From positions 13,973 to 77,972 of the IMG/VR virus record IMGVR_UViG_3300013105_000004: a DNA stretch of 64,000 bases. The stretch is one strand, 5' to 3'. The stretch is from a virus. Its lineage: Duplodnaviria > Heunggongvirae > Uroviricota > Caudoviricetes. Both the position numbers and the translations under genes were made by a program. The notes below the pieces were generated by a model. The model saw nothing but the letters and a program-made list of their open reading frames with translations, searched no databases and was not told the origin of the DNA. Positions 1 through 64,000 of this stretch are shown in pieces. Numbering within the stretch: position 1 is the first letter of the stretch; the number at the start of each line of letters is the position of its first letter.

Positions 1-96
1 GTGGAACGCTTCGAGGTCGCCTAAAAGCGCCGCAGGCGGGCCGCAAAAAATTTTTATGTGCCGGGAGTCCCGGCTTTTCAACCAAAGGAGAAGAAA

Positions 97-636
97 ATGA
101 GTGAAATTAACATGACCGCAATCGCGTACGCTTCCGGCTTCATGGTTGCCGCGCACGCGGGCCAGAAACGGAAATACACGGGCGAGGACTACGCCGTGCA
201 CCCGAAGCGTGTATGCGAGATTCTAGACGCTCACGGACACCGTGACATGGACGTGCTGGTTGCGGCACTACTGCACGATACGGTCGAGGACACGCACATC
301 ACGCAGGAACAGATCATCGAGTATTTCGGCAACGACGTGGCCGTCCTCGTGGGCTGGTTGACGAAAACGGAGTGGGATGCTCCAGCGCCGCCTCGTGCAG
401 AGCGCAAAGCGTTTGAAATCTCTCGCCTGAAGGAAGCCCCGGCCATCGTTAAGACGATCAAGCTGGCGGACCGATACGACAACCTGCCGTCCGTCATCGA
501 GCACGACCCGAAATTCGCTCCCGTCATCGTTGCGGAGACGCGTGAGCTGCTGGACGGAGCCCTCGTCGGCGGTTGCCCGGTATTGTGGGGTAAGCTGGAC
601 GAGATTGTCCGCAAATTTCAGCAACAAAAGGCTTGA
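97..636 (+). CDS. HD-domain (p)ppGpp/alarmone hydrolase-like protein (RelA/SpoT HD, small alarmone hydrolase type)
   Basis: HD motif region ...VHPKRV...LLHDTVEDT... typical of RelA/SpoT/Mesh1 hydrolase domain; RBS AAGGAGAAG 6 nt upstream of ATG at 97 (ORF track starts earlier at 58). Confidence 0.75.
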   Translation: MSEINMTAIAYASGFMVAAHAGQKRKYTGEDYAVHPKRVCEILDAHGHRDMDVLVAALLHDTVEDTHITQEQIIEYFGNDVAVLVGWLTKTEWDAPAPPRAERKAFEISRLKEAPAIVKTIKLADRYDNLPSVIEHDPKFAPVIVAETRELLDGALVGGCPVLWGKLDEIVRKFQQQKA

Positions 637-691
637 CGGAACGCGTAAGTAGCACTACAATCCTCTCTACCAACTAACCAAGGAGAACAGA

Positions 692-1096
692 ATGAACACG
701 ATGCAACAAGAATTCGACGCAGTTGTCGCCCACCTGTACGCGCAAGGTCGCCCCGCGATTGACAGGAGCAATCCAGAGACGGTCGCCTGCTTCTACCGCC
801 AGCCGAACTCCACAAATAAATGTGCAGTAGGTTGCCGTATCCCTGACGCGGTGTACACGCCCGAGATGGACAAATCCACGGACGAAGGCGGCACCAGCGT
901 CAGTAGTCTTATCAAACGCTTTGGTGATGTATTGCCGCCTGAAATCAAGGAATACGAAGAAATGTTCAGCAACTTGCAAGTTGTCCACGATAGCTGCTTG
1001 CAGAACAGTGACGGGACGTTCAATATCTCGCGCTTGAACGAAGAGCTGAGCAGAGTTGCACTCCGTTTCGACCTGACCTTCACCGTACCGCAATAA
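692..1096 (+). CDS. hypothetical protein (134 aa)
   Basis: ORF with conserved leader CCAACTAACCAAGGAGAACAGAATG. Confidence 0.6.
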   Translation: MNTMQQEFDAVVAHLYAQGRPAIDRSNPETVACFYRQPNSTNKCAVGCRIPDAVYTPEMDKSTDEGGTSVSSLIKRFGDVLPPEIKEYEEMFSNLQVVHDSCLQNSDGTFNISRLNEELSRVALRFDLTFTVPQ

Positions 1097-1106
1097 GGAG
1101 AGCAAA

Positions 1107-2315
1107 ATGCAAGAACGTACCACTGCCAAAATGGTCATCAACGAAGAGGGCGCACGCCCGATCAAAATCTGGACGAAGGATGTCGAGCCGGAAGCGCTGA
1201 CGCAGCTCAAGAACCTGTCCCGCCTGCCGTTCATCGCCAAAGAAGGCGTGGCATGCATGCCGGATGTCCACGCGGGCATCGGTTCGACGGTCGGCACGGT
1301 CATTGCGACGGACAAAGCTGTCATCCCGGCTGCTGTCGGCGTCGATATCGGTTGCGGCATGGTCGCTACCCGCCTGTCCCTGAAGGCACACCAGCTTCCG
1401 GACTCGCTGGCACGCATCCGCAGCGAAATCGAACGTGTCGTCCCGATGGGCACTGGCGGCGAACACAAAGATTACCAACGTGGTAACACTGCCCTGTTCG
1501 GCAAGATGCCTGAGAGTGTTTCCGCTGTGTTTGGCGGAGACGGTTTGAAAGCTATCGTCAAGGGAGGCAAGCAGATCGGCACGCTCGGCTCCGGCAACCA
1601 CTTCATCGAAATCTGTATCGACCAGAATGACGATGTATGGGTCATGCTGCACTCCGGCTCCCGTGGTATCGGCAACATGATCGGTACGTATTACATCAAC
1701 AAGGGAAAGGAGCTGATGAACCAGTTCCACATTACCCTACCGGATGGCGATCTGGCCTACCTGCCGGAAGGGACCGACCTGTTCGAAGACTACGTGGCTG
1801 CTGTCCAGTGGGCACAGGACTATGCGATGGAAAACCGCAAGGCGATGCTGCAAGCCGTGCTGGACGTGCTTCGCAAGGAGATTCCGGTAACGTTCGGCAT
1901 CACAGAAGAGGCGATCAACTGCCACCACAACTACGTTACGAAGGAGAACCACTTTGGGAAGAATCTCTGGATTACCCGAAAGGGAGCCATTAAAGCGGGG
2001 AAAGACGATCTGGGCATCATTCCCGGAAGCATGGGCCAGCGTTCTTATATTGTGCGAGGCCGGGGAAACAAGGAATCGTATTGTTCGTGCTCTCACGGAG
2101 CGGGGCGTAAGATGTCTCGAAGCGCCGCCCGAAAGAAGTTCACCCTCGCTGACCTTGCCGCTCAGACCGCAGGAGTGGAATGCCGAAAGGACGACGCCGT
2201 ACTGGACGAGATTCCGGGCTCGTACAAGGACATCGACGTGGTGATGGACAACCAGAAGTCCCTCGTGGAAGTGGTGCACGTCCTGAAGCAAGTGATGTGC
2301 TGCAAGGGAGCGTAA
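1107..2315 (+). CDS. rtcB: RtcB family RNA 3'-phosphate/5'-OH ligase
   Basis: 402 aa; motifs MPDVHAG, GSGNHFIE, CSHGAGR match RtcB active-site signatures; RBS AAGGAGAGCAAAATG. Confidence 0.9.
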   Translation: MQERTTAKMVINEEGARPIKIWTKDVEPEALTQLKNLSRLPFIAKEGVACMPDVHAGIGSTVGTVIATDKAVIPAAVGVDIGCGMVATRLSLKAHQLPDSLARIRSEIERVVPMGTGGEHKDYQRGNTALFGKMPESVSAVFGGDGLKAIVKGGKQIGTLGSGNHFIEICIDQNDDVWVMLHSGSRGIGNMIGTYYINKGKELMNQFHITLPDGDLAYLPEGTDLFEDYVAAVQWAQDYAMENRKAMLQAVLDVLRKEIPVTFGITEEAINCHHNYVTKENHFGKNLWITRKGAIKAGKDDLGIIPGSMGQRSYIVRGRGNKESYCSCSHGAGRKMSRSAARKKFTLADLAAQTAGVECRKDDAVLDEIPGSYKDIDVVMDNQKSLVEVVHVLKQVMCCKGA

Positions 2316-2316
2316 C

Positions 2317-2559
2317 GTGGATGTCGATGAGCTGAAAATCAGGCAGCGAGAGGCCGATGAGTTCTGCGTAGCGCACCTTATGGAGTGTTGCCGGGAACTC
2401 GTGGAGTGGTCAAGAACTGGCATACTCTGCGAAGGTAAGGTGCGTAAGCTGGCTACCATGTTTGCACATTGCTCGGACAGTGAGATGACGCAGTTGCGCA
2501 TCGCTGAACGTACCGTCCAGATGGCAGCGGTTGAACTCGTAGGCTTGAGAGGGATTTGA
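2317..2559 (+). CDS. hypothetical protein (80 aa, GTG start)
   Basis: ORF immediately after rtcB stop; RBS AAGGGAGCG upstream of GTG. Confidence 0.45.
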   Translation: MDVDELKIRQREADEFCVAHLMECCRELVEWSRTGILCEGKVRKLATMFAHCSDSEMTQLRIAERTVQMAAVELVGLRGI

Positions 2560-2768
2560 TGCGACTGCTACTGGCCCTGCTGGTAGTGTTGCTTACGGGC
2601 TGTGGCGGAGGGAATGTTCCTCCGTCCGCCTGCCACTACGAGCCTGTCAACATACAAGAGCTGCGCAGGGAATGTCACCCGGTCGGGAACGACCCTTGCG
2701 CTTACGTAACAATGGACGAATACACGTACAAGGCGGCGAACGTCGTGTGCGAAGGAGAAAAGAAATGA
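2559..2768 (+). CDS. small lipoprotein (signal peptide + lipobox LTGC)
   Basis: N-terminus MRLLLALLVVLLTGCGGG = type II signal peptide; RBS GAGAGGGA. Confidence 0.6.
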   Translation: MRLLLALLVVLLTGCGGGNVPPSACHYEPVNIQELRRECHPVGNDPCAYVTMDEYTYKAANVVCEGEKK

Positions 2769-2956
2769 ATGTGAAATTGGCTGCGAAGGCCGTAACATAT
2801 ACGGTAGCGTTGATGGTAGCGGTTGCTATCTGCATGCTGCTGATGTTTTGGACGAAAGGTTTGTTCGCAATCCTGTTCGTTTTCGGTTTCGTGACGTGGT
2901 TCATGTACGTAACGCTGGAACGGCGTGAACGCATGAAAAAGCGGAGGTTGTCATGA
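2765..2956 (+). CDS. small membrane protein (2 TM)
   Basis: internal ATG with RBS GAAGGAGAAAAGAAATG; hydrophobic segments. Confidence 0.55.
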   Translation: MNVKLAAKAVTYTVALMVAVAICMLLMFWTKGLFAILFVFGFVTWFMYVTLERRERMKKRRLS

Positions 2957-3036
2957 TCGGCGTCGTATTCGCGTTCCTGCTGGGTTGCGTACTCGGCTTC
3001 AGCCTCGGCGGACTGTTCGAAGCGGGGAAGAAATGA
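2953..3036 (+). CDS. putative 27-aa hydrophobic peptide
   Basis: ATGA-overlap with previous gene, RBS GCGGAGG; MIGVVFAFLLGCVLGFSLGGLFEAGKK. Confidence 0.3.
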   Translation: MIGVVFAFLLGCVLGFSLGGLFEAGKK

Positions 3037-3206
3037 ACGCTGTCAACCACGGCGGTTGGAACGTAGAGTGGCTTACCAAGGACGGGCGTGGATGGATTCA
3101 GTTCGCTGGTCCGTACGAAGATAAGCGGGAAGCGAAGCGTGTCTGCGATGCATGGAAAATTACCAGCCCGAAGATTGAGTTCCGGGTGTACGAAGAGTTG
3201 ACATAA
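3033..3206 (+). CDS. hypothetical protein (57 aa)
   Basis: in-frame ATG within ORF 2985..3206, translationally coupled. Confidence 0.45.
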   Translation: MNAVNHGGWNVEWLTKDGRGWIQFAGPYEDKREAKRVCDAWKITSPKIEFRVYEELT

Positions 3207-3217
3207 AGGAGAATTAG

Positions 3218-3451
3218 ATGAACAAACTGAAAGAAATCGCAACCGTAGCATTGGGGCTCATCCTGATGAATGACTTCACCCGCTTCCTGTTCACGGGACT
3301 GGCTGCAATCGCTGCTTTCGCTCTGCTGGTGTTCCTCGTCATGACGTTCAAGGTAGTAGCGTTCCTCTTCTTCTGGGGTATGGCGCTGGCGTTGGGCGCA
3401 GCAGTGGCGATGGCCGTGGGCTACATGGTCTGGGCCATGATCGAATCATGA
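3218..3451 (+). CDS. membrane protein (77 aa, 2-3 TM)
   Basis: RBS AAGGAGAATTAGATG; strongly hydrophobic. Confidence 0.6.
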   Translation: MNKLKEIATVALGLILMNDFTRFLFTGLAAIAAFALLVFLVMTFKVVAFLFFWGMALALGAAVAMAVGYMVWAMIES

Positions 3452-3615
3452 ACGGGCTACCCTACAAGGACACGTTCGCTGCGAAGGGTAGCGAACTCTT
3501 CCGTGCACTGACGGAAGGCCCGGAGAAAGACCGGGCGAAGGCAGCTAAGGCTGTTTACGATGCAACCACGGAACGTATGTACGCTCTGCTGAAACCAAAG
3601 GAGAAGGTATCATGA
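3448..3615 (+). CDS. hypothetical protein (55 aa)
   Basis: ATGA overlap with previous and next genes; not in ORF track (<60 aa). Confidence 0.35.
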   Translation: MNGLPYKDTFAAKGSELFRALTEGPEKDRAKAAKAVYDATTERMYALLKPKEKVS

Positions 3616-3938
3616 CAAACTACAAATTCGAGGTAGGACAGCGAGTCCAGATTCACGGACTGCCTGATTTCTCCGCCGACTGCATCTACAACGGCATGGA
3701 AGGTACGATTGTATCGCTCCCCGGTTTCAACCCTATTGCGAAGAAAGCGTATGCCGTCCTCATCGACGGCCGTGGCATCGAGCTTGCTATCGATACGTAC
3801 CTCCGACTCGCTCCGCCGCAGGACCGTAAAGACCTTGACAAGAAAACGTCGTGGGCAGAGTTCGATGCGACCACTGGCTACCGTTCCATCCGGTTCCGTC
3901 GTTCCAATCCGGGCGTGTCCGGGGACACGGATTATTGA
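3612..3938 (+). CDS. hypothetical protein (108 aa)
   Basis: RBS AAGGAGAAGGTATCATG. Confidence 0.55.
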   Translation: MTNYKFEVGQRVQIHGLPDFSADCIYNGMEGTIVSLPGFNPIAKKAYAVLIDGRGIELAIDTYLRLAPPQDRKDLDKKTSWAEFDATTGYRSIRFRRSNPGVSGDTDY

Positions 3939-3941
3939 CGT

Positions 3942-4142
3942 ATGGCCCAAACCAAGGAGAAATACGAATACGAGGCTCACACCTTCGACCTCCGGGTCGG
4001 AGGGAAGCAATGGTGTACTGGCTGTGGACTCGTCGGCCTGAACAACCCGTTCACCGACTGGGCCGTACGTATGGGTTGCAACCATCGGCTCCATCCCTCG
4101 TACGATAACAAACGCTACGAGCTTACCAAACTTTTCGATTGA
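3942..4142 (+). CDS. hypothetical Cys-containing small protein (CxxC)
   Basis: RBS CCAAGGAGAAATACG... ; CTGCG motif. Confidence 0.5.
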   Translation: MAQTKEKYEYEAHTFDLRVGGKQWCTGCGLVGLNNPFTDWAVRMGCNHRLHPSYDNKRYELTKLFD

Positions 4143-4339
4143 AAGGAAAACATGCTAGCTTCCCTATTGGCTCGCCTCCGCGAGCTTTTCAGGAACGACA
4201 GGATGCCGCCTACCGGCATGGCTCCCGCTTGAGTCCGCTCAAAACGTTCCGGCCCAATGGGCATAACATTCCTCTTGCCCGTCTCCATCCGGGTGTTCCA
4301 TCCGGGGCTCACGCCGACCTCGTACCGATGGAACCTTTC

Positions 4340-4366
4340 GCCCCGCCTCGTGTGGGGCTTTTTATT
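4340..4366 (+). terminator. Rho-independent terminator (GCCCC-loop-GGGGC + TTTTTATT)
   Basis: GC hairpin followed by T-run ~200 nt downstream of last + strand early gene. Confidence 0.6.
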
Positions 4367-4382
4367 GCCCGAAACAATCGTA

Positions 4383-4412
4383 ACTCCTTGATTTTACTAA
4401 AAAAATTTTTAG
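4383..4412. other. AT-rich tract (ttttactaaaaaaatttttagaaat)
   Basis: sharp local AT enrichment adjacent to palindrome array; possible DNA unwinding element. Confidence 0.35.
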
Positions 4413-4659
4413 AAATACGGCCTCTTCCGCAACGTCCATCGCCAATGGCGAAAATTTATCACGCCAATACGGCAACTTTTTCAAGCTTTCTCCTATGAAA
4501 CACGTTCTCGAAGATATGCTCGAAAAGGGTAAAAACCTCGGAGGGCGAGGGGATGGCTTAACCCGTCGCCGGGGGCGTGTTTTGGGGTCTGGAACGCACC
4601 AGAAATATCACAGAGGGGCCGTCAGGGGTCGGACAGGGGAAATGCCATCGGCACAGAGA

Positions 4660-5605
4660 ACGGCGCTATGGCCCCTCTAAACGCGTCTATGGGCCTGTGT
4701 ATAAAACCTAGAGGAACGTCTGGTCTGTGGACATCCGCCATACCAATGTGGACAACTTTCTAGGCCATTGGCCCGTGCATGCGCCTACGGCTTGCGTACA
4801 GGCCCGTAGAGGGCCGAACGATGTCCCGTTGATGTCCGCACTAGGGCACGATCTGTAAACGCCTCATAGCTCGTTTAAACGATTATAGTTCTGGCCTATG
4901 GCCTAGTGCCAGTCGATAGGGTTTGGCTGGGGCCAATGGCCCATGTATGCAATTTCCGTGCCAAGAAAGAGCGTTTCAATGTGCCGGGGCTAAACAACCC
5001 CGCCGCCCGTCTGTCATTGGATACACATATGAGCATGTCTAGTGCCATAGGCACAGGTTATTATGTACCTGCCCTATGGGCATGGCGTATGCCATAACCT
5101 ATGGCTATGTGCTATTAATTCGCCGTAGGCGATAGTATTTCTGTATGAGGGGATGATATAGGGATGATGAATAGATAGGACTAGGGCCAATGGCCTAGCC
5201 GTATAAGGGGCCAATGGCCCATGTTTGACCCCGTTCAAGGGGTCAAGGGGAGGGAAGAGGGACGAGGGGCCATAGGCCCATGAGATATGTTCTGTGCCTA
5301 TGGCACTAGAGTATGTTGATAACCGTTGCGAATAACAGCCCTGTATGTACGAATGAATAGAGGCGTTTAGAGGCGTTTAAACGGGCTCGCCTATGCCAGC
5401 GTACCAGCGTGATAGCGTTCGTTGAATGTAGGCCCGTTCTGATGCGTCCTAGGGCCATTGGCCCATGTAGCGCTACGTACCATATGCGGATGGGCCTTGC
5501 AGACAGGGCTGTATGAGGGGTCAAGTACCAGTACGTGAGTCATCAAGTATTGACTAAAAGAAATGGCCCGGTACAGCTTACGCCGTCCGGGCCTTTGGCC
5601 TATTC
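4660..5605. repeat. array of ~12 GGCC-(A/T)3-GGCC palindromic sites (e.g. GGGGCCAATGGCCCATG x2 identical 17-mers at 4928 and 5207)
   Basis: copies at ~4760, 4814, 4896, 4930, 5056, 5091, 5190, 5207, 5265, 5298, 5450, 5590; both orientations. Confidence 0.7.
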
Positions 5606-5974
5606 GCCTATTTCCAGTTCCACCAAATCCGGGATGTTCACCCAAAGCATGCCGGAACGATCGTTATCGTAAATCCGCATACCTGCATTAGTAGCATCAA
5701 TGAGCATAACGTTAGAAGCGTGGACGGTGTAATCCTGGCCGTTCTGGTGCGTGTACGTGTATTCGGCCGTGACGGGGGCTGCATCCTCACGCGTAATCGT
5801 GATGTCCGTAATTTCCGATAAAAGCGGACCATGCACGATATTATCGTTAGCCGTGAATACGATTCGCTTTCCGCCAGCCGGGTACGGCGTTAGATGAATC
5901 TTTTCAACGTTGCTTACTTTGACGCTGAAAAGGAGCCCGGTATAGCGGCATTTAAAGCCGTAGTCGATTTTCAT
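5600..5974 (-). CDS. hypothetical protein (124 aa)
   Basis: ATG at 5974 with RBS AAAGGAAA; ORF track uses upstream TTG. Confidence 0.55.
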   Translation of the reverse strand: MKIDYGFKCRYTGLLFSVKVSNVEKIHLTPYPAGGKRIVFTANDNIVHGPLLSEITDITITREDAAPVTAEYTYTHQNGQDYTVHASNVMLIDATNAGMRIYDNDRSGMLWVNIPDLVELEIGE

Positions 5975-5985
5975 TTGATTTCCTT

Positions 5986-6588
5986 TCAAATCGTGATTTG
6001 AGTAATGATGTCTTTAATGCACATTGCCATAAATTCAGCTTCGGACAGAATAAGCGTTTTGACGTCTTCCGCATCCCGTTCACGGAAATACGGTGCATCT
6101 TTGTAATTGACGCTAACGCGCACGGTAATGGTTTTCTCTTTCTCTTCCCAGTATGAGCCCGGATAACCAGACGCATACATTTGGATTTGGATTAGTGCAC
6201 CGTCTGAGAACCAATCATTTTCGTATTCATACCATGCATCAAGTAATTCATCGTCCGTCTGAAAGTCAAAATCAGACGGCAACTCCTTATCAGACTTGAA
6301 CGCGTTAAAACAATCTTTGGATTGCTCATTAACGAAGTCTGTCTGTTTCTCCGTGATGTGGAAGGACGAATCCAAATTAGACATAACAAGCAATGAGACG
6401 CTAAATCCACCGTCTTGACGCGGCATCCATCCGCTAACGTAATTGCCTTCAATCTCGGACAATTGAACATCGCCGTATGCCTCACAACGATGTGTGACGA
6501 CATCGGAAAACGATAATTGAATGTTCGTTGCGAGAACATGCAATTTATCCTGTACCAGTGCAGGAACAGACGATTTAAAGTTTTTCAT
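5986..6588 (-). CDS. hypothetical protein (200 aa)
   Basis: start MKNFKSS at 6588; upstream part of track ORF overlaps next gene and is discounted. Confidence 0.55.
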   Translation of the reverse strand: MKNFKSSVPALVQDKLHVLATNIQLSFSDVVTHRCEAYGDVQLSEIEGNYVSGWMPRQDGGFSVSLLVMSNLDSSFHITEKQTDFVNEQSKDCFNAFKSDKELPSDFDFQTDDELLDAWYEYENDWFSDGALIQIQMYASGYPGSYWEEKEKTITVRVSVNYKDAPYFRERDAEDVKTLILSEAEFMAMCIKDIITQITI

Positions 6589-6589
6589 G

Positions 6590-6916
6590 TTATTCGCCTT
6601 TCTTTGATAACAACATGGTTGCGGCAAACTTGATTGCCGTATCTTCCGGGTTCCATTCGTAATGCGGTTTGGAGATTTGCCCGGAGATGCTACGCGATTG
6701 CGAGTAATACAGTTGTTCCGTGTCGGCGTCCAAAACTTCAGCGTACGTTGCCCCGTATTTGTTGATTTGGAGATTGCGCACGACGTTAAGGCCCGCTTCA
6801 AACAGGTTAGAGCCATGCGTCACTTTCACGATTTCATTACGGAACACGTAACGGGTTTTCAGGCGCAACGGCGCATCTTTGGTTTTGCCGTTGTTCATTA
6901 CGATTTTGCTAGTCAT
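6590..6916 (-). CDS. hypothetical protein (108 aa)
   Basis: RBS AAGAGGAAATAACATG. Confidence 0.55.
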   Translation of the reverse strand: MTSKIVMNNGKTKDAPLRLKTRYVFRNEIVKVTHGSNLFEAGLNVVRNLQINKYGATYAEVLDADTEQLYYSQSRSISGQISKPHYEWNPEDTAIKFAATMLLSKKGE

Positions 6917-6932
6917 GTTATTTCCTCTTGGT

Positions 6933-7193
6933 TCAATTGATTACTTGGTATGAAATGAGATTGCATTCGGTATCGCCTTTGATACCGGCAATCTTCGTTT
7001 TTGTATTGATGCAAAACGTCCTAGTCATCGTGTACAGCTTATCGCCCACGATACGCGACGGAATCGCTTTGCTAACCGTTTTGCCATTAGGCCGGATGAT
7101 TTCAATATCGGCCAATGCGTTAATCTTGCGAGCGTTGCCGCTACGCATGCGAGTTTGTTTCATGTTCGGTCCTACGTTAAGAGAATCTGACAT
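6933..7193 (-). CDS. hypothetical protein (86 aa)
   Basis: ORF; start overlaps conserved hairpin, true start may be internal M. Confidence 0.4.
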   Translation of the reverse strand: MSDSLNVGPNMKQTRMRSGNARKINALADIEIIRPNGKTVSKAIPSRIVGDKLYTMTRTFCINTKTKIAGIKGDTECNLISYQVIN

Positions 7194-7226
7194 AGCGCAC
7201 GATGCATGCGCTATAGCTGATTAGCT

Positions 7227-7535
7227 CTAGTCCTCATCAAATCCGAAATTGCGCTTTTCTTCGTCCGTCATCAGGTCAGGACAAAGCGCCCACAAATCAC
7301 CATCTTGATGCAACGTCCAACGCCTGCCGTCCTTTTCGTAATAGGCGTTGTTTAGTACAGTTTCCCATGCTTCCCAGTAAAATTCCGTTTCCGGGCCGTT
7401 TGCGAGAATACCTCTATCGTCCATCGACACATGCCAGTCAACAGCGTTAAATGCTTCTACGAAGTTTTGCGGAATGTAAATGCCTCGTGCCGAATCAAGC
7501 AAAAGAGAAACGGCCGGAATTGGTGCGATGTTCAT
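7227..7535 (-). CDS. hypothetical protein (102 aa)
   Basis: ORF in early operon. Confidence 0.5.
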   Translation of the reverse strand: MNIAPIPAVSLLLDSARGIYIPQNFVEAFNAVDWHVSMDDRGILANGPETEFYWEAWETVLNNAYYEKDGRRWTLHQDGDLWALCPDLMTDEEKRNFGFDED

Positions 7536-7582
7536 TTCGATTTACCTTTCATTGGTGAAATTGTCGCTCATTTGAATTCCCC

Positions 7583-8197
7583 TTAGATAGTATTGCCGTC
7601 GATGTCGAATTCATATTCATTAGCGACAATCATTTCTTCGATTGCCTCATCCGACATTTGATAATCGTATTCATCATTCAGGCGTTTATAAATCCAATCG
7701 GCAAAGTCTCGCAACGCTTGTGTAACGTCATCCTCTACCGATTCGATATTGCGGTAATCATCGCCGTTATACGATACGTCAACAGACATACAACCCGAAT
7801 GTTGATAATGCCCGCGTTGCTTCGTGGTTGCCGATAGGCGATAGAAGCAACGTTTCTGAATCGCTTGCAATTCCTTTGCGATACGCTGCAATTCAGTATC
7901 TTGAGGGGCGTACGCTTTGACAGCCTGATATGCCCCTTTAGCGTAGCTGTAGCGTCCCTCAAAACATGCCCCGTCACCTTGTGACGCGAACCCGCTAAAG
8001 TAAATCGACGGGGTATGTTTGCCTTTACGGTCCAATTCGATACCGATAAGCTTTGCCACGCTATCCGCATCAGAATAAACGTCGTCATACCAATCGCTAT
8101 CCGTGCACGTGTTCTCCCGCATCCAGTCGCGTGCTTTGGATTTGGCATCGTCGGACAGCTCGTCATACTTGAAAACGTCTTTAATGATTTGTCGCAT
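7583..8197 (-). CDS. hypothetical acidic protein (204 aa)
   Basis: RBS ACGAGGTATCAAAATG; adjacent to ArdA-like gene; function unknown. Confidence 0.55.
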   Translation of the reverse strand: MRQIIKDVFKYDELSDDAKSKARDWMRENTCTDSDWYDDVYSDADSVAKLIGIELDRKGKHTPSIYFSGFASQGDGACFEGRYSYAKGAYQAVKAYAPQDTELQRIAKELQAIQKRCFYRLSATTKQRGHYQHSGCMSVDVSYNGDDYRNIESVEDDVTQALRDFADWIYKRLNDEYDYQMSDEAIEEMIVANEYEFDIDGNTI

Positions 8198-8262
8198 TTT
8201 GATACCTCGTGTTAGTTAATCCGTAAATGCCCACGTTTGATAATGGGCATTGGCTGATTAGC

Positions 8263-8748
8263 TTATCGGTCGTAGAAATAATAACCGTCGTTTTCAAAGA
8301 ATCCGGACATTAGCAATTCTCTTGAGTAGTGTTCCCAGTCGATATAAGAAAACATAGGGTGATTATCATCAATCATTCCGGAATCAACTGCGTATTCCAT
8401 ACCGAAGTCACTAGGCGAATCATACTTACCACGAAACGCATCACGGGCCGTCTCGAAATCCGCATCACCACAGTTGCCGATATACGCCGCCCACATTTCC
8501 CGGTCTGATTCGTCCAATGCGGCAAGCTCGAAAACCTTTTCGTCAATCGATGATTCGGAAATCAAATCGTTTGGAATGTCTTCCCAATCTTGAAACATGA
8601 ATTCCGGATCGCTTTCCATCGCATGCAATTCCTTGCATGCATCGTAGAATTCGTCTCTATCGGCGTAATCTTCAATGTCCAGCCATGCACCGTAAAGATT
8701 GCCGCTATTGTATTTGCCGTACGTGCCGACATAAACGCGCATAGTCAT
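8263..8748 (-). CDS. ardA: ArdA-like anti-restriction protein
   Basis: N-terminus VYVGTYGKYNSGNLYGAWLD.. resembles ArdA VYIANLGKYNEGELVGAWF; acidic DNA-mimic-like composition. Confidence 0.65.
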   Translation of the reverse strand: MTMRVYVGTYGKYNSGNLYGAWLDIEDYADRDEFYDACKELHAMESDPEFMFQDWEDIPNDLISESSIDEKVFELAALDESDREMWAAYIGNCGDADFETARDAFRGKYDSPSDFGMEYAVDSGMIDDNHPMFSYIDWEHYSRELLMSGFFENDGYYFYDR

Positions 8749-8759
8749 TTCATTCCCCC

Positions 8760-9113
8760 TTATTCACCGTACGCCGATTCGATTTGATTGCCGCAATACT
8801 CGCAAATCAAGTCTTTATCTTCCCAATTGATATCACATACCATTTCACCGTTATGTAATAAGTCACGCGATACGCTTTTGTACTCTTTCCGTGCGCAATC
8901 CATGCAAATGCAATCGCCGTCTTTATTCACGAAGAAAAGCGGATAACCGCCCGGCCATGCATACTTACCGTTACGAATAGTTGCCCGTAGTTCCAGCGTG
9001 GTATGGATGCGTTTAAACGTGTAGCTGTATTTCGGGCGGACTACGTTTAACCCTGCTTTGTGCATTAAGTCACCGAACGATTCAAACACATTGCCAAATT
9101 GATCGTAGCCCAT
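8760..9113 (-). CDS. hypothetical Cys-rich protein (probable Zn-binding)
   Basis: CICMDC...CEYCGN motifs. Confidence 0.5.
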   Translation of the reverse strand: MGYDQFGNVFESFGDLMHKAGLNVVRPKYSYTFKRIHTTLELRATIRNGKYAWPGGYPLFFVNKDGDCICMDCARKEYKSVSRDLLHNGEMVCDINWEDKDLICEYCGNQIESAYGE

Positions 9114-9409
9114 TATTTCACCTTAATTTCAAACTCAAAATGAGTCACTTGTTTAATCGTGATGCCGTAACGCGTCAGGAACGCACCGTAGGCGCTTGCA
9201 AGCGTTTGCCATGCGTCCGCATCGTCCGACATCCCCAAAAGCTCTAGGCGCTTATCTATCGCTTTCTCGTACGTGTCCGCGATGTTATCCGGCGTGACGC
9301 CAAAATCCGTTTGTTGAAATTCGCCCATAACGCGAATGATGAAAGACGATTTGCCATGCTTTCGAAAATACATTCCGATTGGCGAACCGTCATTGTTTAA
9401 TAACTTCAT
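9113..9409 (-). CDS. hypothetical protein (98 aa)
   Basis: ORF, coupled to upstream gene. Confidence 0.5.
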   Translation of the reverse strand: MKLLNNDGSPIGMYFRKHGKSSFIIRVMGEFQQTDFGVTPDNIADTYEKAIDKRLELLGMSDDADAWQTLASAYGAFLTRYGITIKQVTHFEFEIKVK

Positions 9410-9473
9410 TGCGGCATGCCTCCTATAAAAGAATCCGACAATGCCGACATTATCGGCATTAGCTGATTAGCTC

Positions 9474-9817
9474 TTACATTTCCTCATACGTTTTTGCGGC
9501 CCATTCAATGAATGGCGTAATTCCCAAACCATGCAACCCGTAACCGATTGCATCGCCAGCATATTCCAGCACGTGATTTTCCGAGTGTCCTAGCATCTTG
9601 GAAATCAGCACGCCGGTAATTGCTACTGTTGCGCCTGTAATCAGGCGATGCCGTAACGAATGCTCCTTTCCGAACATGGAATTGCAAACGGGCCGAATAA
9701 CGTTGATACGTGCAGCCAGTTTCATTACGAACGGCGTACGCTCTTGCGCTTGCGGCATGACGGACAGTTTGTTTTTACGGCGAAGTGGCGAGGCGTTATG
9801 ACGAAGCATTTTATTAT
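9474..9817 (-). CDS. hypothetical membrane-associated protein
   Basis: start at internal M with RBS GGAAAGGAATAATAAAATG; hydrophobic helix. Confidence 0.5.
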
Positions 9818-9831
9818 TCCTTTCCGGGTTA

Positions 9832-10446
9832 TTAGATATTGAAAAACGATTTGATGTCGTGATGTTTCTTACGCGACGGTGCATGCATATACATAACTTG
9901 CGTATTGCCTACCATTGCATTTAATGCGCTAACCTTGAATTCGGTAACGATGAAATCATTATCGGCCAGCCACTTAATGATTTTGTCGTCGTGCAACCAC
10001 ATACGCGCTTGTTCCACGCTTGCGAAGCCATAACGCCATTTCTGCGCGTCTTCAGTCAATGGCGTGCCGTGAAACATCATCCAAAGCGGATCAGGGTTAA
10101 TCAATCCGCGTGCCGACAATTGCCGCGCTAATTTGGTATCAACAAACGGCGACGGGTGGAGACGTTTATTTTTGCTGTTGTCGTAAAACGGGCATTCCCC
10201 CAAACCCGGATACGGTTCGCAGTTATACATACCCTTTCCGTTATTCTTGTTTTCGATCCGGTAAACAGTAACGGATTCAATCGGCCCCATATTCAGCCCG
10301 TCGCCGTTCATAATGGCTTTTGCTTCGTCCAATTCCGGAGGTTCAAAGTTATTGAGCATGGCCGGAAAGCACAGAATTTCGCTATCGCCGTTGAAAAGGG
10401 AAATTACCGCACCGTCCTCATCGTGTTTCATTTTGATTTTCAGCAT
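9832..10446 (-). CDS. hypothetical protein (204 aa)
   Basis: ORF in early operon. Confidence 0.55.
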   Translation of the reverse strand: MLKIKMKHDEDGAVISLFNGDSEILCFPAMLNNFEPPELDEAKAIMNGDGLNMGPIESVTVYRIENKNNGKGMYNCEPYPGLGECPFYDNSKNKRLHPSPFVDTKLARQLSARGLINPDPLWMMFHGTPLTEDAQKWRYGFASVEQARMWLHDDKIIKWLADNDFIVTEFKVSALNAMVGNTQVMYMHAPSRKKHHDIKSFFNI

Positions 10447-10516
10447 TTTGTTATTCCTCTTGGTTGGATTAGAGTAAATCTACGTATGCCACGCATTAAC
10501 ACGGGCATACATTGAG

Positions 10517-11058
10517 TTACGCCATTTCCAAAACTTCGCAATCGTCCGATACAGGCATATTCAAACGTGCGATGTAACCGGGCAATTGCGTTGCAACCCA
10601 CGCCATTTGATCGTCGGGGAATTCGCCGTTATGGGACATCGCGTAAATGCTTTGGCCGATAGTGTCGGCGTACATCATCAATGCTTCAAGCGAATCATGC
10701 CCGAATTCCTCTTGAACTTCTTTCACGTGGATTGCACCGATTGCAATCTCTTCAGCCGTCGTAAATCCTTTGTTCAAGACGCAATGCAAAACGTCATGCC
10801 AGAAACGGAAAGCGTAATTTGCGCCGGGATTGTTATAAATCGTTTTGTCGCTTTGCCCGTTCCACACTGGCAAGGCCATACGGGACGATTTAGAGGCGTT
10901 CCACGCCGTTTTAAGCTCGTCATAGTCATTCGGTGCATTCGGTACATCGACGTAGCCAAAACCTACCTTAGCGGCCGCCTCGCGTGCTTTGACGATAACG
11001 AAGTTGGACAGGTTACGGCGTGCCGATTCGATATTGTTGATATGTGCGAAAGTCATTT
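10517..11058 (-). CDS. hypothetical protein (180 aa)
   Basis: start MTFAHINN at 11058; ORF track N-terminal extension overlaps hairpin element. Confidence 0.5.
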
Positions 11059-11148
11059 TGTTCCCTAGTTGTTTTTGATTGTCCGGATAAGAGAATCCGA
11101 CATAACGCACGGATGCGTTAGCATCCATACGCTATAGCTGATTAGCTC

Positions 11149-11409
11149 TTAATTGTGGGGTTTTTCCTTTTCAAGCTTTTCGCCGGTTCCACTGAAAATG
11201 TAATGGCTCCACCATTCGCCGTTCTGGTAACTCCACATTGCGCACGAGCGATAAACGATTTCCGGTAAACAGTGGGGCATATTGGCCGAACCAACAAACT
11301 TAACCACAGTACCGGCCCCGATGCTTTCAACCTGCGCTATTGCCTCTTCAGGTGTATCAAAATCTTGATACGTGGTTGCCGTCGATGCGTTGAATTTGAT
11401 GCTATGCAT
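11149..11409 (-). CDS. hypothetical protein (86 aa)
   Basis: ORF. Confidence 0.45.
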   Translation of the reverse strand: MHSIKFNASTATTYQDFDTPEEAIAQVESIGAGTVVKFVGSANMPHCLPEIVYRSCAMWSYQNGEWWSHYIFSGTGEKLEKEKPHN

Positions 11410-11410
11410 T

Positions 11411-11650
11411 TTAAATCCCCTTATATGCGATCAATTCGCCATTGAAGTTATAGACATGCGTAGCTCCGAACTTGCGAGCGTCATAGCATTTAAGCCATTC
11501 GATTGCGGCATTATAGGACCATGCCGAATGTACCGTTTTGAAATGAGAATTGCGGATAGTGTACGGTGCAAGGCAATTTGCGCTTTCCACGATAAACGAG
11601 ATAAGCGCTTTTTTGAATTTCTTCATTATTTCCCCTTGATTAAACATCAC
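11411..11650 (-). CDS. hypothetical protein (79 aa)
   Basis: ORF. Confidence 0.45.
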   Translation of the reverse strand: MMFNQGEIMKKFKKALISFIVESANCLAPYTIRNSHFKTVHSAWSYNAAIEWLKCYDARKFGATHVYNFNGELIAYKGI

Positions 11651-11687
11651 ACGACATAGCGCACATAATGCGCTATAGCTTGGAATG

Positions 11688-11828
11688 TTAAAGGCCCATA
11701 AACAACATCATGCAATCAAAGTAAATTGCCTCATCAAACGACGGAGGCAAGTTATCCATGTGTTGCATTTCCGCCGCCTGAAATTCCGGCGACATTTGCC
11801 AGATACTAATTTCCCAATTGATAAACAT
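11688..11828 (-). CDS. hypothetical small protein (46 aa)
   Basis: RBS AAAGGGTAAACGATG; not in ORF track. Confidence 0.3.
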   Translation of the reverse strand: MFINWEISIWQMSPEFQAAEMQHMDNLPPSFDEAIYFDCMMLFMGL

Positions 11829-11831
11829 CGT

Positions 11832-12041
11832 TTACCCTTTCACGGTTACGGGTTTGCACATTTCGCGTGCCGTGCCCAATGCATCGACATAATCCGGCGT
11901 GAAATAATCGGCCGGTTCGTAATGTTTGCCATGCTCGTGCAACTGGCAAACATATTCGGCCGTTTCGGCATCCTTGCGGATATAGACAGAACGGCCCGTT
12001 TTCGCGACATCCGGTAATTGGACAATTTGAACCAAGCGCAT
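11832..12041 (-). CDS. hypothetical protein (69 aa)
   Basis: ORF. Confidence 0.45.
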   Translation of the reverse strand: MRLVQIVQLPDVAKTGRSVYIRKDAETAEYVCQLHEHGKHYEPADYFTPDYVDALGTAREMCKPVTVKG

Positions 12042-12106
12042 TTTAGTACCTCCGTTTTAAACATCACATACAAAAGCGCTAACCCGTAGCGCTTTAATCT
12101 GAAATG

Positions 12107-12322
12107 TTAGAATTTTGTGGGCAATCCGATCAACCCCAATTCGTTCCATGCACGATTTGCCCGTTGCAAGTTGTTTTGCAAGTTCGGACCGTTTACAGCA
12201 ATCGACATTCCGTAATCTTTAGCGGCCGTTGCATATTCAGTAATCAGGGTTGCCAATTCTTTTTGCTGTTCCGGCGTCATTCCATTCATGATTGCGGAAC
12301 GCAAGTCTTTATGTGCTTTCAT
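12107..12322 (-). CDS. hypothetical protein (71 aa)
   Basis: ORF. Confidence 0.45.
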   Translation of the reverse strand: MKAHKDLRSAIMNGMTPEQQKELATLITEYATAAKDYGMSIAVNGPNLQNNLQRANRAWNELGLIGLPTKF

Positions 12323-12332
12323 TTAATTACCC

Positions 12333-12536
12333 TTAGATGATGAATTCTTTATGATCTTTCACGCCGAACAACCCCGCATATTCCATCAATGCGGCACGTT
12401 GCGCTTTGGTGCGAGATGCCCGAATCAATGCGGACAAGCCACGCGCCACGGTATCAGTCATGTCTCCGAACGCATGGTAGATCGCGAGACGTTCAATTTC
12501 TTTGACTTGCGATTTGTTCAAGACTTCGATTCCCAT
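12333..12536 (-). CDS. hypothetical protein (67 aa), first gene of leftward early operon
   Basis: ORF. Confidence 0.45.
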   Translation of the reverse strand: MGIEVLNKSQVKEIERLAIYHAFGDMTDTVARGLSALIRASRTKAQRAALMEYAGLFGVKDHKEFII

Positions 12537-13128
12537 TTTCTACTCCGTCAGGTGATAAATTCGGAATCGCTATTTCTAACGATTCCTAGTTTTATCAACT
12601 GTGCTAGCGAATCATCACGATTGGCTAGTGTGATGCGGATCAACGGCACGCTTCCCAGCGTTCCTACCCGCCCAAGGGTACGCTTCCCAGCGTTCCCCGT
12701 GATTATGCCTAGTGCGTCCTCTTGAACGGCTATGACATCATTGTCTTACTGATGAATTGTTATAGAGCAGACTTATCGGCGCCCCCGCATTTGCTTTGTC
12801 CCGTGCTATCCATCTAGAGGCATCCGCCACTTCGCACGGGGTTAGCTCCTATGGCTTTGCCCCATCTCACTAGTAGCGTTCTGTACTAGTGAGACTCCAT
12901 TCTAAGGGCTGATTTAGGGATGCGCAATCCCTTTTCGAAAATAATTTGTAACAGGGATTCGGGCCAGTCCGTGAGCCCAAAAGGAAAAGGCGCGCACGTG
13001 CATGCACAGGCGTACGCGCACGCGTAGCAAGAACCGTGCCAAGGCCGATTTTCGGATACTGTGTTTTTATACAGTAAAACGCCGTAGAGACGTTTTTCGG
13101 GCATGGTTGATATGGCGGGCTAGGTCAC

Positions 13129-13918
13129 TGTGGATAACTCAATGGCGCCCCCTTAAAACGCGTTTAAACGCTATGCCATTGTGGATAACTTTTGCCCAAA
13201 ATCATGCGTTTTCGGGGTTGAGCATGTAAATCAGCCTGTTTATTTCTGTGAAATTTACATGAAAACCGCGTCACAATGGACGAGTTATCCACAGGCGATT
13301 CCGTGTTTTCCCTTTAAAATCAACAACTTGAGTCTTATACAAGAGCACATTTCAGTCTTATATAAGACATAGGACTACTCTTGTATAAGAGTGCTATGTA
13401 GGAAACATTTCGTTCTATCGTAGCAACATGGCACAGGTATTGCATAGGCAAGTAGCGTGCCAGTTAGCACTACTTACCACACTACGCCGGGACGGCGAAC
13501 TAAGGGACGCGGCGTCACATTCCGGTATGGCTCGTGCGCTGATACAGTGGGCATTCTGGTATGCGTGCCAGATGTAAGAAGCGTTACTTATGGGCAATGT
13601 AGCCCATCGGCCGACTATTGCCGAAAGGAAAAGTATTGCTAGGTTGCTAACACTACGTACGCCGGACGGCATCGCGTACTTTGCTATCGATTCCACCCTA
13701 GCGATAGGATTCGTTGTTTGCTATCGGTTCCTAGCAGTCGGTAGAAGATAGCGCTTTCCTATCGGCTGGCGTTATATGATAGGCGTTAGGCTATCGCCTG
13801 TGGATAACCTGCCGTCAGAGCAACATTGTGACCGAACGACCGTGCTATTTGACAAGTTGTCCACAGAACGGTCGTGCTTTTCCGTGGTTGTCCACAGGTT
13901 ATCCACATTTTATCCACA
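13129..13918. promoter_or_regulatory. DnaA-box cluster: perfect TTATCCACA at 13129-13137(-), 13180-13188(-), 13285-13293(+), 13799-13807(-), 13899-13907(+), 13910-13918(+); TTGTCCACA at 13857-13865 and 13888-13896
   Basis: six exact matches to the 9-mer DnaA box consensus plus two 8/9 matches within 800 bp of non-coding DNA. Confidence 0.7.
13333..13395. repeat. nested palindromes: CTTATACAAGAG inverted repeat pair flanking perfect palindrome GTCTTATATAAGAC
   Basis: read directly from sequence. Confidence 0.6.
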
Positions 13919-14000
13919 AAAAGTGCTTTTGAGCAACTTTCCACCGTTTCGGCCTGTTTCTGAGGGCGGATTGGCGGGTTTTCTCTTTAAGAAGAGACTC

Positions 14001-14080
14001 AAAAATTCCCCATCCCCTGTAGAAATTCTGACTTTTGAATTCCATATCGGATTTCGAAAACTATTCCACAAACGAAAACG
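14001..14080. repeat. ~80-bp direct repeat copy A (CCCCATCCCCT..TAGAAAT..TTTTGA.TTCCATAT.GGATTTCGAAAA..ACGAAAA)
   Basis: ~80% identical to copy at 16841-16920. Confidence 0.7.
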
Positions 14081-14131
14081 CCCCAGCAAGGGCCGGGGCG
14101 CGTTTTGGCGGGAAATTTTACGCGGGGCGCG

Positions 14132-14728
14132 TCACACTACGGTCGAGCTGTCAAAACCGCTCAGGAGCGCGTTAAAGCCGTCCAGATCGTCTTCGCTGTA
14201 TGACCAGTCGGCCAGTGCTTCGGACCCGTCGTCAGCGTTCCCGAGGACGAACAGCATGTAGTGCGGCCGGAACCCTTCCTTCTTCACCCACACGTACGAG
14301 GTATCGAGGTTGAAGATCAGTTCCATCGCATCCTTGACTGTGGTAGCCTTCGTGCGTTCCTCGCCGTCGTACACGTTGTCGATAGTGAACCCTGCCTCCA
14401 ACACTTTCGTCAGGAGGGCATAAACAACCCGGCGTTCGTTCTTGGCACGGATGTGCATGGGACGATCTTGCCACAGGCGTTTGTCGATATCGAGGGCTGG
14501 ATAGCCGTGGTACACAACGCTGGTATCTACACCCTTGCAATCAAGCAGATAGCGAATGAACGCTGCTTCGAGCTTTGCCAACGTGTCGTCGTTTCGTACC
14601 GGGATTCCTTCCGTCCTCGCACGGAACGCCAGATCGTCCAACGCTTGCGAGATAATCATGCGCTCGCCTTGCGTCAACAGGTCGTCACGTTTCGCGAGCA
14701 TTTCGCGTTCACTAGCTGTCATGGGCAT
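14132..14728 (-). CDS. hypothetical protein (198 aa)
   Basis: leader CACCAACTAAGGAGGACTGAAATGCCCATG. Confidence 0.6.
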   Translation of the reverse strand: MPMTASEREMLAKRDDLLTQGERMIISQALDDLAFRARTEGIPVRNDDTLAKLEAAFIRYLLDCKGVDTSVVYHGYPALDIDKRLWQDRPMHIRAKNERRVVYALLTKVLEAGFTIDNVYDGEERTKATTVKDAMELIFNLDTSYVWVKKEGFRPHYMLFVLGNADDGSEALADWSYSEDDLDGFNALLSGFDSSTVV

Positions 14729-14762
14729 TTCAGTCCTCCTTAGTTGGTGAAATTACATCGTA

Positions 14763-14795
14763 CTACAAAAAATAAAGGCCCGCAATAGCGGGCCT
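14763..14795 (-). terminator. Rho-independent terminator (AGGCCCGC-loop-GCGGGCCT + TTATTTTTTG on - strand)
   Basis: hairpin plus T-run downstream of 14818..14979. Confidence 0.6.
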
Positions 14796-14817
14796 ATACA
14801 CTGGTAGCACTACTTAC

Positions 14818-14979
14818 TGAAACGCGTTGAAGAATTCCGACTGTTCCCGCTTATCGTTCTCGCGGGTCCACTGCTTACCGCGTTTCTGCGCCTGCTTCGG
14901 TTCCTGCTGTTCGCCACGCGGCGGACGCTGGTTGGAGTTCTTGCGGGTGATGCGTTCGAAATTGAAGTTGCCTTGCATG
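14818..14979 (-). CDS. small basic protein (54 aa, Arg/Lys/Gln-rich)
   Basis: leader CAACCAACTAGGGAGCAAGACCATG; not in ORF track. Confidence 0.4.
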
Positions 14980-15288
14980 GTCTTGCTCCCTAGTTGGTTG
15001 TGACGCCGTGCGTCGTTAAGTAGTGCTACGTATGATAGTGGCCGATGAAAAACCCGTCAAGGGTTTTGTGCAGAAATCAGCCGGGGAAGAATTTGTTGCG
15101 AGGACGCCACACGGACAGGCCGAGGGTGACATTGAGGCGATACCATGCCGGGGTTGGCTGGTTGACGACGCGCCAGATGGCGGGAATGTCGAGAAGAGTT
15201 TTCATATCACGTCGTAGGGGACAGGAGTTGATGGAAATCAAACGATATCACATCATCCTGTCCCGCACAACGGCTAACCCGTGCGGGT

Positions 15289-16140
15289 TTATTTCTTCTT
15301 AGCTGGTGCGGGCGAGCGTTGGAACTGGCCTTTCGCCCCTCGCGTGGACTTCGTAGCTGGAGCCGGGTCAGCTTTCGGTTGCTCTGCCGGAGCTTGTGCA
15401 GCCGGTTTTGTCTCCGTGTCGTGCAACGCCTGTGCAGCCTGTGCGAGCGGATCGGAGAACCCCGTCACCTGTGCCAGCATTTCCTTGCGTTTGCGCAACT
15501 CTTCTTGCGACTCGCGTTCGATCTGCTGTTCGAACTCCGCCGTCAGTTCCTTGCACGCCTGTTTCGTTGCCTCGTAATCCGTGGTAGCGTTCTGGATCGT
15601 GGCCGTCAGTTGTGCCATGTGTGCGTTCAGTTCCTTGATGCGGCGGAACATGGCAGCGCTAGGAGGTTCGTTAGGATCGACAGGAGCGGGCGTAGGAGCC
15701 GTCGAAGCAGGCAGTGCAGCCGGAACCTCGCCAGCCTTCGGCAAATCGCCTGTAGGGCCGCTAGGAGCGTTCTGTGCGTCGATGGGCTTGGCAGTACTCT
15801 TACGTTGCGTGGCCGGGGGTTGCTTGTCTTCGTTCACAACACTAGCCGGAGCCGTTGCAGCAGCCAGTACGTTAGGAAGCGGACGCGACGTACGCGGCAT
15901 ACGGTGCGTGATGCGGATCACCTGATCTTGCTTGCCCGTCGCTTGCTTGAAGCGTTCCATCAGGACGCGCTCGTCGTCAGCGGACAGGGGCGAGGTCATC
16001 TTGTAGTAGTCCAGCGGCATGAACTCCGGTTTGCCGGTGCCCCTCCACACTTGAATCTTGTTACCGTTGATCGAATCGCGCAGGAAGACGACCGGAGCTT
16101 GTTGTGCGGGGTCGAAGCGGCAGAGGATGTCGGTAGCCAT
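15289..16140 (-). CDS. hypothetical protein with Pro/Ala-rich linker and C-terminal coiled coil (283 aa)
   Basis: start MATDILCRF with RBS AAGGAAC; antisense ORF 15319..16170 discounted. Confidence 0.6.
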   Translation of the reverse strand: MATDILCRFDPAQQAPVVFLRDSINGNKIQVWRGTGKPEFMPLDYYKMTSPLSADDERVLMERFKQATGKQDQVIRITHRMPRTSRPLPNVLAAATAPASVVNEDKQPPATQRKSTAKPIDAQNAPSGPTGDLPKAGEVPAALPASTAPTPAPVDPNEPPSAAMFRRIKELNAHMAQLTATIQNATTDYEATKQACKELTAEFEQQIERESQEELRKRKEMLAQVTGFSDPLAQAAQALHDTETKPAAQAPAEQPKADPAPATKSTRGAKGQFQRSPAPAKKK

Positions 16141-16840
16141 GATGTAGTTCCTTATAAGGGTTTGCCCTGAAGGGCTTGGTGAACACAAGGTTTAACTGTT
16201 GCTTGCGTCCGTTGTTGCAGTGGACAGATCGAAGTTTATACCTAGTGAGGAAGATTGCAAGGGGTGAAATCAATCGTACAGCCAGTTTTTGATAAAAATA
16301 TGATAACAACGTTGTGACGATACAACAGAACACAAAAATAAAGTTTGGTTCACACCCACGTAACACTTCCTTCGTCCTATCTGTCCTACGTCGCGTAGGT
16401 TCGCTCCTACAAATCAACGAGTTACGTAAGAAACGAGGTAGCACTACTTGCATATCGATATGACAGGAGCATTACATATTTACTATCTTTGTTACGTAAA
16501 GATGGATATGCGTACAGTATTTTCAATCGTGCGGCATGCAGGACGCCACGGTTTCGTGTAAAGTGAGAAGTGGGTGGAAGATTACCTGTACTCAGAAACA
16601 CGGATTTTCTGCTTAAAAGTTGTTCAAAAAGCTAGGAAATTTAAGGTTTCCTAGCTGCTGCATTGTCTAAACGGAGGAAAACTAGCGAATACGTAGTGAA
16701 AAGACAACATTGCTTATAACATTTCTTATGAGAAACATCATAGGGGAGGGAGTTGCTTTACCTAAACATTTGATGTATTGGTAGCAACTCCTATGTAGTT
16801 GTTGATGTCAGTAGAGCTACCTATATATAAGAAAGAAGTA

Positions 16841-16920
16841 AAATTTTCCCCATCCCCTACAGAAATCGGGTATTTTGATTTCCATATTGGATTTCGAAAA
16901 TCGTCCGGAGACGAAAATAA
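16841..16920. repeat. ~80-bp direct repeat copy B
   Basis: matches 14001-14080. Confidence 0.7.
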
Positions 16921-16963
16921 GTAGCACTACCTACTTGACACCGGAAAAAATTTCACGGAAAAT
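16921..16963 (+). promoter_or_regulatory. promoter-like: GTAGCACTAC motif + TTGACA (16935-16940), 17-nt spacer, weak -10 GAAAAT
   Basis: architecture shared with other + strand promoters. Confidence 0.45.
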
Positions 16964-16996
16964 GCGAACCACACCAACCAACCGAAGGAGAGAACA

Positions 16997-17314
16997 ATGT
17001 TTGACAAGGCCCAACTGCAACAACAGATCGACATCCTCAAGGAAGTGAAGGAACTGCGCCAAGCGCAAAGCAACGATTCGCCGTACGTTTGCGACAACAT
17101 CAACTGCCAACTGGAGTACAACACCACGGACGCTGGAGTGGCGATCTGCGATGACATCAGCAAGTACATCGATAATCATTTTGGCGTCCAGAACTGGCTC
17201 AGCGACAAGAACGGCAAGCACTACGACAACTACGACCCGATTGTCGAAGCTGCACGGATCGAAATGATCGATACCCTCATCGCACGTTACAATGCACAAC
17301 TGGAGGCTGCATAA
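16997..17314 (+). CDS. hypothetical protein (105 aa)
   Basis: leader CAACCAACCGAAGGAGAGAACAATG. Confidence 0.6.
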   Translation: MFDKAQLQQQIDILKEVKELRQAQSNDSPYVCDNINCQLEYNTTDAGVAICDDISKYIDNHFGVQNWLSDKNGKHYDNYDPIVEAARIEMIDTLIARYNAQLEAA

Positions 17315-17658
17315 TGTCCAATACGTACACCAAAGCGCAGCTCATTCGCATTTGCGAGAAGGCTAAGGAAATTTTGTGGAATGGTAAAGGGCCATTCGCC
17401 CCGCACCGGAAGGAAGAGTATGTGTGCTTCGCGCTGACCAAAGCTACATGCTCCCTGCACGGGCGGTCCTGTTCCCGTCCGTATGAGCTGACGGAGCTTG
17501 TGAAACGTCACATCCATAACAACGTTTACCTGACGTGCTTCCTCCTCAGGAAGTTCGGGGATCATAAGGTAAACCTTATGACGAGCGAACAAATTCAGGC
17601 ATGGCGCTTCCTGATGCTGGACAACATGATTAAAATTCTCAAGGAGAAATCGACGTGA
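17314..17658 (+). CDS. hypothetical protein (114 aa)
   Basis: ATGA-coupled ORF. Confidence 0.55.
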   Translation: MSNTYTKAQLIRICEKAKEILWNGKGPFAPHRKEEYVCFALTKATCSLHGRSCSRPYELTELVKRHIHNNVYLTCFLLRKFGDHKVNLMTSEQIQAWRFLMLDNMIKILKEKST

Positions 17659-19025
17659 ACAATACGTACACCATCGTCAAGAGCCTGCAAACGGCTCAGG
17701 GCAACATTGCCAAGCAAGCGATCCTCGACGCCAACAAGGGCAACGAGAACTTCAAGGCGTACATGAAGGCAGTGTATGACGTAGGTATCAACTACTACCA
17801 ATCGAAGCTGCCGAAGCTGACGCCCGGATTCGGTGTTGCAGAGTTCGGTGAGGCAGATATGCGCTTCATGGAGCATCTGTCGAATCGCGTGTACACCGGG
17901 ACGGAAGCTGTCAACCGCCTGAAAGGCCATGCGTCAGCGCTGAACCCGGAAGGGCAAGAGCTGCTGGGCCTGATGCTGAAGCGCTCCATCGGGGCATCCG
18001 TAGGTGATACGATGGTACTGAAGACGTGGCCCGACCTGTACTTCCTGCCTCCGTACCAGCGTTGCTCGCTGCTGGACGCGAAGGCTCGTGAACGGTTCGG
18101 CAAGCTGAAGCGCTTCTACGTCCAGACCAAGGCAGACGGTTCGTTCGCGTACGTCGTGAAGCGTCTCGACGGCTCCGTGGATGTCATTACGCGGCAGGGG
18201 TCGAAGTATCCGCAGTGGTTCGCTGAAAAGCTCACCTACGGCATGAAGCCGGGAACCGTGTTGGTCGGTGAGTTGCTGGTCAACGAACACTGCTACGTGG
18301 ACGGCAAGGAGGCAGAAATCGGGCTGGAACGTAAAGAAGCCAACGGCCTGCTGAACTCAGCCCTGAAAGACGGCGAAAAATTCGATCTGACGAAGTCTGT
18401 TCGCATGGAAGCGTGGGATTTACTGACCGAGGAAGAATTCGTCGCTGGCAAATCGAACCGTGACTACGACACTCGCCTCCGTTCGTTGATCTACGAAGTA
18501 ACCAAACTGTCGCGTGGACAGATTACGATGATCCAGACGGACGAAGTTGGTTCGTTGGAGGAAGCGTTCGCTATCTACCAGAAGCGTTTGCAGGAAGGGT
18601 TGGAAGGCTGTATCATCAAAGACCCTGCCTCGCTGTGGAAGGACGGAACGAGCAAAGACATGGTGAAGCTGAAGATCAAGTTCCAAGTGGAGATGCGCTG
18701 TACTGGCGTCTACGAGGGTGAAGGTAAGGCTGCTGGCATGTTGGGCGGTATTTACATCCAATCGGAAGACGGTGCTATCGAGTGTGCGTGTGGCTCCGGC
18801 TTCACGGATGCGGATCGTAAGCATTACTGGGCGTTCAAGGAGAACATCATCGACTTCGTTGTTACCGTGGAAGCGAACGATATCACGCAGTCGCGGGACG
18901 ACCGGAAGAAGCCTTCGCTATCGCTTCCGATCTTCATCGAAGTACGGCTGGACAAGATGCACGCTCACGCTGATACGGCGGACCGCATCTACGCACAGCT
19001 CGAAGCAGCGAAGCAAGGAGGTTGA
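17655..19025 (+). CDS. ATP-dependent DNA ligase
   Basis: nucleotidyltransferase motifs I KADG, III LVGELLV, IV EGCIIK, V MVKLKIK, VI LPIFIEVRLDK. Confidence 0.8.
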   Translation: MNNTYTIVKSLQTAQGNIAKQAILDANKGNENFKAYMKAVYDVGINYYQSKLPKLTPGFGVAEFGEADMRFMEHLSNRVYTGTEAVNRLKGHASALNPEGQELLGLMLKRSIGASVGDTMVLKTWPDLYFLPPYQRCSLLDAKARERFGKLKRFYVQTKADGSFAYVVKRLDGSVDVITRQGSKYPQWFAEKLTYGMKPGTVLVGELLVNEHCYVDGKEAEIGLERKEANGLLNSALKDGEKFDLTKSVRMEAWDLLTEEEFVAGKSNRDYDTRLRSLIYEVTKLSRGQITMIQTDEVGSLEEAFAIYQKRLQEGLEGCIIKDPASLWKDGTSKDMVKLKIKFQVEMRCTGVYEGEGKAAGMLGGIYIQSEDGAIECACGSGFTDADRKHYWAFKENIIDFVVTVEANDITQSRDDRKKPSLSLPIFIEVRLDKMHAHADTADRIYAQLEAAKQGG

Positions 19026-19026
19026 C

Positions 19027-19416
19027 ATGCAGGCGATAAAAGCAAACCTCTCGATTACGAGGGACAGTAACGACAAGATGAACATTCGTGTTCAGGATGA
19101 AGCGAGCCGTGCTACATTTCTCGAAATACCCATCGAGCCGCATGATTTGATGATGGCGTTGACCGGCCTCGCCTACATCGACGTGAACGCTGTGGTGAAT
19201 GAGCTGGACATCGTGGGGAAGCAGAAGATCACGGAGAAGCGGTCAATCGAATGCCCTCTGTCCGGGTACAGCAAGAAGGAAGAGCTGGTGAAGTGGCTGG
19301 AGGGACATGGCAAAGAGGAAGGCTGGGAGGTCCACAGCTACCTCGGATCGCAAGGTAGTGTTGTCAACCGAGATGGCAAGACTGTCCTGAACTACAGCGT
19401 GTACCGCTACGAATAA
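19027..19416 (+). CDS. hypothetical protein (129 aa)
   Basis: RBS CAAGGAGGTTGACATG; track ORF 18718..19416 N-terminal part overlaps ligase and is discounted. Confidence 0.5.
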   Translation: MQAIKANLSITRDSNDKMNIRVQDEASRATFLEIPIEPHDLMMALTGLAYIDVNAVVNELDIVGKQKITEKRSIECPLSGYSKKEELVKWLEGHGKEEGWEVHSYLGSQGSVVNRDGKTVLNYSVYRYE

Positions 19417-19429
19417 TTCGTAGTGCTAC

Positions 19430-19458
19430 TTGACAAATTGAACCGTAGGAAGTAATAT
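19430..19458 (+). promoter_or_regulatory. sigma70-like promoter TTGACA-17-TAATAT preceded by GTAGTGCTAC
   Basis: read from sequence. Confidence 0.6.
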
Positions 19459-19492
19459 AGCGCTTCCTACCAAACAACCAAGGAGAAGAACA

Positions 19493-20650
19493 ATGGCTGA
19501 ACGTAAACTAGCGACCATTCGCCGTATCAAACAAATCCTGCCCATCGCTGGTGCAGACAAGATCGAAACCGCTCTGGTCGATGGCTGGCAAGTCGTCGTG
19601 AAGAAGGGCGAATTCACCGAAGGCCAACTGGCCGTCTACTTCGAAATCGACTCGTGGGTGCCGAACACCATCGCACCGTTCCTGACGAAAGAAGGCTACG
19701 ATCCGAAGGAATTCAACGGTGTGAAGGGCGAGCGCCTGAAGACGATCAAGCTGCGCAAAACGCTGTCGCAAGGTCTGCTGCTGCCTCTAAGCGTGGTCCC
19801 GCATTATGAGCAAATCCCGGCTGAAAGCCGTGGCATGGACGTAACTGAAGCGCTGGGCGTCCAGAAATGGGAAGCGCCGGAAGAGAAGGCTACCAACAAC
19901 GGCCCGACCGCTTCGAAGACTCGCTCGTTCCCGTACTTCATCCGCAAGACGGATCAGGAGCGTGCTCAGAACTACGGTCACATGATCGAAGCCAACCTCG
20001 ACACGAAGTTCGAAGCAACCGTGAAGAAGGATGGCTCCAGTCTGACGGTATTCCGCGTCGTTCCGGGTAGCGAATACTACGAAGACGCGAAAGCTCTGGT
20101 GCAAGGCAAGCAATCGCTGTTCACTCGCATCAAGAACTTCGTGCTGCGCAAGAAGGCTGAACCAGTGTACGGCCTGTGCTCGCGTAACGTCCTGCTGCCG
20201 TTGGAAGGTAACAGCAATTTCCATATCGCTGCCAAGCCTCTCATCGAGAAGCTGAAGAACGACGTGTCGATTGCCCTCGAAGGCTCCATCGCCCTGCAAG
20301 GCGAGCTGGTTGCTCCGGACATCCAAGGCAACTACGAGAAGGTGAAGGACGTGGAATTCCACCTGTTCGACATCTTCCAGATCGACCGGCAAGAGTACTT
20401 CCTCCCGCTGGAGCGCATTGTGTTCGCTGACATCTACGGTATCAACCACGCTACCATCGTGGACCGTGGAACGCTGCGCAACATCCTGCAACTGAAGGAA
20501 GGCGAAGATGTCGTGCAAAAGCTCTTGACGTACGCGTCGGGCGAAGGCGATAATCCGGGTGTGATGCGTGAAGGCGTTGTGTTCAAAGCGGCCGACAAGG
20601 ACTTCAGCTTCAAGGTCATTTCGAACGAATACCTTCTGCACAAGGGTTAA
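19493..20650 (+). CDS. ATP-dependent RNA ligase-like (Rnl2/PF09414-type) nucleotidyltransferase
   Basis: N-terminus KLATIRRI..PI.GADKIE...VDGWQVVVKKGEF; motifs KKDGSS, QGELV, EGVVFK, FKVIS. Confidence 0.55.
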   Translation: MAERKLATIRRIKQILPIAGADKIETALVDGWQVVVKKGEFTEGQLAVYFEIDSWVPNTIAPFLTKEGYDPKEFNGVKGERLKTIKLRKTLSQGLLLPLSVVPHYEQIPAESRGMDVTEALGVQKWEAPEEKATNNGPTASKTRSFPYFIRKTDQERAQNYGHMIEANLDTKFEATVKKDGSSLTVFRVVPGSEYYEDAKALVQGKQSLFTRIKNFVLRKKAEPVYGLCSRNVLLPLEGNSNFHIAAKPLIEKLKNDVSIALEGSIALQGELVAPDIQGNYEKVKDVEFHLFDIFQIDRQEYFLPLERIVFADIYGINHATIVDRGTLRNILQLKEGEDVVQKLLTYASGEGDNPGVMREGVVFKAADKDFSFKVISNEYLLHKG

Positions 20651-20651
20651 T

Positions 20652-21119
20652 ATGCGACGGTTGCTTAGTGTGGTAGTGCTATGTACATCATTGGTCACGA
20701 ACACGCTGGCAACCCCGCCGCACATCCCGGTGGCGAAAGCCATCACACGAGAGGACATCTGCATGGCATGGGTCATCAATGACGAAGCCCGTGGTGAACC
20801 GCTACGGGGCCAGCGTGCCGTGTACGATGTCGTCAAGCACAGGATGGAAATACGTAAGCTTACAGCTTGCGAGGTAGTGAAGGAACCTTACCAGTTCTCT
20901 GGCTACCATCGCGGCATGAGGTTGACAGCGACCGAAGAGATGTTGCAACGCTTGTCGAAAGTGCGTAGAATAGCACCTGTAGCTGGTAACGCTACGTACT
21001 TTCATAGCAACAAAGTACACCCATCTTGGGCGTCCAAGATGAAACGAATTCTAACCATCGGAAAGCATGCTTTTTTCGAATTAAAGGAGGAACGTGGGCA
21101 CACGAGAGCTAAAAAGTGA
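20652..21119 (+). CDS. secreted SleB-like cell-wall hydrolase
   Basis: signal peptide; NDEARGEPLRGQRAVYDVVKHR ... QFSGYH resembles Hydrolase_2/SleB domain. Confidence 0.6.
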   Translation: MRRLLSVVVLCTSLVTNTLATPPHIPVAKAITREDICMAWVINDEARGEPLRGQRAVYDVVKHRMEIRKLTACEVVKEPYQFSGYHRGMRLTATEEMLQRLSKVRRIAPVAGNATYFHSNKVHPSWASKMKRILTIGKHAFFELKEERGHTRAKK

Positions 21120-21693
21120 GGACTTTAATACGATCCTCTACTATGATGAAGCCAGCAAGTCCTGCCTTAGATGGTCAGTTGATCGACCATTTGGCAACGG
21201 AATGTTTAATGCCCGTGCTGGGGATGATGCTGGGAATTACGACGAGGGAGCAGGGTATTACAAACTGACGCTAAATGGTATTACCTATCAAGCTCACAGG
21301 ATCGTCTATTGCCTGCTGAACGGTAGTGTGCCTGCTGACGCTAAGGTAGACCACGAAGACGGCAACGGAGCTAACAACAGAGGTAGCAATCTTCGTATTG
21401 TTACTACCGCAGTGAATTGCCGGAACTCGAAAGCGAGGCGTAACAACTCGTCAGGCATTCATGGCGTAGGGCGATATACACCGAAAGCGGGAAGCCCATA
21501 CTGGATAGCTCAGTGGCTAGACCTCGAAGGTAAGCACAAAAGTAAAACGTTCTCAATATCAAAATACGGCGAAGGTGAGGCAAAACGCCTCGCCATCGAT
21601 TCTAGAACAAAAGCCATAGCGCAACTCAATTCAGAAGGCGCTGGCTATACAGAAAGGCATGGCACATGCTTAAAGCACGACTCATCGCAGTAA
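21094..21693 (+). CDS. HNH homing endonuclease with AP2-type DNA-binding domain
   Basis: HRIVYCLLNG...VDHEDGNGANNRGSNLR (HNH) + SGIHGVGRY..YWIAQW (AP2); GTG start with RBS AAGGAGG. Confidence 0.7.
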   Translation: MGTRELKSEDFNTILYYDEASKSCLRWSVDRPFGNGMFNARAGDDAGNYDEGAGYYKLTLNGITYQAHRIVYCLLNGSVPADAKVDHEDGNGANNRGSNLRIVTTAVNCRNSKARRNNSSGIHGVGRYTPKAGSPYWIAQWLDLEGKHKSKTFSISKYGEGEAKRLAIDSRTKAIAQLNSEGAGYTERHGTCLKHDSSQ

Positions 21694-22328
21694 CACAACC
21701 AGTTGTCGAAGGTATCGACTCGGCCGCAGAGCTTATTGCGTTCTGCGCAAGGGTAAGTAACCCTTCCAATCAGTTCAACATGGATACGGCAGAGAAGCTA
21801 CTGAACTACCTGAAGCGTCACAAGCACTGGTCGCCGTTCGAAATGGCAAATGCCGTGGTAGAAGTCGAATGTACTCGTGACATCGCCCGACAACTGCTTC
21901 GTCACCGTTCGTTCGCGTTCCAAGAGTTCAGCCAACGCTACGCGGATGTGACAGCTTTGCAGAACGCTTTCTGCTTACGTGATCTGCGCATGCAGGACAC
22001 GCAGAACCGGCAGAACAGCGTATTCGTGGATAACGTCGAGCTGGAAGCAGAATGGAAGCGCCGCCAGCAAGTAGTTATCGATCTGGCGCTGGATACATAC
22101 AAATGGGCGCTGGAGCAAGGCATCGCAAAAGAGGTTGCCCGTGCTCCGCTTCCGGAAGGTAATACCATGAGTCGGGCGTACGTCAATGGTACAATTCGCT
22201 CGTGGATTCACTACCTTGAAGTTCGTATGGAAGAAGGGGTGACCCAGTACGAACACGTCCTGCTTGCCCGGTTGATCGCTGAACAAGTGAACGCTGTGTT
22301 CAAGGTAGCTGATGTCCCGACTACGTAA
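21666..22328 (+). CDS. thyX: flavin-dependent thymidylate synthase ThyX
   Basis: ThyX signature RHRSFAFQEFS (RHRx7S); ~220 aa. Confidence 0.8.
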   Translation: MLKARLIAVTQPVVEGIDSAAELIAFCARVSNPSNQFNMDTAEKLLNYLKRHKHWSPFEMANAVVEVECTRDIARQLLRHRSFAFQEFSQRYADVTALQNAFCLRDLRMQDTQNRQNSVFVDNVELEAEWKRRQQVVIDLALDTYKWALEQGIAKEVARAPLPEGNTMSRAYVNGTIRSWIHYLEVRMEEGVTQYEHVLLARLIAEQVNAVFKVADVPTT

Positions 22329-22337
22329 GAGGTAAGC

Positions 22338-24101
22338 ATGGAAAACAAATGGGGCATCGACCTGTCGTATCCCCATAATTGCCAGTGTCCTCGCTGTGCC
22401 CGGAACGGTCGGGATACGGCGAAGGACAATTTGCAAGTTTATGGCGAGGGCAAAGGGGCGTACTGTCACGCGTGTGAGTTCACCATCCTCAGTGACGAAG
22501 AAAGAGAAGCACGCGGCATTGATGATGAAGATGAAAGCGAGGACGAAGTGAGTACGAAAGAACCATTAACTAAGGAAGAGAATGAACAGATCAAGACATA
22601 CACCGGCATCAAGTCGAAGGGCTGGCGTGGCATCAAGGACGACACCAACAAGTTCTTCGGCGTCCGCTACACCTACGACGAAGAGACTGGTGAACCGGAC
22701 GCACAGTACGTCCCTACCACAATCGGCGGAAAGCTTGTCGGATACAAGGTGCGACAGTTCCCTAAAGACTTCAGCGGTCCCGTTGGAGTTGTTGGCAAGG
22801 ACTGCGACCTCGTGGGGCAATTCCGGTTCCCCAATGGTGGCCGTGTAGTCGTCATCGTCGGCGGCGAGGTAGACCAACTGTCGGCCTACCAAATGCTGGC
22901 GGAGTACCAAGAGTCGAAAGGCTACGATGCTGTCCCGGTCGTGTCCCCAACTGTAGGTGAAGGTGGTAGCGTCAAGCAGATTCAGGCGCAGTACGAATGG
23001 TTCAACAAGTTCGACCGCATCATCATCGGTTTGGATAACGACGAAGCGGGCGAGAAGGCCATGCACAAGTACGCGAAGGTACTGCCGAAGGGTAAAGTGT
23101 ACGTCGCCAAGTGGTCCCGTAAAGACCCGAACGCGATGTTGCAGGCAGGGCTGGAGAAGGAGTTCGTCAACAACTACTTCAAGGCCAAGCCGTACACGCC
23201 TGACGGTATCGTGGGATCGAGCGGGCTGGGCGATAAGATTCGTGAAGCTGCCGGGATGAAGAAGATTCCGCTGCCTCCGTTCATGCACAAGCTGCAAAAG
23301 ATGATGGCCGGGGGCTTCCCGCTCAAGACGATCATCAACCTCGGCTCCGCATCCGGCACCGGCAAGTCCACCATCGTTGACGAGATGACGTACTACTGGA
23401 TTTTCAACAGTCCGTACAAGGTAGGTATCGTTACGCTCGAAAGCGACAGCGGACAGTACGGTACGAAGATTCTGAGCCGACACGTCGGACGGAAGATCGA
23501 CCTGATCGAAGACGAGACGGACAAGCTGGCATACCTCGACTCCGACTACGTTCGGGAGAAGGAAAAAGAGCTGTACTTCATGCCAGATGGTACGGACCGC
23601 TTCTATCTTATCGAGGACCGTGACGGTGGCCTTGAATCGATGAAGGCGAAGATCGAAGAGCTGATTATCGCTTGCGGTTGCCAACTCATCATTCTGGACC
23701 CGTTGCAGGACATTTTGGACGGTATGACGAACGAAGAGCAAGCTGTCTTCCTGAAATGGATGAAGGGCATGCTCAAGTCGCACGACGTAACGTTCATCAA
23801 CGTCAACCACGTCCGTAAGAGCGGTGGCGGACAGAAGGCCAACTCGACTGGTGCAGACCTGTTCGAAGAGGACATGCAAGGTAGTTCGTCCATCTTCAAG
23901 TCGGGCGCTTGCAACCTGTTGTTCACTCGCAACAAGGAAGCAGAGGATGAGATTGAAAGAAATACTACCCGGATGAAGGCCAGCAAAATCCGTTGGACTG
24001 GTAAAACAGGTGTTGCAGGGGAATACTACTACTCAAACGAAACCCACACTATGTGGGACAAGGATGATTGGCTTTCGAAGAACGGTACAAAAGAGTTTTG
24101 A
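22338..24101 (+). CDS. primase-helicase (T7 gp4-like: Zn-ribbon + TOPRIM + DnaB-like helicase)
   Basis: CQCPRC...CHAC zinc ribbon, TOPRIM DNDEAG, Walker A GSASGTGKST. Confidence 0.85.
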   Translation: MENKWGIDLSYPHNCQCPRCARNGRDTAKDNLQVYGEGKGAYCHACEFTILSDEEREARGIDDEDESEDEVSTKEPLTKEENEQIKTYTGIKSKGWRGIKDDTNKFFGVRYTYDEETGEPDAQYVPTTIGGKLVGYKVRQFPKDFSGPVGVVGKDCDLVGQFRFPNGGRVVVIVGGEVDQLSAYQMLAEYQESKGYDAVPVVSPTVGEGGSVKQIQAQYEWFNKFDRIIIGLDNDEAGEKAMHKYAKVLPKGKVYVAKWSRKDPNAMLQAGLEKEFVNNYFKAKPYTPDGIVGSSGLGDKIREAAGMKKIPLPPFMHKLQKMMAGGFPLKTIINLGSASGTGKSTIVDEMTYYWIFNSPYKVGIVTLESDSGQYGTKILSRHVGRKIDLIEDETDKLAYLDSDYVREKEKELYFMPDGTDRFYLIEDRDGGLESMKAKIEELIIACGCQLIILDPLQDILDGMTNEEQAVFLKWMKGMLKSHDVTFINVNHVRKSGGGQKANSTGADLFEEDMQGSSSIFKSGACNLLFTRNKEAEDEIERNTTRMKASKIRWTGKTGVAGEYYYSNETHTMWDKDDWLSKNGTKEF

Positions 24102-24126
24102 CAAACGAACGTACGTAGTGTAAGCT
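24098..24126 (+). promoter_or_regulatory. promoter TTGACA-17-TAAGCT
   Basis: read from sequence. Confidence 0.5.
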
Positions 24127-24171
24127 ACGTACTTTCTAACCAAGCCCGTTAGGGCAAACCAAGGAGAAATT

Positions 24172-25242
24172 ATGAGCAAAGCAACCAACCCAATCACGTC
24201 GAAATTCAAATGCTCGTTCATCCGTGTGGCGAACGTCTCCGAGTACGTTGCAGCGCAAAAGCTGATGTACAAGCTGGGCTTCCGGAAGGCTCGTGGCGGT
24301 GATCGTGAAGTGGACAACTCGGACGACATCCGGTTCATCTACGTCAACCTCTACAACCAGATGTTCCTGTATCCGTCGGTGGCGAAGGGCAACAAGTGGC
24401 GGGAGACGACGTTCGAAGAACTGAGCAAGGCCGTCGCGGCGTACTCCGCCGCTCGTAAAGAAGAAAACAAGGCTTCCAAGAAACGCCGTGCTCTGCGCAA
24501 GTGGGATGCCACGGCTACCAAGAAGACGCACGACGGTTGCCCGGTCGATCCGGAAGTTATCGTCGCCATCAAGATGCGTGACGGTGAGGTCTGGACGGAA
24601 CGCGCAGGCAACGTCTACTGGGGTGAAACCGGCAATGGTACGATTGTCAGCTACAAGGTGCTGGGCTATCCGAAGCCCAAACGCGAGTCGAAAATCGTCA
24701 CGCAGGAAGAGATGGTGGATGCACTGGCTGACAGCATCGGCAAACCACTGGCAATCCCAGTGTCCGCCATGTCGTCCGGTGAAAAATTCATGCATATGTG
24801 TGCGGAAATCGACGCAGGCACTCCGGGCACGAACCCGAAGAAGCAGTACGGTGTTCAGTCTGTCCCGCTGAATATGTGGAGCCCGCTGGCATCCGCGTAC
24901 GGTGCACTCGGCCTGTACAACGGCTCGCTGAAGTACGGCAAGGCCAACTTCGCCAACACTCCGGTGGAAGCGTCGATCTACATCGCTGCTGCAATGCGTC
25001 ACTTGCTGGCGTGGGCATGCGGACAGGAAGACGATCCGGCTGACGGTGTGCCGAATCTGGGTGGCGTGCTGGCGAACGTGGCAATCCTGCTGGAAGCTCG
25101 TGCTGCTGGTATGCTGATCGATGACCGGCTCCGTATGTCGGGCTACCTGAAGGAGCTGGACATGCTGAAGGCGAAGGTGAAAGCCCTCAACGAGCTGCAT
25201 GCGGGCAAGACACCGAAGCATTACACGCTGGATCAGGAATGA
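24172..25242 (+). CDS. hypothetical protein (356 aa)
   Basis: leader CTAACCAAGCC..CAAACCAAGGAGAAATTATG. Confidence 0.6.
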   Translation: MSKATNPITSKFKCSFIRVANVSEYVAAQKLMYKLGFRKARGGDREVDNSDDIRFIYVNLYNQMFLYPSVAKGNKWRETTFEELSKAVAAYSAARKEENKASKKRRALRKWDATATKKTHDGCPVDPEVIVAIKMRDGEVWTERAGNVYWGETGNGTIVSYKVLGYPKPKRESKIVTQEEMVDALADSIGKPLAIPVSAMSSGEKFMHMCAEIDAGTPGTNPKKQYGVQSVPLNMWSPLASAYGALGLYNGSLKYGKANFANTPVEASIYIAAAMRHLLAWACGQEDDPADGVPNLGGVLANVAILLEARAAGMLIDDRLRMSGYLKELDMLKAKVKALNELHAGKTPKHYTLDQE

Positions 25243-25496
25243 TTTACTTCCTAGCGTTTCTTACTAGCTTCTTGAACATTGGGCTGCGGTCGTTTCAGCA
25301 GCTCAACGTGATTCACAAGAAGTACTGGTGGATTCTGCCAACGAGCATGGTGATGGCTGTATGTGAGGCTATCATCCTGCTAAACGTGGTCCACAACGGA
25401 ATGGGGTTGGTTGTTCTGGCAATCGGCCTCGGCGGCGGGCTTGGTAGCATTACGTCTACCTTCCTGCATAGCAAACTACACAAGGAGAAGAAATGA
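25239..25496 (+). CDS. membrane protein (85 aa)
   Basis: hydrophobic, ATGA-coupled. Confidence 0.55.
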   Translation: MIYFLAFLTSFLNIGLRSFQQLNVIHKKYWWILPTSMVMAVCEAIILLNVVHNGMGLVVLAIGLGGGLGSITSTFLHSKLHKEKK

Positions 25497-25810
25497 CTTT
25501 CAAAGCAGGCGATAAAATCCGTTGCATTAACGGGATCGGCGCAGCACGAGGCATCGAAGAGGGCAACATCTACGAAGTGGAAAGTGATTATGGTTGTCTC
25601 CAGATCGTAGGGCACTACTGCCCAATTGGACACTGGCGTCCGCGTTTTGAGCTGGTAAAACCGGAAGCTCCGGTACTGGTACGCACCAAGGATCAGGTAC
25701 AAGCTGACCGTACGAAGGAACTGCTGGACGGCATCGTGGCTACACATACGGCAGGTCAAGAGGTTCCTCGTGAGTGGATCGAAGAGCTGTACTACAGCGC
25801 CGCACGATAA
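25493..25810 (+). CDS. hypothetical protein (105 aa)
   Basis: RBS AAGGAGAAGAAATG. Confidence 0.55.
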   Translation: MTFKAGDKIRCINGIGAARGIEEGNIYEVESDYGCLQIVGHYCPIGHWRPRFELVKPEAPVLVRTKDQVQADRTKELLDGIVATHTAGQEVPREWIEELYYSAAR

Positions 25811-25822
25811 GGCGGCAACACT

Positions 25823-25936
25823 ATGCTCCTGGCAATCGTCATTCTGTTCGCACTCATGCTCGTGCTGGCGGAGGATGCGCTGTTGTTCCTGCTCATCTTC
25901 TTACTGATCTGGCTCGTTGGCGACAACGGCTGCTGA
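25823..25936 (+). CDS. putative 37-aa hydrophobic peptide
   Basis: MLLAIVILFALMLVLAEDALLFLLIFLLIWLVGDNGC; followed by terminator. Confidence 0.3.
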   Translation: MLLAIVILFALMLVLAEDALLFLLIFLLIWLVGDNGC

Positions 25937-25943
25937 CAACGAA

Positions 25944-25988
25944 CCGCCCTCCGGGCGGGTCTGCCACCTTCGGGTGGCTTTTCTTTTT
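25944..25988 (+). terminator. tandem-hairpin Rho-independent terminator (CCGCCCTCCGGGCGG; CCACCTTCGGGTGG + CTTTTCTTTTT)
   Basis: read from sequence. Confidence 0.7.
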
Positions 25989-25996
25989 GTGAGAGC

Positions 25997-26025
25997 TTGC
26001 CTTTGTAGCGCTACCTACGTATAAT
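25997..26025 (+). promoter_or_regulatory. promoter TTGCCT-17-TATAAT
   Basis: read from sequence. Confidence 0.55.
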
Positions 26026-26050
26026 GGCCGAATTCGACAACGGAGTATCT

Positions 26051-26554
26051 ATGAAACCGCTTAAAGCTAAAATTACCAAGACCGCTTACGGCCAGTACCG
26101 TCCCAGCCTCAGCAACAAATCCCAGTATGAGTATGACAAACCTGAAGACGCAGCAGACTGGCTTGAGTACATGGTTGCGAATGGCTGTATTTTGAACCAC
26201 TACTCTGACGTAAAACCTTCCGGTACGCTGCCTGTCGGGCGTGAACTGGAGCGTTGTGAACGGGACTTGAAGCGCGGTATTGAACTCAAACTCAACCACC
26301 CGGCAAGAGGAAAGACCCCGGAGCAGTACAGAGAAGAGTGCAGGGCGGAAAGGGCGAAGGCCCGGATTCGTGCTATCGAGGCGGAAGAACGGGAGGCAAG
26401 GGTAGAGGCTTCAGGGTGGAACGACACGAGTGAGATATTGAAAGTGTTACTCGGGTACAATGATAGCAATCCCTACTCTCTGGAAAAGTTTAATGAAGAC
26501 TTCCAACGCTTGAAGGAAAAACGCGAACGAATTGCGTCTGGGACGCTTGCGTAA
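26051..26554 (+). CDS. hypothetical protein (167 aa)
   Basis: ATG with RBS ACGGAG; track ORF start 26024 lies inside the -10 element. Confidence 0.5.
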   Translation: MKPLKAKITKTAYGQYRPSLSNKSQYEYDKPEDAADWLEYMVANGCILNHYSDVKPSGTLPVGRELERCERDLKRGIELKLNHPARGKTPEQYREECRAERAKARIRAIEAEEREARVEASGWNDTSEILKVLLGYNDSNPYSLEKFNEDFQRLKEKRERIASGTLA

Positions 26555-26606
26555 GGAATGCTACTTGTGTAGAATAGCCTACTAACCAATCACCAACGGA
26601 GAACAC

Positions 26607-28238
26607 ATGAAACCAACCACTCAACAACAAGCCTGCATCGTCGCTGTGCAGACGTACGACATCGTGAAGATCGAAGCAGGCGCAGGCTCCGGCAAGACCT
26701 CGACTCTGGAACAGATTTCGAAGTCGGTCATCCAGTCCTCGATCTACCTCGCCTTCAACAAGGTGACTGCTACCGAAGCAACCGTACGCTTCCCGAACCA
26801 CGTGGCGTGCAAGACCACTCACAGCCTTGCCTACGCTAAGTTCGGCCGTGGCCTGCAAGACAAACTGTCCCGTCCGAAGGGTGGCTACGTCAACGTCGCC
26901 TTCACCGGCACGGAAATCGCCCGCTTCTACAAGATCGGCTGCATCATGGACATGGAGCTGGGAACGCTCGCTATCACGGAAAACGCTGTCGGCCTGTTCG
27001 TGCGTCAGACCGTGGAACGCTTCGAGCAATCCGCTGACATGGAGATTACCGCGAACCATCTGCCGCGTTTCGACATGGACAAGGCCATCAAGGCTGACCC
27101 ATCGTCGGCGGACTACGTGCTGCGTCTCGCGAAGCGTCTGTGGCAAGATCGTATCGAACCGGGTAGCCCTGTGCTGGCAACGCACGATACGTACCTGAAG
27201 CTGTTCCAACTGTCCAAGCCGCGTCTGCCGTACAACATCGTCTATCTGGACGAGGCGCAGGATAGCACTCCTTGCGTACTGGACATCGTGATGACGCAAG
27301 CATCGAAGGGTTCGAAGATCATCCTCGTGGGCGACCGTCGCCAAGCGATCTACGGCTGGCGTGGTGCGATCAATGCCATGACCCGCATCGACGGCCATAG
27401 CGAATACCTGACGAAGAGCTTCCGCTTCGGTCAAGGCGTGGCTGATGTGGCTACGGCTGTTCTGCAAGGCCAGATGAAGCTGACGGGCCGTGACGACATG
27501 CCCTCGATTATCGGTCGTGGTGTGGTGGACCGTACGAAGCCATATATGTACCTGTTCCGTACGAACTCCGGCTTGCTGTACACGGCTGTGGCTGCAATCG
27601 CGAAGGGCGAGAACATCCGTCTGGAAATCGACGTGAAAGACTTCCTCCGCCTGCTGGAATCGGCATATGCCCTGTCGAAGAACGACATGCGTAACGTGAA
27701 GCACGAGAACATCCTGCCGTACCCGACGTGGAAGGAGTACAAGGAAGAGGCGGAGAAGATGACTGGCGAGATGAAGCGCATCGTCAACATCATCGAAGGC
27801 GGTGATTACTTCCGCTTCGTACGTACGTTGGAAGGGTTTCATAACCCGGCGAATGCACCAATCGTGTACACTACGGCTCACAAGGCCAAGGGACGCGAAC
27901 ACGATCAGGTGTTGCTGGCTGACGACTTCCCAAGCCACTACGACGGCGGCGAGTGGGTCGGTCTGCCGGAGATGGAACAGAACCTTCTGTACGTTGCAAC
28001 TACAAGGGCAATGAGGGTACTTGAGATAAATGACCCGGTAGCGGAGGCTATCGACTACTACGCGGATGGCCCTGAGCATCTGGATTCCGGGGAACTGCCG
28101 AGCCTGATGCCCGACGTGAAGCTGCGTGGCGAGCATGCAGTGGACGCAATGTACGCAGAGATGGGCCTGAACGATATGCCGCCTAACCTCCGGAGGGAAC
28201 TTCGGGACATGCGACGTGATTACGACTGGCAAGAATGA
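26607..28238 (+). CDS. SF1 UvrD/PcrA-like DNA helicase
   Basis: motif I GAGSGKTS, II VYLDEAQD, III GDRRQAIYGWRGA. Confidence 0.8.
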   Translation: MKPTTQQQACIVAVQTYDIVKIEAGAGSGKTSTLEQISKSVIQSSIYLAFNKVTATEATVRFPNHVACKTTHSLAYAKFGRGLQDKLSRPKGGYVNVAFTGTEIARFYKIGCIMDMELGTLAITENAVGLFVRQTVERFEQSADMEITANHLPRFDMDKAIKADPSSADYVLRLAKRLWQDRIEPGSPVLATHDTYLKLFQLSKPRLPYNIVYLDEAQDSTPCVLDIVMTQASKGSKIILVGDRRQAIYGWRGAINAMTRIDGHSEYLTKSFRFGQGVADVATAVLQGQMKLTGRDDMPSIIGRGVVDRTKPYMYLFRTNSGLLYTAVAAIAKGENIRLEIDVKDFLRLLESAYALSKNDMRNVKHENILPYPTWKEYKEEAEKMTGEMKRIVNIIEGGDYFRFVRTLEGFHNPANAPIVYTTAHKAKGREHDQVLLADDFPSHYDGGEWVGLPEMEQNLLYVATTRAMRVLEINDPVAEAIDYYADGPEHLDSGELPSLMPDVKLRGEHAVDAMYAEMGLNDMPPNLRRELRDMRRDYDWQE

Positions 28239-28330
28239 TGGGCAGACCCACGAAGAGTGGGTTTCTGCTAGAATTGCAGACGGCTACACCGTAGCAGAGA
28301 TAGAAACACTACCATTTTAAGGAGAGAAAC

Positions 28331-28525
28331 ATGGCAAAGAAATACATGCTGGTACGTAAAAGTAAGGAGGGCAACTGGAAGCCGTGCGGTTTGTACAGCA
28401 GCCGCGACGAAGCCGAAATCGGGGAGACGAGCGAGGACAAAGCCCTCGTTGACAGGGATCGCAATATGATGGCCCGCAAGTTCCCGGAACAGACATACGC
28501 AGTGCTGGAAATCACGGAGGAATAA
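28331..28525 (+). CDS. hypothetical protein (64 aa)
   Basis: RBS AAGGAGAGAAACATG. Confidence 0.5.
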   Translation: MAKKYMLVRKSKEGNWKPCGLYSSRDEAEIGETSEDKALVDRDRNMMARKFPEQTYAVLEITEE

Positions 28526-28526
28526 C

Positions 28527-31043
28527 ATGGGCATCGCCGCAATCTGGGACTTGGAAGCGAAGAACCTGCTCAATTCCGAGTCCATCGATTACACGGCTTC
28601 CCCTTACCGACTACGCGACCCGGAGTTCATGCACTGTGCCGGGTTCGTAGCACGCGATACTGAAGACGAATGGTTGTTCGACCCCGATGCTGTCAGGCGG
28701 GGCGAGCACGCGGAATTCATTATGGAAGAGGTTGACGAGATGATCGGTCACAATACGATCAGCTACGACCACTTGCTGATGAAGCTGCACGATGGTATGA
28801 ACTACTCCATCGGCTGTAAAGCGCTGGACATTCCGGACCGTATCTCGTACAAAGGGAAGACGAAAGACATCATCATTACCGACACGCTCGTCATGTCGAA
28901 GACGCTCAACCCTGATCGTCCTCAGCATAGTATCGAGTACTTCGGTAGCATTCTGGGACTGGAGAAGATCAACTGGAGGGCGAAGGCTGTCGAGCTGGGC
29001 CTATGCGCTGCTGACTCTCCGAAGGGAACGGAATTCCGCGTGTGGCACCCTGAGATGGGCGTCTACATGATGCGAGACTGCCACGTCAACAAGCGGGTGT
29101 ACCGTTGGCTGATGCGTGAGTGGGGCGAGTGGGGCTGGAACGATGCGTACGAGCTGGAGAAAGCTGTTGCCGAAATCATCACGCGACAGGAACACCGGGG
29201 CTTCAAGTTCAATCGTGACAAGGCAGTAGAGAACGTTCGCTTCCTCGACGCGAAGATGGAAGAGTTACGGGCAACCGTGGAACCGCTCATCCCTCCGAAG
29301 CCGCTGACGAAGGGTAAGCTGGCGGATGTCACCCCGACGAAGAAGCAGTTCAAACAGAGCGGGGAACCTGTCAGCCATATGTTCAACTTCGCCAAGAAAC
29401 ACGGCGGATCGTTGTACGAGGAATCGGGCGACTGGATTCTGGACGTGTTCGGGAAGAAGCACAAGCTGCCGATCCCGAGCGAGCCGCTGTTCACGACGGA
29501 GCCTGCAAGGCTGGACGATACGTTGCACATCAAGCAATGGCTGGTCGAGCTGGGCTGGAATCCTACGCAGTACAAGGAACGCGACCTGACGGTTGACAGC
29601 AAGAAGAAGAAGATCACGAAGGAAAAATTCGTGGAAGCGGTAACGAAGTGGGTGGACCAGACGTTCGATAGCCCGTTCAAAGCGGACAGGCTGGAAGAGC
29701 TGGAATACTCGCCTCGTGTCAGCAAAGACTTCGTACTGAAGAAGCTGTTGTCGCACGACCACATCAAGCGTCCGCTGAAGGTTTATACGAACCCCACGCT
29801 GACAATCGGTATGGAGAAGGAAATCGACCCGGAGCTGTTGAAGCTGTCGGAGAAGTTTGCGTATGCCAAGGAGATTTCGCACTACCTGACGTACAAGCAT
29901 CGACGGAACAGTATCTTGGGTGGCGGTATCGACCCGGACGACGACGAGGACATCCAGAAGGGTTGGATGTCGGTGGACCGTTTGGACGTTGATGGACGAA
30001 TCCCAACGCCTGCTGACACGTGCGGGGCCGCTACGAGTCGTTTCAAACACAGGCTGGTATGTAACGTTCCGCGTGTAACGTCGATGTACGGGTCCGAGAT
30101 GCGGGAGTTGTTCGGCGTTGACGAATACTTCTACCAGATGGGCTACGACTTCGATTCCCTTGAAGCAAAGGTGGAAGCGCACTATACTTACCGTTATCCG
30201 GGCGGACCTGAGTACGGCGTGTCGTTGACGGCTGAAAAGCCGAACGATTGCCACTCGGTTCTGGCTGCGAAGATCACGGACATTCTGGGACGTAAGTTCC
30301 CTCGTTCGACGGCAAAGAACGTGAAGTACGGTTGCTCGTACAACGCGCAGATTCCACGTATCGCAAAGACCGTGGGCTGCTCGATTGAGGAAGCTACCAT
30401 CATCTTCAACACGTTCTGGGAGCAAGCGTTCCCGCTGAAGCAGTTGAAAGAGGCGATGCAATCGTACTGGGAGTCCACCGGACAGAAGAAATTCTTGCTG
30501 GGTATTGACGGCAGGAAACTTCCTATCCGGGCGAAGGGTAACGTAATTAACACTGCGTTCCAATCGTGCGGCGTTATCTGCGCAAAGCGGGCAATGGTGC
30601 TGCATGACCGTTACCTGAAGGAAGAAGGGCTGTCCATCGACTTCTTCACGGACGACTGGAAGGCCAAACTGGAAGAGAAGGACCAGTTCGCACAGCAGCT
30701 CATCGCTTACCACGACGAGGCGCAGTGTGAGGTCACGAAATCCAGTGTGACGTTCAAGCTGTTCAAGTTCGATGGTCCGATGGAAGTGGAAAACGAGAAG
30801 GGCGAGATGGAGCTTACCGAATCCGCCGCTGCCGCTAAAAAGGCTTGTAAGGCTTTTAAAGAGGCGCAGACGGACAAGGTATGGTCTGATATCGGCCACA
30901 CCGATAAATGCTTCTACGTGGCCTATAATCGAGCCGGAGAGCTTGCTGCGAAGGCCGTGACGGACGCTGGTAAGTATTACAAGCTGAAAGTGGAGCTGAC
31001 GGCTGGCTACATGATCGGTACAAACTGGGCAACTTGCCACTAA
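28527..31043 (+). CDS. family A DNA polymerase
   Basis: motif B RSTAKNVKYGCSYN (R..AK..NFG..YG), motif C YHDE; 838 aa. Confidence 0.85.
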   Translation: MGIAAIWDLEAKNLLNSESIDYTASPYRLRDPEFMHCAGFVARDTEDEWLFDPDAVRRGEHAEFIMEEVDEMIGHNTISYDHLLMKLHDGMNYSIGCKALDIPDRISYKGKTKDIIITDTLVMSKTLNPDRPQHSIEYFGSILGLEKINWRAKAVELGLCAADSPKGTEFRVWHPEMGVYMMRDCHVNKRVYRWLMREWGEWGWNDAYELEKAVAEIITRQEHRGFKFNRDKAVENVRFLDAKMEELRATVEPLIPPKPLTKGKLADVTPTKKQFKQSGEPVSHMFNFAKKHGGSLYEESGDWILDVFGKKHKLPIPSEPLFTTEPARLDDTLHIKQWLVELGWNPTQYKERDLTVDSKKKKITKEKFVEAVTKWVDQTFDSPFKADRLEELEYSPRVSKDFVLKKLLSHDHIKRPLKVYTNPTLTIGMEKEIDPELLKLSEKFAYAKEISHYLTYKHRRNSILGGGIDPDDDEDIQKGWMSVDRLDVDGRIPTPADTCGAATSRFKHRLVCNVPRVTSMYGSEMRELFGVDEYFYQMGYDFDSLEAKVEAHYTYRYPGGPEYGVSLTAEKPNDCHSVLAAKITDILGRKFPRSTAKNVKYGCSYNAQIPRIAKTVGCSIEEATIIFNTFWEQAFPLKQLKEAMQSYWESTGQKKFLLGIDGRKLPIRAKGNVINTAFQSCGVICAKRAMVLHDRYLKEEGLSIDFFTDDWKAKLEEKDQFAQQLIAYHDEAQCEVTKSSVTFKLFKFDGPMEVENEKGEMELTESAAAAKKACKAFKEAQTDKVWSDIGHTDKCFYVAYNRAGELAAKAVTDAGKYYKLKVELTAGYMIGTNWATCH

Positions 31044-31062
31044 TTGAAAAGGAGTAGTTGAA

Positions 31063-31209
31063 ATGTTTTTGAATGACGAGTATTATGAAGGCAAGCGTGC
31101 GTACCGTGAAGGTTACGGTCACGACGAGAATCCGTATCAGGAGGGGACCACAGAGTTCAACGACTGGACTGACGGATGGGAAGACGCTGAAGGCGAATCA
31201 TCGATGTAA
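31063..31209 (+). CDS. small acidic protein (48 aa)
   Basis: RBS AAAGGAGTAGTTGAAATG. Confidence 0.35.
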   Translation: MFLNDEYYEGKRAYREGYGHDENPYQEGTTEFNDWTDGWEDAEGESSM

Positions 31210-31217
31210 AATAGTTG

Positions 31218-31246
31218 TTGACAGGTAGGGTAAGTAGCGTTACTAT
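31218..31246 (+). promoter_or_regulatory. promoter TTGACA-17-TACTAT
   Basis: read from sequence. Confidence 0.6.
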
Positions 31247-31278
31247 CTTACCTGTCGCAACCAACCAAACAGGAGAAA

Positions 31279-31569
31279 ATGATGGGTCAAGCAAAACAAC
31301 GTGGCACGCTGGAACAACGTGTCGAAGCAGCTCGTTCGAAGTGGAACGACGGTATCGAAGTGCAGAAGAAGGAGCTGGAAGCGCTGGATGCACTGGAACA
31401 GCGCCAACTCGACGCCCTCGGCCGCTTCGTCAACACGCAAGTGCTGCCGCAGATGGAACGCCAGTACGGTGCGCTGATGCGTGCGGATTTCTCGCTGATC
31501 GACATGCCGATTGCAGCGAAGGCACGCGCCGACGAGTTCACGAAAGCTCTGGAAAAATCGGCAAAATAA
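31279..31569 (+). CDS. hypothetical protein (96 aa)
   Basis: leader GCAACCAACCAAACAGGAGAAAATGATG. Confidence 0.55.
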   Translation: MMGQAKQRGTLEQRVEAARSKWNDGIEVQKKELEALDALEQRQLDALGRFVNTQVLPQMERQYGALMRADFSLIDMPIAAKARADEFTKALEKSAK

Positions 31570-31572
31570 CGC

Positions 31573-31602
31573 TTGACGGCGTAAGCAGCAACGAAGTAAG
31601 AT
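31573..31602 (+). promoter_or_regulatory. promoter TTGACG-18-TAAGAT
   Basis: read from sequence. Confidence 0.55.
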
Positions 31603-31636
31603 AGCACTATCAACCAACCAAACAAGGAGAAACACA

Positions 31637-32428
31637 ATGAAGAAGATTTTCGCAATGATCGCAATCGCACTGGCATTCACCGGCTGCACCCGTATCGACA
31701 CTGGCGAAGTCGGCCTCCGCAAGAACTGGAACAAGGTCATCGAGACGGCGGAACTGCCCGCTGGTTCGGTCAACCAGACCCTCGTGGGCGAAGTGCTGAC
31801 CTTCCCTGTACGTGAAATCAACGCGGAAGTGAAAGACCTGCGGCCGCAGACGGTCGAGAGCGTCACGATGGACGACTTCGATCTGACCGTCGTGTACAAC
31901 ATCAACCCGGCGAGCGTTTCGGACCTGTACATCAACAAGGCCAAATCGTTCAACGGCGTGAACAGCAATGGCGAAGTGCTGCTGATGGAAAACTACATCC
32001 AGACCATCGCGAAGAACGCGGTGATGAAGGTGATCCCGAAGTACGAAGCACTGAAGATCAACATCCAACGACAACAAGTCGAAGCGGATATCGTCGCCAT
32101 CATCAAGGAAGAACTGGCGAAGGAAAAGCTGGATACGTCGATCATCGTGTCGCAAGTGCTGGTACGTAACGCGGTCCCGCCGTCTGCCATCACGCAGTCC
32201 GCGAACAACCTCGTCCGTGCACAGAACGAGCTGAAGCAGTCGGCAATCGAAGTCCAGAAGGCCGAACAGGAATCGAAGCGTATCGCAGCACTGAACGCGA
32301 ATGCCGGTGCAGTGAACTACATGCAAGCCCAAGCGCAGATGAAGATCGCTGAAGGCATCGCTGCTGGCAAGGTGCACACGATTGTCGTCCCGTACGACTT
32401 CAAGGGTATGGTCAACGTCTCTAAGTAA
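31637..32428 (+). CDS. SPFH/band-7 (prohibitin-like) lipoprotein
   Basis: lipobox ALAFTGC; SPFH-like region; leader CAACCAACCAAACAAGGAGAAACACAATG. Confidence 0.65.
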   Translation: MKKIFAMIAIALAFTGCTRIDTGEVGLRKNWNKVIETAELPAGSVNQTLVGEVLTFPVREINAEVKDLRPQTVESVTMDDFDLTVVYNINPASVSDLYINKAKSFNGVNSNGEVLLMENYIQTIAKNAVMKVIPKYEALKINIQRQQVEADIVAIIKEELAKEKLDTSIIVSQVLVRNAVPPSAITQSANNLVRAQNELKQSAIEVQKAEQESKRIAALNANAGAVNYMQAQAQMKIAEGIAAGKVHTIVVPYDFKGMVNVSK

Positions 32429-32454
32429 TACAACCAACCAAACAAGGAGAGAAC

Positions 32455-32670
32455 ATGAAAAAGTTTATCACTGGTATCATTCTGTCGCTGGCAACCGTCG
32501 CAGCTCTGGCAATGCCCCGTTCCTCGTACTCGTCGGGTAGCGGTAGCGACTGGGGCAGTTCTTCGAGTTCGTCGTCCAGCAGCGATTGGGGTTCATCCTC
32601 ATCGTCCAGCTCCTACGACAGCGGCAGTTCGTCGTACGACAGCGGTTCCAGCAGCTCATCGTGGGACTGA
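32455..32670 (+). CDS. secreted Ser-rich low-complexity peptide (signal peptide + S/G/D/W/Y repeats)
   Basis: MKKFITGIILSLATVAALA signal; SSSSDWGSSSS.. repeats; conserved leader CAACCAACCAAACAAGGAGAGAACATG. Confidence 0.55.
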   Translation: MKKFITGIILSLATVAALAMPRSSYSSGSGSDWGSSSSSSSSSDWGSSSSSSSYDSGSSSYDSGSSSSSWD

Positions 32671-32708
32671 GAAGGAAGAAAGCGTCGTCCAAGGACTACC
32701 AAGCCCTT

Positions 32709-33017
32709 GTGACGGCGGCAAGTGAAGTAGTGCTACGTACCCGGAACGCATCTTATTCGAACCGGAATAAATCTGGACAAGAGGAATTTGTTCTGGTAGA
32801 GTTCTCCAACACGGCGAGCTTCAGCAGAGGATTCCCGAAAGGATACGTAGTAGAGCGTGGTAGCACTACCAACGTACACAAAATAAATGCTGTGAAACTG
32901 CTTGACTGGCTGCACGAAAACGGATATAGTGCTTACGGTGCTAGACAGCTAGTGCAACAAACCACGGACTTCGAGCGATTGGAAGCGTCCATCGAGCGAA
33001 TGTTCACAACCAACTAA
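32709..33017 (+). CDS. hypothetical protein (GTG start uncertain)
   Basis: C-terminal ~100 codons of track ORF 32586..33017; N-terminal part is out-of-frame read of Ser-repeat gene. Confidence 0.3.
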   Translation: MTAASEVVLRTRNASYSNRNKSGQEEFVLVEFSNTASFSRGFPKGYVVERGSTTNVHKINAVKLLDWLHENGYSAYGARQLVQQTTDFERLEASIERMFTTN

Positions 33018-33030
33018 AAGGAGAAACAAC

Positions 33031-33462
33031 ATGACCCGTCAATTCATCGTAGGCCAACTCGCCGCAACCCGCTTCGCTGAATACGCAGCCCGCCTTCAAG
33101 CTGGCGAAGAGCTGAAGCCGGAAGATGTCGTCAGCCTGATCGGCCGCATCACTGCCATCGACGGCGAGGCAGTCACCATCAAAGCAGCAAACGGCGAAGT
33201 CGGCACGTTCAACGCATCGACTCTGGTGGATGTCGTCCACTTCGATGTCACCAAGCGCATGAACGGTAACGTGGGTGATAGTGGCTCGGTCTTCGCTATC
33301 GACCATCCGCTGCTCCCGCCGAACGAGTACGTCACGACCTCGGAAATCAAGTACATCCTCGCTGACGGCAAGTTCGAAACCCGCAACACGCTGTACGTCC
33401 CGAACCTCGTGGACATCTTCGGTGTCGTCCTGCCGTCGCCGTACCTGATCGGCCTTGCGTAA
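33031..33462 (+). CDS. hypothetical protein (143 aa)
   Basis: RBS AAAGGAGAAACAACATG. Confidence 0.55.
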   Translation: MTRQFIVGQLAATRFAEYAARLQAGEELKPEDVVSLIGRITAIDGEAVTIKAANGEVGTFNASTLVDVVHFDVTKRMNGNVGDSGSVFAIDHPLLPPNEYVTTSEIKYILADGKFETRNTLYVPNLVDIFGVVLPSPYLIGLA

Positions 33463-33465
33463 CTC

Positions 33466-33494
33466 TTGACAAGTAACGCTACGTAGTGTAAGAT
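33466..33494 (+). promoter_or_regulatory. promoter TTGACA-17-TAAGAT
   Basis: read from sequence. Confidence 0.6.
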
Positions 33495-33556
33495 AGCGGT
33501 TCTGGAGCAAACCACTCTGGACCGCAACCAACCAATCAAACTTAGGAGAGAAAATT

Positions 33557-34165
33557 ATGGAAATGTCCCTGCACCGCATCATCGCTGAAATCAAAGCAAC
33601 CGAGCAAAAGCTGTCCCAGATCACCAACGGTTCGTTCGTCTTCACCGTACCGGCCGACTCCGATGCTGATACGCTGGAAGCCAAGCGCCTGTCCCAGGCG
33701 AACTTCGACGGCATCCAAGCTCTGCTGAAGAAGCTGGCGGTACTGAAAGCGGAACGCAACAAAGCGAACGCTACCACGAAGGTGAAGATCGGCGGCACCG
33801 AGATGACGATTGACGAAGCGCTGGCACGTAAGGCTGCTAACGTCTACCGTCTGACCTTCCTGAACACCCTGCGTGCTCAGATGAACAACGGCAAGGCCCG
33901 CGTCGATCAGGTTCAAACTCAGATCGAAGCGAAGATCGCCCAACAAGTTGCCGCTGCTTCCGGTGGTACGAAGAAGGCCAGCGACGACGAAATCAAGGTC
34001 TTCCGCCAACTGGCTGAACGCAACACGAAGATCGCTGTCGTCACGTTCGACGGCCTGAAAGACCAGATCGACGCCATCGCGAAAGAGCTGGAACAGTTCG
34101 CTACCGAAGTGGATTACGTCCTGTCGGAAGCCAACGCGATGACCAAAGTGGACGTGACGCTGTAA
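33557..34165 (+). CDS. hypothetical coiled-coil protein (202 aa)
   Basis: leader GCAACCAACCAATCAAACTTAGGAGAGAAAATTATG. Confidence 0.6.
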   Translation: MEMSLHRIIAEIKATEQKLSQITNGSFVFTVPADSDADTLEAKRLSQANFDGIQALLKKLAVLKAERNKANATTKVKIGGTEMTIDEALARKAANVYRLTFLNTLRAQMNNGKARVDQVQTQIEAKIAQQVAAASGGTKKASDDEIKVFRQLAERNTKIAVVTFDGLKDQIDAIAKELEQFATEVDYVLSEANAMTKVDVTL

Positions 34166-34305
34166 TGGCCCGCTGGGAGTTTGTAACGGACAATACGAGC
34201 CGTTTGAAAGTACCCGATGGGTGGCTCGTACGGACGATAGCTGGTATCCGTAACAACGTAGCAATGACATTTGTGCCCGATGTTGGGCACACGTGGGAGC
34301 TGTAA
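34165..34305 (+). CDS. putative small protein (46 aa)
   Basis: TAATG overlap; weak. Confidence 0.25.
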   Translation: MARWEFVTDNTSRLKVPDGWLVRTIAGIRNNVAMTFVPDVGHTWEL

Positions 34306-34709
34306 AGCAGCTTGGGGCTTATCCCCATTTAGTAGCAGATGTACGTAGCAAAACAAGAATCTATCCCGTCATGTGGCCCTAGGACGGAAACTAGGGGCCA
34401 ACCAATCGCTAATGGATATAGCTCATAAATGTCTGTCGGGAGTCGCCGGAGTGCGGCAACCGACACCAAGTTGAAGCTGAAAGTTTGACTCTAAAAGCTG
34501 AAAGGTTAGGCTGGTGACTGTGAACCCGTGTTGTCGCACGGCCAGCGTCAAAGTTCAAGACGTAAAAGATTGAGCCCTAGGAATGGGCTTGGAGCTAAAT
34601 GCTTGTTCAATCTTCCACAAAAGTTTTGATAGCCAAGGATGGAGCTTTATGTTTGATAGGAAGGTGCTACGTAGCGTCTGCTACTAAATGGCGATAACGT
34701 CATTACCGT

Positions 34710-34785
34710 GGGTCGTTAGCTCAGTGGATAGAGCACGGGACTTCTACTCCTGCTGTCGTAGGTTTGAATCCTACACGACCTACCA
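34710..34785 (+). tRNA. tRNA-Arg (anticodon UCU)
   Basis: cloverleaf: acceptor GGGTCGT/ACGACCT, D-arm GCTC-AGTGGATA-GAGC, anticodon stem CGGGA/TCCTG loop CTTCTAC, T-arm GTAGG-TTTGAAT-CCTAC, encoded CCA. Confidence 0.85.
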
Positions 34786-34811
34786 ACAACCGCAACCAAA
34801 AGGAGAGAAAT

Positions 34812-34970
34812 ATGCAACGCAAAGACTTCATGACCGCCGCTCAATCCCGTGCCATTGGCAACGCCCCGCGTACCCACGAGAACTGCATCCGCCTGCTGAA
34901 AGCTGCTGGCCTGCATCCGGTGGCTCGTCCGGGCAAGACGGCGAAGGACGCGGCCCGTAAGGCACGCTAA
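34812..34970 (+). CDS. small basic protein (52 aa)
   Basis: leader CAACCGCAACCAAAAGGAGAGAAATATG. Confidence 0.45.
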   Translation: MQRKDFMTAAQSRAIGNAPRTHENCIRLLKAAGLHPVARPGKTAKDAARKAR

Positions 34971-35063
34971 AGTTTCGAGAGACGAAATGCCGTCAGTGTC
35001 TATAAACAAAACGGCGATTGCGTATGACCGAAAGGCTACGAACTTACATAAAGGAAATTTAGA

Positions 35064-36041
35064 ATGGCATTCAAACCAAAGAAAAGCGGTGGCGGCAACG
35101 GTGGCGACTTCACTCCGCGTAACTTCCCGACTCCGTTCAACGGTAGCGAAAAAGGCGTAACGCAAGTTCGTCCGGCCCGCGTCTCGCTGATCGTTGATCT
35201 GGGCGAGCAAAACCGTAAGGACATCTACGAACTGAACGGCAAGCTGGTCCCGGAAGGTACGGACGGTGCCGAAACCAAGACGCAGAAACCCGCTGACCAA
35301 GTGGCTGTCTTCGTTGACCTCGTGTCGAACATCGTGGACTACGGTGGCGAAGTCGGTAAGCAACCCTACCGCCATATGCTGAACAAGGGCTTCAAGGGCG
35401 AAATCGAAGGTATCAACTTCGGTCAAGTTCCTCCGAAGGATGCGAACGGCAAACTGCTGGAAGGCAAGCCGTGGACGTTCCACCCGCAGAACATGCTCAC
35501 CAAGCTGGCGAAAGCTACCGGCCTGAACGAGCTGGGCGTCGGTGACAACACTGACATCGAACAACTGCTGGATCAAGCCCTGAACATCACGCTGGAAGTG
35601 AAGGAAACGAACAGCGGCAAGAAGGACAAGGACGGCAACGATATCGTCTACAAGAACGTGAACACCAAGGGCCTGTCTCCGCTGGCCCCAGTCGATACGG
35701 GCGAAGTGGATGACGACGGCAATCCGGTCGAAGCACTGCCTACGGTTCGTCCGCTGAAGAATCCGGCCCTGTGCATCACGTTCGACAACGCCACGAAGGA
35801 AGACATCAAGTGGATTCGTCGTGACCTCATCAAGAAAATCAAACTGGCGAACAACTACGCTGGTTCGAACATGCAGAAAGCTATCGAAGCCTACGAGGCT
35901 GAGACTGGCACTGCATCCAACGATGACGGCGATGACGCTCCGGCTGACAAGCCAGCAGCGAAACCGAAAGCTGCTCCGGCCAAGCCGAAGAAGCCTGTTG
36001 CTCCGAATTTCTCGGACATGGACGACGACATCCCGTTCTGA
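35064..36041 (+). CDS. ssb: single-stranded DNA-binding protein
   Basis: C-terminal acidic tail DMDDDIPF (canonical SSB tip); Gly-rich N-term. Confidence 0.75.
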   Translation: MAFKPKKSGGGNGGDFTPRNFPTPFNGSEKGVTQVRPARVSLIVDLGEQNRKDIYELNGKLVPEGTDGAETKTQKPADQVAVFVDLVSNIVDYGGEVGKQPYRHMLNKGFKGEIEGINFGQVPPKDANGKLLEGKPWTFHPQNMLTKLAKATGLNELGVGDNTDIEQLLDQALNITLEVKETNSGKKDKDGNDIVYKNVNTKGLSPLAPVDTGEVDDDGNPVEALPTVRPLKNPALCITFDNATKEDIKWIRRDLIKKIKLANNYAGSNMQKAIEAYEAETGTASNDDGDDAPADKPAAKPKAAPAKPKKPVAPNFSDMDDDIPF

Positions 36042-36110
36042 TGTAAGGAACGTTAGCTAACACGCCCGCTACTCGAAAGGGTAGTGGGCGTTTTCCTTTA
36101 GGAGAACGTA

Positions 36111-36296
36111 ATGCGGATTAAACTGCAAAACAAGAAGGAGTGGCACGCGTCGTTCGTATTATTCCCTCGAATCATTAATAACACTTTCGTGTGGCTGGAG
36201 TGCATTTACCGAAGAGAAGTGTTTAAAGAGTGGGGTTGGTACGAAGGCGGCTACGTCTGGGAATACAGACTGGAGGATGTACATGGAACTACCTAA
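36111..36296 (+). CDS. hypothetical protein (61 aa)
   Basis: ORF. Confidence 0.35.
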   Translation: MRIKLQNKKEWHASFVLFPRIINNTFVWLECIYRREVFKEWGWYEGGYVWEYRLEDVHGTT

Positions 36297-37272
36297 ACTT
36301 GTATGCATCGACGGTGATATCCTTGCGTACCGAGCATCAGCAGCGAACGAGAAACGCTTCGTGAAATGTATCCACAAGGAGACAGCGGACGAGGTAGAAT
36401 TCGACACGCTGACCAAGTTCCGAGAGTGGGCAGGGGACACGGTAGACGCATACGACGTGACGCCGGGACAGAAGGCAGGACCGTTGCAGAACGCCTTCCA
36501 CATCCTGAATCACATGATCGACAACATCGTGAAAGCTTGCAAGGCAAAGAGCTATCACATCGTCGTTAGCGGAGACAACAACTTCCGCCTCGACCTTCCG
36601 TTGCCGACACGGTACAAGGATTCCCGCAAAGACACAGCGAAACCGTTGCAGCTTCAAGACTGCAAGAACTACCTCATCAACTCGCATGCCGCTGAAATCA
36701 GCGATGGCGTGGAAGCGGACGATGTGCTCGTTGCTTACATGACCGCTGGACATACGCAAGCGTCGATTGATAAGGATGCCAACCACGGACCGGGGCATCT
36801 TTACAACTGGGACAACATGACGGAACCGGAGTACATCAGCGGGTACGGTGAACTGATCGAGATTGTGAAAGAGACCGCCCGTAAAACGGCCGCTGGCAAG
36901 CCGATCTTCACCCGTGACATCAAAGGGAAGGGCCGTGTGTGGCTGTACTTCCAAATGGTGTTCGGTGATCCTGTGGATGCGTACAAGCCCTGCGAACTCG
37001 CCAAGGTGAAGTTCGGGGAGATTGGAGCGTACGAACTGTTGCGTCACTGCAAAACGGATAAAGAAGCGCTGGAAGCTGTCGCCAAGCAATACAAGATTTG
37101 GTATCCTGAACCTATTACGTATCGTGCGTGGGACGGTTCGCTACAAGAGAACAAATCGTGGCTGGACATCTGGCAACTCTACGCCGACTGCGCATTCATG
37201 CGTCGTTGGGACGGAGACAGGTTCGACGTGCGAAAGGTGCTGAAGAAAGCGGGGATCGAATATGAAGGATAA
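36277..37272 (+). CDS. 5'-3' exonuclease / flap endonuclease (FEN, T7 gp6-like)
   Basis: LVCIDGDILAYRA PIN-like N-terminus; acidic metal-binding residues. Confidence 0.7.
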   Translation: MYMELPKLVCIDGDILAYRASAANEKRFVKCIHKETADEVEFDTLTKFREWAGDTVDAYDVTPGQKAGPLQNAFHILNHMIDNIVKACKAKSYHIVVSGDNNFRLDLPLPTRYKDSRKDTAKPLQLQDCKNYLINSHAAEISDGVEADDVLVAYMTAGHTQASIDKDANHGPGHLYNWDNMTEPEYISGYGELIEIVKETARKTAAGKPIFTRDIKGKGRVWLYFQMVFGDPVDAYKPCELAKVKFGEIGAYELLRHCKTDKEALEAVAKQYKIWYPEPITYRAWDGSLQENKSWLDIWQLYADCAFMRRWDGDRFDVRKVLKKAGIEYEG

Positions 37273-37459
37273 CGTTCTGGAGCTGACGAAGGAACAGTTT
37301 GAAGCGTTCCTCGACCTTCCCGCTGTAAAGGCTACGTACACGTACTATATGTACAAGACCGATCCGAAGCATCTGGCGGACGTACCTCGCTCACTGCTGG
37401 GTCGTCGCTGGTTGAAGTTCGCTGGTATTTACTACGTCGTGGGAGAATCGGATGGCTAA
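37262..37459 (+). CDS. hypothetical protein (65 aa)
   Basis: ORF. Confidence 0.4.
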   Translation: MKDNVLELTKEQFEAFLDLPAVKATYTYYMYKTDPKHLADVPRSLLGRRWLKFAGIYYVVGESDG

Positions 37460-38006
37460 GAAGGACGCCCCGAAGACCCGGTGTGGCGGGACGATGACGG
37501 AGAGTCAGTTTCTTGCATGGGTGCGCTCGGCACTCCGTTCTAAGAGCCTCCGGTGGCCCCCGAGGAACGAGGCATTGGAGCTTGCTAGACGCCCTTACAA
37601 GGGGCCAAATAAGCTTCAGAAGTGGGAGTACTCCTGTTCGATCTGTAAGCAGTGGTACAAGGCTAAGGAGGTTTGCGTAGACCACTATCCGAAGCCGGCT
37701 GGCAGCATCCTTTCAGTGGAAGACATCGGAGCGTTCGTGAACAACCTGTACTGCGAAGTTGACAACCTTCGCGTGCTTTGTGTTCCATGCCACGAGATTC
37801 ATACACTGGCAGACAAAGAGGGGGTTAGTTTCGAGGAAGCGAGAGCCATGAAAAAAGTGATCGAGATTACGAAACAACCAGTAAAGAAAGTACTTGAGTT
37901 TCTTACGCAACATGGGTACAATAACCGCTCTGATGTAAGTAACGCTACCAAGCGTAAGGAGCTTGTCACCAAAATTTTGAAGGAGCAACATGAGCAACAC
38001 AATTGA
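37452..38006 (+). CDS. HNH-family nuclease
   Basis: CSIC...CVDHYP...LCVPCH. Confidence 0.6.
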   Translation: MAKKDAPKTRCGGTMTESQFLAWVRSALRSKSLRWPPRNEALELARRPYKGPNKLQKWEYSCSICKQWYKAKEVCVDHYPKPAGSILSVEDIGAFVNNLYCEVDNLRVLCVPCHEIHTLADKEGVSFEEARAMKKVIEITKQPVKKVLEFLTQHGYNNRSDVSNATKRKELVTKILKEQHEQHN

Positions 38007-38829
38007 CTGGACCGTACTGGCCGTGAAGTTGGACGAGGCGGGGTCGAGCTGGCGAGAAATCGCAGAGATGTTGAAGAAGCCGAAGAGCACTGTCAGTGAC
38101 TTCCTCCGTGGCTACCACGCACAGAAGAAGATCGCGGCAGGTAACGATGGCTACGACAACAGCCGTATCCTGTTCATCTCGGACCAGCACATCCCGTACC
38201 ATCACGAAGGCATGTTCGAATTTCTGGAGATGCTGAAGAAGAAGTACGACCCAACGCGTGTTGTTAATCTCGGAGACGAGCTGGACAAGCATGCGATGAG
38301 CTACCACGACTCGGACCCTGATCTTCCTAGCGCTGGTGATGAATTGGAGCGTTCGCTTCCGTACATCAAGCAACTGGAAGCGATGTTCCCAGTCATGGAT
38401 TTGGTGGAATCTAACCACGGATCGATGCACTTGCGTAAAGCGAAGACCCACGGGTTTTCGAAGCGCTACATGCGTACCTACAACGAAATCCTCGAAGTGG
38501 GTGACGGATGGAAGTGGCACAACGATCTGACGTTGGACATGAGCGAATGGAACGTCCCTGACGTTTATGTTCACCACGGGAAGACGAAACGTGCTATCAT
38601 GACGAGCAAGGCGATGAGCATGAGCCACGTGTGCGGACACTACCACGAATCGTTCGGTGTTGAGTACTGGGCGAATCCGAAAGGTCTGTACTTCGGCATG
38701 AACGCTGGTTGCCTGATCGATGACAAGAAGCTGGCATTCAGTTACAACAAGATTTTCCCGCACCGTCCCATCATCGGGACCGGGCTGATTATCGAAGGTG
38801 TGCCGGTCATGGAAGCAATGAAACTGTAA
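37990..38829 (+). CDS. HTH-fused calcineurin-like metallophosphoesterase
   Basis: N-terminal SWREIAEMLKKPKSTVSDFLR (HTH); FISDQH, GDELD, NHG metallophosphatase motifs. Confidence 0.65.
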   Translation: MSNTIDWTVLAVKLDEAGSSWREIAEMLKKPKSTVSDFLRGYHAQKKIAAGNDGYDNSRILFISDQHIPYHHEGMFEFLEMLKKKYDPTRVVNLGDELDKHAMSYHDSDPDLPSAGDELERSLPYIKQLEAMFPVMDLVESNHGSMHLRKAKTHGFSKRYMRTYNEILEVGDGWKWHNDLTLDMSEWNVPDVYVHHGKTKRAIMTSKAMSMSHVCGHYHESFGVEYWANPKGLYFGMNAGCLIDDKKLAFSYNKIFPHRPIIGTGLIIEGVPVMEAMKL

Positions 38830-38866
38830 CGCTACGTAAGTAGCACTACCAACCAAGGAGAATGAA

Positions 38867-39100
38867 ATGATTTTTGACGTACGTAATGATGGTGCTGGCG
38901 AAGTTGATGAAGTGGTGTTTGCAGACGGCAAAGCTGCTGACGGTAGCTACCAAGCCCATCGCATCGAGCCGCACACTAAAGGTCGCGATGTGAAGGTGTT
39001 CGATGGTTCCGGCGACTATGTGTACGTGAACTCGGAAGATCACGCACGCGACCTCATCAAAGCCCTGAACAAAGCAATTGAACTGGGCTGGCTGAAATGA
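38867..39100 (+). CDS. hypothetical protein (77 aa)
   Basis: leader ACCAACCAAGGAGAATGAAATG. Confidence 0.5.
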   Translation: MIFDVRNDGAGEVDEVVFADGKAADGSYQAHRIEPHTKGRDVKVFDGSGDYVYVNSEDHARDLIKALNKAIELGWLK

Positions 39101-39375
39101 CCACGCTGACCTTTCTGGAAGTTCCGATTGCGAACACCGGACTGGTCCTAGTGCTCCTTTCTAACGGGACGCTTCTACTGGAGCGCTCCCCGTTCTTCGA
39201 GCCGATGTTCGACCAACAACTGGACGGCGTGTCGGGTGCGTTCGACACGAAGGGTTTCAGTCTGCTCGACACGGAAGGGAAGTGGACGGACTACGACTAC
39301 GGTGTAGCGTACGAATACAAACAATTGCCCGCCCTGAAGGCGTGGCTGATTCAACAGAAATTGCAACTTAACTAA
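39097..39375 (+). CDS. hypothetical protein (92 aa)
   Basis: ATGA-coupled. Confidence 0.45.
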   Translation: MTTLTFLEVPIANTGLVLVLLSNGTLLLERSPFFEPMFDQQLDGVSGAFDTKGFSLLDTEGKWTDYDYGVAYEYKQLPALKAWLIQQKLQLN

Positions 39376-39385
39376 GGAGAAATAT

Positions 39386-39802
39386 ATGTCTATCGCAGAA
39401 AACTTCAACGAACTGGTTTACGAGTGCCACGAGGCTTCCTACAACGCTGGCTGGTGGAACCACAGCAAGAGCGGTCTGGACCTGAAGCGTGTTATTCTGG
39501 CCCCGCAAACGCCGCTGGAAGAACTGCTGGGTGGTGCTGTGGTAGCACAAAAGCTTTGCCTGACCCACAGCGAAATCAGCGAAGCGATGGAAGGCCATCG
39601 TAAGGGTCTGATGGACGACAAGCTACCGCACCGTCCGATGATCGAAGTCGAACTGGCTGACGCCATCATCCGGGCCTGTGATCTGGCTGGTGCAATGGGC
39701 CTCGACCTCGGCGGAGCAATCGCAGAGAAGCTTGCCTTCAACGCTGTTCGCCCTGACCACAAGAAAGAAGCCCGCGAAGCTGCTGGCGGTAAGACCTACT
39801 AA
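39386..39802 (+). CDS. MazG-like nucleotide pyrophosphohydrolase
   Basis: CLTHSEISEAMEGHRK / ELADAIIRACDLA match MazG EExxE-type helix motifs. Confidence 0.7.
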   Translation: MSIAENFNELVYECHEASYNAGWWNHSKSGLDLKRVILAPQTPLEELLGGAVVAQKLCLTHSEISEAMEGHRKGLMDDKLPHRPMIEVELADAIIRACDLAGAMGLDLGGAIAEKLAFNAVRPDHKKEAREAAGGKTY

Positions 39803-39811
39803 GGAGGCAAC

Positions 39812-40366
39812 ATGAAAACGATTAGCGTCACTGACCTGAAGCGCATCCCGGAGCTGTCACATTTGCGCATGATCGATTTCATCGATCCGAAGAATGACGC
39901 TCTGATCGCTCCTTACCTGAAAGTGTTGGGTTTCGATCTGGATTATCCAGTTGAATATCTGGCACGACAGCATCGCAATCTGGCTGGCGAAGTTGTCATC
40001 GCGTACATGATCTGCGGCGAAGTGGATATCAATTCCAGCTTCCTTACCAGCTCGTTCGCTACGGCAGAGGATCGCATCATCGCTGCTGGCTACAAGGACA
40101 TGAGCCTCGCCAACGAGATGTCCCGTTCGCTTTCGACAAGCCGCGAGTACAGCGGTGTTGCAGAAGCGTTCCCGGCAGAGTTGAGCAACCCGGACGAAGC
40201 TGCTATCATGGAACAGATAGTAGTGCTACAAAACCTGATTGACCAAGTACGGCCGAACATGAGACGCGAGGACGGGAGCCTGAAAACCATCACCGAGTAT
40301 CATGCTCCACCTGTTGAGCCGGTGAAAAAGGAGCGCAGGAAGCGTCCTGTCAAGATTGCAACGTAA
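39812..40366 (+). CDS. hypothetical protein (184 aa)
   Basis: RBS AAGGAGGCAACATG. Confidence 0.55.
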   Translation: MKTISVTDLKRIPELSHLRMIDFIDPKNDALIAPYLKVLGFDLDYPVEYLARQHRNLAGEVVIAYMICGEVDINSSFLTSSFATAEDRIIAAGYKDMSLANEMSRSLSTSREYSGVAEAFPAELSNPDEAAIMEQIVVLQNLIDQVRPNMRREDGSLKTITEYHAPPVEPVKKERRKRPVKIAT

Positions 40367-40384
40367 CACTACGTATGCTATAAT
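40356..40384 (+). promoter_or_regulatory. promoter TTGCAA-17-TATAAT
   Basis: read from sequence. Confidence 0.5.
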
Positions 40385-40444
40385 ATTCGCCTACACGGAG
40401 GCTTCGGCCTCCGTTTTCATTCAACTAACAAAAGGAAATAGAAA

Positions 40445-42307
40445 TTGGATATCTCCCAGAAAATTCTCAGTGACGTAGTGGTCTTTAACAAATATGCGAA
40501 GTACATGCCCGAAGCAGGACGCCGGGAGACGTGGGAAGAAATTTGCGACCGTAACGCAGAGATGCACATGAAGCAGTACCCGCACATGGCTTTCGAAATC
40601 GCTGACGCATTCGAGAACTACGTCAAGCCGAAGAAAGTGCTGCCGTCGATGCGTTCGATGCAGTTCGGTGGCAAGCCTATCGAGATGAACAACACTCGAA
40701 TGTTCAACTGCTGCTGCCTACCTATCGACAGCCTGCATGCGTTCTCCGAGACGATGTTCTTGCTGTTGGGCGGTAGCGGCGTTGGCTACAGCGTCCAGAA
40801 GCATCACGTCGATCAACTGCCAGTGGTGCAGGGGCCGAAGGCCAAGCGTCGTCGTTTCGTCGTCGGTGACAGCATCGAAGGCTGGGCTGATGCAGTGAAG
40901 GTTGTGGTCCGTGCCTATTTCGAAGGCCGTGCTGATCCGGACATGGACTACGGCGACATCCGTGACAAGGGCGCTCCGCTGATTACGGCTGGAGGTAAGG
41001 CTCCGGGTCCGGAACCGCTGCGTATCTGTATCGAGCAAATCCGCCACGTTCTGAACGGTGCTATCGGCCGTAAGCTGACGCCGCTGGAATGCCACGATAT
41101 CGAATGCCACATCGCTGACGCTGTGCTGTCCGGTGGTATCCGTCGTGCTGCAATGATCGCGTTCTTCAGCCCGGACGATCTGGACATGATTACGTGCAAG
41201 AGCGGCCCGTGGTGGGAACTGAATCCGCAGCGTGGTCGTGCTAACAACTCGGTGGTACTGCTGCGTGGCACGATTGACGAGGCTACGTTCAAGGCTATCT
41301 GGAAGCGTGTCGAGGATTCGAATGCTGGCGAACCGGGCGTGTACTGGACGAATGACCGTGACATCCTGAGCAATCCGTGCGTCGAGGCAACGTTGCGTAT
41401 GTACTCGTTCTGTAACCTGACGACCATCAACGGCGATGACGTTGAAACGCAGGAAGAGCTGAACCAACGTGCCCGTATCGCTACCTTCATCGGTACGTTG
41501 CAGGCTGGCTACACGAACTTCCATTACCTCCGTCCGATGTGGCGTGAAGTGACGGAAGATGATGCCCTGATCGGTGTTTCGTGCACTGGTACGGGGTCGG
41601 GCAAAGCTCTACCGCTGAACTGGGAAGAAGCAGCCCGTGAAGTCGTTGCAGAGAACGCACGTGTGGCTGCACTGATCGGCATCAACACTGCCGCTCGTAC
41701 GTCGCTGATGAAGCCGGAAGGTACTGCGTCTATCGTCGTTGGCTCGTCGTCGGGCGTCCACGCATGGCACAATGACTACTACATCCGGCGTATGCGTGTG
41801 GGTAAGAACGAAGCGCTGTATGCGTACATGGTGAAGAACTTCCCGCTGCTGGTTGAGGACTGTAAGTTCAAGCCTCATCTGGAAGCTGTGATGTCCTTCC
41901 CGCAGAAAGCCCCGGAAGGATCGATCCTGCGTACGGAAAGCTTCATGGACCTGCTGGAGCGTGTGCGTCGCTTCAATCAGGAATGGATCAAGCCGGGACA
42001 CAACCGTGGCGTGCAACGTCACAACATCTCGTGCACGATCAGCCTGAAAGCTGACGAGTGGGATGCATGCGGACAGTGGATGTGGGACCACAGGGACGAA
42101 TACAACGGTATCAGCGTCCTTCCGTATGATGGTGGCACCTACGTTCAGGCTCCGTTCGAAGACTGCACCAAGGACATGTATGACGGTCTGATGGCCTACA
42201 TCGAAGCACAGGGTTCGTTCGATCTGACACAGGTGAACGAAGAAGAAGACAACACGGCACACACGATGGAAGCTGCGTGTGCTGGCGGAGCATGCGAGGT
42301 TAAATAA
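40445..42307 (+). CDS. ribonucleotide reductase, probably class II (monomeric, NrdJ-like); TTG start
   Basis: finger-loop SNPCVEA (N-x-C-x-E), C-terminal Cys pair CAGGAC; no NrdB partner in window. Confidence 0.6.
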   Translation: MDISQKILSDVVVFNKYAKYMPEAGRRETWEEICDRNAEMHMKQYPHMAFEIADAFENYVKPKKVLPSMRSMQFGGKPIEMNNTRMFNCCCLPIDSLHAFSETMFLLLGGSGVGYSVQKHHVDQLPVVQGPKAKRRRFVVGDSIEGWADAVKVVVRAYFEGRADPDMDYGDIRDKGAPLITAGGKAPGPEPLRICIEQIRHVLNGAIGRKLTPLECHDIECHIADAVLSGGIRRAAMIAFFSPDDLDMITCKSGPWWELNPQRGRANNSVVLLRGTIDEATFKAIWKRVEDSNAGEPGVYWTNDRDILSNPCVEATLRMYSFCNLTTINGDDVETQEELNQRARIATFIGTLQAGYTNFHYLRPMWREVTEDDALIGVSCTGTGSGKALPLNWEEAAREVVAENARVAALIGINTAARTSLMKPEGTASIVVGSSSGVHAWHNDYYIRRMRVGKNEALYAYMVKNFPLLVEDCKFKPHLEAVMSFPQKAPEGSILRTESFMDLLERVRRFNQEWIKPGHNRGVQRHNISCTISLKADEWDACGQWMWDHRDEYNGISVLPYDGGTYVQAPFEDCTKDMYDGLMAYIEAQGSFDLTQVNEEEDNTAHTMEAACAGGACEVK

Positions 42308-42912
42308 TGTCTATATACATAGTCGGGTTCTCAGGCTATGTGGATGATGTCAAAGTCGGTCGCACTACTGACTTTGGCAGAAGGATTTCGGACCACATCT
42401 ACGACCACGGAAAACTGGACTACGTAGATGTGTACGAATCTACCACTGCCGATGACAAGGTTGTAGAGAGGCACATCCTCGACACGTTCAGGGTGAGGCC
42501 GAGTGAGATGCCGTTCCGTAAGCAACAAAGGGCGGGCTGGACAGAGTTTGTCAGCAAGGATAAGATCGGCGGTATCGAAAACTACCTACTAGAGCAAGGG
42601 TACGTAAAACGGGAGGACTGCTCTGTTAGCGACTTCGATCATGTCCCTGTTGGGAATCAGTTTAAGGCGAGGCTTAGCAAACTGGAGAGCGCCGTCACGG
42701 TGCTAACAATTGTAGACGGAATTATTCTCACATGCTTGATGGCTGGTAAAAGAATACCTAACACAATCGAGGAGTTTGACAACATTGCCAATGAGGCAGG
42801 ACTTGAAGGAGCTGGATGCTTTGACGAGTTTGACCTAGAGGCTGCTAAGCTGTTCGGTAGCCGCTACCCTCTGGGTGTTTTGCAACCATCAGGGGAGATG
42901 TACCTTGATTGA
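42307..42912 (+). CDS. GIY-YIG family endonuclease (homing-endonuclease-like)
   Basis: IYIVGFSGYVDDVKVGRTTDFGRRISDH resembles GIY..YIG..R..H core; located directly after RNR. Confidence 0.55.
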   Translation: MSIYIVGFSGYVDDVKVGRTTDFGRRISDHIYDHGKLDYVDVYESTTADDKVVERHILDTFRVRPSEMPFRKQQRAGWTEFVSKDKIGGIENYLLEQGYVKREDCSVSDFDHVPVGNQFKARLSKLESAVTVLTIVDGIILTCLMAGKRIPNTIEEFDNIANEAGLEGAGCFDEFDLEAAKLFGSRYPLGVLQPSGEMYLD

Positions 42913-43055
42913 ATGGAACGATAGCTTCCCGCCACTCAACCTATACAACCATCCCAGTCATGGGGTTGTCGATGTATGGTCAGAGGCGGTGAAGCTCGGG
43001 TGCATCCACGTACCCGATCATATTAAACGAGCAATTTTATACGGAGTAGATAACA

Positions 43056-43316
43056 ATGGAACAGAACCACTTGACGGTGTTTTCTAGCAAAGGTTGTGCA
43101 GGATGTAACGCTGTCATCCAGCACTTCGAGCGACTGAACATCCGACACAAGGTAGTGAAGATTGACGAGGACGGGCAAGGCATGCATGCGTTTCGTACGC
43201 TGGGCCATCGCACGGTCCCTCAGATTTACAACGAGAACATCGAACTGCTAGGTAGCTCGCTGATGGATATCCTGAAGCTGCCGACTGGCACGTTGGATTT
43301 CTACAAAGCAGCTTGA
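43056..43316 (+). CDS. NrdH/glutaredoxin-like redoxin
   Basis: CAGC redox motif, TVPQI, thioredoxin-fold length. Confidence 0.65.
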   Translation: MEQNHLTVFSSKGCAGCNAVIQHFERLNIRHKVVKIDEDGQGMHAFRTLGHRTVPQIYNENIELLGSSLMDILKLPTGTLDFYKAA

Positions 43317-43341
43317 CAGCTACGGAAGGTTACGTTACGAT
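43313..43341 (+). promoter_or_regulatory. promoter TTGACA-17-TACGAT
   Basis: read from sequence. Confidence 0.55.
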
Positions 43342-43374
43342 GTAGCCTTACTTACCAACCAAAGGAGAACTGGA

Positions 43375-43782
43375 ATGCAAAAACAACCAAAGATCGGTGC
43401 ACGTTTCATTTACGCTGATGTCAGCACTGTTACGGACTGCACCGTAGGCAAGATTTATACTATCGAACGCTACCACCCGAAATCCGGCAACGCACAGTTC
43501 CGAGACGATGTTGGCGACTGGAACAGCGGTGCTGCACCGTCCGGGCGAGGCCGTCCGACCTTCCTCGTAGGCGATTACGTGCCTCTGAAGGATATCCAAG
43601 GCATGTCCGTGATCGAAGGTGATACCATTGCTTACGCATTCGCTGGTGCACAGAGCCGTCATCTCGCTCTGTTCGAAGTCCAGCAGATCAACGGTCCTGT
43701 GGCCCTGTGCCGTGCCAAATCGGACGGTGCTGTCATCAACCTCGGCGTGTTCGAAGAGCGTGCCATCAAAATCAATTCGTAA
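43375..43782 (+). CDS. hypothetical protein (135 aa)
   Basis: leader ACCAACCAAAGGAGAACTGGAATG. Confidence 0.55.
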   Translation: MQKQPKIGARFIYADVSTVTDCTVGKIYTIERYHPKSGNAQFRDDVGDWNSGAAPSGRGRPTFLVGDYVPLKDIQGMSVIEGDTIAYAFAGAQSRHLALFEVQQINGPVALCRAKSDGAVINLGVFEERAIKINS

Positions 43783-43851
43783 CACTACTTGACAGGCTGG
43801 GTGGAATGGGATTACCATTCTATCTGGCCTTTTATTTTATCGGAGATAGAA

Positions 43852-44037
43852 ATGAACCAATGTGACGGATGCAGGGCTGGTCACGAAGTAGTGACCAAAT
43901 ACGGGTCGAAGGCCCATGTGAACGAGCGTGGCTACATGTATATGTCGTGCCAATCGCATCGCTACGTACAAGAAGAGACGCCAGAGCAACGTGCCAAGCG
44001 TGAGCTGGGCTTCCCGATTGAAGGAGTGGAGCCATGA
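43852..44037 (+). CDS. small Cys-rich protein (61 aa)
   Basis: RBS GGAGATAGAAATG; CDGC...C motif. Confidence 0.4.
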   Translation: MNQCDGCRAGHEVVTKYGSKAHVNERGYMYMSCQSHRYVQEETPEQRAKRELGFPIEGVEP

Positions 44038-44228
44038 GCGCACATCAATTGGTTCACGATTTTGACGAAGCCGCTCAGTGGTGGGGCTGGGAACGCGACC
44101 ATGGCACGGGCACCTTTGTAACGCGAGCTATGGAGGGTTACAACGCGTCGAAGGAAGCACTCACAAGCTATGTGTTGGACATGGAAGCGACGCTGGCAAT
44201 GATCGAAATGCATAAGGACAAGGTATGA
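44034..44228 (+). CDS. hypothetical protein (64 aa)
   Basis: ATGA-coupled. Confidence 0.4.
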   Translation: MSAHQLVHDFDEAAQWWGWERDHGTGTFVTRAMEGYNASKEALTSYVLDMEATLAMIEMHKDKV

Positions 44229-44512
44229 ACATCGGACTCGACTACGACGACACGTTCACTCGTGACCCTATCGGCTGGGCAGAGTTCGTCAAGTTCTTCA
44301 CGGAGCGCGGCCACAAGGTCTACATTGTGACGTGGCGGGACGAGGAAGAAGCCAAGGAAGTGCACATGGCTATGCAGTACTGGAAAGTCGAGTGTGAAGG
44401 CATATACGCTACGGACAGGAAGAATAAGGAACGCTTCATGTACGGCAAGGGTATTCGCATCGACGTAATGATTGATGACATGCCCCACGCGTGGGTACGA
44501 GATATGACGTGA
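44225..44512 (+). CDS. small HAD-like protein (DxD motif LDYDDT)
   Basis: motif only; 95 aa. Confidence 0.4.
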   Translation: MNIGLDYDDTFTRDPIGWAEFVKFFTERGHKVYIVTWRDEEEAKEVHMAMQYWKVECEGIYATDRKNKERFMYGKGIRIDVMIDDMPHAWVRDMT

Positions 44513-44614
44513 ACGCTACATACCAGTCAGACGGAGAGCTAGTCGCTATCACCATTGAAGGATTGTCGGACGAGGGTTTGACATTCCATATTTTCTACAT
44601 CAAGGAGCAAAAAC

Positions 44615-45100
44615 ATGAAGCTAGTAATCGCGGGCTCTCGGAGCATCCGGGACTACAACGTCACCCGACAGGCGATAATTGAATCCGGCCTCTGGGCCAA
44701 GTATGGAAAGAAGATTCACGTCATCTCTGGCGAAGCTGAAGGCCCGGACAAACACGGGGAGCTGTTCGCAGAGAAGGCCGGTCTGAAGCTGACGAAGAAG
44801 CCCGCTGACTGGGGCAACGTCAAAGCACGTGGGGCAGTGGTACGTCACAACAGCCGTGGGCCGTACAACGCTCTGGCGGGGCACTGGCGTAACGAAGAGA
44901 TGGCACAGATGGCCGATGCAGCTCTCATTGTGTGGGACGGACGTAGCACTGGCTCGCTCGATATGCTGCACCGTATGATCGCTCTGGACAAGCCTGCGTA
45001 CCTGTTCCCGCTGCGTATCGATGCGGATGCGCTCGACCGTCTTCAAGATAAGTGCGAAATTATTTTCCCGAATAGCTTGACGGCACGTAAGAGCCTGTAG
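44615..45100 (+). CDS. SLOG-fold (DprA/LOG-like Rossmann) domain protein
   Basis: LVIAGSRSI...HVISGEAEGPD...IVWDGRSTGS pattern typical of SLOG/DUF2493-type proteins. Confidence 0.55.
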   Translation: MKLVIAGSRSIRDYNVTRQAIIESGLWAKYGKKIHVISGEAEGPDKHGELFAEKAGLKLTKKPADWGNVKARGAVVRHNSRGPYNALAGHWRNEEMAQMADAALIVWDGRSTGSLDMLHRMIALDKPAYLFPLRIDADALDRLQDKCEIIFPNSLTARKSL

Positions 45101-45143
45101 ATAATACTACCTATCGCAACCAACCAACAATTAGGAGGAAGGA

Positions 45144-45551
45144 ATGGCTACTACGGTTTATCGCATTGAAAAGGACGGGATCGGCATGTACGGAAGCGGC
45201 GGATGCCGGGAAGAGTACGGCTACGATTCGTTCCGTCATCCGAACCCAGACGACGATGCGAAACTCCGGAAGGCCACGGATGAACGGAAGGGGCAGGACG
45301 GTAAGCTGTACTTCGATTACTCCCCTTTCCACTTCGGATTCATCAGTATCGAACAGCTCCGGGCGTGGGTGTACGCTGACGACTGGCTGCGCAGTCTGCA
45401 CGACTCGGGACACGTACTGGCTATCTGCCGCTCCGACGACGTTCTGGTCGGCTACTCGCAAGCGATTTTCAAGCGCCCGGAGAAGTATTTGAAGGTAAGT
45501 ATCAAGGACTACTTCAACTTGAAGGATGAAGAGGACGAAGAAAGTGCTTGA
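45144..45551 (+). CDS. hypothetical protein (135 aa)
   Basis: leader CGCAACCAACCAACAATTAGGAGGAAGGAATG. Confidence 0.55.
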   Translation: MATTVYRIEKDGIGMYGSGGCREEYGYDSFRHPNPDDDAKLRKATDERKGQDGKLYFDYSPFHFGFISIEQLRAWVYADDWLRSLHDSGHVLAICRSDDVLVGYSQAIFKRPEKYLKVSIKDYFNLKDEEDEESA

Positions 45552-45708
45552 CCCAGACGAAGTGTATGAGCTACGATGTGAAGCTCGTAGCAAGCAACGT
45601 ATTGAACGCTGCCAATGCGATGTAGACTGGGGCACATGCCTCGGACCAACCAACTGCCCGTACTCGGGCTATGAACAAGGAGAAGAAAATGAGCCGCAAT
45701 CAACGTGA
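45526..45708 (+). CDS. hypothetical Cys-containing small protein
   Basis: ORF overlapping neighbours; start uncertain. Confidence 0.3.
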   Translation: MKRTKKVLDPDEVYELRCEARSKQRIERCQCDVDWGTCLGPTNCPYSGYEQGEENEPQST

Positions 45709-45892
45709 AGGTAAATTCATTCCGGGCTGGTGCCTGAACCCGAACATGGTGCTCCGTAACGGTGTGTACCGTGCTGGCGTCCGTGCTGGTAAGTACGCCA
45801 ACGTGAAGGGCGTACGCAACGCTTTCGATGGCTACGCTACCATCCCCGGCCTGAGCTTCATCCGCTCGATCCGTATGGAGGCTTACGTATGA
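45689..45892 (+). CDS. hypothetical protein (67 aa)
   Basis: RBS ACAAGGAGAAGAAAATG. Confidence 0.5.
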   Translation: MSRNQREGKFIPGWCLNPNMVLRNGVYRAGVRAGKYANVKGVRNAFDGYATIPGLSFIRSIRMEAYV

Positions 45893-46704
45893 GCCTGCGC
45901 ATCGTGCACCGTATCGATACGGGCTTCACCAAGACGACGTTTCCGGGCGGCGAATCCTGCATCCGCGTAGCGGACAATCTGGACGCTGACGAAATCATCG
46001 TCGGTCTGGACTTCGAATCGAACGTCGATCTGTTCGATCTGGCCCTGCTCGTGGATGCTCTGCGTCGGCAATATCCCGGCACTCCGCTGCGATTGTTTAT
46101 GCCGTACGTACCGTACGCTCGTCAAGACCGCGTGTGCAACGAGGGCGAGAGCCTGTCGATCAAAGTCGTGGCAGACTTCATCAATTCGCTGAAGTTCGAA
46201 CGCGTCTGCATCTTCGACCCGCACTCGGATGTCACGACTGCCCTGCTGGATAACGTGGACGTGTACTCTCAAGAGTTTGCTGCAAAACCTCTTGCCCGTG
46301 CCACGGACCCTAGTAACACTATCATCGTTGCTCCGGACGCCGGGGCTTCGAAGAAGGCAAGCAAGTTTGCCAAGGAAGGAGGGTTCGCTGGCCTAATCCA
46401 AGCGGAAAAGGTTCGTGATCTGCTGACCGGCAAGATTCTGGAAACGCGTGTCCCGGACATCCTCGCCGGGAACATGGACCTGCTGATCGTGGACGACATC
46501 TGCGACGGTGGCCGTACGTTCACGGAACTGGCGAAAGTGCTGCGCTCGAAGACGACCGGCAAGATTCTGTTGTACGTAACGCACGGTATCTTCAGTGCTG
46601 GCCCGGAAGTGTTTGACGGACTGATCGATAAGGTGTACACTGCTAATCCTGTCGGTGCTACTGGCAGGTACGCAGTGTCATCTTGTAAAGTAGTCAAACT
46701 GTAA
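45889..46704 (+). CDS. ribose-phosphate pyrophosphokinase (Prs)-like enzyme; candidate ADP-ribose pyrophosphate synthetase (Adps) of an NAD+ reconstitution pathway
   Basis: PRPP-binding loop LIVDDICDGGRT; MPYVPYARQDR matches Prs motif; shorter (271 aa) than canonical Prs. Confidence 0.7.
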   Translation: MSLRIVHRIDTGFTKTTFPGGESCIRVADNLDADEIIVGLDFESNVDLFDLALLVDALRRQYPGTPLRLFMPYVPYARQDRVCNEGESLSIKVVADFINSLKFERVCIFDPHSDVTTALLDNVDVYSQEFAAKPLARATDPSNTIIVAPDAGASKKASKFAKEGGFAGLIQAEKVRDLLTGKILETRVPDILAGNMDLLIVDDICDGGRTFTELAKVLRSKTTGKILLYVTHGIFSAGPEVFDGLIDKVYTANPVGATGRYAVSSCKVVKL

Positions 46705-46737
46705 TCGTAAGCACCGCTACCAATTAAGGAGAAACAA

Positions 46738-46950
46738 ATGGCAAAGAAACTGAAAGAAGGTGATAAAATTGTCTTCCACAACAGCAAGTCGAACCACAAC
46801 GACCCCGACGTAATCGATCTGACGTTCGGGAAGATTTACGAAGTGCACGAAGCCGTCAACGGCGAGGTCTACGTCTTGGATGACGTTGGCGATATCAATT
46901 ACGCTTGCGACCCGACGGGCTCCGGTAAGTGGACTAAGATCGTAGACTAA
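46738..46950 (+). CDS. hypothetical protein (70 aa)
   Basis: RBS TTAAGGAGAAACAAATG. Confidence 0.5.
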   Translation: MAKKLKEGDKIVFHNSKSNHNDPDVIDLTFGKIYEVHEAVNGEVYVLDDVGDINYACDPTGSGKWTKIVD

Positions 46951-46972
46951 CCAATCAACCAAGGAGAAAACA

Positions 46973-48598
46973 ATGAAAATCAAACCGCACCTGATCCTCG
47001 ACTCGTACAAGCTGGGCCACATCGACCAGTATCCGGAAGGCACGCAATACGTGTACTCCAACCTGACGGCTCGTTCGGCTGGTCACGCCAAGATGGGCAA
47101 GCTGTACGACAACAAGGTGGTGTTCGTCGGCCTGCAAGGCTTCGTGAAAGAGTTCCTGATCGAAGCATGGAACGAACACTTCTTCAAGCGCCCGAAGGAC
47201 GAAGTGATCGCTGAATACAAACGTCGCTGCGACAACTTCCTCGGCCCGGATGCCGTTCGTACGGACCACATCGCTGCTCTGCATGACCTCGGCTACCTGC
47301 CGATCATCATCAAGGCTCTGCCGGAAGGTTCGCGTGTGGACATAAAGGTTCCGTTCCTGACGATCCGTAACACCCTGCCGCAATTCTTCTGGCTGACGAA
47401 CTATCTGGAAACGGTGTTGTCGGACGAGATGTGGCAACAAATCACGGTAGCGACCATTACGTACGAATACCGTCGCATCCTGAACAAATTCGTGGACCTC
47501 ACCGGCTCCGACATCGGCTTTGCCGATTGGCAGATTCACGATTTCTCGATGCGTGGTATGGTCGGCTGGCACGGTGCAGCCAAGGGCGGCGCTGCTCACC
47601 TGTTCATCTCGCGTGGTACGGATACGCTTCCTGCTATCGATTATCTGGAAGAGTACTACAACGCCGACGTGACGAAGGAACTGGTGGCGGGTTCGGTCCC
47701 GGCTACCGAACACAGCGTCATGTGCATGGGTGGCAAGGATGATGAAATCGGTACGTTCCGCCGTCTCATCAAGGACGTGTACCCTTCGGGCATCGTCTCC
47801 ATCGTGTCGGATACGTGGGACTTCTGGCAAGTGATTACGGAGTACGCCAACACGCTGAAGGATGATATCCTGAACCGTACCCCGAACGCTCTGGGTCAAG
47901 CGAAAGTGGTGTTCCGTCCAGACTCCGGTGATCCCGTCAAGATCGTCGCTGGTCTGCGTGCAATCGAGTTGAACGAAGTGAGCGAAGACAACTTCTTCCG
48001 GTATGATGTCGTTATCAAAGACGGCAAGTACTACGAGTTCGAAGCGGCCTTCTGCGGCGATCTGTGCGAGTGCATGCTGGATATCGAACTCGGCCGTGAA
48101 GTGCCCGAGCACGAAGTCAAGGGTGCTGTCGAATGCCTCTGGGACATCTTCGGCGGCGACGTGACGGCGAAGGGCTACAAGACGTTGAATCAGCGCGTGG
48201 GCCTGATCTACGGCGATTCGATCACGCTGAAGCGTGCAGAAGAAATCCTGCAACGCCTGATGGACAAAGGCTTCAGCGCTGGTAACATCGTGTTCGGTGT
48301 TGGTAGCTTTACGTACCAGTACATCACTCGTGATACGTTCGGCATGGCTGTCAAGGCTACGTGGGGCGTCGTGAATGGCAAGGCTCTGAACATTCAGAAA
48401 GACCCGAAGACCGGCGACGGTATGAAGAAGTCGGCAACGGGCCTGCTGCGTGTCGAGAAGGAAGGCGACAAGTTTGTGCTGTATGACAAGCAATCGATTC
48501 ACGACGAAATGCTGGGCGAGCTGGAAACCCTCTTCGTTGACGGCCAGTTGCTGCGCGATGAAACGTTCGCTACCATCGTAGAACGTCTCAAGCAGTAA
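46973..48598 (+). CDS. nicotinamide phosphoribosyltransferase (NAMPT/NadV)-like enzyme; candidate Namat
   Basis: N-terminus LILDSYKLGH..; 541 aa NAPRTase-family length; leader AACCAATCAACCAAGGAGAAAACAATG. Confidence 0.75.
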   Translation: MKIKPHLILDSYKLGHIDQYPEGTQYVYSNLTARSAGHAKMGKLYDNKVVFVGLQGFVKEFLIEAWNEHFFKRPKDEVIAEYKRRCDNFLGPDAVRTDHIAALHDLGYLPIIIKALPEGSRVDIKVPFLTIRNTLPQFFWLTNYLETVLSDEMWQQITVATITYEYRRILNKFVDLTGSDIGFADWQIHDFSMRGMVGWHGAAKGGAAHLFISRGTDTLPAIDYLEEYYNADVTKELVAGSVPATEHSVMCMGGKDDEIGTFRRLIKDVYPSGIVSIVSDTWDFWQVITEYANTLKDDILNRTPNALGQAKVVFRPDSGDPVKIVAGLRAIELNEVSEDNFFRYDVVIKDGKYYEFEAAFCGDLCECMLDIELGREVPEHEVKGAVECLWDIFGGDVTAKGYKTLNQRVGLIYGDSITLKRAEEILQRLMDKGFSAGNIVFGVGSFTYQYITRDTFGMAVKATWGVVNGKALNIQKDPKTGDGMKKSATGLLRVEKEGDKFVLYDKQSIHDEMLGELETLFVDGQLLRDETFATIVERLKQ

Positions 48599-48610
48599 GA
48601 AAGAAGCGTT

Positions 48611-48868
48611 ATGGCACTAGACATCTTCGGAAATACTCTGTATACTGGTGATGTTGTCGTGTTCGCAGAAGAGGGTTGGGGCGGAGAGCCCTCCCTCGCT
48701 GTCTTCGAAGTGGAAGAAGTAGTCGATACCAACGTCGTCAGCGCTAGAGCAATGAACGACTACGCAATCGGGGAACTCTTCTACCTTCAGGACACGGACA
48801 AGCGTTGCTCGCTGATCCGCAATGTGTTCAAGACAGCAGCACTAAACCGTAGTACCACTATCAACTAA
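48611..48868 (+). CDS. hypothetical protein (85 aa)
   Basis: ORF. Confidence 0.45.
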   Translation: MALDIFGNTLYTGDVVVFAEEGWGGEPSLAVFEVEEVVDTNVVSARAMNDYAIGELFYLQDTDKRCSLIRNVFKTAALNRSTTIN

Positions 48869-48885
48869 CTAAGGAGAAATACACT

Positions 48886-50265
48886 ATGAAACAATCGAAA
48901 AACTACATCGGCTTCGTCAACGATCACTCGGGCTCGATGGCTGGTAAGCGTGCTGAAGCAGCAATCCTCGACTACAACGCCAACATCACGGCGATCAAGG
49001 ATGCAGCGAACGCTGAACTGCTCGACACCGTTGTTTCCGTCGTCGGCCTCGGTATCGGTAACTCCCCGCTCGGCGGTTACGCCAACGGCACGGAGCGTCA
49101 GGTGGTCATCTCGAATCCGCACGTCCTGAAGCCTGTCGCTGACTGGCCGACTCCGGGCAACACGCCGCTGTACGACGGCGTGGGCGATATGATCGAACTG
49201 CTCGAATCGCTGCCGGATGCGAAGGACTCGCACGTTTCGTTCCTCGTGATGACCACGACGGATGGCGAAGAGAATGGCTCCCGTCGTTACAGCGCTGGCT
49301 CGCTGCGTCAGAAGATCGAACAACTGCAACGTACCGGCCGCTGGACCTTCGTGTTCCGTATTCCGAAGGGCTACCGCAGCTACGTCAGCAACCTCGGCGT
49401 CCCGGCTGGTAACATCGTGGAATGGGAAACCACTGCTGAAGGTATGGCGAAAGCTACGGCTGCTACCACGCAAGCAATGCACAGCTTCTACACGGCTCGT
49501 TCGGCAGGCAAGTCCAGCTCGACCGTCTTCTACGCTGATGCAACCGCTGTCGATACGTCGAAGCTGGTGGACATCTCGAAGCGTACGTCGCTGTACGTGG
49601 TGGAAGCTCACGAGAACGGCAAGCAGATTCGTGACTTCATCCTGTCCCGTCGCACTCGCTACCTGAAAGGTGCAGCGTTCTACCAGCTCACCAAGACGGA
49701 AGCTCGTGTTGGCCCGAACAAGATGCTGGCTGTCCGTGACCGTAACACTGGCGTCGTGTACGCTGGTAAGGAAGCCCGTACGATGCTGGGCCTGTCGTCG
49801 GTGGACAACATCCGCCTGCACCCCGGCAACCACGGCAACTACGACCTGTTCATCCAGTCGGAATCGGTGAACCGGAAGCTGGTGGCTGGTACTGGCGTGC
49901 TGTACTGGGAAGAAATCGGCGTGCCGTTCACCCAAGAAGAAATCGACCGCTTCACGGGTAACGCTCCGGCTGCTCCTGCAAAACCGGCTGTCGTGCAACT
50001 GCCTGCTGTTCCGGTGACGAACAAGCCGACGCCTTCGCCGCTGAAGCCTACGCCGAAGGTAACGTTGCCAGCTCCGGGCACGCCTCCGAAGGCTCTGCCT
50101 GCTGTGAATGGCCGTGTGCGTTACCACGAGCCGACGCTGGACGCTCTGTTCTACTCGACGCGTGATATCGCTCGTGAAGTGGCTCACTCGATGCCGGGTA
50201 AGAAGCAGTACGATGCTGGCCCTACCGCTCCGTACGGTCGTCGTTTCTTCGTCGCAGCAGCGTAA
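48886..50265 (+). CDS. von Willebrand factor A (vWA) domain protein with Pro-rich C-terminal region
   Basis: MIDAS motif DHSGSM; ...TTDGEENG. Confidence 0.7.
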   Translation: MKQSKNYIGFVNDHSGSMAGKRAEAAILDYNANITAIKDAANAELLDTVVSVVGLGIGNSPLGGYANGTERQVVISNPHVLKPVADWPTPGNTPLYDGVGDMIELLESLPDAKDSHVSFLVMTTTDGEENGSRRYSAGSLRQKIEQLQRTGRWTFVFRIPKGYRSYVSNLGVPAGNIVEWETTAEGMAKATAATTQAMHSFYTARSAGKSSSTVFYADATAVDTSKLVDISKRTSLYVVEAHENGKQIRDFILSRRTRYLKGAAFYQLTKTEARVGPNKMLAVRDRNTGVVYAGKEARTMLGLSSVDNIRLHPGNHGNYDLFIQSESVNRKLVAGTGVLYWEEIGVPFTQEEIDRFTGNAPAAPAKPAVVQLPAVPVTNKPTPSPLKPTPKVTLPAPGTPPKALPAVNGRVRYHEPTLDALFYSTRDIAREVAHSMPGKKQYDAGPTAPYGRRFFVAAA

Positions 50266-50272
50266 CTAGCGC

Positions 50273-50301
50273 TTGACAGGGTAGATAGGAAGTACTACAA
50301 T
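50273..50301 (+). promoter_or_regulatory. promoter TTGACA-17-TACAAT
   Basis: read from sequence. Confidence 0.6.
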
Positions 50302-50371
50302 GCTTCCTGTCTACTGAAACTTGCAATCCGTCCTAGCATATGTTATACTACTACCTTTAAGGAGGTAGTAG

Positions 50372-50941
50372 ATGAACGAGATTTTTGAGTACGATGAAAC
50401 AAGCCCTTCGGGGATGAGATGGAAGGTCGATAGATATACAGGCCACTCCAAGACACGAAAGCACATATCCGCTGGGGACGTAGCCGGACACTGGAGCAAG
50501 GCAGGTTACTGGACCGTTAACGTCAACAACAAAGCCTACTATGTACATCGTGTTATCATGGAACTGCATGGTTACGACATAGAAGGCCTTGAGGTTGACC
50601 ATCGTGACAAGAACAGATCGAATAACAAGCTAAGTAATCTTCGTGTCGTACCTAGAGTGCTTAACTCCCGGAACATAACGATGAGGGATGATAATTCGAG
50701 TGGGGTGACTGGTGTTGTATGGCAAGAATCAAAGTACAGCACAGTAGCTACTGCTTGCTGGCAAGAAGCTGGACGACAGAGCCGGAAGAGTTTTTCAGTC
50801 GGCAAGTACGGGCTGCTAGGGGCATTTGCCAAGGCGGTCCAGTTTAGAAAAGAAACCATCCAGAGGCTAAACACCGAAGGATACGACTACACGGAAGGAC
50901 ACGGAAATGGCGCTACGGATCGAGAGCGGGGACTTGTTTAA
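50372..50941 (+). CDS. HNH homing endonuclease with AP2 domain (paralog of 21094..21693)
   Basis: HRVIMELHGY..VDHRDKNRSNNKLSNLR + SGVTGVVWQ..ATACWQ. Confidence 0.7.
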   Translation: MNEIFEYDETSPSGMRWKVDRYTGHSKTRKHISAGDVAGHWSKAGYWTVNVNNKAYYVHRVIMELHGYDIEGLEVDHRDKNRSNNKLSNLRVVPRVLNSRNITMRDDNSSGVTGVVWQESKYSTVATACWQEAGRQSRKSFSVGKYGLLGAFAKAVQFRKETIQRLNTEGYDYTEGHGNGATDRERGLV

Positions 50942-51365
50942 CGAAGCAATGGGCAAGAGGGTCATCATCGCGCACGGATGTAATAAGCAGGGGAAAATGG
51001 CTTCGGGATTTGCCGGAGTCGTCAAAAAGCTCTACCCATTCTGTTACTCTGCCTACATGCAGGAACATAATGACTTCGGGCTGGTAGGCGGGGATGTAGT
51101 TTTTGCTACGTCTAAAGATAGCAAGGTAGTGGTAGCTAACGCTATTACGCAAGAATTTTATGGACGGGACGGTAAAAAGTATGTAGACTACGACTGGGTT
51201 GTGGATTCTATGACCAAAGTTGCAGACTACTCCAAGAAGCACAATATCCCGATCTACCTCCCGATGATCGGTGGCGGTCTGGGTGGTGGTGACGTGAAGC
51301 GCCTCACGGCTATCTTCCAAGCTGTCTTCTTTGATGTGGACGCTACGCTGTACGTGCAAGAATGA
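50907..51365 (+). CDS. macrodomain protein, TARG1/OARD1-like (ADP-ribose binding/glycohydrolase)
   Basis: IIAHGCNKQGKMASGFAGVVKKLYP resembles TARG1 [22 protein letters not shown]; C-terminal LPMIGGGLGGG. Confidence 0.65.
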   Translation: MALRIESGDLFNEAMGKRVIIAHGCNKQGKMASGFAGVVKKLYPFCYSAYMQEHNDFGLVGGDVVFATSKDSKVVVANAITQEFYGRDGKKYVDYDWVVDSMTKVADYSKKHNIPIYLPMIGGGLGGGDVKRLTAIFQAVFFDVDATLYVQE

Positions 51366-51467
51366 AGCGCTTCTTCGGTTGGTTGAAGAAGCTGCTCCTT
51401 GAGGATAAGCCGCATCCGAAAGGTGATGAAATGTTCCGTGGCAAAACTATTGAATAGGAGAAATAAA

Positions 51468-51644
51468 ATGGCATACGTAATCACGATGTTCGCTCTGTAC
51501 GCCGTAATGGTTGGCGGCTGGATCGCCAATCTGGTGAAACTTATCGGGATGATCGGTCACACCGACCTTCTGACCCTGCTGCCGGTGCTGCGTATCGTCG
51601 GCCTGTTCGTTGCACCGCTGGGTTCCGTACTCGGCTTCATGTAA
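51468..51644 (+). CDS. small membrane protein (58 aa)
   Basis: RBS ATAGGAGAAATAAAATG; hydrophobic. Confidence 0.45.
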   Translation: MAYVITMFALYAVMVGGWIANLVKLIGMIGHTDLLTLLPVLRIVGLFVAPLGSVLGFM

Positions 51645-51693
51645 TACAACGGCTACGTAAGTAGCCATACATACCAACTTAAAGGAGAATCAA

Positions 51694-51975
51694 ATGTTCG
51701 TTTACCAATACCAATACATCCGTTCCAAATTCCTGAGCATCCCGCTCGTCCGCCGTGTCTTCAAGATCAAGGACGAAGTTCGCAAGGTCGATAACGTCCT
51801 GACGGCATTCAACGCTGCCGTGGCTGATCTGGAAAAGGTGGCCGTGCAACACGCTGGCCTCGCCGTGGCACACACCCGTGAAATTGAAGCACGTACCGCT
51901 GCCAAGCTGGCTGCTGAAGCCGAGGCGGCCAAAGCTACCAACATCGCTGCTAAGATGAAGGCGGTGTTCCAATGA
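51694..51975 (+). CDS. hypothetical protein (93 aa)
   Basis: RBS AAAGGAGAATCAAATG. Confidence 0.5.
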   Translation: MFVYQYQYIRSKFLSIPLVRRVFKIKDEVRKVDNVLTAFNAAVADLEKVAVQHAGLAVAHTREIEARTAAKLAAEAEAAKATNIAAKMKAVFQ

Positions 51976-52199
51976 AGATCGACGCTGGTACGCCGGTGTT
52001 CGTCCCTGTGACGATTACCATCCAATCGCAGGAAGAGTTGCAGCTTTTCGCAGCCTTCTTCGGGGAAGGGGCTGGGTGCGTCGGTGACGCGTACGGTCTT
52101 CCGGAGGACTTCATGTACGATACCTACAAGGAGTTGAAGGATGTACTCGACGCCCGTGGAATCCCGTACGTAAGAAAACTCGACGTAACAACCAAGTAA
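51972..52199 (+). CDS. hypothetical protein (75 aa)
   Basis: ATGA-coupled. Confidence 0.45.
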   Translation: MKIDAGTPVFVPVTITIQSQEELQLFAAFFGEGAGCVGDAYGLPEDFMYDTYKELKDVLDARGIPYVRKLDVTTK

Positions 52200-52209
52200 G
52201 GAGCACTAC

Positions 52210-52638
52210 ATGACTACGAAGCAACAAGCCCTGATCGAATACAGCCGTGAAATCGGTCCCCGTGTTCGCGACATCATCAACAAGAAGCAGATTATCAAGG
52301 ACTTCATCACGACCGATCAACGTGCCGTCGAGATGGCAGAAGAGGCCAAAGCCGCTACCGAAGCTGCCAAGGCTGAGCTGAAGAAGTACGTCGAAACGGA
52401 GAACGCCGAACTACTCGAAGAAATCAAGGAGCTGGAGAAGGAACTGGGCCTCGCCATCAAGGCTGCTGCACGTTCCACCAAGGGCACCGACCACGAGTTC
52501 AAGGCCGGGGAACTGAAGCCCTACTTCGTCGCTCGTAACAAGCCGTTCGAACAAGGCAAGCCGTCGCCGGTCAAGAAGGTGATCGTCAAGGGCGACACGT
52601 TCGAAGTCCTCGAAGCCATCCTCGGCAAAGACGACTGA
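52210..52638 (+). CDS. hypothetical protein (142 aa)
   Basis: RBS AAGGAGCACTACATG. Confidence 0.55.
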   Translation: MTTKQQALIEYSREIGPRVRDIINKKQIIKDFITTDQRAVEMAEEAKAATEAAKAELKKYVETENAELLEEIKELEKELGLAIKAAARSTKGTDHEFKAGELKPYFVARNKPFEQGKPSPVKKVIVKGDTFEVLEAILGKDD

Positions 52639-52640
52639 CA

Positions 52641-52678
52641 ATAAAAAAGGAGGGAGGACCATTACAGTCCTTCCCTCC
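52641..52678 (-). terminator. terminator hairpin at convergent junction (GGAGGGAGGAC..GTCCTTCCCTCC; T-run on - strand), possibly bidirectional
   Basis: read from sequence. Confidence 0.6.
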
Positions 52679-52702
52679 AACACACCCTACCACGGATGAT
52701 CC

Positions 52703-53212
52703 TTACTCGTATTTACCAGACCTAAACGTGGACGGCTCTGATTCAAGGTAAGCTAAAGCCTTTTTCAGTCCCTCCACGTTATCTCCTAGCGATCCTATTC
52801 CTGTGTTGCAATTGGTACAGAGAATCCCTCTCACATATCCCGTGACATGGCAATGATCTACGTTAGCCGTTGTCCGCGTCAACTCCGTACTGCATACCTT
52901 ACACTTCCCGCCTTGACTTGCCAGCATTCCCTCTACGTCCGTAAGAGTCATTCCATACTTCGTCTGGTACGTATTGTCCGCCTGTTTCAAAGCGTCTCGC
53001 TTACGTTTGGCTCCATCTGACCTTCTAGCTTCGTAGTACTTGGCAGACTTTTCTGGATTATCTTTGCGGTACTTCGCAGAGTACACTTTCATCTGCTCTT
53101 TGTACTCTGGATGTGCTCGCCTAAACTCTCTTGCGTAACAGGATGAGCACATTCCTTTAGCGAAGTGCTTCTTCTCAGGGTGGCAAGTAGCTGCCTTTAC
53201 TGGCCTACTCAT
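52703..53212 (-). CDS. endonuclease VII-like Holliday junction resolvase (HNH-type)
   Basis: CKVC...VDHCHVTGYVRGILCTNCNTGIG matches T4 endo VII motif. Confidence 0.75.
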   Translation of the reverse strand: MSRPVKAATCHPEKKHFAKGMCSSCYAREFRRAHPEYKEQMKVYSAKYRKDNPEKSAKYYEARRSDGAKRKRDALKQADNTYQTKYGMTLTDVEGMLASQGGKCKVCSTELTRTTANVDHCHVTGYVRGILCTNCNTGIGSLGDNVEGLKKALAYLESEPSTFRSGKYE

Positions 53213-53757
53213 TTCTTTGCAGGCTCTACAGGGACGGACTGGGCAAGTAGGCGAGTCTTCTCAGAACTGCCTGAAGTGCTACCGAAGTAGTAGCTAATCA
53301 CGCCTGTCCATGCCGTACCCAGAGTACCTAACATGATATACAACACTTCCTTCGTACCAGCCGGTACAGTCCCGAACATCAAAGCTGCCAGCACCGAGAA
53401 GAAGCCAAGCGTAATCGCGTAGGCCAGAACCTTCGGCGTATTGTCTTTCACTTCCGTCTCACGCTTACGAGCTGAGTCGCGATCCGTCCCCGCCAACTCT
53501 TCCCGTTTGATACCTAGCGTTTCCATCTGCACTTGGTATTCCTGATCGGCTTTCTTCAGGGCCAGCAGTTGATCCGGTGTAGCGCCACTAATCGCTGCCA
53601 CAAGCGCTTCCTGCTTGTCGGAGGTAGTTCCGGTAGTCTTCACTCCGAAAACGCCTTCTAGGGCCGCTACAGCCCCTCCAGCAAGGGGTCCGCCAACAGC
53701 GGTAGCTAGCGTAGGAGCGATCTTCGCTAGAACGTTGCCTAAGTCTTTGAAATCCAT
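53209..53757 (-). CDS. holin-like membrane protein (C-terminal TM helices)
   Basis: position next to endolysin; 2 predicted TM segments. Confidence 0.45.
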   Translation of the reverse strand: MDFKDLGNVLAKIAPTLATAVGGPLAGGAVAALEGVFGVKTTGTTSDKQEALVAAISGATPDQLLALKKADQEYQVQMETLGIKREELAGTDRDSARKRETEVKDNTPKVLAYAITLGFFSVLAALMFGTVPAGTKEVLYIMLGTLGTAWTGVISYYFGSTSGSSEKTRLLAQSVPVEPAKK

Positions 53758-53767
53758 ACAATCTCCT

Positions 53768-54313
53768 TTATACTTTGAAGTGAACCCGGTTTGTGATCCA
53801 ACCTACGAGGAAGTCTTCCTGCACAGGATTGTTCTTCGCGATGGCGAGGTAGCGGGCTCCGCGATTGATAATTAGCGCCTTCAGTAACAGGTCTTCGCCC
53901 CGTTTAGCCAGAAGGGTAGCCAGTACATTCAACGTACCTGCACCTAGTACACCATCCTCTTTAATGTCAACGTAGTCTTTACCTTGACGGTTGAGTAGGT
54001 TAAGGCACTCTTGAAGGGCTACGGTTGCGGCACGTGGCCCCATATTAACGCCCATGTCTGCCAGCTCCGCCGCCACTTTACCGGACAGCATAGCCACACG
54101 GTCGAATTTCGGTTCAAGCCAATAACGGTTTAGGTAGATTTGCTTGGCCGTAGCACGGGGGAGGTCTTTCATAGGCCCGTAGTATCCATTGGCCTTAGCT
54201 GTCGTGACAGTGACGCCATACATCGTCTCGCCACCGGCATCATTTTTGTCATTCGTATAGCCGCCCTCGGCTACAAGAATGTCGTCAATAATCTTATCAA
54301 CGACATCATCCAT
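53768..54313 (-). CDS. endolysin: GH108 N-acetylmuramidase with C-terminal peptidoglycan-binding domain
   Basis: EGGYTNDKNDAGGETMYG = GH108 EGGY..D..D.GG.T signature. Confidence 0.8.
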   Translation of the reverse strand: MDDVVDKIIDDILVAEGGYTNDKNDAGGETMYGVTVTTAKANGYYGPMKDLPRATAKQIYLNRYWLEPKFDRVAMLSGKVAAELADMGVNMGPRAATVALQECLNLLNRQGKDYVDIKEDGVLGAGTLNVLATLLAKRGEDLLLKALIINRGARYLAIAKNNPVQEDFLVGWITNRVHFKV

Positions 54314-54338
54314 TTCATTTCTCCTTCTGCGTTTACGC

Positions 54339-54692
54339 TTATCGAGTTTCTTGTTTACGTACCATTTCGATCATCAGCTTGAGCTGTGCCAAAATGTTAG
54401 TTTCTGTGGAACGAATCTGGTCCGTCAGGCGGGCCGAGAGCTGTTCGATTTCCTTGTCATGCTTTGCTTCCAACTTGTTCACAAGTTTCTCCGTGTCGGC
54501 TTTCGCATCTGCGATTTCAGATTGAAGACGGCGTTCCATATCAGTCATACGTTCTGTATCTGCTTTTTCCTTGATGGCTTCTGCGTGGCCTTTTGATTCA
54601 TCTCGTAGGAGTTTCCATACCACGCCTACAAGCATGGTAATGAACGTGAAGAGTCCACCTGCGATCCAGAGGATTACGGTTTCGTTTGGCAT
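54339..54692 (-). CDS. i-spanin-like (or class III holin-like) protein: N-terminal TM + coiled coil
   Basis: topology read from sequence. Confidence 0.45.
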   Translation of the reverse strand: MPNETVILWIAGGLFTFITMLVGVVWKLLRDESKGHAEAIKEKADTERMTDMERRLQSEIADAKADTEKLVNKLEAKHDKEIEQLSARLTDQIRSTETNILAQLKLMIEMVRKQETR

Positions 54693-54703
54693 TTCGAATT
54701 TCC

Positions 54704-55162
54704 TTAAAAACTTGGCTTCAATGCCAGTAGAGTATTACCAGTGATGTGTCCGATGTTATCGAATACGTCCCGGCCTGCTTTTGCGAGAGTTGCAGCAGCC
54801 AATTCGAAGCAGAACCACGAATCATCTTCAGTCCAATCGCGATCAGGGGCGATAGCCAAACCGAAGGCTCCCTTGAAGTCGTACTTCTTCCCGACTTGCG
54901 AGCGAGCGAATTCCAGTCCAGCTTCCGCATCCTGCACTTCAAATTCAACCGTCTTGATAACGGTCGAACCTTTCAACGCCTCCGATACAAGGGCGCGGCG
55001 GCAACCGTGTGTCATGGAAGCTTCGATTAGGTAGTCACCGTCTTTTACAAGGCAGTGGGATGCTTCGGCATTCTTGAAACGGCTACGTGGTAGACAGAAG
55101 CGAATAAGCCATGAAGCCGGGTTCCACTTCCGTGTTGTAAAAACTACGGTGATTGTTTGCAT
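54704..55162 (-). CDS. hypothetical protein, possible papain-like Cys peptidase (ASHCLV...H)
   Basis: weak motif similarity only. Confidence 0.35.
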   Translation of the reverse strand: MQTITVVFTTRKWNPASWLIRFCLPRSRFKNAEASHCLVKDGDYLIEASMTHGCRRALVSEALKGSTVIKTVEFEVQDAEAGLEFARSQVGKKYDFKGAFGLAIAPDRDWTEDDSWFCFELAAATLAKAGRDVFDNIGHITGNTLLALKPSF

Positions 55163-55998
55163 TACACTTCCTCGATATCCAGTGTCGCACTGTTACGATT
55201 GAAGTACGGCGTGCTCATAACCGGAGAGGTAACAAGCTTTCCGTACAATTGATTCGCCTGTTCCAGCGTTACGTCCGAGTTATTCGGGTACATGCTGATG
55301 AAGACTGGACGTGCCATGCCGTTACCCCACAAGATGTTCCACATCTTTGCTTTGTCGCTGGCTGATGCCAACCACGGAAGGGAGAACGATTGCTTGCGGT
55401 ACTTCGTTCCAACATCTGTCAGTTGATCGCCGCCGTCGGTACGGTAATGTTTGCTCGTGTCGTTAACGGACATGGTTGCACTCCCTGCCTCTGGTCCAAC
55501 CTCTGGCTCCCAGTAGTCCCCGATCAGTAACCGAGATACTTCGATGTACCCTGCTGTGTTTGTCGTGTCTACGATGTCGATAACAACCTTGGCAACCTGT
55601 GCCGGATTACTGACCCACACTCGTCCGTACGTTCCTCCGCCGTAAGCAAAAGCGTTGACGCCTAGCGGTTGTCCCCATCCCCACAGCCCGAGGGCTGGTG
55701 CAGGGCAGGCGTAGACGGCTCCGGTATCGAACAGAGGCGTAGGGCTTGATGTAGTAGCGTATCCACGGACACGGACGGTGGCTTGAGAAGTCAGGTTGCA
55801 GAACGGCAGGATAACTGCTGCCACTACTTCTGCCGTCGTCCACGTCGCCGTGATTGTCGCTGATGTTGATGTGCTCCGCCAAACAGAACTTTTAATCGTT
55901 CCCTGCATATTTGCAGCTACCAGACTTCCCGCTGTTGAGGAAGCTGATAGCGTTGCACGGTCGGCTGCATTATCGTAAAGAATACGAATGTTTGCCAT
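55162..55998 (-). CDS. virion structural protein (tail-associated)
   Basis: Ser/Thr/Ala-rich beta-type composition, position in late operon. Confidence 0.5.
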   Translation of the reverse strand: MANIRILYDNAADRATLSASSTAGSLVAANMQGTIKSSVWRSTSTSATITATWTTAEVVAAVILPFCNLTSQATVRVRGYATTSSPTPLFDTGAVYACPAPALGLWGWGQPLGVNAFAYGGGTYGRVWVSNPAQVAKVVIDIVDTTNTAGYIEVSRLLIGDYWEPEVGPEAGSATMSVNDTSKHYRTDGGDQLTDVGTKYRKQSFSLPWLASASDKAKMWNILWGNGMARPVFISMYPNNSDVTLEQANQLYGKLVTSPVMSTPYFNRNSATLDIEEV

Positions 55999-56007
55999 TT
56001 GAGTTCC

Positions 56008-56217
56008 TTACCAGTCGAGGATACTTACGTAGTACTCGGCTTTATCTAGCTCGGCAAGCATCTCGTCTTTTTGATCTACGGTGTAAGCTTTGCGGAACGG
56101 GGTCGATGCAATGACCACTCCATCCTTTAGCACTTGGTCCAGCCATTGTGCATTGATTGCACTCTGCTCCGGTAGCACCGTTACTTGATTAAGAACGCGT
56201 TGTTCTGTGAATGCCAT
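56008..56217 (-). CDS. hypothetical protein (69 aa)
   Basis: ORF. Confidence 0.4.
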   Translation of the reverse strand: MAFTEQRVLNQVTVLPEQSAINAQWLDQVLKDGVVIASTPFRKAYTVDQKDEMLAELDKAEYYVSILDW

Positions 56218-56231
56218 AATTTTCCTTTCGA

Positions 56232-57332
56232 TTAAATGTCGTAGTGTCCGGAGAAGGCTACAAAGCCTGATGTGTCCATAGGGAGGCCGACTAGCGCCGT
56301 GTTGCTGCTCTGGTTGTATAGATAACCGTTAGACGACCCTACAGCCATGAAACATACAACACTGCTTCCTGTGTACGTCAGGCCATCCGTTACAATAGAA
56401 AGAACCGGGCGGTTTTGCACGGCACTGTTTGATACAAATGGCATCCCTCCGACGCACATGTTTCCTGTACCGCTGTGCGATGTCCACTGCACGGTCCCGG
56501 CAACAAATACACGGTTCCCGATACGTGTGTAGCGTCCAACTTGGATAGCATACCCTCCTGTACCATTTGTAGTCGTTCCGAGGATAACCGGAGTGAACGT
56601 TCCCTCTTCATACGCATCCAACGTGTTTGGGTCGGACAAAGACACAGCCGTCGATGGGAACGAGATACCTTTTGAAATTTGAAGGTCGCCGCCTCCGGAA
56701 GTAGCCGCTCCCTTTCCAATCAGAAGATTACCGCTGAAATCGATCCTAGCAGCTAATGTCCATGTAATTGCGGCGTCTGCCGCCCCGCTAGCGGCGACGT
56801 TCCACCCGTGACCACTTGAATCTTGCACGTAGAGCGTAGCTGGGCTAGCCGCCTTATACTTGTAGACCCCTCCGATGTAGTACCAGTTCTTTCCTTGATA
56901 AGAGTTGCCATTGAAGTTTGAAGCCATCCATGTTGTCCCCCCTACCTCTAAGAAGCTGAAATCTGTATATACGCCTTTTGGGATAGTCCCGATGCCAACG
57001 CTACCGTTTACATCAGTACGCATTGCTTCCTTCAGGCTAATCGTAGCGCCAGCGGTGCCGAACGGAGCGTAATACCAGACGTGTTGCCCAGATACTTGTC
57101 GATACAGTGACGCAGAATCGCCTGTCCCGTATTTATACGCCCCGCTGCCTGTGTTTACAACGTTAGCTCCAACGTTAATTTCGTTATCGTTGGTTGCCCC
57201 GAACACGCCGTTACCGGCGCGTCCGAGTTCGATAGGCATCATATTTACCCACCAATTATTACTTGGCGAAAGCCCGATAGCCAATGGCCCGGTCAATCCC
57301 AGCAAGTTTGTGTCTAGTGCTGTTTTAGACAT
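56232..57332 (-). CDS. tail fibre-like structural protein (Gly/Ser/Thr-rich)
   Basis: composition and context. Confidence 0.55.
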   Translation of the reverse strand: MSKTALDTNLLGLTGPLAIGLSPSNNWWVNMMPIELGRAGNGVFGATNDNEINVGANVVNTGSGAYKYGTGDSASLYRQVSGQHVWYYAPFGTAGATISLKEAMRTDVNGSVGIGTIPKGVYTDFSFLEVGGTTWMASNFNGNSYQGKNWYYIGGVYKYKAASPATLYVQDSSGHGWNVAASGAADAAITWTLAARIDFSGNLLIGKGAATSGGGDLQISKGISFPSTAVSLSDPNTLDAYEEGTFTPVILGTTTNGTGGYAIQVGRYTRIGNRVFVAGTVQWTSHSGTGNMCVGGMPFVSNSAVQNRPVLSIVTDGLTYTGSSVVCFMAVGSSNGYLYNQSSNTALVGLPMDTSGFVAFSGHYDI

Positions 57333-60174
57333 TCTTTACTCCCATTACACAGATATTATGGTTGAGCGGAATGCTCGAATTGAAGGTGATCGTGTAAGCG
57401 TACCCATCAAACGTCGCCACATAATCGTGACCGTCTGGACGCATCAACATTCCCTGTTGGTACACAGCACGTGGAACAATCCCGGCAGGAACGATAAAGC
57501 TACTTGATACCCCATCCCCTGTGAACCAGTAAGGCACTTGTGTCAGGTTTGAATTGCGGCAAGCATCTGCTACCATTTTCAATTCCGAACGCAACGTCAT
57601 AGCTGGCTGTCCGAATCGTGCTCCCGATGCTCCCGCTGTGATATGCGACCCAGCAGCAGCCGAGATGCTTGTGATACCAGCTACAGATGTAGCAGCGCTT
57701 TCGATACGTTGCAATCCCCGGAACGTAGAACGTCCCCAGCTAGTTCCGACATGCACGCTATCTGTGATATCGTCGTAGCCAACTGCCCCTACTGAGTTCT
57801 GCGTGCCATCGATAGTGCACTGAGCGCCTGCACGGAACAGTTGCAATTCATCACGGTAGATGTGACCGATCTGGTTCGCAGATGGAGCCGTAGCACAGAT
57901 TTTAATCATCGCCAAGCTTGCATTACACGGGTTGATTGTTCCGTTGTAGTAGCATGCGCCGATCTGAAGAACTGCCGACGTGTTGGTCAAATCCCCGACA
58001 GTTGTTGCTACAGTCGAACGCAGCACACCGTCGATGTACAGTTCCAACATAGCTCCACGACGCACCGCTGCCATGTGGACCCACTTGTTAATCGGGTGAG
58101 CGGTAGCCCATTGCGTTAGCGTGGTATTTGTACCATCACTACATGCAAACTGCGGGTATCCGCTGGCATTCGTGTACCAGTTCCAATAAGCCCCAGTCCC
58201 GTTTGACGTTCCTTGCTTGTTGGTGCGCTTAATCATGTCCTTACCGACCAGCGTTGCACCGGAGAAGAACCAGCCCATAACTACGAAGTCCCCCGTCATA
58301 TCAAGCTGGCTGTTGTAAGGCTGCTCTAAGTAGCTGGTAGACGTGAATCCAGAGTAGCCTACGAGTTGTGCTCCCGTGGCAACTGCCGTCTTTGTAATGC
58401 TACCATTAATGCCAAGCCCAACTGGGACCGGAGAACGATCCGCGTCTACCTGCTTACAGGACACGTTATCAATATCAAACAACTCTCCAGAAACCCAGTT
58501 ACTAGCCGACGAGAAGAATAGGTACATCGTTGTCGCCGTAGCCGTGAACTCTGCATACTTCCCGGTTGCTGGTGCGATCCCGATGGTGAAGTTGGTGGCA
58601 TCGACGTTACCCGGAGAGCCTGAGCCAACGTATAGGAAGACATTCTTCCCTGCTGTGTTAGTTACAACGTCCATAAGCACCCGGTAACGCTTGCCTACTA
58701 CACAAGCGACAGGGGTTGACATTCCTTGTCCCGGTCCTGATACCGTCAACCTCAAGGCTCCGTTGACGATGCTCATAGTCCCTCCGCTAGCTGTCCATCC
58801 AGTCGTACTTGTCATCGTACCGTTTGATACCAGCTCTGGAGCTGTAAGAGTCTCTGCCGTTGTATCAGACAGCCACGATGCCATAGCCAATCCCGGCATC
58901 CACCCGCTGTTGTATGAGTTTGAAATGTACGCTACCATCGACTGGGTACGATCTACGGGCGTGTGCTGGATAAGTGACAAGCCATTGTTCCCAGTTGCGA
59001 TTCCGTTCTTCAGCCCTTTGAACTTGGCCACGGATACGTACGGCGTATATGGATAACCATTCGCCACAGCAGGATCACCGTAGATATGCCAGTTGGATGT
59101 AAGGGATGCTGACGATGTTGGGTACTTTGCAGCATTCACTCCGACGTAGATTGCTAGACGGCGATTGTCCGTTCCGAAGTTTCGGATTAGACGCCCTTCA
59201 GATGTCCAGCCGACGTGCGATGCATTTACCGAAGCATTACCTGTTGCGGTGTCATGCGCCGATGTTCCATCTGCCTGAATCACTGTCACGCCGCCTGTCG
59301 TGGCAACTGCCAGAGTCGGCCCCGGAAGTCCCGTTGAAAGATCAATAGGGGCGTCAGGTTGAATTGTTACCGCAATGTGGTTCACGGCCACGCTAAGGAT
59401 TCGACCGTATGCCTCCGTCAGTCCAACAAGGTCATATCCAAGTGCAGCATTACGCTGTGCAATGGAGCCTCGTTGACGGTATAGTCCTCCAGTGTGCAGG
59501 AAGCCAGCATCAGCAATCATACTGAGGCGGCTGATACCGTATGCGCTAGTGCCTACAAAGATCGTTCCGTTTGCGGCACATACGGAACCGACCGTGCTTG
59601 AGGCTCCATACAGCAAGTTTGAAACGCCTTGCGTGAACACCATCCACATCGGCAGGGATTGCTGTGTTGCATCGTAGATTACGAGACGTGCAGCCTCAAC
59701 AACGATCAAGGCTACGGCAGGGAATTCACGAGTGTTCCCACGGTAGATGAAGTCGCTACGCTCCGTTCCAACTGTTCCAGCAAGCACTCGGAATGATCCG
59801 TCACCGCTGTAGAAGTAGTAATCTCCGATGACGCCGCCCGCTGCCAGTGCTGCAACAGTCCCGGCCTGAGTACCGAGCCACTTGCCCGGTTGTACCGTTT
59901 CGTTATACCAGCTAGTGTGAGCGCAGCGTTTCCGCCAAGCGCCTGCATCACTATCCTTGCTGGTGTCATACAGGAACGCGTCTACAACTGCGCCTGTGTG
60001 GAAAGCCTGAACAATCGCAAGCAATGATTCTCGCGAGTCTGCCGCTGCTTGTGCACTTGCTGCTGCTGCGTCGGCATACGCCTTCACGCTCGACGTGCTG
60101 GTCGTTACCAGATCATCCATCGCATTCAGTTGGACGATGTAGTCTTTCTGGCCGTAGTAGAACCGTGTTGACAT
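57325..60174 (-). CDS. large tail fibre/tail spike protein (949 aa)
   Basis: size, Gly/Thr/Ser-rich repeats, context. Confidence 0.6.
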   Translation of the reverse strand: MSTRFYYGQKDYIVQLNAMDDLVTTSTSSVKAYADAAAASAQAAADSRESLLAIVQAFHTGAVVDAFLYDTSKDSDAGAWRKRCAHTSWYNETVQPGKWLGTQAGTVAALAAGGVIGDYYFYSGDGSFRVLAGTVGTERSDFIYRGNTREFPAVALIVVEAARLVIYDATQQSLPMWMVFTQGVSNLLYGASSTVGSVCAANGTIFVGTSAYGISRLSMIADAGFLHTGGLYRQRGSIAQRNAALGYDLVGLTEAYGRILSVAVNHIAVTIQPDAPIDLSTGLPGPTLAVATTGGVTVIQADGTSAHDTATGNASVNASHVGWTSEGRLIRNFGTDNRRLAIYVGVNAAKYPTSSASLTSNWHIYGDPAVANGYPYTPYVSVAKFKGLKNGIATGNNGLSLIQHTPVDRTQSMVAYISNSYNSGWMPGLAMASWLSDTTAETLTAPELVSNGTMTSTTGWTASGGTMSIVNGALRLTVSGPGQGMSTPVACVVGKRYRVLMDVVTNTAGKNVFLYVGSGSPGNVDATNFTIGIAPATGKYAEFTATATTMYLFFSSASNWVSGELFDIDNVSCKQVDADRSPVPVGLGINGSITKTAVATGAQLVGYSGFTSTSYLEQPYNSQLDMTGDFVVMGWFFSGATLVGKDMIKRTNKQGTSNGTGAYWNWYTNASGYPQFACSDGTNTTLTQWATAHPINKWVHMAAVRRGAMLELYIDGVLRSTVATTVGDLTNTSAVLQIGACYYNGTINPCNASLAMIKICATAPSANQIGHIYRDELQLFRAGAQCTIDGTQNSVGAVGYDDITDSVHVGTSWGRSTFRGLQRIESAATSVAGITSISAAAGSHITAGASGARFGQPAMTLRSELKMVADACRNSNLTQVPYWFTGDGVSSSFIVPAGIVPRAVYQQGMLMRPDGHDYVATFDGYAYTITFNSSIPLNHNICVMGVKNV

Positions 60175-60220
60175 AAAAACCTTTCGTAGTGCTTCTTACT
60201 GTGTTATAATCATAGGTAGG

Positions 60221-60249
60221 ATTATAGCATCCATCCTCCTATACGTCAA
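60221..60249 (-). promoter_or_regulatory. promoter on - strand TTGACG-17-TATAAT
   Basis: read from reverse complement. Confidence 0.6.
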
Positions 60250-60275
60250 GAAAAAGAGCCTCCCGAGGGAGGCTC
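60249..60275 (-). terminator. Rho-independent terminator (GAGCCTCCC-TCG-GGGAGGCTC + TTTTTCTT on - strand)
   Basis: perfect 9-bp stem + T-run. Confidence 0.8.
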
Positions 60276-60285
60276 GTAGTGTTAC

Positions 60286-63200
60286 TTATCCACAATGGTA
60301 CGTGCACGCAATCATCTTAACCTCGTCCGGGGACGAGAATGTAACGCTTTCACGGGCCTTTGCTACTGTGTAATTTCTGAGAATATCATCGCCTTGGCGC
60401 ATCCCTTTACCCGGTGTGCTTGATGTCGTGATGTAGTCGCCCGCTTCAATATCCCCATTTTCACCGCAGACATTAACCTGCCCCTCTCCCAACGAGTTGA
60501 TAATCCCGCGTCTATACTTACTTGCGATTTCGTCAAAGTCATCACACGGCCTTCCTTCTAATTGTGGCCCTTCTAGCAGAAGGAAGGTTGAGTTGTCTAT
60601 CAAGGCCGCTGGAGGATTAATAGAGACAAGATCGATGGCCCTAACAAACACTCCAATCACATTCTTTTGACAAGGCACAGACGAAACGCCAATGGCTGCT
60701 ATCGTGTTGGATACATTCGAGCGCCTAACTACTTCAACGTCTACCATGATGTCTCCGATTTCCGGCTCTGATGAGTCTTTAAGCAGCAACCCGTCGTGGG
60801 AGCCGGTAAATGGGCCGTAGTTTGGACCGCTTCCTGTGGCGTAAAAGTCATACCCGTTGGAAGCTCCTACCACACCCTCCGCCCCGTACGTTCCGTTTGT
60901 GCATTTGAGCGCATCAGTCTGAGAGTATGCGTACCCCCTGATACTCGGAGTTCCGCCTTCGCTCCACGCCCTGACGGCGGGCACACTGGGATAGTCGGAA
61001 TTGTCAGCATCAACGTTACCAGCTTGAATATTGTCAATCCATACCAGTCCCCCGGCTTGAATCTCGACAGCCCTTCCTGAAGGGGTATGCCCGGTCCCAG
61101 CCTCGAATGTAACACCCTCCAACGTCCCAGCCGATACCTGCCCTGCATTGACAGTTCCTGCGTAGACTACGCCAGCAGCTAACGTTCCCGCTGTAATCTT
61201 GGAAGCGGCTAGATCGGAGATGTAAGTACTCCCAATTGCCCCAGAAGAAATCAGCCCGTTAATATTAGAAGCCGTGATCTGGCCTGCAACGTCCCATCCG
61301 AGTGTTGCACCCCTAGTTGCATTATCTTCCGGTTTACCTGTTCCTGAGATTGAACTCCAAACGTTTACGCTAGAAGCTGCCACTCCATTTACAGTTCCCG
61401 TTACGTTTCCAGCAAACGCTACGTTCGCACTTGGGCGGTAAGGGTTTTCAGCAGCCATAGAAGGCTTTACGAGTGTAGACTTAATAACCCCGGCAGAGTT
61501 GATATCTTTATCGACCGACCTGTAAGCCAGCACTCCGAACGTCGTGTATAAGTTAGCTGCAACACCGAACAAGATAAACGCCCGCTTATTAGCTGGAACA
61601 GTGTAAACTGTTTCAGCCGCTACAGACGTTCCGAACGTATACGCCGAACTAGATGCAGACTGGTAGACGTAGATTTGAAATCCGTCAATGTCCCCTTCAG
61701 TTCCAGCCCACGCCCATTCAAATGAGATGTCGGCCGATCCATCTGTCCGCAGCGTGTGATCCACTGCTGAACCGTCAGATAAGATAGTAGGGGCAGTAAT
61801 TGCCGCACCGTTGCGGTCGTTGGATGCATTGAAGTTCGTGGCTGCTGTTGCTACTGTGTCTGCTGCTACACCGGATACTAGGGTTCCAGATGGGGCTCCT
61901 ACGGTAGACGATGCGACCCACGCCCCGGCGATCTTCTGATACAGCGTGGAGTTGTCTGTAGCGTAGTAAAAGTCCCCATTACTTCCGGTCGGACGGGATA
62001 GCAGAATACCTTGCGTGGTCGCGTTAGCTGTCGCATTAAGTGCACCCGAGTACCCGAGCCCTGTTATAGTTACAGCTCCGCCACCCGCCCCGGACAGCGT
62101 TCCGTTGCTAGACAGCGAAATTGCCGAGTTGAGCGTGCCAGCAGCAGCGTACGCTGGGTTCAGCGATGTTCCGCTGGAAAGGATCGTGTTTCCACTTGAA
62201 TCCTTAATTGTGATCGCCTTCATCGTAGCGTTGCCGCTCGCGTCTACAGTGAAGTTTCCATTGGCACTGCTAATTGTCCCGGAGACATTCAGCGTTCCCG
62301 TGTTAGTTGTGATAGCCGACAAACTTCCGACCTTCAGGTTGCTAAGGTAAGGAACACTCCAGACAGTCGTATTTGAAATCGGGTTGTACAAACCGTTGGA
62401 CTGAAACACAGCCTGCCCTGCTGCTGCTGTTGGCACTGTCGTGGTCCACGCACGCGTCTCTCCCCATGTTCCCGTTGTAGGCAGTGTTGTTCCTGCTGTC
62501 GTAGCTGTCGCTGGAGTAAGGTTAAGACTGCTACCATCAATCAACGTGTATGCAATTGCTGCTGATCCACCATTCAAGGCCATGTAACCAATTGCGGATA
62601 CGGTTGCTGTAGTCCAGTCAATGCTGCTTGTCGTCGCACCTGTCGCGTCAAGCAACCCCACACTCGCTTCATACAACGTGTAACCAAGCGCTGGAGCGTC
62701 CGTTTTGTTTTTCGTCCAGCCGGTTGCAGGAACCGTGTTGTAAGTGCCTGTAGCCCACGTCCACGTTGCTGTACCAGTCGTTGTAGGGGCTGTGGCGGCC
62801 CATTGGTATGCTCGTGCTGTAGCCGTTTTCACGCCCGGTGCACCCGTAGCGCCTGTAGCCCCGTTCTGCGAGATTGCTGACATCGTGGCACCAGCCGTGT
62901 ACGTGATATCAAGCGTTTGCACGCCGGATGGTGAACTCACAGATTTTTGAGTCACCCACAACTGAATCCCCGGCGTCCCCGGATTGGTCGGTACAGAGAT
63001 GAACCAGTTGTCAGTCCCCACGTAAGAAGTGTTCGCCCCTGTGTTCCACGACAACGTAGAAGTCCCCGTTGGGAGCGCTGGTTGCGCCGTAGACCACTTG
63101 TAGAGGTAAGCCGTGGCATACTGTGCACCCGCTGGACCCGGTTGTCCAACGGCTCCGTCTTGCACCTTCGAGATTACCTGCGTTGCTGTATACGTTTGCC

Positions 63201-63522
63201 CTAGGTCTGTAATACTTGCTGTCAGAGTGAACGAATCAATCTGCATATTAGCAAACGTAAGTTCTGCACTATTGCCGTTTGTAGTCAGCGTTACTCCGCC
63301 TGCCCCGGTGGGGACGCCAGTAGAGAACGTTACCGTGCCACCGCCGATATTAACAGGGGTCGCACGGATATTGATCTTCAATGGCGTAGGGCTTCCATCT
63401 GTTCCTACGTGGAAGAATGGCGTATCAACTGCCAGCACGAGGTATTTATTCGCACGCGGATCGACAGAGCGTTGTGCTGCTTGAAGCATTACATCACGGT
63501 CGTTCTGAATTGTGACTGTCAT
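60286..63522 (-). CDS. very large tail fibre/tail spike protein (1078 aa)
   Basis: Thr/Gly/Ala/Ser-rich repetitive beta-structure composition; C-terminal globular domain with Cys. Confidence 0.6.
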   Translation of the reverse strand: MTVTIQNDRDVMLQAAQRSVDPRANKYLVLAVDTPFFHVGTDGSPTPLKINIRATPVNIGGGTVTFSTGVPTGAGGVTLTTNGNSAELTFANMQIDSFTLTASITDLGQTYTATQVISKVQDGAVGQPGPAGAQYATAYLYKWSTAQPALPTGTSTLSWNTGANTSYVGTDNWFISVPTNPGTPGIQLWVTQKSVSSPSGVQTLDITYTAGATMSAISQNGATGATGAPGVKTATARAYQWAATAPTTTGTATWTWATGTYNTVPATGWTKNKTDAPALGYTLYEASVGLLDATGATTSSIDWTTATVSAIGYMALNGGSAAIAYTLIDGSSLNLTPATATTAGTTLPTTGTWGETRAWTTTVPTAAAGQAVFQSNGLYNPISNTTVWSVPYLSNLKVGSLSAITTNTGTLNVSGTISSANGNFTVDASGNATMKAITIKDSSGNTILSSGTSLNPAYAAAGTLNSAISLSSNGTLSGAGGGAVTITGLGYSGALNATANATTQGILLSRPTGSNGDFYYATDNSTLYQKIAGAWVASSTVGAPSGTLVSGVAADTVATAATNFNASNDRNGAAITAPTILSDGSAVDHTLRTDGSADISFEWAWAGTEGDIDGFQIYVYQSASSSAYTFGTSVAAETVYTVPANKRAFILFGVAANLYTTFGVLAYRSVDKDINSAGVIKSTLVKPSMAAENPYRPSANVAFAGNVTGTVNGVAASSVNVWSSISGTGKPEDNATRGATLGWDVAGQITASNINGLISSGAIGSTYISDLAASKITAGTLAAGVVYAGTVNAGQVSAGTLEGVTFEAGTGHTPSGRAVEIQAGGLVWIDNIQAGNVDADNSDYPSVPAVRAWSEGGTPSIRGYAYSQTDALKCTNGTYGAEGVVGASNGYDFYATGSGPNYGPFTGSHDGLLLKDSSEPEIGDIMVDVEVVRRSNVSNTIAAIGVSSVPCQKNVIGVFVRAIDLVSINPPAALIDNSTFLLLEGPQLEGRPCDDFDEIASKYRRGIINSLGEGQVNVCGENGDIEAGDYITTSSTPGKGMRQGDDILRNYTVAKARESVTFSSPDEVKMIACTYHCG

Positions 63523-63531
63523 TCTTTATCC

Positions 63532-63990
63532 TTATACAAGAACCCCGACCGTAACGTGACCGTTCAACCAATTCGGAGTGAGTGATACCACGATACCTGT
63601 CTTACCGTTCTGTAGTCCGAATCGGCGGTTCGTGATTGTAATTGCGCTTCCCAGTTCCAGCGACGATAGCAAATCGGCAGTACCTTCAAATTCGAACACA
63701 GTGCGAGCTACCTTCCAGATGTCGAGCTGACGCTGGGCTTCAACTTGGGCATCGACACGACGCAACAGCATTGTGTCCTGTTGGACCGGAGCCGCGTTAA
63801 GTTTGTATGCTGCCTGAACTTCCGTAGACGTTGCCGTGGCCGTCAGCCACTCTTGCCCGAACAGACGCTTATGCTCGTCAGGGATATTCGTTAGAAGCCC
63901 TTCCTGAACCGTCCAGTTCTTGTTGAATCCGATTTTCACGGCCGACTTCACCAGCGGGCGGGACTTGATCTTCAGCGAGCGTTCCACCAT
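63532..63990 (-). CDS. structural protein (152 aa)
   Basis: ORF with start at 63990 near window edge. Confidence 0.45.
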   Translation of the reverse strand: MVERSLKIKSRPLVKSAVKIGFNKNWTVQEGLLTNIPDEHKRLFGQEWLTATATSTEVQAAYKLNAAPVQQDTMLLRRVDAQVEAQRQLDIWKVARTVFEFEGTADLLSSLELGSAITITNRRFGLQNGKTGIVVSLTPNWLNGHVTVGVLV

Positions 63991-64000
63991 TTGTTCCGGA

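Follow-up and report, generated by a model that had tools for sequence, protein, structure and literature searches.

The gene-free stretch at about positions 4367–5558 of the window is probably a direct terminal repeat (DTR) collapsed by assembly, which would make it the concatemer junction and the end-processing region of this phage. The window is the whole analysed stretch of 64,000 nucleotides, taken from a Caudoviricetes record of IMG/VR (IMGVR_UViG_3300013105_000004). Hairpin-forming palindromes such as those of its array are not mentioned in the papers on the DTRs of PaP1 and C11 (PMC3652863, PMC5175280). The stretch is a conserved cis-acting non-coding DNA element. An earlier note on this DNA had already read it as non-coding and cis-acting, and it is conserved in relatives.

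A gene-free stretch between converging gene blocks

The gene-free span extends from 4234 to 5599 and is the largest ORF-free gap of the window. No ORF of at least 70 aa is seen in the 1,491 nt at 4109–5599, and the gene caller predicts zero genes there. It is the sole large span of the 90.7-kb genome without genes or tRNAs. The other ORF-poor stretch is a cluster of 14 tRNAs, and a tRNA scan of the element finds none. The earlier note had placed the region at 4383–5605, which is right as to its non-coding nature and slightly too narrow. The region was also described as divergent. It is actually convergent, because + strand genes run in from the left and − strand genes from the right.

The last + strand genes left of the element are at 3942–4142 and 4153–4233. 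The latter is a conserved small ORF of 26 aa (MLASLLARLRELFRNDRMPPTGMAPA), which is the last CDS of the rightward block and the left border of the non-coding span. It was missed by the automatic gene caller, and is kept with synonymous changes in three contigs of related phages (L001, L004, and L006). An intrinsic terminator on the + strand (GCCCCGCCTCGTGTGGGGC and then a T run, 4340–4366) ends rightward transcription and is the left insulator. It is conserved in L001, L004, L006, and L003. The right insulator is the terminator of the leftward block, GGCCCGG-15 nt-CCGGGCC followed by ATTTCTTTT on the − strand (5550–5593). The scan tool misses this terminator because its loop is longer than 8 nt. 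In L002 and L003, the right-hand terminator is a textbook bidirectional terminator. The right border is the first gene of the leftward block (5600–5974, − strand), which encodes 124 aa with no family match. A 66-aa CxxC protein adjoining the element, considered as a candidate binder, shows no family match and no similarity to Gp160 of PAK_P3.

The core between the two terminators (4367–5558, ~1.19 kb) is the proposed single collapsed copy of the DTR. Such a repeat would stay untranscribed, because each of the converging transcription units is halted by its own terminator. A sigma-70 promoter scan gives zero matches in the element.

The palindrome array

The palindromes have 5-bp G+C-rich arms closed by CC/GG, a 3-nt A/T centre, and A/T-rich flanks. 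Their core consensus is G-N-G-C-C-A-W-T-G-G-C-N-C, and they are irregularly spaced, at intervals of 24 to about 280 bp. Exact GGCCWWWGGCC is present eight times in the window, always inside this region, starting at 4763, 4893, 4931, 5185, 5209, 5268, 5453, and 5590 (0.05 expected; 0 of 100 shuffles reached 8). The loosened motif [GT]GCC-N3-GGC[AC] is seen 11 times, against 3 in the remaining window. Perfect NNCC-N3-GGNN palindromes (stem of at least 4, spacer 3) number 16 in 4252–5600 and 11 in the other 62.6 kb, while the wider class NNNCC-N3-GGNNN, about 16 in number, lies entirely inside 4252–5600. The palindromes reported in the earlier note are therefore real, but the count of about 12 GGCC-(A/T)3-GGCC copies is fair only for a loosened motif, because 8 are exact, 11 are loosened, and 16 belong to the wider class. 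Stems of at least 5 bp with a spacer of 3 nt occur in 10 palindromes, where dinucleotide shuffles give 1.3 (maximum 5). The top hairpin density of the window, 10, is at 4.0–6.2 kb. Palindromes with a spacer of 1 are enriched too, because the AAT/ATT centres extend the palindrome. Spacer-3 palindromes are enriched 7–10 fold in all five elements of the lineage that were tested (those of the window, L001, L002, L003, and L006), and in PAK_P3.

In every relative, the left edge of the element is an A+T-rich block (TTGATTTTACT-A7-T5-AGAAAT, 4383–4416, 80% A+T). TTGATTTT and the A run are invariant in 6 of 6 aligned sequences. The block may mark a boundary or cut site, bend the DNA, or serve for unwinding. 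Since its −10 position is not maintained among relatives, it is no conserved promoter. An AT-only tract of 30 bp, claimed previously, is not present: uninterrupted A/T reaches 14 nt at most (4398–4411), and 4383–4412 is 80% A+T.

The hairpin TCGCC-aat-GGCGA (4439–4451) is present in four of the five close relatives and in L003. Further to the right lie TGCC-atc-GGCA (4643–4653; helix 3, with double changes), GGCC-att-GGCC (4763–4773; helix 4), GGCC-tat-GGCC (4893–4903; helix 5), and GGGCC-aat-GGCCC (4930–4942; helix 6). The orthologous site of helix 4 in relatives is GTGCC-att-GGCAC, a compensatory change from G:C to T:A. Helix 6 corresponds to GAGCC..GGCTC in L004. It belongs to the first copy of the identical 17-mers GGGGCCAATGGCCCATG, which are found at 4929 and 5207 as the earlier note had reported. 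The second copy contains helix 11 (GGGCC-aat-GGCCC, 5208–5220).

A perfect 19-nt inverted repeat dominates the single-stranded DNA fold of both strands. Its left arm (TCTAGTGCCATAGGCACAG, 5038–5056) and right arm (CTGTGCCTATGGCACTAGA, 5292–5310) are 100% complementary. The left arm includes GTGCC-ata-GGCAC (5042–5054; helix 7, 100% paired), and the right arm includes GTGCC-tat-GGCAC (5294–5306; helix 13, invariant in 5 of 5 sequences). Besides helix 11, six hairpins lie between the arms: TGCCC-tat-GGGCA (5070–5082; helix 8), GCCATA-acc-TATGGC with a 6-bp stem (5089–5103), TCGCC-gta-GGCGA (5120–5132; helix 9), GGCC-aat-GGCC (5185–5195; helix 10), GACCCC-gttcaa-GGGGTC with a 6-bp stem and a 6-nt loop (5228–5245), and GGGCC-ata-GGCCC (5267–5279; helix 12, 96% paired). 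Helix 10 is extendable to CTA(G)GGCC..GGCCTAG. It is 100% paired with three double changes, and relatives have GTGCC or GAGCC there. The hairpin with the 6-nt loop is conserved in L001 and L004, and variants of it are seen in L006, L065, and L003.

A G-rich purine tract on the + strand (5239–5272) is purine-rich in all close relatives. The 30-nt purine tract that had been described is not confirmed as such: the longest pure run is 18 nt (5245–5262), within 34 nt of 85% purine. The short direct repeats could be confirmed. GGGATGAT is present twice, at 5150 and 5161, and GAGGCGTTTA is repeated in tandem on the + strand at 5360 and 5370 (5360–5379), with a complement-like partner, AAACGCGTCTA, at about 4680. 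The array ends with GGGCC-att-GGCCC (5452–5464; helix 14) and the palindrome at 5590–5600, which overlaps the right terminator arm and the stop codon and is the least conserved of the array.

Conservation and covariation in related phages

The earlier note proposed a search for the palindromes in relatives, and they are kept there. The same gene-free element is seen at the same place in seven contigs of related uncultured phages. It is syntenic and alignable in L001, L004, L006, and L065, and recognisable in L003, L002, and L083. The hairpin positions are maintained through compensatory changes. Among the 8 elements, 115 of the 151 CCNNNGG cores have at least two further complementary pairs (null 22, maximum 38, 5000 permutations), and the arms are of 25 different self-complementary types. 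Changes on both sides of a pair number 14, against 5.6 in shuffles (0 of 500 reached this value), and 83.6% of helix cells are paired, against 27–42% for slid controls. The loops are strand-symmetric (AAT/ATT, 21/21; TAT/ATA, 22/18). As single-stranded DNA, both strands fold far better than shuffles (z −4.1 and −5.4). The compensatory changes, the 25 arm types, and the symmetric loops indicate self-pairing of DNA, rather than a fixed protein half-site or an RNA made from one strand. Judged from these sequence patterns, the evidence points to palindromes that work at the DNA level through their pairing potential.

The palindromes are not a repeat family of the host, an origin that the earlier note had left open as a mobile repeat. 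As for REP-like repeats, the 18-mer GGGGCCAATGGCCCATGT is seen once each in 7 unrelated genomes of 185,579 and is multi-copy in none, and these 7 occurrences are within chance, for which a rough estimate is about 17. A nucleotide search of the element, the left flank, and a 23-kb stretch against 50,697 phage records gives no match. The neighbouring 276-aa protein has no tblastn match in the phage records and no record in an exact-sequence look-up, and the exact 17-mer has no match in IMG/VR. The pattern AGAAATATCA-N78-92-CTGTGTATAA has 41 matches in metagenomes, all by chance (no BLAST similarity, no hairpin clusters). In IMG/VR, it finds only the known relatives and two chance matches.

Comparison with phages whose ends are mapped

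PaP1 (Pakpunavirus) has a terminal redundancy of 1,190 bp, determined by run-off sequencing and containing g156/g157 (Lu et al. 2013, PMC3652863). The DTR of phage C11 is 1,173 bp (PMC5175280). The distance from terminator to terminator here, about 1.19 kb, is close to both. Placed via the annotation of g156/g157, the DTR of PaP1 corresponds to 90,526–91,715. The densest 1.5-kb window of PaP1 for hairpins with stems of at least 5 bp and 3-nt loops is 90,001–91,500 (13, against a genome mean of 2.0). The element and the PaP1 repeat are both about 1.2 kb and ORF-poor, the rightward and leftward blocks converge on both in the circularised map, and each is the densest cluster of short perfect hairpin-forming palindromes of its genome or window. 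In contrast, there is zero nucleotide similarity between them, and the gene order around the repeat differs. The arms are GATAGC/GAAAGC in PaP1 and GGGCC/GTGCC here, 4-nt centres are commoner than 3-nt centres in PaP1, and the PaP1 repeat carries an HNH endonuclease gene, within which 7 of the 11 loop-3 hairpins of the repeat fall. The hairpin signature is thus not identical across lineages, because PaP1 hairpins are partly in the HNH gene and 4-nt spacers are preferred.

The termini of PAK_P3 (Nankokuvirus, NC_022970) are T7-like DTR termini "around 63 kb" according to PhageTerm and capsid Hi-C, and the terminus sequence is devoid of genes and transcription (Sci Adv 2026, PMC13510664). The densest hairpin cluster of PAK_P3 is at 62.4–63.5 kb (13, against a mean of 2.7), in the ORF-poor gap between gp112 and gp114. 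As in the window, this is a gene-free stretch flanked by small early-type genes; in PAK_P3 it is untranscribed, about 1.3 kb long, and contains 13 palindromes with stems of at least 5 bp and 3-nt loops. Some of its hairpins are followed by CCCAT(T)GT, to be compared with GGCCCATGT of the window. It differs in its non-convergent junction, because transcription on the two PAK_P3 flanks runs one way, and in its arms, which are GGCTTC/GGCCTC. PAK_P3 also has ATTGTGTAAC direct repeats, not seen here. The PAK_P3 terminus is the anchor of a 14-kb early Hi-C loop, for which an encapsidated nucleoid-like protein has been suggested (PMC13510664); this loop anchor is a feature of PAK_P3. The other gene-free anchor of PAK_P3 has direct repeats and no hairpin array.

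The record of vB_PseuGesM_254 has a 628-bp repeat at both ends, which is ORF-free with a convergent junction and contains only 3 such hairpins. The record of Boevelstad has no repeat at its ends, and the ends of the phiA047 record are an arbitrary circular cut. The architecture of an ORF-poor, convergent region of 0.6–1.2 kb is thus common to the window, PaP1, and vB_PseuGesM_254, whereas PAK_P3 shares only the ORF-poor character. In both PaP1 and PAK_P3, the window of top hairpin density coincides with the mapped DTR; this is an empirical signature, not a textbook criterion. The ends of these two phages were mapped, and the region described here was examined in assembled sequence.

The large terminase of the lineage (L069:12426-13910, on the L001 contig; Terminase_6N/6C) has its best BLAST matches in the group of PAK_P1/P2/P4 and PaP1, its closest known relatives, and the grouping is based on these best hits at 41% identity (98% coverage, E 3e-95). 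This gene was found by walking along contigs, after tblastn with the terminase, portal, capsid, sheath, and Gp160 of PaP1/PAK_P3 gave no match against the first lineage loci. A replication module is common to the lineage, PaP1, and PAK_P3 at 30–55% amino acid identity, and Pol I, a gp4-like primase-helicase, an RNA ligase, and NAMPT are shared with PaP1. Like PAK_P3, the lineage has a capsid protein of Phage_cap_E type. The tRNA cluster is just upstream of the structural (head/terminase) module, and the tRNAs of PaP1/PAK_P3 immediately precede the terminase gene. The lineage and PaP1/PAK_P3 have no flanking small genes in common. As analysed here, the link of the putative DTR to those of PaP1 and PAK_P3 is one of architecture and a shared statistical signature, with no sequence homology.

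Two independent contigs, of 90,744 bp (Logan) and 90,855 bp (MEGAHIT k141), both become 90,714 bp when the end overlap is removed. Such a circular assembly fits a collapsed DTR genome, and headful packaging with permuted genomes would yield it just as readily. In IMG/VR, none of the lineage's contigs terminates at the element, and both circular assemblies break elsewhere.

Alternative explanations for the array

The candidates proposed in the earlier note were an initiator iteron field, a ParB-type centromere, and an early repressor/operator field. None of them fits, and the DTR comparison with PaP1 and PAK_P3 is better supported. A terminal repeat concealed by circular assembly was not among the note's candidates. 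A replication origin, with initiator bound at the palindromes and unwinding at the A+T-rich block, is unlikely, although it could coexist with a DTR. In its favour, many repeated sites are found here in a non-coding region with a conserved A+T-rich block at one edge. In iteron origins and parS centromeres, too, protein-binding-like sites are clustered in non-coding DNA, sometimes beside an A+T-rich tract. The PAK_P3 counterpart has five direct and two inverted copies of ATTGTGTAAC, like iterons. The replication genes belong to the T7 gp4/Pol I type, and little is known about the origins of these phages. Against this, no initiator, Rep, or DnaA-like gene is seen beside the element or in the gene tables of the window. 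The only direct-repeat families are the palindromes themselves, which have about 25 differing self-complementary arms at irregular spacing and are not phased direct iterons of one sequence. The cumulative GC skew shows no turning point at 4.4–5.6 kb, and the PAK_P3 counterpart is the genome terminus, not the place where the coverage skew suggests an origin. An array for a dimeric protein unrelated to genome ends, be it a ParB/parS-like centromere, an operator field, or a nuclease decoy, also seems improbable. The palindromes are dense and conserved with an odd centre, and each lineage favours its own arms (GGGCC/GTGCC here, GGCTTC in PAK_P3, GATAGC in PaP1), as expected if a binder co-evolves. 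The nucleoid-like protein suggested at the Hi-C anchor of PAK_P3 also speaks for such an array (PMC13510664), but this anchor is the terminus itself and so fails to separate the two readings. That the window encodes no obvious cognate binder, as noted earlier, agrees with the PHROGs/Pfam results and the gene tables: neither ParB nor ParA is found among the window genes (about 17 kb of the genome outside the window were partly scanned), and the gene tables hold no partition ATPase or repressor gene. A convergent junction insulated by terminators leaves no promoters for an operator field to control. Moreover, the arms vary within one genome yet stay self-complementary, which a dimer with fixed half-sites does not need, and PaP1 has the same arms with 3- and 4-nt centres, which suits hairpins over a rigid dimer. 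Inside the DTR reading, a protein-binding array for an end-binding protein or the small terminase is possible.

Structured non-coding RNA transcribed from the element, with the hairpins as RNA stem-loops, is very unlikely. The 1.2-kb non-coding stretch is better conserved in sequence than the flanking proteins, 14 pairs have compensatory changes, a near-consensus sigma-70-type promoter module is inside the element in four relatives, and there is a terminator at the right end. However, the loops equal their complements in frequency, and most centres give perfect double-strand palindromes, which would not be anticipated for a transcript of one strand. The stem changes are mostly double with few G-U intermediates, and there is no wobble excess on the + strand (5 GT against 12 AC). 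Terminators on both sides block read-through, and the A+T block is without a conserved −10 element. The only gathering-score match of Rfam 15 in the window is a tRNA at 34710; in 4100–5750, matches at E <= 10 are at chance level and centred on the left terminator. The PAK_P3 counterpart is reported to be without transcription (PMC13510664), and no ncRNA is annotated there. Least probable of all, and hardly to be expected, is that the palindromes are targets of a small serine recombinase, either for cyclisation of the terminally repeated genome, which Cre-lox brings about in P1, or for inversion of the 273-bp segment bracketed by the 19-nt inverted repeat. The recombinase gene, about 4.4 kb to the left, is of the resolvase/invertase family and is present in 8 of 8 element-bearing genomes, with 61–100% identity to the copy of the L001 lineage. 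Its conservation exceeds that of the neighbouring 276-aa protein, and neither PaP1 nor PAK_P3 has such a gene. Both arms of the perfect 19-nt repeat are (nearly) invariant in relatives, with a promoter-like module between them in four. Sites of serine recombinases (Hin/Gin, resolvase) have an even 2-bp core and half-sites of roughly 12 bp, whereas the sites here are built as 5+3+5 or as a 19-nt inverted repeat. The array has fifteen sites, well above the number in a res or hix system, and the bracketed segment has the same orientation in all aligned relatives. Because PaP1 and PAK_P3 have hairpin arrays without the recombinase, the arrays are independent of it. The early promoters of N4, studied in the Rothman-Denes laboratory, are hairpins with stems of 5–7 bp and 3-nt loops that are extruded from supercoiled DNA and recognised by the virion RNA polymerase. 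The 5-bp G+C-rich stem and the 3-nt loop are alike, as is, should this be a DTR, the position close to a genome end. Unlike in N4, the hairpins are not upstream of genes, and their A/T loops are strand-symmetric and not purine-centred. Promoters of this type were rejected, since no virion RNA polymerase is seen in the window and most of the remaining genome, the gene orientation is wrong, and the PAK_P3 counterpart is untranscribed. No RNA polymerase domain is found in the gene tables and ORF lists of the window and most of the remaining genome, where the largest ORFs encode tail proteins; the largest proteins are a tape measure of 1826 aa, a DUF7359 protein of 1078 aa, and a Laminin_G_3 protein of 949 aa.

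Possible roles of the proposed terminal repeat and its hairpins

If this region is a DTR, as we infer, the packaged genome would be linear, with about 90.7 kb of unique sequence and a second copy of roughly 1.2 kb. The repeat would appear once in the "circular" contig because assemblers collapse its two copies. It would function as a cis-acting concatemer junction, as in T7-like or PaP1-like packaging. After injection, circles or concatemers may arise by recombination or annealing of the two copies. At a late stage of infection, the terminase would recognise the junction and cut at the boundaries of the repeat, which would be duplicated so that each virion receives two copies. The logic is that of the T7 junction, with a non-coding repeat at both ends, boundary cutting, repeat duplication, and short internal repeats. 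In contrast to T7, whose terminal repeat is 160 bp, the element is about 8 times longer, and the terminase belongs to the Terminase_6 family. No array of 5+3+5 palindromes is known from the T7 repeat.

The 15–16 short palindromes would be conserved structural signals of the terminal region that act as DNA. Mini-hairpins may arise from them under supercoiling of the repeat, or in its single-stranded state during strand-displacement duplication or resection and annealing of the ends. Equally, a packaging or end-binding protein may use them as symmetric binding sites; the small terminase and an encapsidated nucleoid-like protein are candidates. It can be speculated, though this is rather doubtful, that terminal repeats throughout the supergroup of PaP1, PAK_P3, and this lineage share lineage-specific arrays of 5+3+5 mini-hairpins as a conserved hallmark with a function, a kind of phage "telomere". 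In such a case, extruded or single-stranded hairpins would be bound by an encapsidated or early protein, which could protect the ends, join the two repeats for circularisation, and anchor the early loop that Hi-C shows in PAK_P3. The conserved serine recombinase might add site-specific cyclisation in this lineage.

A "circular" metagenomic phage genome can hide physical ends, and a palindrome field that looks like an iteron array, a centromere, or an operator may be a collapsed terminal repeat. A gene-free, hairpin-dense block marks the mapped terminus in PaP1 and PAK_P3, and the block in this lineage is insulated by terminators. Phages of the PaP1 and PAK_P3 types are candidates for therapy, and the events at their ends (circularisation, the early loop, and repeat duplication) are poorly understood. 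As the palindromes are unmentioned in the papers that mapped the repeats of PaP1 and C11, the array offers defined cis-elements to mutate. If the signature is general, it would allow termini, packaging mode, and genome orientation to be guessed from sequence.

Borders of the gene-free element

The phage genome is about 90.7 kb, and the window codes for Pol I, a gp4-like primase-helicase, DNA ligase, RNA ligase, RtcB, RNR and NAMPT. The element is the sole large stretch without genes or tRNAs. Within 4234–5599, no gene is found by ORF search or gene calls, no tRNA by tRNA scan, and no match by Rfam. The left gene block (+ strand) runs toward the element, with its last end at 4142. It is followed by a conserved 26-aa ORF (4153–4233, +) and by an intrinsic terminator of this block at 4340–4366, detected by terminator scan. 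The right block (− strand) also runs toward the element and ends at 5600. Its terminator hairpin (5550–5593, −) was read from the window sequence, and the counterpart is canonical in two relatives, L002 and L003. Because the genes of both flanks point inward and each block is followed by a terminator, this is a convergent junction with insulation on either side, and not the divergent one that the earlier note described. From terminator to terminator, the element is about 1.19 kb.

The 26-aa ORF has a ribosome-binding site, was missed by the automatic gene caller, and shows synonymous changes in the related contigs L001, L004 and L006. Directly left of the element lies a gene (3942–4142, +) whose 66-aa product shows a CxxC...CxH pattern. 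This protein matches no family and is 86–92% identical in relatives whose adjacent genes are less conserved. It can be speculated that it is a small DNA-binding protein. One other stretch of the window is poor in ORFs, 16454–16926; its G+C is the lowest (38%) and it contains no palindrome cluster.

Palindromes and their conservation

The exact sequence GGCCWWWGGCC is seen eight times in the window, always in 4763–5600 (0.05 expected). More generally, the sites are perfect palindromes of the type NNNCC-N3-GGNNN. Those with stems of at least 4 bp number 16 in 4252–5600, against 11 in the other 62.6 kb. With stems of at least 5 bp and 3-nt spacers there are 10, where dinucleotide shuffles give 1.3. 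The identical 17-mers and two short tandem repeats reported previously are present in the element. The "AT-only 30-mer" is indeed A+T-rich (80%), but its longest pure run is 14 nt; in the "purine 30-mer" the longest pure run is 18 nt. The element also contains a perfect 19-nt inverted repeat (5038–5056 and 5292–5310) enclosing 273 bp. A hairpin palindrome lies within each arm, and close relatives show no or almost no change in either arm. On both strands, this inverted repeat is the dominant feature of the predicted ssDNA fold.

Matches to the flanking proteins led to seven further contigs of uncultured phages (L001, L002, L003, L004, L006, L065 and L083), each with a gene-free element in syntenic position. 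All seven carry the same type of cluster, so the palindromes of the earlier note are conserved in relatives. Hairpin positions are retained while both arms change, for example from GGCC..GGCC to GTGCC..GGCAC. In a five-genome alignment, 14 pairs are changed on both sides, against 5.6 in shuffles (0/500). In the same alignment 83.6% of cells are paired, against 27–42% with the partner slid, a comparison biased against the slid controls since it was the window sequence that supplied the structure. Of the 151 CCNNNGG cores in the eight elements, 115 are extended by two or more complementary pairs (22 expected from permutations, which reached 38 at most), and their palindromes show 25 different arm sequences. 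The conserved feature is self-complementarity with CC/GG closing pairs, not a single half-site sequence.

The loops are strand-symmetric (AAT/ATT 21/21, TAT/ATA 22/18), and most centres are A-W-T, which gives a 13-bp perfect double-strand palindrome. Stems end at exactly 5 bp and have A/T-rich flanks. As ssDNA, both strands fold far better than shuffles (z −4.1 and −5.4). Conservation, loop symmetry and ssDNA folding point to a strand-neutral hairpin or cruciform potential at the DNA level, over RNA or a classical dimer operator. Conserved blocks other than hairpins are TTGATTTT at the left edge, continued by an A-run and a T-run, and CAGAAATATCA, CTGTGTATAAAA and AAGAAAGA.

Four relatives contain an extra module inside the element: a near-consensus sigma-70-type promoter (TTGACA/TTGACT, 17 nt, TACCCT or TATGCT, with TG upstream), then a short repeat or hairpin. 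It lies at L004:7455–7560, L065 ~9150–9260, L003 ~9215–9130 (−) and L002 ~10000–9930 (−), whereas the elements of L001, L006 and the window do not have it. The module may represent a small RNA gene, or a promoter that reads outward from within the repeat.

Hairpin clusters at mapped genome ends

Annotated relatives were scanned for perfect hairpins with stems of at least 5 bp and 3-nt loops. The densest cluster of Pseudomonas phage PAK_P3 is in an ORF-poor gap at 62.4–63.5 kb (13 hairpins; mean per 1.5 kb, 2.7), and that of Pseudomonas phage PaP1 is at 90.0–91.5 kb (13; mean 2.0). Both peaks coincide with mapped genome termini. The terminal redundancy of PaP1, determined by run-off sequencing, is 1,190 bp and holds g156 and g157 (PMC3652863), which places the repeat at 90,526–91,715. 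In PAK_P3, PhageTerm and Hi-C on capsids placed direct terminal repeats of the T7-like class "around 63 kb"; this terminus has no genes or transcription, and a 14-kb loop seen early has one of its two anchors there (PMC13510664). The other gene-free anchor of PAK_P3 has direct repeats and no hairpin array. In vB_PseuGesM_254, a closer Pol I relative, a 628-bp ORF-free repeat is found at both record ends and is located at a convergent junction.

PaP1 genes run leftward toward the left end and rightward toward the right end. Once circularised, its repeat is thus at a convergent junction, like the window element. The repeats of PaP1 (1,190 bp) and phage C11 (1,173 bp; PMC5175280) match the element in length. 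There is no nucleotide homology of the element to the PaP1 or PAK_P3 repeats.

The PAK_P3 terminal region (L054:12200–13800, corresponding to 62.2–63.8 kb) contains, besides hairpins, five direct and two inverted copies of ATTGTGTAAC. Several copies directly follow a hairpin (..GGCCCATTGTGTAAC), an arrangement that recalls the window's GGCCCATGT. An ORF inserted left of the L002 element (L002:10830–11200, −) resembles by eye PaP1 gp157 (L056:40879–41481), an HNH endonuclease within the PaP1 terminal repeat; the motifs in common include W..V....G...G..LD...L..G.K.Y.P..C.F.P. An endonuclease gene also adjoins the repeat of vB_PseuGesM_254. Homing endonucleases may favour the terminal-repeat region.

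Kinship and gene content

The window phage, PaP1 and PAK_P3 have a replication module in common (30–55% identity), and the capsid protein, like that of PAK_P3, belongs to the Phage_cap_E type. Walking related contigs reached the large terminase of the lineage (L069:12426–13910). Among 50,697 phage records its best matches are terminases of the PAK_P1/PaP1 group (41% identity over 98%, E 3e-95). One relative's genome has a 14-tRNA cluster just upstream of the structural (head/terminase) module (L062:3914–7049, −), comparable to the tRNAs just upstream of the terminase gene in PaP1 and PAK_P3. The window itself has one tRNA, tRNA-Arg(TCT), at 34710–34785. Two independent assemblies of the window phage reduce to an identical 90,714-bp circle. 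Such a circle is what assemblers make of a genome with terminal repeats; it would fit headful packaging as well.

In a 356-aa protein (24172–25242, +), Pfam recognises the N-terminal domain of dATP/dGTP diphosphohydrolase (PF18909, E 1e-16). This domain is linked to phages modifying purines in their DNA; no PurZ-like gene is seen in the Pfam tables. The window also codes for an ArdA-type anti-restriction protein (8263–8748, −), two HNH_3/AP2 homing endonucleases (21094–21693 and 50372–50941, both +) and endonuclease VII, a junction- and cruciform-cutting enzyme (52703–53212, −).

Interpretation of the element

Based on the architecture, the palindrome signature and the kinship, we consider it fairly likely that the element is a collapsed direct terminal repeat. 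The repeat would be the concatemer junction, where the terminase would cut while the repeat is duplicated and where the ends would recombine after injection. The hairpins might, tentatively, be structural or recognition signals in end processing. They would act either in hairpin form, single-stranded or extruded, or as symmetric sites to which the small terminase or an end-binding protein binds. Because the same arms in PaP1 have 3- or 4-nt centres and arm diversity is high in the present elements, hairpins are favoured over a rigid dimer site.

A replication origin is not supported, as there is neither an initiator gene nor phased iterons, and the coverage skew reported in PAK_P3 for a single start site does not indicate this locus, which its authors termed the terminus (PMC13510664). 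The strand-symmetric loops, the lack of an Rfam match, the insulating terminators and the untranscribed PAK_P3 counterpart make a structured RNA unlikely. For a ParB-type centromere or an operator field, the required genes are absent from the gene tables and the required promoters are lacking. A host REP-like repeat was excluded by a search of bacterial genomes.

The 19-nt inverted repeat, together with a conserved small serine recombinase gene that all eight element-bearing genomes carry about 4.4 kb left of the element, could be read as a recombination site. The gene ends at about window position 24 and lies mostly just left of position 1 (L085:1–83, L062:9261–9974). Its product has a Resolvase domain (PHROG "DNA invertase/integrase"), is 61–100% identical to the L001-lineage copy in all eight genomes, and is more conserved than its neighbours. 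However, the segment enclosed by the repeat has one orientation in all aligned genomes, and PaP1 and PAK_P3 carry hairpin arrays while the recombinase is absent from both. Such a gene is unexpected in a lytic-type genome whose terminase kinship is of the direct-terminal-repeat type.

Terminal repeats in this phage supergroup are already known, and the window phage is a new, uncultured member. The papers mapping the PaP1 and C11 repeats do not mention dense arrays of short, lineage-specific, covarying palindromes, and a literature search found no description of palindrome arrays marking such repeats. Palindrome arrays as a mark of terminal repeats are a modest new observation, which gains interest from the coincident Hi-C anchor of PAK_P3.

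Follow-up and report, generated by a model that had tools for sequence, protein, structure and literature searches.

A covarying hairpin repeated between early genes of unrelated phages, and its candidate role as an RNase III-type processing signal

Four junctions between early genes in the window (the whole 64,000-nucleotide stretch of a Caudoviricetes record that was analysed) carry the same element. It is a repeated sequence with a covarying fold and a regular position and orientation relative to the flanking genes, it is widely distributed among phages and prophages, and it lies at mosaic junctions. Readings of the element as a terminator, promoter, MITE, attC site or CRISPR repeat fit worse than one in which the family serves to process or stabilise mRNA, as an RNase III-type signal like those in the early region of T7. 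This is our best reading, reached by comparative analysis and held tentatively, at somewhat less than an even chance.

The exact 11-mer AGCTAATCAGC has four matches in the window against 0.02 expected, and none of 100 shuffles reaches four. All four (7216-7226, 8253-8263, 9462-9472 and 11137-11147) are on the minus, coding strand, on which ORFs end at 7227, 8263, 9474 and 11149, with one copy directly after each stop codon. The motif that the initial annotation had reported behind stop codons at four junctions is thus borne out, except that at 8263 it is GCTAATCAGC that follows, the leading GA being absent. A hairpin with a stem of 9-16 bp lies 3' of every copy, and 3' of each hairpin is a second conserved box, GUCGGAUUCUCUU or ACGGAUUAACU (7178-7187, 8212-8222, 9426-9436 and 11088-11098). 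Because this 3' box pairs with the 5' box, each element is one long interrupted hairpin of 55-70 bases, in which a lower stem that includes the upstream stop codon is followed by a 3x3 internal loop, an upper stem of 9-16 bp and then the Shine-Dalgarno sequence (SD) and ATG of the next gene. The hairpin sequences had been described as different each time; this holds for the upper stems, but their bases share YAWWGC...GCWWUR. Three further hairpins that had been noted as related are real, one of them (11651-11681) matching the core of our covariance model and the others (12060-12109 and 10474-10520) folding with the same layout. The initial annotation had missed the 3' box, and also how widely the element is distributed and that it is linked to mosaic junctions. 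The true extents of the four elements, their variants and candidate relatives are as follows.

11086 to 11152, minus strand: full element W11 (covariance model R1, 60.3 bits, E=6.7e-15; fold -33 kcal/mol, z=-5.2), with stop UAA at 11149-11151, 5' box AGCUAAUCAGC at 11137-11147, a 16-bp upper stem with four G.U pairs at 11101-11136, 3' box GUCGGAUUCUCUUA at about 11088-11100, and the next ATG at 11056.
9424 to 9477, minus strand: full element W9 (model score 66.4 bits, RNA fold, ORF ends), with stop UAA at 9474-9476, 5' box at 9462-9472, a 10-bp upper stem at 9439-9461, 3' box GGAUUCUUUUA at 9426-9436, and GGAGG followed by the ATG at 9409 directly 3' of the element.
8210 to 8268, minus strand: full element W8, directly after the ArdA gene (68.1 bits; fold z=-3.35), with stop UAA at 8263-8265, 5' box at 8253-8263, a 9-bp upper stem at 8226-8251, a 3' box of the 'AAC' flavour, ACGGAUUAACU, at 8212-8222, and the next ATG at 8197.
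7176 to 7231, minus strand: full element W7 (64.7 bits; RNA fold), with stop UAG at 7227-7229, 5' box at 7216-7226, an 11-bp upper stem at 7191-7215, 3' box CAGAUUCUCUUA at 7178-7190, and an ATG at 7163.
11640 to 11692, minus strand: variant 'class 2a' (model core match at 11651-11681, 25.4 bits, E=1e-4; fold z=-3.1), with the same core (AGC-UAUAGCGCA...UGCGCUAUG-UCG) on a different lower stem, AACAUUCCA : UGUGAUGUU, stop UAA at 11688-11690, and the next ATG at 11626.
12060 to 12109, minus strand: variant 'class 2b' (fold z=-2.4; a 12-mer in common with class 2a), with the lower stem as in class 2a, AACAUUUCA : UGUGAUGUU, an internal loop and upper stem that have diverged, AAAGCGCUA...UAGCGCUUU, stop UAA at 12107-12109, and the next ATG at 12041.
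10474 to 10520, minus strand: intercistronic hairpin of the same layout and its own sequence (fold -22.4 kcal/mol, z=-5.0), with stop UAA in the 5' arm of the lower stem, a 12-bp upper stem, and the next ATG at 10446.
12553 to 12597, minus strand: two-tier hairpin from the hairpin scan, a candidate relative only, in the leader of the block's first gene, with lower stem UGAUAAA : UUUAUCA, a 10-bp upper stem, and an ATG at 12536.

The 12-mer common to the two variants is UGUGAUGUUUAA, at 12057-12068 in class 2b and at 11640-11651 in class 2a, and an orthologous copy of class 2a is found in the relative L038 at 4855-4885. The hairpin at 10474-10520 gave no match to covariance model R1 and is, by its layout, a candidate member of the family; for that at 12553-12597, the ORF list holds no upstream ORF ending there.

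The helices are supported by covariation. Across 20 distinct copies of the element, core pairs are formed in 96.8% of cells, against 80.8% in shuffles and 25-39% pairing in slid-alignment controls; compensatory changes are seen in 7 of the 14 core pairs, and none of the 500 shuffles reaches the observed score. The interrupted helix totals about 20-23 bp, made up of a lower stem of 7-10 bp, an internal region of three positions and the upper stem, the base of which is conserved as YAWWGC. The 3x3 internal loop is itself conserved (5'-AGC / 5'-NCG), with a central G-C pair flanked by non-canonical pairs. The distal part of the lower stem covaries as a block: GAG precedes the box in all nine copies with 3' arms in CUCUU or CUUUU, and in just one of ten 'AAC' copies, which has the matching CUC. 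Among the variants, L011 and L041 carry C-G to A-U and A-U to C-G swaps, while in L044, L041 and L045 diverged copies retain the AGC...NCG core on wholly different lower stems. Two copies in L037 have an extra mini-hairpin of 14 nt at the same point of the 3' arm, and helix insertions of this kind are commonly tolerated by structured RNAs. As regards strand, model scores are 50-70 bits in sense against 19-45 in antisense; folding energies show no significant preference, sense being the better strand for 18 of 30 copies (p=0.7) and antisense for the 'AAC' flavour, which has a conserved C.A mismatch that accounts for this. The element is absent from Rfam, a search of Rfam 15 yielding only sub-threshold matches at chance level (E>1), none of which fits the elements as a family.

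The window comes from an uncultured phage of about 90 kb that carries the elements between its early genes. Every copy examined in its context, here and elsewhere, is in an early operon, in the sense orientation of the flanking genes. In the group of ~90-kb phages the upstream ORF ends inside the 5' arm in 19 of 20 copies, and in 28 of 30 copies overall an ORF led by an SD starts 9-37 nt downstream; at most copies in temperate prophages no long ORF ends at the element. Conservation in related phages, which the initial annotation had suggested checking, is partial: the element is present in four related ~90-kb viral contigs, but a covariance model search found none in L039 and L040, which are close relatives, and it is therefore not essential to this lineage of phage. 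Unrelated temperate prophages of Moraxella/Faucicola, phage Mcat8 among them, carry it too, again in early operons, where it adjoins CI-like repressors. A scan of 185,579 species genomes gave two true matches, one in the early operon of a Faucicola prophage, the second on a short contig of a Moraxella MAG, and five chance matches without the hairpin. Wherever context was examined, the element was found solely in phage or prophage DNA.

Comparison of flanking sequences shows the element to be a homology island at mosaic junctions, where gene blocks have been swapped between phages. This is seen in three ways. First, the upstream flank of W7, which marks the edge of a homology block with L038, is unrelated in three phages, and the element is conserved. 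Second, downstream of W8 four phages have unrelated flanks, and the element is again conserved; the gene upstream of W8 is, by Pfam match, the anti-restriction gene ArdA of the early region. Third, L019/L028 and L021/L002 have the element and the downstream gene in common and differ upstream, starting at the edge of the box. One breakpoint is at the 5' edge of the box; others coincide with the 3' end of the element or lie as much as about 30 nt past it.

If the element acts as RNA, as we suppose, what might it do? We suggest that it would form a structured RNA in the sense strand of early polycistronic transcripts, and that a host double-strand-specific endonuclease, probably RNase III, would cut at or near the internal loop. 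The upstream message would then end in a 3' hairpin as its cap, the downstream gene would gain a short, defined leader, and separate mRNAs would result from blocks of one to three early genes. The element also, at least passively, allows early-gene cassettes to be exchanged between phages, serving as a homology patch since it is the sole conserved sequence between otherwise unrelated gene blocks.

The likeness to T7 RNase III sites proposed in the initial annotation finds partial support in a shared layout and in the covarying helices. As in a T7-type substrate, there are about 20 bp or more of helix, a loop closing two coaxial stems, an interruption of upper and lower stem by mismatches or an internal loop, and a sense-strand location that is either intercistronic or in the leader of an early operon. 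We folded the T7 R0.3, R0.5, R1 and R1.3 regions and recovered the same architecture: the stop codon lies within the 5' arm of a lower stem or immediately precedes it (seen in R0.5 and R1), an internal loop separates this stem from an upper one of about 10 bp with sequence recurring between sites, and the ribosome-binding site of the next gene follows. The T7 early sites (R0.3, R0.5, R1, R1.1 and R1.3) are likewise sense-strand hairpins between early genes, several per operon, in which about two helix turns run from the upstream stop codon to shortly before that ribosome-binding site. In T7 the internal loop is the site of single-strand cleavage, and the position of the R0.5 cut falls in its 3' side. 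The two differ, however, in several respects. There is no sequence similarity; the internal loop of T7 is larger and asymmetric, whereas that of the element is small, symmetric and 3x3 with a central G-C pair; the element is common to unrelated phages, both virulent and temperate, that infect another host family; and cleavage is proven for T7 but predicted for the element. Upper stems of 9-16 bp also make the distance from terminal loop to internal loop variable, which counts against the reading. Moreover, RNase III has little sequence specificity, and alone it therefore cannot account for an invariant 11-nt box and a conserved loop in unrelated phages. Its inhibitory (antideterminant) base pairs, in the proximal and distal boxes, follow rules set out for the E. 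coli enzyme and counted from a known cut.

An invariant 11-nt box and an asymmetric internal loop AGC/NCG, conserved while the surrounding helices covary, would suit a sequence-specific RNA binding site, recognised by a protein of the Moraxellaceae host or by a phage protein that is widely shared, and not a cleavage site. We consider this unlikely. [quoted passage not shown] A phage-encoded factor, which had been put forward earlier as an alternative, is weakened by the presence of the same element in unrelated temperate Moraxella/Faucicola prophages, which makes a shared host factor likelier than a protein of the phage. Like lambda-type nut sites and rrn boxA-boxB, the element has, within an early operon, a hairpin together with a conserved short box that is single-strand-like; in the prophages it lies beside CI-like repressors, as nut sites do in lambda, and the CUCUU-flavour 3' arm (UUCUCUUAAC) resembles the NusB/NusE boxA consensus, GCUCUUUAAC. 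However, a boxA-like sequence of the kind that is single-stranded in nut sites (GCUCUUUA) is confined to the CUCUU flavour and is absent from the 'AAC' flavour, that is, from half of the family. Even where it is present, the GGA and CUCUU segments are base-paired and not exposed. With four to eight copies per operon, the element is also far more numerous than a nut site need be, and we found no candidate protein common to the phages that carry it.

That mosaic junctions are where the element lies raises a further question, which is whether the element is instead a DNA-level site of recombination or mobility, like attC or a miniature inverted repeat, marking a cassette boundary for a recombinase or transposase. 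On this account the hairpin would form in single-stranded DNA, and early and anti-defence genes would be actively moved between phages. The homology island lies exactly at mosaic breakpoints, with the upstream divergence of L019/L028 and L021/L002 beginning at the box edge; the same element occurs in unrelated types of phage; and for the 'AAC' flavour the opposite strand gives the better fold. As in integron arrays, an ORF is followed by an imperfect inverted repeat or palindrome with conserved ends and a variable centre, then by a promoterless ORF, in fixed orientation and at cassette boundaries. We nevertheless judge such a site improbable. Breakpoints do not fall at one fixed nucleotide, so homologous exchange fits better than site-specific exchange, and by inspection the boxes (AGCTAATC / GATTAACT) depart from the attC core sites RYYYAAC/GTTRRRY. 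Of the roughly 30 window ORFs tested, none has an integrase or transposase domain. In a non-exhaustive comparison of loci, we found neither a target-site duplication nor an empty site, and in no pair of relatives were both flanks homologous with the element missing between them. A MITE or Correia-like repeat would have many dispersed copies in host chromosomes, against two true matches in 185,579 species genomes. The Correia/nemis repeats of Neisseria are similar in being imperfect inverted repeats with conserved arms, co-transcribed with their neighbours and forming long hairpins; cutting by RNase III has been reported for nemis, as it is proposed for the element, and short words such as GGATTAAC are common to both. 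Correia repeats are 100-150 bp long, with hundreds of chromosomal copies and TA target duplications, whereas the element has 55-70 nt.

A broader form of this idea, that the element is a dedicated portable cassette junction acting either as folded DNA or through RNA, has in our estimation the same small chance. If correct, it would mean that unrelated virulent and temperate Moraxellaceae phages exchange small early and anti-defence genes (ArdA and many of unknown function), and that captured genes arrive correctly oriented and already equipped for expression. The element would then be a phage counterpart of the integron attC site or of the promoter-early stem-loop (PeSL) cassettes of T4-type phages, reportedly described by Arbiol, Comeau and Krisch in 2010, but with neither promoter nor known recombinase. 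PeSLs are also repeated intergenic regulatory modules with a stem-loop that bracket small early ORFs at the junctions of shuffled blocks, and they contain a sigma-70-type early promoter. The elements, by contrast, have no promoter consensus in or beside them, and their conserved parts are the two arms of one long hairpin. Searching for -35 and -10 hexamers with 16-18 bp spacing within the repeat gave no promoter-like site on the coding strand of any element, and the region as a whole has 11 such sites against 18.8 expected.

That the elements are terminators or attenuators, partitioning the early operon and read through by means of an antiterminator, seems very doubtful. They are stable hairpins between genes, with a moderately U-rich 3' arm (AUUCUUUUAU), but 8-9 nt separate the U-rich stretch from the GC-rich upper stem, and the stretch forms pairs of its own within the lower stem. 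They thus differ from an intrinsic (rho-independent) terminator, in which a U-tract immediately follows a GC hairpin. The initial annotation was right that T-runs in this sense are missing; the copy at 9424-9477 alone was flagged by a terminator scan, and only in an alternative register. Terminator-like sites in the region number 18 against 17.5 expected, and the canonical GC-stem and T-run terminators on the same strand, at 14078-14101 and 14776-14795, are unlike the elements.

Scarcely credible, finally, is the idea of an RNA anti-CRISPR (Racr), in which each element would sequester Cas proteins by mimicking, as a solitary copy, a CRISPR repeat of the host. The 3' box GGAUUAAC is faintly like the type I-C 5' handle, GGAUUGAAAC, GGAUU being the sole sequence known to be shared with type I-C repeats, and no CRISPR repeat class is known to resemble the element overall. 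The anti-restriction gene ArdA does belong to the early region in which the elements lie. Solitary repeat mimics are known to be encoded by phages, often among anti-defence genes (PMC10651486). Against this, however, the long lower stem enclosing a stop codon has no known counterpart in CRISPR repeats, and the sequence of the upper hairpin varies between the copies of one genome.

From ~12,540 to 5,000 the window carries small genes on the minus strand, ArdA among them, and at the junctions between genes an 11-mer, AGCTAATCAGC, recurs in four exact copies, all on the minus strand, against 0.02 expected:

7216-7226, minus strand, exact copy of AGCTAATCAGC
8253-8263, minus strand, exact copy of AGCTAATCAGC
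9462-9472, minus strand, exact copy of AGCTAATCAGC
11137-11147, minus strand, exact copy of AGCTAATCAGC
8263-8748, minus strand, ArdA, within the block of small genes

As the initial annotation had proposed, each copy lies directly 3' of the stop codon of a minus-strand ORF and has a hairpin downstream, whose stem we put at 9-16 bp, and RNA folding shows that the three related hairpins it pointed to (10474-10520, 11640-11692 and 12060-12109) are real. The sequence it placed after the stop codon holds for the other copies, but one lacks the leading GA; the hairpins do vary, as it stated, but their bases are alike between copies (YAWWGC...GCWWUR). A second conserved box, GUCGGAUUCUCUUA or ACGGAUUAACU, lies 3' of each hairpin and had been missed. 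The observation of a repeated intercistronic element holds and is taken further here.

The 5' and 3' boxes are complementary, and RNA folding gives one long interrupted hairpin. Its distal lower stem is either AAGAG:CUCUU, with CU bulged, or AG(C)U:A(A)CU, and the next helix segment is AAUC:GAUU; there follows a 3x3 region, 5'-AGC / 5'-NCG, whose middle positions form a G-C pair, and above it stands the upper stem. In the lower stem, the 5' arm includes the stop codon of the upstream gene, the Shine-Dalgarno sequence and ATG of the next gene come 9-37 nt past the 3' arm, and the elements delimit blocks of one to three genes. An alternative lower stem, AACAUUYCA:UGUGAUGUU, is common to the copies at 11640-11692 and 12060-12109, and in the former the core is unchanged despite the different stem. 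Two copies in L037, a ~90-kb relative (8223-8300 and 9055-9135), each contain an extra 14-nt mini-hairpin, TGCTACAAGTAGCA and TGTTCTAAAGAACA, inserted in the 3' arm at the identical point, immediately following GATT, whereby the lower stem becomes a three-way junction. By inspection, the internal loop fits neither a K-turn nor loop E.

A covariance model (R1), built with its alignment from 20 distinct copies, matched only these elements in the 64 kb, scoring 60-68 bits in the sense orientation versus 21-35 in antisense. Core cells are paired in 96.8% of cases in the 20-sequence alignment, versus 80.8% in shuffles and 25-39% when partners were slid; 7 of 14 pairs have changed on both sides, and no shuffle reached the observed score. 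Covariation in the distal stem is block-wise: all nine CUCUU-type copies have GAG before the box, versus one of ten AAC-type copies, that one having the matching CUC, and variant copies show both C-G to A-U and A-U to C-G swaps. Folding energy did not favour sense over antisense across the family (p=0.7), because the AAC flavour has a conserved C.A mismatch. G.U wobbles were discarded as proof of RNA-level selection: of seven window copies tested, six bear the argument out, but the family does not. The case for RNA is based instead on three features: copies never depart from the sense orientation, the conserved loop is asymmetric, and the element keeps a fixed position relative to stop codon and ribosome-binding site.

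When viral contigs were scanned with an exact pattern, true copies, each comprising box, hairpin, 3' box and SD/ATG, came up in four related ~90-kb contigs and in prophage-like contigs of 35-53 kb that are unrelated and derive from isolate genomes. Two close relatives (L039 and L040) are without the element, and two more distant ones (L044 and L045) keep the AGC...NCG core on different lower stems. With one genome per species, a genome scan found the element only in Faucicola mancuniensis and one Moraxella MAG. BLAST searches of phages with two flavours of the element, and of plasmids with one, gave a single match, an unannotated intergenic stretch of Moraxella catarrhalis phage Mcat8; plasmids yielded no match to the flavour used. 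A core-pattern scan of metagenome contigs returned 26 matches, all due to chance and lacking box prefix or hairpin, and a paper on M. catarrhalis prophages makes no mention of intergenic repeats or hairpins. Both annotated temperate loci have the element in the early operon: in L019 a CI-like repressor precedes it and gam, sak4 and ssb come after, and in the Faucicola prophage L029 it sits between KilA-N and YqaJ/RecT genes. Since the prophages (~40-42% G+C) differ in composition from the 90-kb phages (~50%), a Moraxellaceae host for the window phage is one that we only infer.

For comparison, we folded the early intercistronic regions of T7, with the cleavage coordinates reported by Dunn and Studier (1983). 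T7 R0.3, R0.5, R1 and R1.3 form the same two-tier hairpin as the element, the upper-stem sequence recurs between T7 sites, and in R0.5 and R1 the lower stem's 5' arm contains the upstream stop codon or begins right after it. The reported R0.5 cut falls on the 3' side of the internal loop. Given this shared architecture, we tentatively liken the element to a T7-type RNase III signal, built and perhaps working like one, with cleavage putative; the analogy had been drawn in the initial annotation and is the best available explanation, at a little under an even chance. A sequence-specific protein-binding role, also raised there for a phage factor, is one of two main rivals and rather unlikely.

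The other main rival, an active role in recombination, bears on the mosaic structure of these genomes. Homology with L038, another ~90-kb relative, spans 8181-11153 and 6590-7228, and the genes between the elements at 8210-8268 and 7176-7231 (7227-8197) are replaced in L038. Alignments show the element at 7176-7231 conserved in three phages whose upstream flanks differ, and that at 8210-8268 conserved in four whose downstream flanks differ; prophage copies have element and downstream gene in common and differ upstream from the box edge on. Because the breakpoints are at no single fixed nucleotide, homologous exchange at a conserved patch would fit them better than site-specific recombination, and we regard an active role as improbable. 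A 98-aa gene (9113-9409) directly follows an element copy in the window, and coordinates place its homologue after the element in all three 90-kb relatives in which one was found (L037, L038 and L041); in an unrelated 45.8-kb contig (L011, 343-645) a homologue with ~70% nucleotide identity lies two genes downstream of the element. Gene and element together exemplify a unit common to different phage types. In a PDB sequence search, no match was obtained for four proteins whose genes lie just downstream of elements.

The remaining readings fare worse: boxA fits only half of the family, and an RNA anti-CRISPR is less probable, no similarity having come to light in its support. Scans speak against a terminator and a promoter, copy number is too low for a MITE or Correia-like repeat, and attC is dismissed on a consensus that the boxes do not match and on the lack of an integrase; among ~30 window ORFs, Pfam and PHROGs searches turned up neither an RNase III nor an integrase or transposase.

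As a structured RNA or DNA motif carried by phages, the element forms a new family whose general kind is already known, and it is unusual in being common to unrelated phages and in marking cassette seams. If the RNase III reading is true, it adds a covariation-supported phage RNA motif to those known, Rfam holding no such family even at permissive thresholds, and the T7 strategy of cutting an early polycistronic message into stable units reaches an uncultured 90-kb phage group and Moraxella prophages. That unrelated phages keep the box nearly unchanged is indicative of recognition specific to the host, a step open to experimental identification. It offers a concrete case of a small regulatory element becoming a seam for phage genome shuffling and could serve as a marker of early, probably anti-defence, gene cassettes; Mcat8-like prophages in M. 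catarrhalis strains are a possible experimental system.

The window (52.5% G+C) comes from a 90,744-bp contig of run SRR7975608 and encodes RtcB, DNA and RNA ligases, a primase/helicase, a family-A DNA polymerase, ribonucleotide reductase and NAD-salvage enzymes. The closest cultured phages are of the Pseudomonas phiPsa374/PN09 type, with protein identity of only ~57% (primase/helicase). Megablast of the early region and its relatives against 50,697 phage records gave no useful match, and Pseudomonas phage Pyxpy01 was set aside as a comparison, the region upstream of its primase/helicase being arranged differently. The RtcB-type RNA ligase, ATP-dependent DNA ligase and second RNA ligase (1107-2315, 17655-19025 and 19493-20650) suggest a capability for RNA repair, for example against host tRNA-cleaving defences. 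A PRPP-synthetase-like gene (45889-46704) adjoins that for nicotinamide phosphoribosyltransferase, of NAD salvage (46973-48598), and there is a single tRNA-Arg(TCT) at 34710-34785.

A near-palindromic 10-mer, GTAGYGYTAC, occurs at 22 sites on both strands, versus 0.33 expected, for example:

14804-14813, GTAGYGYTAC
15020-15029, GTAGYGYTAC
19420-19429, GTAGYGYTAC
26005-14, GTAGYGYTAC
38826-35, GTAGYGYTAC
38840-49, GTAGYGYTAC
43779-88, GTAGYGYTAC
60276-85, GTAGYGYTAC

The inspected sites are intergenic, and a TTGACA hexamer immediately follows two of them (e.g. GTAGTGCTACTTGACA at 19420). In this phage the 10-mer probably serves as an operator or is associated with promoters, and it is unrelated to the hairpin element. 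No convincing ORFs lie within ~1.5 kb of the early region (12600-14080), in which a number of short direct repeats occur; among them are TGTGGATAACT, a match to the DnaA-box consensus TGTGGATAA, at 13119-13139 and 13170-13190, and CGCTTCCCAGCGTTCC, twice within 12641-12696. This stretch may be an origin of replication or a locus for a non-coding RNA. Likely true terminators, each a canonical GC-rich hairpin and then a T-run, are found at:

14776-14795, minus strand, GC-rich hairpin and T-run
14078-14101, minus strand, GC-rich hairpin and T-run
36062-36091, GC-rich hairpin and T-run
40395-40414, GC-rich hairpin and T-run
60256-60275, GC-rich hairpin and T-run

The first two flank a 198-aa gene that lies just downstream of a promoter-like site, TTGACG-17-TATCAT (15060-15032).

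Follow-up and report, generated by a model that had tools for sequence, protein, structure and literature searches.

The untranslated repeat region of phages T5 and BF23 has been described as oriC-like and was proposed to act as an injection stop. Phased consensus DnaA boxes in both orientations, an adjoining AT-rich segment, an IHF-type site and nearby promoters are found together in bacterial oriC and in DnaA-box origins of plasmids and phage-plasmids such as P1 oriR. The datA and DARS2 loci of Escherichia coli also combine DnaA boxes with an IHF site in non-coding DNA and are not origins. Transcription-activated phage origins (lambda ori/pR, T4 oriF/oriG, the T7 primary origin and lactococcal c2 ori) are served by sigma-70, phage-modified or phage RNA polymerase promoters and have no DnaA-box arrays. 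Sigma-54 promoters of the glnAp2/nifH type employ upstream enhancers and IHF, and the sigma-54 holoenzyme requires an ATPase activator. How replication starts, and how the first minutes of infection are timed, is not known for most lytic phages that have a T7-like replisome and lack a phage RNA polymerase.

The locus described here belongs to a lytic phage with a genome of ~91 kb. The window, that is, the whole stretch of DNA analysed, is 64 kb long, and 82.4 kb of the ~90.7 kb were covered from the same public contig. The phage encodes a gp4-like primase-helicase, PolA, an ATP-dependent DNA ligase, a UvrD-like helicase and a tape-measure protein, in agreement with the sequence-only reading, which had credited it with its own primase-helicase and polymerase. 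The control region is bounded on one side by the terminator of the upstream leftward genes and on the other by the leftward early operon, whose first gene has its start codon at 12536. It sets the main early operon apart from a 2.5-kb gene block (16601-14132); the strands of the surrounding genes were set by conservation in relatives. Open reading frames within the region are broken by stop codons or have only fragmentary matches in relatives, while the flanking genes are full-length and stop-free. The region is best explained as a conserved landing pad on which host factors assemble ahead of the early operon, and it probably serves as a host-dependent replication start or an early-infection switch.

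Relatives were retrieved via the ligase gene, and none were found via the neighbouring 198-aa protein. The control region and 24 kb of the genome had no DNA similarity to any of 50,697 deposited phages, and a search of bacterial genomes aimed at host identification returned no relatives. An Rfam search of the whole window yielded one tRNA only, with no known RNA family in the control region. The features of the region are listed in Table 1.

Table 1. Sequence features of the control region, in order of position in the window.
Feature	Coordinates	Strand	Remarks
Whole control region	12537..14131	.	1.6 kb, non-coding; motif blocks kept in the 9-sequence alignment
Conserved hairpin at 5' end of early transcript	12865..12894	-	Most helix pairs held through two-sided changes
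Sigma-70-type early promoter	12899..12953	-	UP-like A/T-rich tract, -35 TTGCGC (12927-12922), 17-bp spacer, -10 TAGAAT (12904-12899)
GC-rich alternating purine-pyrimidine hairpin, then T-run	12975..13025	-	Directly downstream of the 13041-13027 element
Sigma-54-type element TGGCACGGTTCTTGC	13027..13041	-	Toward early operon; left box cluster 92-248 bp upstream
Perfect DnaA box, left cluster outer	13129..13137	-	92 bp upstream of the 13041-13027 element, same orientation
Perfect DnaA box, left cluster	13180..13188	-	83% column identity across relatives
Perfect DnaA box, left cluster inner	13285..13293	+	In 16-nt perfect inverted repeat with 13793-13808
IHF-consensus site AATCAACAACTTG	13318..13330	+	Between box 13285 and the palindromes; consensus kept in relatives L121-L124
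12-bp palindrome TCTTATATAAGA, three copies, 23-bp spacing	13333..13390	.	Within the 80 bp of highest AT content in the region
34-bp palindrome with two face-to-face sigma-54-type -24/-12 elements	13429..13462	.	TGGCACAGGTATTGC on + (13429-13443), TGGCACGCTACTTGC on - (13462-13448)
CTATCG/CGATAG short repeats (GCTATCG-type), five copies	13683..13797	.	Upstream of box 13799; kept in relatives L121-L124 and L127
Perfect DnaA box, right cluster inner	13799..13807	-	Invariant in 9/9 aligned genomes
8/9 DnaA box TTGTCCACA	13857..13865	+	93% column identity; relatives switch between TTATCCACA and TTGTCCACA
Three-box tandem	13888..13918	+	TTGTCCACA at 13888, TTATCCACA at 13899, TTATCCACA at 13910
73-nt conserved element	13988..14060	+	Second copy at 16828-16900; copies 78% identical
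Strong intrinsic terminator	14078..14101	-	10-bp stem with 8 GC pairs, T-run

Six exact copies of the consensus box TTATCCACA and two copies of the one-mismatch form TTGTCCACA occupy 790 bp (13129-13918). The sequence-only reading had counted six perfect and two 8/9 boxes in this segment, placed them in non-coding DNA in both orientations, and pointed to a pair spaced by 2 bp (13899-13918). The exact-match positions confirm the orientations and the pair, and all boxes fall inside the 12537-14131 gap, the reading frames of which are not kept in relatives. Its view that exact boxes are rare is also correct: the expected number is 0.35 per 64 kb (the mean of 100 dinucleotide-preserving shuffles), and none of the 100 shuffles reaches the observed seven. 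The only other perfect copy in the window is at 60286, so that the 82.4 kb of available genome hold seven perfect boxes, six of them in the control region. The boxes form two clusters ~500 bp apart, with the outer boxes pointing outwards and the inner boxes facing each other. Boxes 13888, 13899 and 13910 follow an 11-bp register with 2-bp gaps. This tandem in the form GTTATCCACAGGTTATCCACAG was found in many bacterial genomes, and the 11-bp tandem form GTTATCCACAGG of the phage boxes is the same as that in many diverse bacterial genomes; because the pattern is present in many phyla, it gives no pointer to the host.

The boxes are conserved in related phages. Eight related metagenomic phages have 38 perfect boxes between them; every one falls within the syntenic gap, and ~140 kb of flanking sequence contain none. 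In the alignment of relatives, box columns are 76% conserved, compared with 52% for other non-coding columns. The more distant relative L130 retains the right-hand box pattern in the form of one-mismatch boxes. Judged from this conservation and from the tandem form shared with bacterial genomes, it is strongly supported that the boxes are functional host-DnaA sites. A chance cluster, or a piece of bacterial oriC acquired passively and without function in the phage, could be imagined, since tandem boxes of this form are frequent in bacteria; nothing further speaks for it. The shuffles stand against it, and so do the eight diverged relatives, in which the boxes are kept while the spacers between them diverge and gain insertions. 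Because of these conservation data, this explanation is effectively refuted, and we consider it extremely improbable. The proposal of the sequence-only reading that the cluster is a DnaA-dependent origin or a DnaA sink stands in part: conservation supports the boxes as host-DnaA sites, and both functions are putative.

The AT-rich stretch and palindromes reported near the boxes are indeed present, and the 80-bp windows of lowest GC content start at ~13300. This low-GC segment and the conserved IHF consensus are situated directly beside box 13285; the segment itself consists of palindromes separated by ordinary DNA. The IHF consensus has eight matches in 64 kb, one of them in the control region. 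The palindrome TCTTATATAAGA has no other copy in the window, is present in 8/8 close relatives, and was also found in an unrelated contig (L034) beside boxes and a sigma-54-type element. The trio of palindromes is a candidate unwinding element or a set of candidate protein-binding sites. At the other end of the region, the terminator 14078-14101 insulates the control region from the upstream leftward genes, and it is probably bidirectional because its A-run and T-run are symmetric.

Putative promoters of two types are present. Scans of the region for sigma-70 promoters and terminators gave counts not above those in shuffles, and because of this promoters were called only where they are conserved in relatives. 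The sequence TGGCAC-N5-TTGC with the exact -24/-12 spacing occurs six times in the window, compared with 0.23 expected, and three of these occurrences are in the control region. Positions outside the search pattern also fit the sigma-54 consensus: a pyrimidine precedes TGG in 36/44 cases, a purine follows TGGCAY in 44/44, and A or T follows TTGC in 40/44. The same is true for the flanks of the 13041-13027 element, which is kept in all relatives including L130, and at least one of the two elements of the 13429-13462 pair is kept in 8/9 family members. The sigma-70-type -10 box is present in 8/8 aligned genomes as TAGAAT, CATAAT, TATAAT, TATTAT or TAATAT. Downstream of it, most of the 10 helix pairs of the hairpin 12865-12894 covary (9/17 predicted pairs overall). 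The sequence-only reading mentioned neither the sigma-54-type elements, nor the location directly ahead of the early operon, nor the published precedent of T5, for which comparable boxes have been argued not to form an origin.

The hairpin 12975-13025 (-18 kcal/mol, z = -1.5) includes a terminator-like site at 13008-12991, and its GC tract and T-run are conserved. By sequence, the transcript from the 13041-13027 element seems to stop at ~40-50 nt, before the genes. Such an end, set by a conserved hairpin and T-run, is easier to reconcile with a primer or an activating RNA than with an mRNA.

Similar to promoters of the glnAp2/nifH type, the elements combine -24 GG and -12 GC with consensus flanks, an array ~100-300 bp upstream and an IHF-type site. 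In contrast to these promoters, DnaA boxes take the place of the upstream sites of a known enhancer-binding protein, a search for an activator gene gave no hit, and two of the elements overlap face to face. Searches with tblastn (using E. coli sequences) and PHROGs, and with Pfam on the longer ORFs, identified no enhancer-binding protein, RpoN or DnaA homologue in the phage. The enhancer position upstream of the sigma-54-type elements is taken by DnaA boxes or palindromes.

The pairing of boxes with this promoter type recurs in other phages. DnaA boxes 100-300 bp upstream of a sigma-54-type element were found in 43 retrieved loci that make up 17 sequence clusters, and 32 of the loci are outside this phage family. 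In contigs selected by the promoter-type motif alone, 88 of 90 pairs have the box upstream of the element, and the distance is mostly 100-300 bp, which indicates that the boxes and the sigma-54-type promoter work as one unit. In all cases, the module heads small genes of the early type. Beside tandem boxes of bacteria, coupling to a sigma-54-type element is rare (2/120 vs 11/120).

The strict polarity and distance of the boxes, the recurrence of the coupling and the constant position ahead of early-type genes are what would be expected if DnaA gated early transcription. The clusters would then be the enhancer-position element of the sigma-54-type and sigma-70 promoters, acting on RNA polymerase directly or through an adaptor or activator, so that early genes or a regulatory RNA would read the DnaA-ATP level of the host; replication would start elsewhere. 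Lambda pR is an example of a promoter that DnaA stimulates by acting through RNA polymerase, and one of the T5 box groups is located between divergent pre-early promoters. However, we know of no case of DnaA activating the sigma-54 holoenzyme, and to our knowledge DnaA has no counterpart of the GAFTGA-type contact loop of enhancer-binding proteins. The lack of a recognised enhancer-binding protein gene in the phage, the apparent end of the 13041-13027 transcript before the genes, and the normal sigma-70 promoter that already serves the operon also speak against this possibility, which we hold only tentatively.

Our first choice is that the control region is the replication start site of the phage, which we regard as plausible, with a probability of about 0.35. 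Although the replisome is T7-like, no genes for an initiator, DnaA, a helicase loader or a phage RNA polymerase were recognised in 82 kb by tblastn, Pfam or PHROGs. Further points in favour of an origin are the density and 11-bp phasing of the boxes and their confinement to the syntenic gap in relatives, the low-GC segment and IHF consensus beside box 13285, the enriched sigma-54-type elements with boxes upstream of them, and the short transcript predicted for the 13041-13027 element. We infer that DnaA and the sigma-54 holoenzyme would bind at the locus, and that unwinding, priming and the start of replication would occur there. DnaA-ATP of the host would oligomerise on the phased boxes, and bending by IHF would help to destabilise the adjoining AT-rich or promoter DNA. 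Local transcription from the coupled promoters could then open the DNA or provide a short RNA, a mode of activation known from the origins of lambda, T4 and T7. Finally, the phage primase-helicase and PolA would take over.

The likeness to bacterial oriC and P1 oriR extends to phased boxes in both orientations, the adjoining AT-rich segment, the IHF-type site and the nearby promoters. Of the hallmarks of oriC, whose architecture the sequence-only reading saw in the locus, the boxes, an AT-rich patch and an IHF-like site are there and the others are not. A simple pattern test detected no DnaA-trio, defined as a run of at least three TAG/TAA-type trinucleotides, on either strand of 12537-14131; no 13-mer-type repeats were found in the control region; and GATC is depleted rather than clustered, with one site in 1.6 kb compared with 3.6 per kb window-wide. 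Unlike oriC and P1 oriR, the locus is not flanked by a dnaA, dnaN or Rep gene, lacks the iterons of a known Rep protein, and is hosted by a virulent phage with its own replisome. Neither the flanking genes nor the others matched Rep or initiator families, and the palindromes and CTATCG repeats correspond to no assigned binding protein. The locus resembles transcription-activated phage origins in that a promoter is placed beside a candidate unwinding element in non-coding or early DNA and a short non-coding transcript is plausible; it differs from them in the sigma-54-type promoters and in having a DnaA-box cluster as the upstream element.

Several observations count against an origin at the boxes. 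The gap at 16.2-17.0 kb, where the gene strands truly diverge, is richer in AT. The sigma-54 holoenzyme would depend on an ATPase activator, and the searches identified none. In T5, similar boxes are found in the injection-stop region and the origins were mapped elsewhere. Replication of T7 starts at a phage-RNA-polymerase promoter origin, and DnaA-box arrays need not be origins because T7-like phages carry them in terminal repeats. The GC skew suggested as a check by the sequence-only reading does have its global cumulative minimum at 13.0-14.9 kb, but we rejected it as independent evidence for an origin, since skew follows the coding strand throughout the genome; gene strand and one Pro/Ala-rich gene, which accounts for the offset of the minimum from the strand switch, are sufficient to explain it.

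Arrays of DnaA boxes at genome ends suggest another function. Cultured T7-like phages have DnaA-box arrays in terminal repeats, at the genome ends; Berlinvirus A7 and Klebsiella phage ZK1, both cultured, have 4-6 perfect boxes in the ~200 bp at the start of the genome, and in many metagenomic contigs a box array is found no more than ~100 bp from the end. If the control region were likewise near a physical end of the genome, DnaA, which is partly membrane-bound, could bind the first-entering DNA and pause or anchor injection, protect the end or mark a concatemer junction. T5 and BF23, with ~8 DnaA or near-DnaA boxes arranged as paired inverted repeats in the proposed injection-stop region, provide the precedent. 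Like the phage studied here, T5 is lytic and has an untranslated region on the kilobase scale that is crowded with direct and inverted repeats and palindromes, with the boxes in two inverted groups that include closely spaced pairs. In both phages this region is situated among the earliest genes, is conserved better than the neighbouring ORFs, and parts a gene block (here, the 2.5-kb block) from the early operon. In the distant relatives L129, L133 and L135, the contigs stop 0.8-3.6 kb upstream of the ligase gene, a position close to the control region on the map of the window. On the other hand, T5 lacks sigma-54-type elements, has only three perfect boxes in 12 kb and shows no DNA similarity to the phage studied here; tblastn with T5 A1, A2 and dmp against 82 kb gave nothing below E = 0.1. 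The T5 region is part of a 10-kb terminal repeat. Contigs of close relatives of our phage are permuted, that of the window itself ends elsewhere, and the T5 model is itself a hypothesis. We consider an entry or terminus function unlikely.

The boxes could also serve as a DnaA sink or modulator in the manner of datA or DARS. Eight strong sites per genome copy would titrate DnaA or shift its nucleotide state, and initiation in the host would be perturbed as the phage genome multiplies. The cluster of high-affinity consensus boxes beside an IHF consensus in non-coding DNA would be in line with datA and DARS2, and arrays of 4-11 DnaA boxes are common in unrelated phages. The likeness to the datA and DARS cores concerns the presence of boxes and an IHF site rather than the arrangement of the boxes, and the phage context and the coupling to promoters are different. 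A sink requires neither a fixed promoter geometry nor a conserved two-cluster layout, and the gain for a lytic phage is unclear; we give this function little credence.

DnaA-box control elements are widespread in phages and almost unstudied. A search of the literature on DnaA boxes with sigma-54 in phages, or on boxes in terminal repeats, surfaced only T5 and BF23. The present locus is a concrete conserved candidate that would combine sites for two host machines, DnaA and the sigma-54 RNA polymerase. If DnaA opens the origin, switches the early promoters or anchors the entering DNA, this would constitute a widespread overlooked host dependency, with a bearing on host range, phage therapy design and phage-host timing. 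We speculate further that in many phages DnaA-box arrays could be enhancers of sigma-54-type promoters, with DnaA, an AAA+ ATPase, or a DnaA-built complex in place of the enhancer-binding protein, and with a short transcript that primes or licenses replication or switches on early genes. This idea seems to us decidedly unlikely; if true, it would change the textbook rule of sigma-54 activation, tie infection to the initiation potential of the host, and define both a new route of sigma-54 activation and a new class of phage origins. DnaA-box arrays alone also occur in T5 and, at the genome ends, in cultured and tractable T7-like phages.

Two further observations concern other loci. Pseudomonas phage vB_PseuGesM_254, a distant relative by PolA, has an annotated Ori-Finder origin with DnaA boxes (PMC11512268). 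Like our locus, it is a non-coding gap near replication genes; it was rejected as a homologue, being an AT-rich tandem repeat with no perfect or clustered near-perfect boxes. Finally, the second copy of the 73-nt element is located just upstream of the rightward replication operon, and both copies are kept in position in the relatives.

The 64-kb window contains seven copies of the perfect DnaA box TTATCCACA, six of them in the non-coding gap 12537-14131, against a chance expectation of 0.35 per window in dinucleotide-preserving shuffles; none of 100 shuffles had seven or more. The six perfect and two one-mismatch boxes of the sequence-only reading were re-found, and both their coordinates and their description are correct. 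Boxes 13888, 13899 and 13910 keep an 11-bp register. The one-mismatch form TTGTCCACA is a plausible functional variant, because it is the preferred DnaA box in high-GC actinobacteria. The sole perfect box outside the gap (60286-60294) is isolated at the stop-codon end of a 1078-aa tail gene (60286-63522, minus strand) and is probably fortuitous.

The gene-strand map and the terminator position show that this 1.6-kb gap has a terminator on one side and the start of the main early operon on the other. By ORF comparison with relatives, every gene from 12536 down to 5391 is on the minus strand; these genes are small and early-type, and include one for an ArdA-like anti-restriction protein. A second leftward block (16601-14132) stops at the strong terminator, and a rightward replication operon starts at 16997. 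ORFs within the gap are broken by stop codons or have only fragment matches in relatives, where the flanking genes are intact. The 73-nt element and its second copy form a 78% identical direct repeat, both positions being conserved in relatives; the repeat brackets a 2.8-kb leftward gene block, and its second copy directly precedes the replication operon's TTGACA promoter. The TCTTATATAAGA palindrome has no other occurrence in the window and is present in all close relatives. A small hairpin, ACGCT-TCCC-AGCGT, is present twice in the early-operon 5' leader (12641-12696); in relatives it shows compensatory stem changes and a retained (A)TCCC loop.

Features of the control region, listed right to left in the direction of early transcription, followed by individual boxes and by box arrays in cultured phages
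Feature	Position	Strand	Remark
Terminator	14101-14078	-	terminator scan
73-nt element	13988-14060		only other copy at 16828-16900
Right box cluster	13799-13918		
Short CTATCG repeats			between right cluster and variable spacer
Variable spacer			between CTATCG repeats and 34-bp palindrome
34-bp palindrome	13429-13462		two face-to-face TGGCAC-N5-TTGC elements
Three TCTTATATAAGA palindromes			23-bp spacing; within the region's most AT-rich 80 bp
IHF-consensus site	13318-13330		conserved
Left box cluster	13129-13293		
Third TGGCAC-N5-TTGC element	13041-13027	-	
GC-rich alternating purine-pyrimidine hairpin, T-run			just after the third element
A/T-rich tract, sigma-70-type promoter			conserved; -35 TTGCGC, -10 TAGAAT
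5' hairpin			compensatory changes support pairing
First early gene	start 12536	-	
Perfect boxes TTATCCACA	13129, 13180, 13285, 13799, 13899, 13910	-, -, +, -, +, +	exact match
One-mismatch boxes TTGTCCACA (two)	13857, 13888	+	pattern match
Shigella phage A7 (L259, NC_048180.1)	18-150		box array
Klebsiella phage ZK1 (L260, OK625527.1)	19-190		box array
Lactococcus phage WRP3 (KM677185.1)	about 23072-23129		box-array match

Fifteen related metagenomic phage loci were retrieved via the ligase gene. In the eight closer relatives (ligase identity 68-76%) all 38 perfect boxes fall in the syntenic gap, likewise in two clusters ~500 bp apart, and ~140 kb of flanks contain none. Aligned with the window, box columns are 76% identical versus 52% for other non-coding columns; the right-hand cluster is close to invariant, and the inter-cluster DNA is divergent, with insertions. 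As the boxes are kept while the DNA between the clusters diverges, selection, judged from the alignment, is acting on the boxes themselves, and chance is an extremely improbable explanation. The DnaA sink that the sequence-only reading had offered beside an origin, that is, titration or modulation of DnaA, seems improbable. At the more distant locus L130 the right-hand arrangement survives, in boxes with one mismatch, and the left cluster is lost or degenerate; ligase-retrieved loci more distant than L130 have no boxes. In L130 (3300-3870) and another relative, L125 (about 4560-5400), the spacer has grown by an inserted ORF or by some 550 bp of additional DNA.

The pattern TGGCAY-N5-TTGC, a sigma-54-type element, occurs six times in the window (0.23 expected), three times within the gap, where it is conserved in relatives. 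Scored outside the search pattern, 44 elements near DnaA boxes have a pyrimidine preceding TGG (36/44), a purine following TGGCAY (44/44) and A/T following TTGC (40/44); as sequence, these positions fit the sigma-54 promoter consensus. Viral contigs picked only for two boxes 2 bp apart include several, among the matches listed, with arrays of 4-11 boxes and then at least one such element. In the reverse sampling, at least 117 contigs were fetched by the motif TGGCAY-N5-TTGCTACGCG only; among the matches listed, perfect boxes lay within 1.2 kb in 29 of 117 (~2 expected), and the box was upstream of the element in 88 of 90 pairs, mostly by 100-300 bp. The left cluster of the window lies 92-248 bp upstream of its third element. 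The pairing was found at no fewer than 43 partly related loci forming at least 17 DNA-similarity clusters; among the matches listed, an element stands beside tandem boxes at 11 of 120 viral loci versus, rarely, 2 of 120 bacterial-genome loci. In ~40-kb phages the module occupies a divergent gap between late genes (endolysin, terminase, portal) and small early genes. Judged by these motifs, the pairing is not peculiar to the window phage.

We consider it established at the sequence level that the gap offers host DnaA a conserved non-coding platform of candidate binding sites, and that this platform is physically linked, in a fixed polarity, to putative sigma-54-type promoter elements at the early-operon head. 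This placement is compatible with DnaA-gated early transcription, a tentative second choice; that the array would act as an enhancer of the sigma-54 promoter is rather unlikely. In two unrelated viral contigs (L037, 10194-10460; L097, 1660-1860), 5-7 sigma-54-type elements stand in tandem among or next to box arrays, too many for ordinary promoters, which suggests possible multi-copy binding of sigma-54 holoenzyme or another factor. In a 5.7-kb viral contig (L034, 1190-1310) the window palindrome GTCTTATATAAGAC lies between a box pair and a sigma-54-type element, in the order seen at 13285-13443 of the window.

The window belongs to a ~90.7-kb phage genome (public contig SRR7975608_96502) of which 82 kb was searched for genes. 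It encodes a gp4-like primase-helicase, PolA, an ATP-dependent DNA ligase, an RNA ligase, RtcB and a UvrD-like helicase, as well as ThyA, RNR, NAMPT and tail genes. Deposited phages give no DNA match; PolA is ~49% identical to that of the nearest cultured phages, Aeromonas phiA047 and Pseudomonas PAK_P3-like phages.

Our first choice, at a probability of roughly one in three, is that a phage with this T7-like replisome and without its own initiator or RNA polymerase would start replication here in a DnaA-dependent, transcription-coupled manner. We counted for an origin the consensus boxes, which are phased and occur in both orientations, the AT-rich patch with an IHF-type site, the nearby promoters with a likely short terminated transcript (predicted), and the lack of a recognisable initiator or phage RNA polymerase in the 82 kb, searched in part with approximate E. 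coli query sequences. The global minimum of cumulative GC skew does fall at the region (13.0-14.9 kb), as the origin proposal had anticipated, but the skew follows the coding strand genome-wide, deviating only at a Pro/Ala-rich gene (15.3-16.2 kb), and so gives no independent evidence for an origin. The gap has no DnaA-trio-like run and is depleted in GATC; the higher AT of the divergent gap at 16.2-17.0 kb was counted as neutral or against. An Ori-Finder 'origin' in the distant relative PseuGes_254 was rejected, being an AT-rich tandem repeat without true boxes.

The single real precedent in the literature searched is T5/BF23, whose untranslated repeat regions hold paired inverted repeats with about eight boxes of DnaA or near-DnaA type and were described as reminiscent of oriC. 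It was proposed there, without experiments, that membrane-bound DnaA stops DNA injection; the origins of T5 map to around the middle of its genome. A T5-like entry or terminus function is an unlikely alternative here: in a sequence scan T5 showed three perfect boxes over its first 12 kb and no sigma-54-type element, and the 82 kb searched of the window phage gave no homologues of A1, A2 or dmp. The remaining probability goes to functions that we have not thought of. BLAST of the metagenomic box arrays matched cultured Autographiviridae: the first ~200 bp of Berlinvirus A7 and of Klebsiella phage ZK1, presumably part of the direct terminal repeat, contain 4-6 perfect boxes plus variants and no sigma-54-type element; no paper on such arrays at these genome ends was found. 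By analogy with the T5 and T7-like examples, a DnaA-box cluster in a lytic phage is not necessarily an origin. The array was also matched by lactococcal 949-group phages (~130 kb), in a stretch without annotated feature. Since DnaA boxes are known from origins of phages and plasmids and from T5, this kind of element has been seen before. The literature searched seems to hold no description of the box density and conservation in this phage group, of the two-cluster layout or, above all, of the recurrent, polar coupling to sigma-54-type promoters in many phage lineages.

The gene at 15289-16188 (minus strand), whose C-rich coding strand distorts the GC skew locally, is highly conserved (82-88% identity in close relatives) and confined to this phage group; its product is modelled with a beta domain of ~80 residues, a Pro/Ala-rich disordered linker and a long helix, with no family or fold match. 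A second long non-coding gap (4680-5390), where the early operon ends convergently, is packed with GGCC(A/T)ATGGCC-type palindromes. Its three DnaA-type boxes are weak (TTATACACA at 4696; two of TGTCCACAG type near 4727 and 4747), and its minus strand carries a further sigma-54-type element (4963-4949). A resolvase-family gene and an HD-domain gene, preceding RtcB, adjoin the window start, and 16 minus-strand tRNA genes cluster 3.5-6.5 kb upstream of it (2438-5425 of the fetched sequence L258).
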